A stretch of 10,560 bases of DNA from Candidatus Omnitrophota bacterium (GTDB lineage Bacteria > Omnitrophota > Gorgyraeia > JABMRG01 > JAFGKX01), in NCBI GenBank assembly GCA_020354945.1, contig CP070655.1:124252-134811 (forward strand), read 5' to 3'. Of the stretch, positions 1 to 10,560 are shown one piece after another (the stretch's first letter is position 1; the number at the start of each line of letters is the position of its first letter). The notes beneath the pieces are model-generated. The model ran no database searches. It had not been told where the DNA came from and was given only the letters and a program-made list of their open reading frames with translations. The translations under genes and the position numbers were made by a program.

Positions 1-1
1 A

Positions 2-133
2 GGCGGGATTAATCAAGATAATATAAAAGAAGTAATCTCTGCAGGGGCTGGAAGAGTAGCTGTTTCAAGCGCAATTTTGTCAGGGAGAAGTAGCGGACAG
101 GCTGTGAGGGATTTGCGAAAGTTTTTACCATGA
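2..133 (+). CDS. thiE: Thiamine-phosphate synthase, C-terminal fragment (5' truncated by window edge)
   Basis: Not in the ORF track. Frame 2 reads GGINQDNIKEVISAGAGRVAVSSAILSGRSSGQAVRDLRKFLP*, matching the ThiE GGI...GA..vAV.SAI phosphate-binding end. Its TGA (131-133) overlaps the thiC ATG (ATGA). Confidence 0.88.
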   Translation, partial: GGINQDNIKEVISAGAGRVAVSSAILSGRSSGQAVRDLRKFLP

Positions 134-1398
134 CCCAGCTTCAATTAGCGAGAAAAAATAAGATAACACACCTTATGAGGGAGGCAGCGAAAAAAGAGGC
201 TGCATCTGCCGAATTTATAAGGCGGGGTATATCTAAAGGCAGGATAGTATTGCCGGCCAACAAGAATCACACCAGCCTTAAAGACCCCTGCGCAATAGGT
301 AGCGGTCTTTCAACAAAAGTCAACGCTAATATAGGCACATCGGAAATCTACCACAATATTTTAACAGAGCTCAGGAAATTAAAAATTTGTATAACGTATG
401 AGGCTGATACAGTGATGGATTTAAGCACAGGCGGAAACCTTTCTAAAATTAGAAAAAGAATTATTGCTCACTCTCCCATCCCGGTAGGCACTGTCCCTGT
501 ATATGAAGTAGTCGCCAATGCAAAAAAGGACGGTTTAAATATTAAGGATGCTTCTGTTGAGGATATGTTTGAAGTGGTAGAAAAACAAGCTGAGGAAGGC
601 GTTGATTTTTTTACTATACATGCCGGGGTAACAAAGGCCTCAATCAGGGTTTTAAAACATGCTAAACGAGTTACCGGGGTAGTGAGCCGCGGCGGGGCCC
701 TGACGATGAAATGGATTTTAGCCAATAGGAGAGAAAATCCCTTTTATGAGTATTTCGATAGATTATTGGCGATTCTTAAAAAATACGATATTACACTGAG
801 CCTTGGAGACGGGTTGCGTCCTGGTTCTATAGCCGATGCGACCGATAAACCTCAATTAAAAGAGCTGTCCATCTTAGGGCAATTAGCAAAACGGGCACAA
901 AAAGAAGGGGTTCAGGTAATGATAGAAGGCCCCGGCCACATCCCTATTAATCAAATCAAAAAGAATGTGGATATACAAAAAAGGGTTGCAAACGGTGTGC
1001 CGTTTTATGTATTAGGCCCGTTAGTTACCGATATCGGCTGCGGTTATGACCATATAACAGCAGCAATAGGCGGCGCCTTGGCAGCAAGCTATGGCGCAGA
1101 TTTTTTATGTTATGTAACCCCGTCCGAGCATCTTGGCCTTCCTAATTGCGAGGAAGTAAAAGAGGGCATAATTGCTACCCGCATTGCAGCGCATGCGGCT
1201 GATTTAGCAAAAGGGATTCCCGATGCCGGGAGGAGAGATTACTCTATCTCAAAATTTCGCAGGCAAAGAAAATGGAGAGAGCAGATAAATATGTCTTTAG
1301 ACCCTCGAAGGGCCAGGATGATACATTCAAGGCTAAAGTCAAACATAGCGGATATATGCAGTATGTGCGGCGAATTCTGCCCTATGAAGATAACTTGA
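130..1398 (+). CDS. thiC: Phosphomethylpyrimidine (HMP-P) synthase, short anaerobe-type form
   Basis: Motifs TKVNANIGTS, ADTVMDLSTGG, GTVPVY, SRGG, SLGDGLRPG, EGPGH, GYDHIT, YVTPSEHL and the C-terminal Fe-S motif CSMCGEFC. Coupled to thiE. Confidence 0.95.
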   Translation: MTQLQLARKNKITHLMREAAKKEAASAEFIRRGISKGRIVLPANKNHTSLKDPCAIGSGLSTKVNANIGTSEIYHNILTELRKLKICITYEADTVMDLSTGGNLSKIRKRIIAHSPIPVGTVPVYEVVANAKKDGLNIKDASVEDMFEVVEKQAEEGVDFFTIHAGVTKASIRVLKHAKRVTGVVSRGGALTMKWILANRRENPFYEYFDRLLAILKKYDITLSLGDGLRPGSIADATDKPQLKELSILGQLAKRAQKEGVQVMIEGPGHIPINQIKKNVDIQKRVANGVPFYVLGPLVTDIGCGYDHITAAIGGALAASYGADFLCYVTPSEHLGLPNCEEVKEGIIATRIAAHAADLAKGIPDAGRRDYSISKFRRQRKWREQINMSLDPRRARMIHSRLKSNIADICSMCGEFCPMKIT

Positions 1399-1401
1399 TA
1401 T

Positions 1402-2301
1402 ATGAGTTTATTAGTAATTGGTTCAATGGCTCTTGATACTGTTGAGACTCCTTTTGGAAAGAATATCGATGTATTAGGGGGCTCAGCAGTATATGGCTCA
1501 GTTAGCGCCTCATACTTTACGGATGTAAAAATTATTAGTGTAATCGGTAAGGATTTTCCAAAAGCACATATGAGGCTGCTTAAAAGCAAAGGCATAGACT
1601 TATCCGGTGTTCAGGTAAAAAAGGGTAAGTCTTTTAGATGGGAAGGGAAGTATGACTGGAATTTAAATTCGCCACAAACCCTGGCAACCCACCTTAACGT
1701 CCTTTCGGATTTTAGGCCTGTATTATCAGATTTTGATAGAAAGTGCGATTTTATCTTTCTTGCCAACAATGATCCGGAGCTTCAATTAGATATTATTTCG
1801 CAAGCATCCCCTGCTAAATTTATGGCAGCTGATACTATTGAATTTTGGATAAATAATAAAAGGTCAAAACTTATCAAGGTTTTAAAAGGGGTCGATATCT
1901 TTATAATAAATGAGAATGAAGCTCGCCTGTTGACAAAGGAGCCAAATCTCGTCAAGGCTGCCAAGGCAATAATTTCCCTCGGCGCAAGGAAAGTGATTGT
2001 AAAAAAAGGCGAGCACGGCCTGCTCTATGTTACAAAGAGAAGTTTTTTTGCCACCCCCGCTTACCCTTTGGAAACCATATATGATCCTACCGGTGCAGGC
2101 GATAGCTTTGCCGGGGGGTTTTTAGGTTTTTTAGCTAATACTAAACATCTAAATGAGGCCTCATATAGAAAAGCCCTAATATATGGAACCATAATGGCAT
2201 CGTATAGTGTAGAAGGCTTTAATTTAAAGGTATTGTCCGCTCTTAATCGGCGGTTGATTGAGAAAAGGTATAAGGAATTTGAGAAGCTGGTGAGGTTCTA
2301 A
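1402..2301 (+). CDS. PfkB/ribokinase-family carbohydrate or nucleoside kinase (substrate unknown)
   Basis: N-terminal GS.ALD...GGSA motif, N..EA motif, VIVKKGEHG, and the PfkB signature DPTGAGDSFAGG. Confidence 0.9.
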   Translation: MSLLVIGSMALDTVETPFGKNIDVLGGSAVYGSVSASYFTDVKIISVIGKDFPKAHMRLLKSKGIDLSGVQVKKGKSFRWEGKYDWNLNSPQTLATHLNVLSDFRPVLSDFDRKCDFIFLANNDPELQLDIISQASPAKFMAADTIEFWINNKRSKLIKVLKGVDIFIINENEARLLTKEPNLVKAAKAIISLGARKVIVKKGEHGLLYVTKRSFFATPAYPLETIYDPTGAGDSFAGGFLGFLANTKHLNEASYRKALIYGTIMASYSVEGFNLKVLSALNRRLIEKRYKEFEKLVRF

Positions 2302-2343
2302 GACAGTTTTGAAGTCTTCAGTCTTCAGTACTGATAGCTGAAA

Positions 2344-2417
2344 GCGGGCGTAATTCAGTGGTAGAATGAAAGCTTCCCAAGCTTTATATGGCGGTTCGAT
2401 TCCGCTCGCCCGCTCCA
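2344..2417 (+). tRNA. tRNA-Gly (anticodon CCC), CCA encoded
   Basis: Acceptor stem GCGGGCG/CGCCCGC, D arm ATTC-AGTGGTA-GAAT, anticodon arm AAAGC-TTCCCAA-GCTTT, T arm GGCGG-TTCGATT-CCGCT, discriminator T, then CCA. 74 nt. Confidence 0.97.
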
Positions 2418-2427
2418 GGAACTTCAA

Positions 2428-2609
2428 GGAATCGAACCGAAAAAAGTGGTAATAGGGGAAAAAGACGCCTTTTTCCCCTATCGGCGTAGATTTCTACTAT
2501 GCGGAAGGAAAAGGAACATTAAGGAAAAACTATCAGGGTTTTTCCTTAAAGGAGTGAGTGGCTGAGGCTTGCGAAGCAAACGCAAGCCACGACACGACTG
2601 TTCGATTCT
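2428..2609. mobile_element. Putative non-autonomous tRNA-linked hairpin element (MITE-like or integrative remnant)
   Basis: Terminal inverted repeat GAATCGAAC (2429-2437)/GTTCGATTC (2600-2608). Internal perfect stems: 2452-2464/2469-2481 (13 bp), 2519-2530/2538-2549 (12 bp), 2566-2573/2581-2588 (8 bp). No ORF. Followed by a tRNA 3' duplicate. Confidence 0.55.
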
Positions 2610-2623
2610 CGTCGCCCGCTCCA
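2600..2623 (+). repeat. Degenerate duplicate of the tRNA-Gly 3' end (att-like direct repeat)
   Basis: GTTCGATTCTCGTCGCCCGCTCCA versus tRNA 2394-2417 GTTCGATTCCGCTCGCCCGCTCCA: 21/24 identical, including the T-loop, acceptor 3' strand and CCA. Confidence 0.9.
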
Positions 2624-2627
2624 AACT

Positions 2628-3302
2628 ATGATTAAACGTATAACATTTCTAACAACTTTAATCTTAATTTTATCCGGCTGTGCGAGCACGCCGAAAGTAG
2701 CGACTGTGTATCCGCTTCCACGCCCCGATACAAGCGGCGTTTATCATCGCATATCTGGCGGAGAGACACTTTGGCGCATAGGGAAATCTTACAATGTTGA
2801 AATAAGCAAAATTGCTCAAGTGAATAGGCTCAAAGACCCTTCAAAAATCGTTACCGGACAGCTACTTTTTATACCAGGCGCAAAGAAAAATATAAGGATT
2901 TCTGCACAGACCGGCACAGCCGTAACTAAAACAGGATTTATTTGGCCGGTTAAAGGGAAAATTGTTTCTTATTTTGGGCAGAAAAGGCACAATACCGTTA
3001 ATCGGGGCATCGATATATTATCATACGAAGGCGCATCGGTTGTTGCGTCTAAAAATGGCGTAGTTTCATTCTGTGGTGACAAAGTGAAAGGTTTTGGTAA
3101 GACTATTATTGTCGACCACGGCGATGGTTATTCAACAGTCTATGCATATAATTCTCAAAATTTAGTTAAACCGGGCGATAGGGTAAATAGGAGGCAGGTT
3201 ATTGCCAAAGTAGGCAAAAGTTCCCGGTCCGATAAACACACTCTTCACTTCGAAATCAGGAAAAGACAAAAACCAAAAAATCCATTTTATTATTTACCGT
3301 GA
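2628..3302 (+). CDS. LysM plus degenerate M23 (LytM) lipoprotein, NlpD-like amidase activator
   Basis: Signal peptide with lipobox LSGC (Cys18). LysM domain (YHRISGGETLWRIG...GQLLFIP). M23 domain with FIWPVKG, NRGIDI, YAYN and LHFEIR. Confidence 0.88.
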   Translation: MIKRITFLTTLILILSGCASTPKVATVYPLPRPDTSGVYHRISGGETLWRIGKSYNVEISKIAQVNRLKDPSKIVTGQLLFIPGAKKNIRISAQTGTAVTKTGFIWPVKGKIVSYFGQKRHNTVNRGIDILSYEGASVVASKNGVVSFCGDKVKGFGKTIIVDHGDGYSTVYAYNSQNLVKPGDRVNRRQVIAKVGKSSRSDKHTLHFEIRKRQKPKNPFYYLP

Positions 3303-3303
3303 A

Positions 3304-3374
3304 CACCTTATCTTATTCCAATACAAAATTGCATAAGCACATGTTGAAAAAGATGCTGGAATACATAAAAGGTG
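3304..3374 (+). promoter_or_regulatory. Intergenic imperfect hairpin covering the putative RBS of the ATPase gene
   Basis: CACCTT (3304-3309)/AAGGTG (3369-3374) and TATTCCA (3314-3320)/TGGAATA (3357-3363). AAGGTG ends 4 nt before ATG 3379. Confidence 0.35.
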
Positions 3375-3378
3375 CGGG

Positions 3379-5049
3379 ATGAATTTATTTAACAACCCTG
3401 TTGTCGGAAATAAATTCTTTGCCAGAGAAAGGGAGCTCAATTTCCTGCATAGAAAAGTCGAGGACCTAAAGAATGGTTATAGGCATAACGTGGCTGTTTT
3501 AGGAAAAGGCTTAATCGGAAAAAGCTCTTTGCTTTTACATTTTCTGTCAGGTTTAGATACCGCCGATGTCGTCCCGGTATATTTAGATCTATCAACGCTG
3601 TCATTTGCCGGTTTTGTAGACCAGTTTATCGGCATGCTGCTGCATTATAATTATAAAGACATTGAAAATGAAACCAGCGCTGATTTGCAATCCCTCATAA
3701 ACCTTGCTTCATCTGATTTGCCAGGAACCTGCAAAAAAATAAAAATTATCTATTCACATATGAAAACGGCCAATAAAGAAAGGGCAGTTTTCCAGGAGCT
3801 TCTTGATTTACCTCCCTGTTTTTCTAAAGAGAGCGGCAAATTTTGCCTGATAGTTTTTGATAATTTCAGTAAACTCACCGATTATAAACTGGGTGAACCA
3901 TTTTCTATTTTGGGCGAGAAGATTATGTTGCAAAAGATGAGTTTATATATATTGTCGGATCGTCCTTATATTAATTTAAGAAATATATTATCTCAGCAAC
4001 TATCTTTACTTTTCGGGAAATTTCAAATGTTCGACCTTGAACCTTTCAGTCCGCATGAATCATTGGCCTTCATAGATTCAAGGGTAAAAGACGTAAAGCT
4101 TTCTGCTGAGCTTAAGGATTTTTTGGTTTATTTTAGCGGCGGTGAACCTTTTTATCTTGATATATTGACAGAGTCCATATCAATAAAAGCTGGTGAGAAG
4201 AAGTTATTAGTGGTAACGCAAAAAGACCTCTCTCGTTTTATATATGAATGCATCTATGCAAGATTTGCATCGGTCAATCAGTATTTTTCAAGGATTGTTG
4301 AAAAATTTTCCGGAAACGGATATTTAAAAGAGCCTATAAAAATTTTAAACGCAGTTATTAGAAAAAATAAAATAGCAGCTATAATAGAAGATTCCAAATG
4401 CTCTAAGGCAGGAATCCATAAATTATTAGAAAAATTTATAATGCAAAACATGGTAATCAAAAACGGCCCACTATATGCAATTGAGGATGAAGTATTTAAA
4501 ATGTGGCTTAGATTAAAAGAGATTGAAGCTATCCCACAGCTTAAATTGGACCAAAGAGCCCATACAGAGAAGTTTGTCAATGAGATTAGGCAACTTATTG
4601 AGACTTTTGAGAAAGAGCAGCAGAGATCAATCGATAATAAAATATTGAATCTAATCGCTGCTTTCGATAATGAAAAAGTAACTGTCGGCAAAGCAGCGCA
4701 CATATTACCCGTATTCAAACATATACATACTGAATATACAACCTCACAAGATGCCCTCCTTTCAGGCCATGGTACTAAATTATGGATATTTTCGATATTT
4801 AAAAAAATGGCTGAGGAAGATGACATTTTAAATTTTATTGATTATTATAAGAAGCTAAAGCATAGGGTGGCAAGAAAAGTACTGATTATATTAAATGGTA
4901 TTACTCCGGAAGCAAAACTTTTAGCTATGAAAGAACATATATGGATTTGGTCATCGGATAGATTAAACAGCCTGCTCAATCTTTATAGAAAAGCCAGAAT
5001 AGGCACCCAAAGGAATGCACCGTTTCTGAAAGCAAAGGGAGAAGTGTAG
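3379..5049 (+). CDS. STAND-like (archaeal ATPase_2/AAA_16-type) P-loop protein with a winged helix and a C-terminal Mrr/REase-like domain
   Basis: N-terminal NPVVG..FFAREREL, Walker A GKGLIGKS (aa 42-49), Walker B-like CLIVFDN (aa 156-162), SGGEPFYL GxP motif, a wHTH-like segment, and a C-terminal ..KVLIILNGITPEAKLLA...IWIWSSDRL pattern resembling the Mrr catalytic fold. Confidence 0.72.
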   Translation: MNLFNNPVVGNKFFARERELNFLHRKVEDLKNGYRHNVAVLGKGLIGKSSLLLHFLSGLDTADVVPVYLDLSTLSFAGFVDQFIGMLLHYNYKDIENETSADLQSLINLASSDLPGTCKKIKIIYSHMKTANKERAVFQELLDLPPCFSKESGKFCLIVFDNFSKLTDYKLGEPFSILGEKIMLQKMSLYILSDRPYINLRNILSQQLSLLFGKFQMFDLEPFSPHESLAFIDSRVKDVKLSAELKDFLVYFSGGEPFYLDILTESISIKAGEKKLLVVTQKDLSRFIYECIYARFASVNQYFSRIVEKFSGNGYLKEPIKILNAVIRKNKIAAIIEDSKCSKAGIHKLLEKFIMQNMVIKNGPLYAIEDEVFKMWLRLKEIEAIPQLKLDQRAHTEKFVNEIRQLIETFEKEQQRSIDNKILNLIAAFDNEKVTVGKAAHILPVFKHIHTEYTTSQDALLSGHGTKLWIFSIFKKMAEEDDILNFIDYYKKLKHRVARKVLIILNGITPEAKLLAMKEHIWIWSSDRLNSLLNLYRKARIGTQRNAPFLKAKGEV

Positions 5050-5062
5050 GGACGTTTCAGAA

Positions 5063-5890
5063 ATGGTGCGATGTATGACAGGATTACCGGTTATAAAAGT
5101 AGTATCCAAGACATTACCCGCAGCATGGGAAGAGGCTGTTATTAAAACCTGGAAGCAGGGTTACAAGATAAAGACAGAATATGATAAATCGGGCGATCCC
5201 CCCAGCAGGGATGCAACTATGATTATGATAGTAGAAGAGCCTGTGTCAGAACCGCGGATTCATAGAGCGTTTCCGGGTGGTTTGGAAGACCTGGAAATAT
5301 ACAGGCAGGAAGTAATCAATGGCATACATGATGATTGGATAAATCCTGAAGAAGGAAAGTGGACATATACCTATCATCAAAGAATATTTTCATATCAAAT
5401 CAATGGCGAAAAAATAGACCAGATGGATTATATCATAGATAAACTAAAAAAGAGAGAGTATTCTCGTCGGGCCCAGGCCATAACCTGGAATCCAAAATTA
5501 GACCCCTTAACGGATGATCCGCCGTGCTTGCAGCGAATCTGGTTTAGAATATCAAGAGACACTGCTAACAAGCCTGTTTTGAACATGAATACCCATTGGC
5601 GCTCTAGAGACGCGTATAAAGCGGCATTTATGAATATCTTTGCCTTAACCGATATGCAGAGAGTGGTTGCAGAAAGGCTGACTAAGGAGATAGGGGAGGA
5701 GGTAAAAGTCGGCCGATACGTTGATATTACGGATAGCTTTCATATATACGGTAGTTATTACGGAGAATTCAAAAATTTCCTGGATACAGTCAAAAAAAGA
5801 ACCTTTGAACAGAGAACCTGGGACAGTAAGTTTGCAGAACCATTTTTTAAAGAGGCAAGGAAGAGAGTAAAAGAGGAACAAAAGACATGA
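5063..5890 (+). CDS. thyA: Thymidylate synthase family protein, archaeal (methanogen)-like ThyA; true start may be ATG 5075
   Basis: YTYHQR, SRRA, catalytic DPPCL, and RSRDAYKAAFMN (aligns with E. coli RSCDVFLGLPFN, Asn retained), plus SFHIY. GGTG lies upstream of ATG 5075. Confidence 0.82.
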   Translation: MVRCMTGLPVIKVVSKTLPAAWEEAVIKTWKQGYKIKTEYDKSGDPPSRDATMIMIVEEPVSEPRIHRAFPGGLEDLEIYRQEVINGIHDDWINPEEGKWTYTYHQRIFSYQINGEKIDQMDYIIDKLKKREYSRRAQAITWNPKLDPLTDDPPCLQRIWFRISRDTANKPVLNMNTHWRSRDAYKAAFMNIFALTDMQRVVAERLTKEIGEEVKVGRYVDITDSFHIYGSYYGEFKNFLDTVKKRTFEQRTWDSKFAEPFFKEARKRVKEEQKT

Positions 5891-6363
5891 AAAAGATATG
5901 GGCGCCGTGGAGAAGCAAATATATATATCTAAGGAAGAGAAAAGGGTGTATATTTTGTAAAGCAGCTAAGGTGAAAAAGGACGAAAAGCATTTTGTTGTT
6001 GAAAGAACCCCCCTTTGTTTTTCTATGCTAAATATATATCCTTACAACAACGGACACTTAATGGTCGCCCCATATCGTCATAAAACGTCACTAATAGATT
6101 TTAGCCAGGATGAACTATGCGATTTAATCATCTTGGTTAAAAAGAGTCTTCGTTTAATTGATAAGGTTCTAAAACCGGATGGTTACAATCTTGGTTTTAA
6201 TATAGGCAAGATAGCGGGTGCCGGATTTGCCGGCCATCTTCATATGCATATCGTTCCTCGCTGGCAAGGGGATACCAATTTTATGCCTGTTTTAACTCAA
6301 ACCAAGATAATGTCCGAATCATTGGATTCTTTATACAGGAGATTAAAGAGTGCTAAAATCTAA
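5887..6363 (+). CDS. HIT-family nucleotide hydrolase/phosphorylase (Ap4A phosphorylase-like subgroup)
   Basis: IWAPWR, CIFC, NIYPYNNGHLMV, and the histidine triad HLHMHIVPRW.GD.NF. ATGA overlap with thyA. Confidence 0.92.
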   Translation: MKKIWAPWRSKYIYLRKRKGCIFCKAAKVKKDEKHFVVERTPLCFSMLNIYPYNNGHLMVAPYRHKTSLIDFSQDELCDLIILVKKSLRLIDKVLKPDGYNLGFNIGKIAGAGFAGHLHMHIVPRWQGDTNFMPVLTQTKIMSESLDSLYRRLKSAKI

Positions 6364-7504
6364 CCAATATTACGAACATGAAGATAAATTCTTAGCCCCT
6401 TATGCCATGAAAAGCGCCTTATCGAAGGGCAGAGCGCATAAGGAGAAAGAACATCCATACCGGCCCATTTATCAGCGCGACAGAGAAAGGGTCATACATT
6501 CAACTGCCTTTAGGCTACTGGAGTATAAAACCCAGGTTTTTGTAAATCACGAAGGAGATTATTATAGAACCAGATTAACCCACACCCTTGAAGTGGCCCA
6601 GATAGCCCGTTCTATAGCACGGGCATTATGTTTAAACGAAGATTTGACCGAAGCTATTGCCCTTGCCCATGATTTGGGCCATACCCCTTTCGGCCATTCA
6701 GGCGAAGAAATATTATCCGAGATAATGAAAGAATACGGAGGATTCAATCACAATGTCCATGGCCTAAGAGTAGTCGATTATTTAGAGACCAGATATCCTG
6801 ATTTCAGAGGCCTAAATCTCACCTGGGAAGTCAGGGAAGGGATTATAAAACATACCACCCCATATGACTCTCCGGGTATAATTGCGGAGTTAAAACCGGA
6901 AATACCACCTACTCTGGAGACACAGGTGGTGAACGGAGCTGATGAGATTGCATTTGATAGCCACGACCTGGACGATGGCCTGACCAGCAATATTTTATCA
7001 GAAAGCGATTTAAAAAAAGTGTCGCTATGGAAGGAGACCTCTGCTAAAATAAGAAAAAAATACCATAATCCAGGTGAACAGATTCGCCAACTTCAGATTA
7101 TCAAAGAGATTATAAATACCCAGGTGACCGATTTGCTTGATGCCACTGAGGCAAAGATTAAACAGCATAATATAAAATCAATAGACGATGTAAGAAAGTT
7201 CTCCGGAAAGCTCGTCACATTTAGCGCATCGATGCAGAAAGAAAGAGAGAGCTTAAGAGATTTTTTATTTAAGAATCTATACCGGCATTACAGGGTTTTA
7301 AGAATGTCTAATAAGGCCCGCCGTTTTATAAAGGAATTATTTAAGGTATATATTTCTCAACCGGAACAGCTCCCAACCGGCCCCAGAACAAGAATCAAGA
7401 CCGAAGGGCCTTATAGAGTTGTTTGCGATTATATTGCCGGCATGACAGACCGTTATGCATTAAACGAATACAAAAAACTCTTCCAGCCTTTCGAACGAGT
7501 ATAA
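6350..7504 (+). CDS. dgt: Deoxyguanosinetriphosphate triphosphohydrolase (dGTPase-like, short HD type)
   Basis: QRDRERVIHS.AFR.L..KTQVF, RTRLTHTLEV, HDLGHTPFGHSGE, ADEIAF..HDLDDG and DYIAGMTD. GTG start with AGGAG at 6337-6341. Overlaps the HIT gene by 14 nt. Confidence 0.93.
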   Translation: MLKSNQYYEHEDKFLAPYAMKSALSKGRAHKEKEHPYRPIYQRDRERVIHSTAFRLLEYKTQVFVNHEGDYYRTRLTHTLEVAQIARSIARALCLNEDLTEAIALAHDLGHTPFGHSGEEILSEIMKEYGGFNHNVHGLRVVDYLETRYPDFRGLNLTWEVREGIIKHTTPYDSPGIIAELKPEIPPTLETQVVNGADEIAFDSHDLDDGLTSNILSESDLKKVSLWKETSAKIRKKYHNPGEQIRQLQIIKEIINTQVTDLLDATEAKIKQHNIKSIDDVRKFSGKLVTFSASMQKERESLRDFLFKNLYRHYRVLRMSNKARRFIKELFKVYISQPEQLPTGPRTRIKTEGPYRVVCDYIAGMTDRYALNEYKKLFQPFERV

Positions 7505-7514
7505 AAATTATACC

Positions 7515-7538
7515 GTAGGAGCCGCCTCCGGCGGCGAA
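7515..7538 (+). repeat. GTAG-family REP-like palindrome
   Basis: GTAG-GA-GCCGCC-TCC-GGCGGC-GAA: a GTAG tetranucleotide followed by a 6-bp GC stem, a GC island in an AT-rich 40-nt spacer. Confidence 0.6.
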
Positions 7539-7544
7539 TATGAA

Positions 7545-9065
7545 ATGAAAGATATAAAGACAGAATATAGGAACGAATTTCTTAAACGGTTCACCCAAAG
7601 TGAAATTTTTAAAGAGGAACAGTCCTCTTTTAATAACATATTGGGAAGGGTGCAGTGGTGTTTGTTTCCGTCTGCAACGGGAAAATTGATTGACAAACAA
7701 TTAAAAGAAATCGCAGTAACAGGGCCCCAGAAAAGAATCCTTTTGAATAAAAGATATAAAAAGCTATTATGTTCAAATATTGATAAGGTAAAAAGAACAA
7801 AGAACCTGTCGCTATTTAAAAACAACAGTTTCTATAATGTTTGCCTGCCGCTCGGAAGAGGGGACAATATTTATGGCTATTTAGTATTGAGCGGCCTTAG
7901 AAAAAGACTTGGTAGCGAGTTGCTGGCGTTATTGATGAGTTTTACCAATTCTATAATCGAAGAGATTAGCAAAGAGATGGAACTTTCAAAGTTATATGAA
8001 GTTATAAGGCCCAGGGCAATCGCACTTTCAACCATCCACACCATTCATAGGCTGATAAGCTCAACCCTGGACATTAACGAACTATTGCCAAGGATTGCCC
8101 GGCTGGCCCTTCAGGTATTAAGGGCAGAGCGGGCGGCAATATATATGTTAGAAAAAGAAACTTCTAAATTAAAGTGTGCCGCATCAGTTAATTATACAAA
8201 GGCCAAAGATTTTTTTAAGATTAGCCAAAGATGCAGCCCTTTAGCCCAAAGAATCCTTTCTACTGCCCGCTCAATATTAAAGAAGGATTTATTGGCTGTG
8301 CCGTTGATAGAAGAAGAGGATGTTATCGGGGTTATAGCGGTTAGAAATAAACTCGAAGAAAAAAGTTTCACTATGTTCGACCAGGAAATACTCATTACGT
8401 TAGCAGAACAGGCAGTGATAGCTATTAGAAACGCCGAACTTTACATGGAGCAGCAGGATATAACAATAGGAAGTATAAAATCATTGGCATCGTTGCTGGA
8501 TCTTAAATTACCTGGCGCTTACACTCACACCAATCTATTTGTTGAATTAATCTTAGCCTTAGGCAGAGAGATGAATCTTTCCAGGGAAGAGATGAGGTAT
8601 TTACATTATTCTGCTTTATTGCCGGATATAGGCATGGTATTTGTCCCCGAACAAATACTCAGAAAGACGACTCCTTTGAACAAGAAGGAATTTCGGCTTA
8701 TAAAAAAGCACACCAAAAAAGCAGTAGAGATTACGCGGTATCTAAAGGATCTGGAGCCGACCATACCGATAATTTTGCATCATCACGAAAGATTCGACGG
8801 TAAAGGTTATCCCGATAGATTAAAAGGCAATAAGATACCGGTAGGATCTAGAATCATGGCAGTGGGTGATGCGTTTGAAGCAATGATACGCAGGCGCCCT
8901 CGCCGTAAACCACTCACACCCACAAAGGCTGTCTTTGAAATAGAATCGCAATCCGGTAAACAATTCGACCCAAAGGTAGTCGATGCCTTTATGAAACTCT
9001 TTAACGACGGCAGATTAGGCAGTTTGGTCAAAGGTCACAAGCATGAGCTTAAAAAGATTTTTTAA
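7545..9065 (+). CDS. Sensor (PocR/GAF-like) plus GAF plus HD-GYP protein with a degenerate HD dyad
   Basis: GAF features: ISSTLDINELL, LLAVPLI.EEDVIGVI, F...DQEILITLAEQAVIAIRNAELY. HD-GYP features: HHERFDGKGYP, RIMAVGDAFEAM, SGKQFDP. LLPDIG replaces LLHDIG. Confidence 0.88.
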   Translation: MKDIKTEYRNEFLKRFTQSEIFKEEQSSFNNILGRVQWCLFPSATGKLIDKQLKEIAVTGPQKRILLNKRYKKLLCSNIDKVKRTKNLSLFKNNSFYNVCLPLGRGDNIYGYLVLSGLRKRLGSELLALLMSFTNSIIEEISKEMELSKLYEVIRPRAIALSTIHTIHRLISSTLDINELLPRIARLALQVLRAERAAIYMLEKETSKLKCAASVNYTKAKDFFKISQRCSPLAQRILSTARSILKKDLLAVPLIEEEDVIGVIAVRNKLEEKSFTMFDQEILITLAEQAVIAIRNAELYMEQQDITIGSIKSLASLLDLKLPGAYTHTNLFVELILALGREMNLSREEMRYLHYSALLPDIGMVFVPEQILRKTTPLNKKEFRLIKKHTKKAVEITRYLKDLEPTIPIILHHHERFDGKGYPDRLKGNKIPVGSRIMAVGDAFEAMIRRRPRRKPLTPTKAVFEIESQSGKQFDPKVVDAFMKLFNDGRLGSLVKGHKHELKKIF

Positions 9066-9303
9066 ATCGCACATACACAGAAAGATAATCATCTTTTTCC
9101 ATCAAAATCCATCCAGTATCGATACCCCCCGCGGAGTAGCTACCTGGATCAATTACGATAGGCCGAAGGTAAACAAGGCATTAAAGGAACTGGCCAAACA
9201 CAAGATACTCGATATCCACAAATCTGCCACCGCCACCGGCTACTCCTATACCAGAGATAAAAAAATAATAAGAGAGATAAAAAAACAGCTGCAAGATATC
9301 TAA
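9043..9303 (+). CDS. Small winged-helix-turn-helix protein
   Basis: 86 aa, basic. Helix, then DTPRGVATWINY helix, then RPKVNKALKELAKHKIL helix, then a beta wing (..GYSYT). Overlaps the HD-GYP gene by 23 nt and the next gene by TAATG. Confidence 0.65.
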   Translation: MSLKRFFKSHIHRKIIIFFHQNPSSIDTPRGVATWINYDRPKVNKALKELAKHKILDIHKSATATGYSYTRDKKIIREIKKQLQDI

Positions 9304-9983
9304 TGGGCAGAATAGCAAAATCGTTAATAATAGCTATCGTCGTTATCCTGTTCGCATTTACCGCCGTTTTAAAAACTCCTTTAGTAAAATATCCGGTTTC
9401 TTTATTCCTTTCCCGCTGCCTAAAATCAGATATATCAATAAAAAAATGCGGCTTTTCATTTACAAAAGGGATAAAGGCTTCCGATGTTGAGATTAAAAAT
9501 AAAAAAGGCCTCCATTGTATTATAAAAAATGCTGATATACAGTTTGATTTCCTTTATTTGGCAAAAAAGGGGCTGGGTTTTAATTATTCATTAAAATCAG
9601 TCAGATTTTCTTATCCGGCCTCCGAAGTTATAAATGGTATTGCTAGATTATTTGCTATTGAGCCGACTCGGTTGCTAGAATTTGACACTGTCGATGGAAT
9701 AGTTTACATTAAACCCGATGAAATTGTCATAAAAGATTTGAATGCCGCGGGGAAAGACATAAGCCTTTTTGCTAACGGCACAACAACGGAGAATAAATAT
9801 ATTAATTATGCGCTTAAACTAATATTATCGGAAAGTTTGACTTTGAAAATTTCGGAAAATATACGTCAGTTTTTCTTCAAAAAAGAACAAGAACATTCCA
9901 TCGTAGAACTATATTTAAGCGGCAATGTAAAAAAGCCCTCCATAAACTTCTCCACCCCCCTCTTCAAACTCCGCATAAAATAG
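9303..9983 (+). CDS. Membrane-anchored beta-rich protein, AsmA-like/GspN-like
   Basis: N-terminal hydrophobic anchor, repeated amphipathic beta strands, and a C-terminal LYLSGNVKKPSINF pattern resembling AsmA/GspN C-termini. Confidence 0.5.
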   Translation: MGRIAKSLIIAIVVILFAFTAVLKTPLVKYPVSLFLSRCLKSDISIKKCGFSFTKGIKASDVEIKNKKGLHCIIKNADIQFDFLYLAKKGLGFNYSLKSVRFSYPASEVINGIARLFAIEPTRLLEFDTVDGIVYIKPDEIVIKDLNAAGKDISLFANGTTTENKYINYALKLILSESLTLKISENIRQFFFKKEQEHSIVELYLSGNVKKPSINFSTPLFKLRIK

Positions 9984-9986
9984 GGC

Positions 9987-10165
9987 GCTCAGGGCATTGT
10001 TCGCAAAACTAATTTTTCCCGCCGTACTTTTGAACTTATGACTCGTTCGTTTGGCGGAATTCTTTAGCAAGAAAGTAGCGAGTCAGTTCCGCCACTCACT
10101 CGCCATAAGTCCTAAAAGTACATTTGGCGGGAAAAATTAATTGTTTTGCTCACAATGCCCTTCGC
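9987..10165 (-). repeat. Long imperfect inverted repeat (structured ssDNA/RNA or MITE-like element)
   Basis: Paired blocks 9991-10000/10152-10161, 10003-10009/10143-10149, 10010-10023/10126-10139, 10024-10031/10114-10121, 10034-10040/10104-10110 and 10053-10059/10087-10093. Mismatches read as GA/GA and G.T on the minus strand. Confidence 0.85.
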
Positions 10166-10231
10166 TTAAGGCGTTAGTTTTGCCAAAAAATTTCTGATGC
10201 CTCGCTCACAATGCTCCTCGCTTGAGGCGTT
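10148..10231. repeat. 28-bp imperfect direct repeat, two copies with a 56-nt period
   Basis: GCTCACAATGCCCTTCGCTTAAGGCGTT (10148-10175) versus GCTCACAATGCTCCTCGCTTGAGGCGTT (10204-10231): 25/28 identical. Confidence 0.85.
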
Positions 10232-10279
10232 TTTGAAATACTAAAAAAGGAATATTTTCAGACAAATTTCAGTTTTCGC

Positions 10280-10308
10280 TTTTAAAACCGGTTTTTTTTA
10301 TATATAAT
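10280..10308 (+). promoter_or_regulatory. Putative sigma70 promoter for the last gene
   Basis: Perfect -10 TATAAT at 10303-10308. The -35 is weak (TTTTAA at 17-bp spacing). Upstream DNA is AT-rich. Confidence 0.45.
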
Positions 10309-10313
10309 GTATA

Positions 10314-10368
10314 GGATCAGACCCTGGGATGTGATATCTGCTTTCAAAGGGTCTGACCATTTAGGAGG
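10314..10368 (+). promoter_or_regulatory. 5' leader stem-loop followed by a strong RBS
   Basis: TCAGACCCT (10317-10325)/AGGGTCTGA (10348-10356) 9-bp stem, extendable by GG/CC. AGGAGG at 10363-10368. Confidence 0.5.
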
Positions 10369-10372
10369 AAAC

Positions 10373-10560
10373 ATGCCCGATACATTTTTAATAACTTTGG
10401 TATTCATTGCCTTATGCACCATAATCGGAGCCTTTGTTAAGGGACGCAGCAAGGACAGATGCCTCGTAGATTTTAAAAACTCGCCAGTCACTTTAGAACT
10501 AAAGGACGGTAAATCAGTCTGGGGCAGGCTCAATGTAGAACACACCGGAATTGAATTAAT
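10373..10560 (+). CDS. Hypothetical membrane-anchored protein (3' truncated by window edge)
   Basis: Not in the ORF track. AGGAGG then ATG 10373, open to the window end: MPDTFLITLVFIALCTIIGAFVKGRSKDRCLVDFKNSPVTLELKDGKSVWGRLNVEHTGIEL. N-terminal transmembrane helix followed by basic residues. Confidence 0.85.
   Translation, partial: MPDTFLITLVFIALCTIIGAFVKGRSKDRCLVDFKNSPVTLELKDGKSVWGRLNVEHTGIEL

Follow-up and report, generated by a model that had tools for sequence, protein, structure and literature searches.

A family of small, hairpin-rich non-coding elements in Omnitrophota with inverted and direct copies of host-gene ends at its borders

Behind the tRNA-Gly(CCC) gene that is the sole tRNA of the window (by which we mean the whole 10,560-nt stretch of DNA analysed here) lie two further versions of its own T-loop, one inverted and one direct, which raises the question of how they came to be there and whether they act on the tRNA or record an insertion. 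The three T-loop motifs (+, -, +) to which an earlier, sequence-only reading had drawn attention are all present. The 12-mer GGAATCGAACCG at 2428-2439, here called anti-T and, for any host, antiX, begins 11 nt past the CCA and is the perfect reverse complement of the T arm at 2392-2403. Its positions 2429-2437 are also perfectly complementary to 2600-2608, and visual inspection suggests a further G.T pair between the G at 2428 and 2609. With up to one mismatch the 12-mer matches only two sites in the 10,560 nt (2392-2403 and 2428-2439); dinucleotide shuffles gave an expectation of 0.03 matches, and two matches occurred in 0 of 200 shuffles. The distal copy at 2600-2623 is a 24-nt direct repeat of 2394-2417 with 88% identity. 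No open reading frame of at least 60 aa lies wholly inside 2389-2599. The genes of the window are housekeeping or unrelated ones, and transposition genes near the element were not found among them. The features of the locus are collected in Table 1.

Table 1. Layout of the element and its surroundings at tRNA-Gly(CCC), in window coordinates
Feature	Position	Strand	Remarks
tRNA-Gly(CCC)	2344..2417	+	ARAGORN and Rfam tRNA (67.8 bits); intact, CCA encoded
Block missing from the empty allele	2389..2599	+	211 nt in place of the five native bases CGCGA
T-arm bases of the live tRNA-Gly, complementary to anti-T	2392..2403	+	left arm of the left-end hairpin
Spacer, CCA to anti-T	2418..2427	+	10 nt
Anti-T (antiX) GGAATCGAACCG	2428..2439	+	left host-derived end; reverse complement of the start of the host repeat
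Conserved core	2440..2549	+	A-run, then G-rich bases and two hairpins; covariance model R1
Core hairpin P2	2452-2481	+	
Conserved unpaired TATCGGCG	2479-2486	+	
Conserved unpaired GCGGAAGGAAAAGGAACA	2501-2518	+	
Core hairpin P4	2519-2549	+	
3' module	2550..2599	+	lineage-specific hairpin between GAGTGA and GACACGAC; ends directly at the host repeat
Right-hand host repeat, T-loop to CCA	2600..2623	+	native tRNA-Gly 3' end, displaced by the insertion
Downstream gene, LysM plus peptidase M23	2628..3302	+	outside the element; marks the native right flank

Public sequence data contain an empty allele of this locus. Contigs of three public runs from three studies (X2, X4 and X7) join 2388 to 2600 through CGCGA, resulting in a tRNA-Gly with the T stem GCGAG/CTCGT that is followed directly by the LysM/M23 gene. 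The block between these points comprises the T-stem 5' strand, T-loop, T-stem 3' strand, acceptor 3' strand, CCA, spacer, anti-T, core and 3' module. A T stem GCGAG/CTCGT, as in the empty-allele contigs, is also carried by the tRNA-Gly of a genome of the same genus (G001). The live tRNA-Gly of the window instead has the T stem GGCGG/CCGCT, which differs from its closest relatives and is the same in G003, a relative from another genus. Together, the empty allele and the T stem of G001 show that the 211 nt are an insertion and that the live T arm arrived with the element. Since the empty allele has the same CTCGT strand and the same transition into the downstream gene, 2600-2623 is the native end of the resident gene. 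The two host copies differ at three adjacent T-stem bases, the proximal one being foreign. The live tRNA-Gly, with its foreign T arm in place and its native 24-mer downstream, is therefore a mosaic of resident and imported parts, a circumstance that affects genome annotation. Anti-T is complementary to the imported T arm at 12 of 12 bases, but to only 9-10 bases of the native copy.

A foreign T-stem 5' strand is not what an exchange inside the T-loop would predict. We therefore assume import by recombination, and the element most likely reached the window inside an allele of another lineage into which it had already been inserted. On the left, the crossover of such an import would have fallen in the conserved 5' part of the tRNA, serving as homologous anchor, and on the right in the 9-nt identity of the T-loop. 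The sequence-only reading had also considered that the inverted ends could permit inversion; no inverted form was present among the contig joints listed in four runs, where rare forms would be beyond the reach of contigs.

What was inserted belongs to a multi-copy, hairpin-rich family of non-coding elements. The own genome (G000) contains six copies of the 182-nt segment that separates the CCA from the downstream repeat, the window's and five others. Two of these others follow tRNA-Arg(ACG) and tRNA-Met directly on the tRNA strand, each ending with a T-loop-to-CCA copy of its own tRNA, and the remaining three lie away from tRNAs and have different left and right hairpins. The 3' module of the window recurs in the Arg and Met copies and in the Trp copy of G001. 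By BLAST the element was found in 16 of 61 relatives, and covariance model R1 matched 22 of 151 genomes sampled across the phylum, 20 of them in the window's class and two outside it. Among copies the size ranges from ~150 to 270 nt, of which the core takes ~110 nt. When 24 copies of the core were aligned, 14 of the 22 predicted pairs in its hairpins still paired through changes on both sides. The order is host end, spacer, antiX, A-run and core, lineage-specific 3' module and direct host-end copy, an architecture first read by eye in 17 copies and then in further ones.

A permissive Rfam 15 search of 2000-3000 passed only the tRNA, the best non-tRNA match in 2418-2599 scoring 19.3 bits against a gathering score of 52. 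A degenerate core pattern picked out 10 loci on viral contigs, and 0 of these matched model R1 at E <= 0.01. Full-text searching of the literature, supplements of the cited papers aside, found no description of the family. The own genome is 89% complete, and its 'single contig' is made up of ~130 pieces with 100-N runs between them, in which no replication origin can therefore be placed. Copies were co-oriented with their nearest open reading frames in 18 of 24 non-tRNA cases and 33 of 47 tRNA-linked ones. In 35 of 40 copies the strand of the element shows a positive local GC skew; because the skew mirrors this co-orientation with flanking genes, it provides no evidence of lagging-strand targeting.

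We then examined how the inverted and direct host copies relate to each other in a census of 53 distinct copies with an intact left end. Copies missed by the regular expression for the left landmark, including the window's own and the own-genome Arg copy, were left out, as were matches without the left third of the profile. A tRNA on the same strand ends at most 420 nt upstream in 35 of the 53, and 28 of these 35 display a right-hand repeat of the end of that very tRNA, spanning 20 tRNA species. The seven tRNA-linked copies that lack a clear right-hand repeat are truncated, run into a contig end or are followed by another tRNA. Where antiX could be scored, its complement begins no more than 3 nt from the start of the right-hand repeat (21 of 24 copies), and in 11 of the 24 antiX also covers the 1-3 nt of the live gene that precede the repeat start (offsets -1 to -3). 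The suggestion that anti-T co-varies with the T arm of its host was borne out, the cognate tRNA scoring higher than the mean of the non-cognate ones in 31 of 35 copies; it was strictly the best antiX match in only 9 of 35, since T-loops are shared among tRNAs. Likewise, the proposal that the element builds its ends from its own target agrees with the one inverted and one direct host copy found across copies, and the re-targeting that had been thought possible does happen, as the presence of the family at 20 tRNA species demonstrates.

Several dimensions of this arrangement vary. The complementarity of the inverted copy spans 10-19 nt, generally the first ~10-14 nt of the direct copy; the host repeat is 17 to ~60 nt long, and the distance from CCA to antiX is 3 to ~270 nt. 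In other copies the spacer may carry a terminator-like hairpin or another repeat; by reading, a hairpin plus T-run separates the tRNA from antiX in at least six. A hairpin that pairs the host end with the inverted copy is present in most copies. AntiX is perfect in the window's copy and in copies of G012 and G015, and most T-loop copies have GA where the perfect complement would be TC, which places a mismatch of 2 nt at the centre of the stem. Repeats run a few bases past the CCA in several copies, and where a tRNA gene does not encode CCA the repeat is also without it (L020, L012, L025 and L070). At tRNA-Lys in G052 and tRNA-Trp in G001 the host copies decay in their T-loop part, and the inverted copy does not follow.

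The rule linking the two host copies holds at tRNA, tmRNA and protein-gene targets, and it follows the place of insertion within the host. At a tRNA-Pro (L013) the anticodon stem is both the starting point of the repeat and the part to which antiX is complementary, and at a tRNA-Gln (L097) the repeat start and antiX both fall in the T-stem/acceptor region. The host of L090 is a tmRNA gene. The L056 copy sits behind a stretch that we take to be the end of a 5S rRNA gene plus its terminator, a candidate only, as the contig ends there; its repeat passes through the terminator hairpin and its T-run. The target of L062 includes a promoter-like -35 region.

That copies are real insertions was checked against empty sites. 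In G008 the element (L022) lies between two overlapping protein genes that are both still intact, and five other genomes of the order have the junction uninterrupted. In the occupied allele 19 nt of the junction are repeated directly, and the left repeat copy is immediately followed by a 12-nt reverse complement of the repeat start. Both repeat copies share two substitutions that are absent from the five empty-site genomes. Remnants occur as well: the tRNA-Trp gene of the own genome is followed by a solo anti-T where G001 has a full element, and what follows the tRNA-Gly of G003 looks like a degenerate remnant. New in this analysis are the inverted/direct rule, the non-tRNA targets compared with empty sites and the imported proximal tRNA end. 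At tRNA-Thr, where G007 was compared with G004, G005 and G006 of the same genus, the spacer is too variable for the native repeat copy to be assigned.

We take anti-T and the downstream repeat together as a hallmark of insertion, most likely forming a hairpin that mimics the target. On balance we favour a model in which a mobile element, with anti-T and the downstream T-loop-to-CCA copy as its two host-derived ends, was exchanged into the resident gene by way of a target-mimicking hairpin. The moving unit would consist of a host end (here T-loop to CCA), spacer, antiX, core with two hairpins and 3' module. Within the unit, antiX would pair with the host-end copy, and the resulting stem would imitate the target in double-stranded form; strand exchange between the 5' foot of this stem and the same sequence in the resident gene would insert the unit. 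The gene would then be completed by the end that the unit brings along, the native end being displaced to the far side, and the predicted order is gene, imported end, spacer, antiX, core, 3' module, native end. The limits of the unit and the identity of its native and foreign parts are established by the data; beyond these, such a scheme would involve a single-stranded or hairpin intermediate, an exchange at the stem foot and a catalyst. The extension of antiX past the repeat start in 11 of 24 copies and the donor-type proximal copy in the window both fit it, whereas the variable repeat length and CCA-to-antiX distance count against it. Moreover, a pre-formed stem alone cannot explain perfect inverted copies at unrelated targets (L022 and L056), so that some step must copy the target. 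A bolder version, which we consider rather doubtful, is that this is an undescribed kind of DNA movement in which the hairpin of 10-19 nt serves as a programmable imitation of the target and its left arm is rewritten on each change of host, possibly on the single-stranded DNA of highly transcribed RNA genes. If true, insertion in this protein-poor system would be guided by nucleic acid and could be redirected through the sequence.

No transposase, integrase or recombinase could be tied to the element. No TnpB-like PF07282 domain was found in G000 (89% complete). This genome has one PF01797 (Y1/HUH) gene, which possesses inverted ends of its own and is not flanked by the core. Of the relatives with the element 15 of 16 have Y1 genes, and of the others 39 of 45, so that these genes do not discriminate between the two groups. 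The genome with most matches (G012) contains only two tyrosine recombinases of Xer-like size. PF00589 matches in five genomes were not beside copies, except for one upstream of tRNA-Arg in G015; in this adjacent case (contig C59 of G015) the integrase lies upstream of the tRNA. Integrases of ~357 aa by tRNA genes in G015, G001 and G003 were considered and set aside, as they are not inside the element, and the homologue in G001 marks a different type of island that duplicates the 5' half of the tRNA. Two Y1 genes near copies were likewise discarded: that near the copy on contig C55 of G036 sits among a different short repeat motif (of the GACCTGTCCC type), and contig C68 of G015 is a perfect 5,021-nt palindrome, probably an assembly artefact. 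The idea that GGA-rich unpaired stretches act as a CsrA sponge was dropped, there being no CsrA domain in G000 (89% complete).

The complementarity could alternatively operate in RNA. The sequence-only reading saw in anti-T a switch of tRNA maturation that would either invade the T arm and disrupt folding and processing of the tRNA, or pair with the downstream T-loop copy and free the tRNA. Folding of 2344-2627 bore out one part of this: T-arm invasion is allowed in silico, the unconstrained minimum-energy fold (-108.0 kcal/mol) placing anti-T on the T arm and also pairing the 5' acceptor strand of the tRNA with the distal acceptor copy. An enforced cloverleaf reached -104.3 kcal/mol and a cloverleaf plus anti-T:downstream pairing -100.3 kcal/mol; three states within 8 kcal/mol indicate that invasion could occur, in energy models that take no account of tertiary contacts in the tRNA, of its modifications or of transcriptional order. 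Co-variation of the anti-sequence with host T arms would suit a switch, but a shared origin in the host sequence accounts for it, and it holds at non-tRNA targets too. A role in tRNA maturation is further contradicted by the same architecture at a protein-gene junction and at a tmRNA gene, by the presence of anti-T downstream of only 4 of the 29 tRNAs in the own genome, by the terminator-like hairpins between tRNA and anti-sequence in at least six copies (by reading), and by the solo anti-T that persists without a downstream copy at the own genome's tRNA-Trp. A switch is not needed for the co-variation, cannot be general and is not supported; we regard it as very improbable. A tentative possibility that deserves more weight is that the element is a gene for a structured small RNA within the tRNA transcription unit, antiX and host copy forming its terminal helix and mobility being secondary. 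The putative RNA would have a tRNA-like single-stranded NCCA tail, and tRNA-processing enzymes could cut and protect it. Consistent with this reading, the hairpins are conserved with compensatory changes, the unpaired purine-rich stretches are strongly conserved, G.U outnumbers A.C in the predicted stems (~15 versus ~7 by our own count), and most copies are co-oriented with their neighbours. The precursor of the window folds well below shuffles (z = -5.5), yet for the window copy alone the closed form, at -73.8 kcal/mol, does not reach the minimum of -74.5 kcal/mol. The terminal helix would be ~19 bp in L086 and L082, whereas the decaying T-loop part of the host copies (Lys in G052, Trp in G001) is not matched by the inverted copy. 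In L021, L069, L092 and L114 the 3' module abuts nucleotide 1 of a full tRNA or lies at most 3 nt from it, which is where RNase P would cut and thus fits an RNA gene; hairpin-plus-T-run terminator-like sites, by contrast, were predicted on the opposite strand only, no Rfam family matches, and the insertions with target repeats at a protein-gene junction are left unexplained. An RNA function and mobility may hold together.

Other routes of insertion have to be compared with the exchange of a target-mimicking hairpin. IS1634 reportedly produces long, variable target duplications, and the element could similarly be a double-stranded miniature element with widely staggered target cuts that give duplications of variable length, the inverted copy being added by fold-back or template-switch repair. 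The two substitutions shared by the L022 repeat copies are as expected for a local target duplication, and the repeats that run beyond CCA in several copies, or lack CCA where none is encoded, are also in accord with it. However, there are no fixed terminal inverted repeats, we know of no repair step that gives an inverted copy skipping the distal part of the duplication, and in the window the proximal copy and the matching T-stem 5' strand are foreign. Staggered-cut duplication thus fits L022 but not the window, and we consider it unlikely, even if long variable target duplications without other mobile genes are described for restriction-modification gene insertions in passages of PMC2853133. 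Reverse transcription could provide a further route, in which a reverse transcriptase copies the element RNA, switches template to abundant RNA 3' ends and captures their last 20-60 nt. Host repeats do terminate at RNA 3' ends or a few bases beyond them, the L056 repeat includes terminator hairpin and T-run, and the tRNA-Pro repeat begins next to position 37, which bears a blocking methyl group in many bacteria. The L020 repeat, on the other hand, lacks CCA where CCA is not encoded, and the promoter-like -35 region in the L062 target also argues against an RNA intermediate. Reverse transcriptase domains (RVT_1) show no association with the element, being found in 4 of 16 element-bearing versus 13 of 45 other relatives and not found in G000 (89% complete), which makes this route quite unlikely. 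Even less probable is a scar of an integrase-borne island in tRNA-Gly, with the tRNA and its proximal flank as attL, the 24-mer as attR and the body deleted. Repeats from T-loop (or anticodon stem-loop) to 3' end and a displaced native end are the textbook signature of an island, and G001 has a real island of such kind. The same ~110-nt core, however, lies between the repeats at 20 tRNA species in many genomes, as is not the case for a random deletion remnant; the 211 nt hold no open reading frame, integrase genes were not next to the copies examined (one upstream of a tRNA aside), and the family also has non-tRNA targets.

Set against known systems, the element combines an island-like effect on the gene, a REPIN-like size and structure and a self-complementarity like that of IS608 or folded att sites, while differing from each in defining features. 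As in tRNA-integrating prophages and islands, the repeat extends from the T-loop in most copies, and from the anticodon stem-loop in L013, as far as the 3' end of the tRNA, and insertion leaves the gene intact while moving its native end to the far junction; long integration sequences of such tRNA-integrating elements are described in passages of PMC2853133. In contrast to them the element is small, has no integrase and carries an extra inverted copy of the repeat start, and in place of the single attachment site of an island it uses 20 tRNA species, a tmRNA gene and a protein-gene junction. It is small, non-coding and multi-copy like a MITE, but its terminal complementary segments are host-specific and its repeats are not of fixed length (17 to ~60 nt). 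REP/REPIN sequences with RAYT, like IS200/IS605 single-strand transposons and their miniature derivatives, are comparably small, hairpin-rich and non-coding; here, however, the Y1 gene of G000 is not core-flanked and the distribution of Y1 genes does not track the element. The restriction-modification units treated in passages of PMC2853133 likewise have variable direct repeats of tens of bases and no transposase in the insert. They, and reportedly IS1634, are gene-sized inserts that have no inverted target copy, and the element differs in both respects.

Other systems recognize their targets through their own sequence. In IS608, according to passages of PMC5027513, an internal guide at the foot of the left-end hairpin recognizes the flanking target by base interactions, and highly transcribed rrn genes are favoured. 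Guide and target of IS608 are 4 nt long and there is no target repeat, whereas the element has 10-19 nt of complementarity and two copies of the host end. The attP(+) hairpin of CTX phage is a folded single-strand recombination site. In integron attC sites, inverted segments of one strand pair similarly and imitate a duplex site with unpaired central bases. A single-strand exchange like that of attC or attP(+), followed by replication, would give the order host end, element, host end; however, attC and attP(+) keep a fixed target, while the stem sequence of the element changes with each host. Type V-K CRISPR-associated transposons have homing guides that match tRNAs, as set out in bioRxiv 10.1101/2021.02.06.429022. 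These guides resemble the element in placing a copy of tRNA sequence beside a conserved RNA-like scaffold and close to the matching tRNA gene, but no Cas12/TnpB-type domain was found in G000 (89% complete), the distance to the tRNA is variable, and the element has an additional inverted copy.

When small repeats are found downstream of tRNA genes, the usual label for them is integrase scar or terminator. The occurrence of one core at many hosts, with forward and backward host copies and no tied enzyme, points to a mobility in which the target is read or copied through base pairing. Should this prove correct, many of the 'duplicated tRNA tail' scars of bacteria and archaea with small genomes would be accounted for, and sequence-programmable insertion would gain a simple test case. 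The units also vary in number and content: L021 is a tandem array of units, and in L072 a gene for a ~190-aa P-loop protein stands in place of one hairpin.

In one copy of the element, behind a tRNA-Glu gene (L072), the second hairpin has given way to an ORF that encodes ~190 aa and contains a P-loop motif. The 3' module persists 3' of this ORF, and the tRNA-end repeat is absent. Four further copies (L021, L069, L092 and L114) are followed by a complete tRNA gene: Arg(TCG) twice, Arg(TCT) and Met. Nucleotide 1 of that gene abuts the 3' module or lies at most 3 nt from it. In this arrangement the element stands upstream of the tRNA and would be co-transcribed with it.

On the minus strand, T-rich tails follow both core hairpins, which score as intrinsic-terminator-like sites (two predicted against 0.6 expected); the plus strand has no predicted site of this kind. 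The element might stop antisense transcription.

At the tRNA-Trp locus the window's own genome (G000) has only a solo anti-T sequence, GGGATGAGAACCC, whereas the same-genus genome G001 has a full element there. The solo sequence, without core or repeat, lies immediately 5' of the next gene's start codon. The window's genome also has a second repeat family with a similar left hairpin (TTGATGGCATAG ... CTATGCCATCAA), but the conserved body after this hairpin is a different one. A piece of this second family has inserted into the copy of the element near 1,020,800.

In G001, the 5' part of tRNA-Pro(GGG), as far as the anticodon loop, is repeated perfectly over 42 nt at the two borders of an island (L077). 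A 356-aa integrase gene there stops 13 nt short of the intact tRNA. Homologues of this integrase are encoded just upstream of tRNA-Arg in the genome G015 and of tRNA-Met in the other-genus relative G003. The insert at the tRNA-Gly locus of G001 (L039), the same locus as in the window, differs from the element; it lacks a tRNA-end repeat and contains a ~90-nt repeat, present twice in tandem, as well as a small ORF.

Y1 genes were found near some copies. The palindromic contig of L109 is probably an assembly artefact, and therefore its two element copies and Y1 genes are to be counted once. A 166-aa Y1/HUH gene adjoins an element copy at L110 (G036:C55) and L088 (G154:C5); clustered about this gene are copies of another short repeat, GACCTGTCCC, and of the repeat's complement. 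This short repeat and gene look like a separate REP/RAYT-type pair.

Coordinates of the features described
Feature	Locus	Position	Strand	Remarks
Core hairpins with T-rich tails	window	2451-2482 and 2519-2549	minus	scored intrinsic-terminator-like
Four-gene row 3' of LysM/M23 gene	window	3379-7504
ORF-bearing element copy	L072 (G014:C31)	about 527-1132 of reversed locus	reverse	behind tRNA-Glu
Copies with 3' module at tRNA start	L021 (G037:C47), L069 (G003:C36), L092 (G098:C7), L114 (G070:C69)
Solo anti-T	G000:C1	43458-43530		behind tRNA-Trp
Second repeat family	G000:C1	near 559054, 570194 and 935226
Island at tRNA-Pro(GGG)	L077 (G001:C35)	1217-1258 and 10559-10636		9.3 kb
Different insert at tRNA-Gly	L039 (G001:C36)	about 1315-2280		about 960 nt
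Perfect inverted repeat	L109 (G015:C68)	147-5167 and 5480-10500		5,021 nt each, 312-nt centre

The gene row downstream in the window encodes a 556-aa AAA_16 ATPase-like protein, a thymidylate-synthase-like protein (weak match), a HIT-domain protein and an HD + HD_assoc phosphohydrolase. These genes may form a cluster of nucleotide-modifying or defence type.
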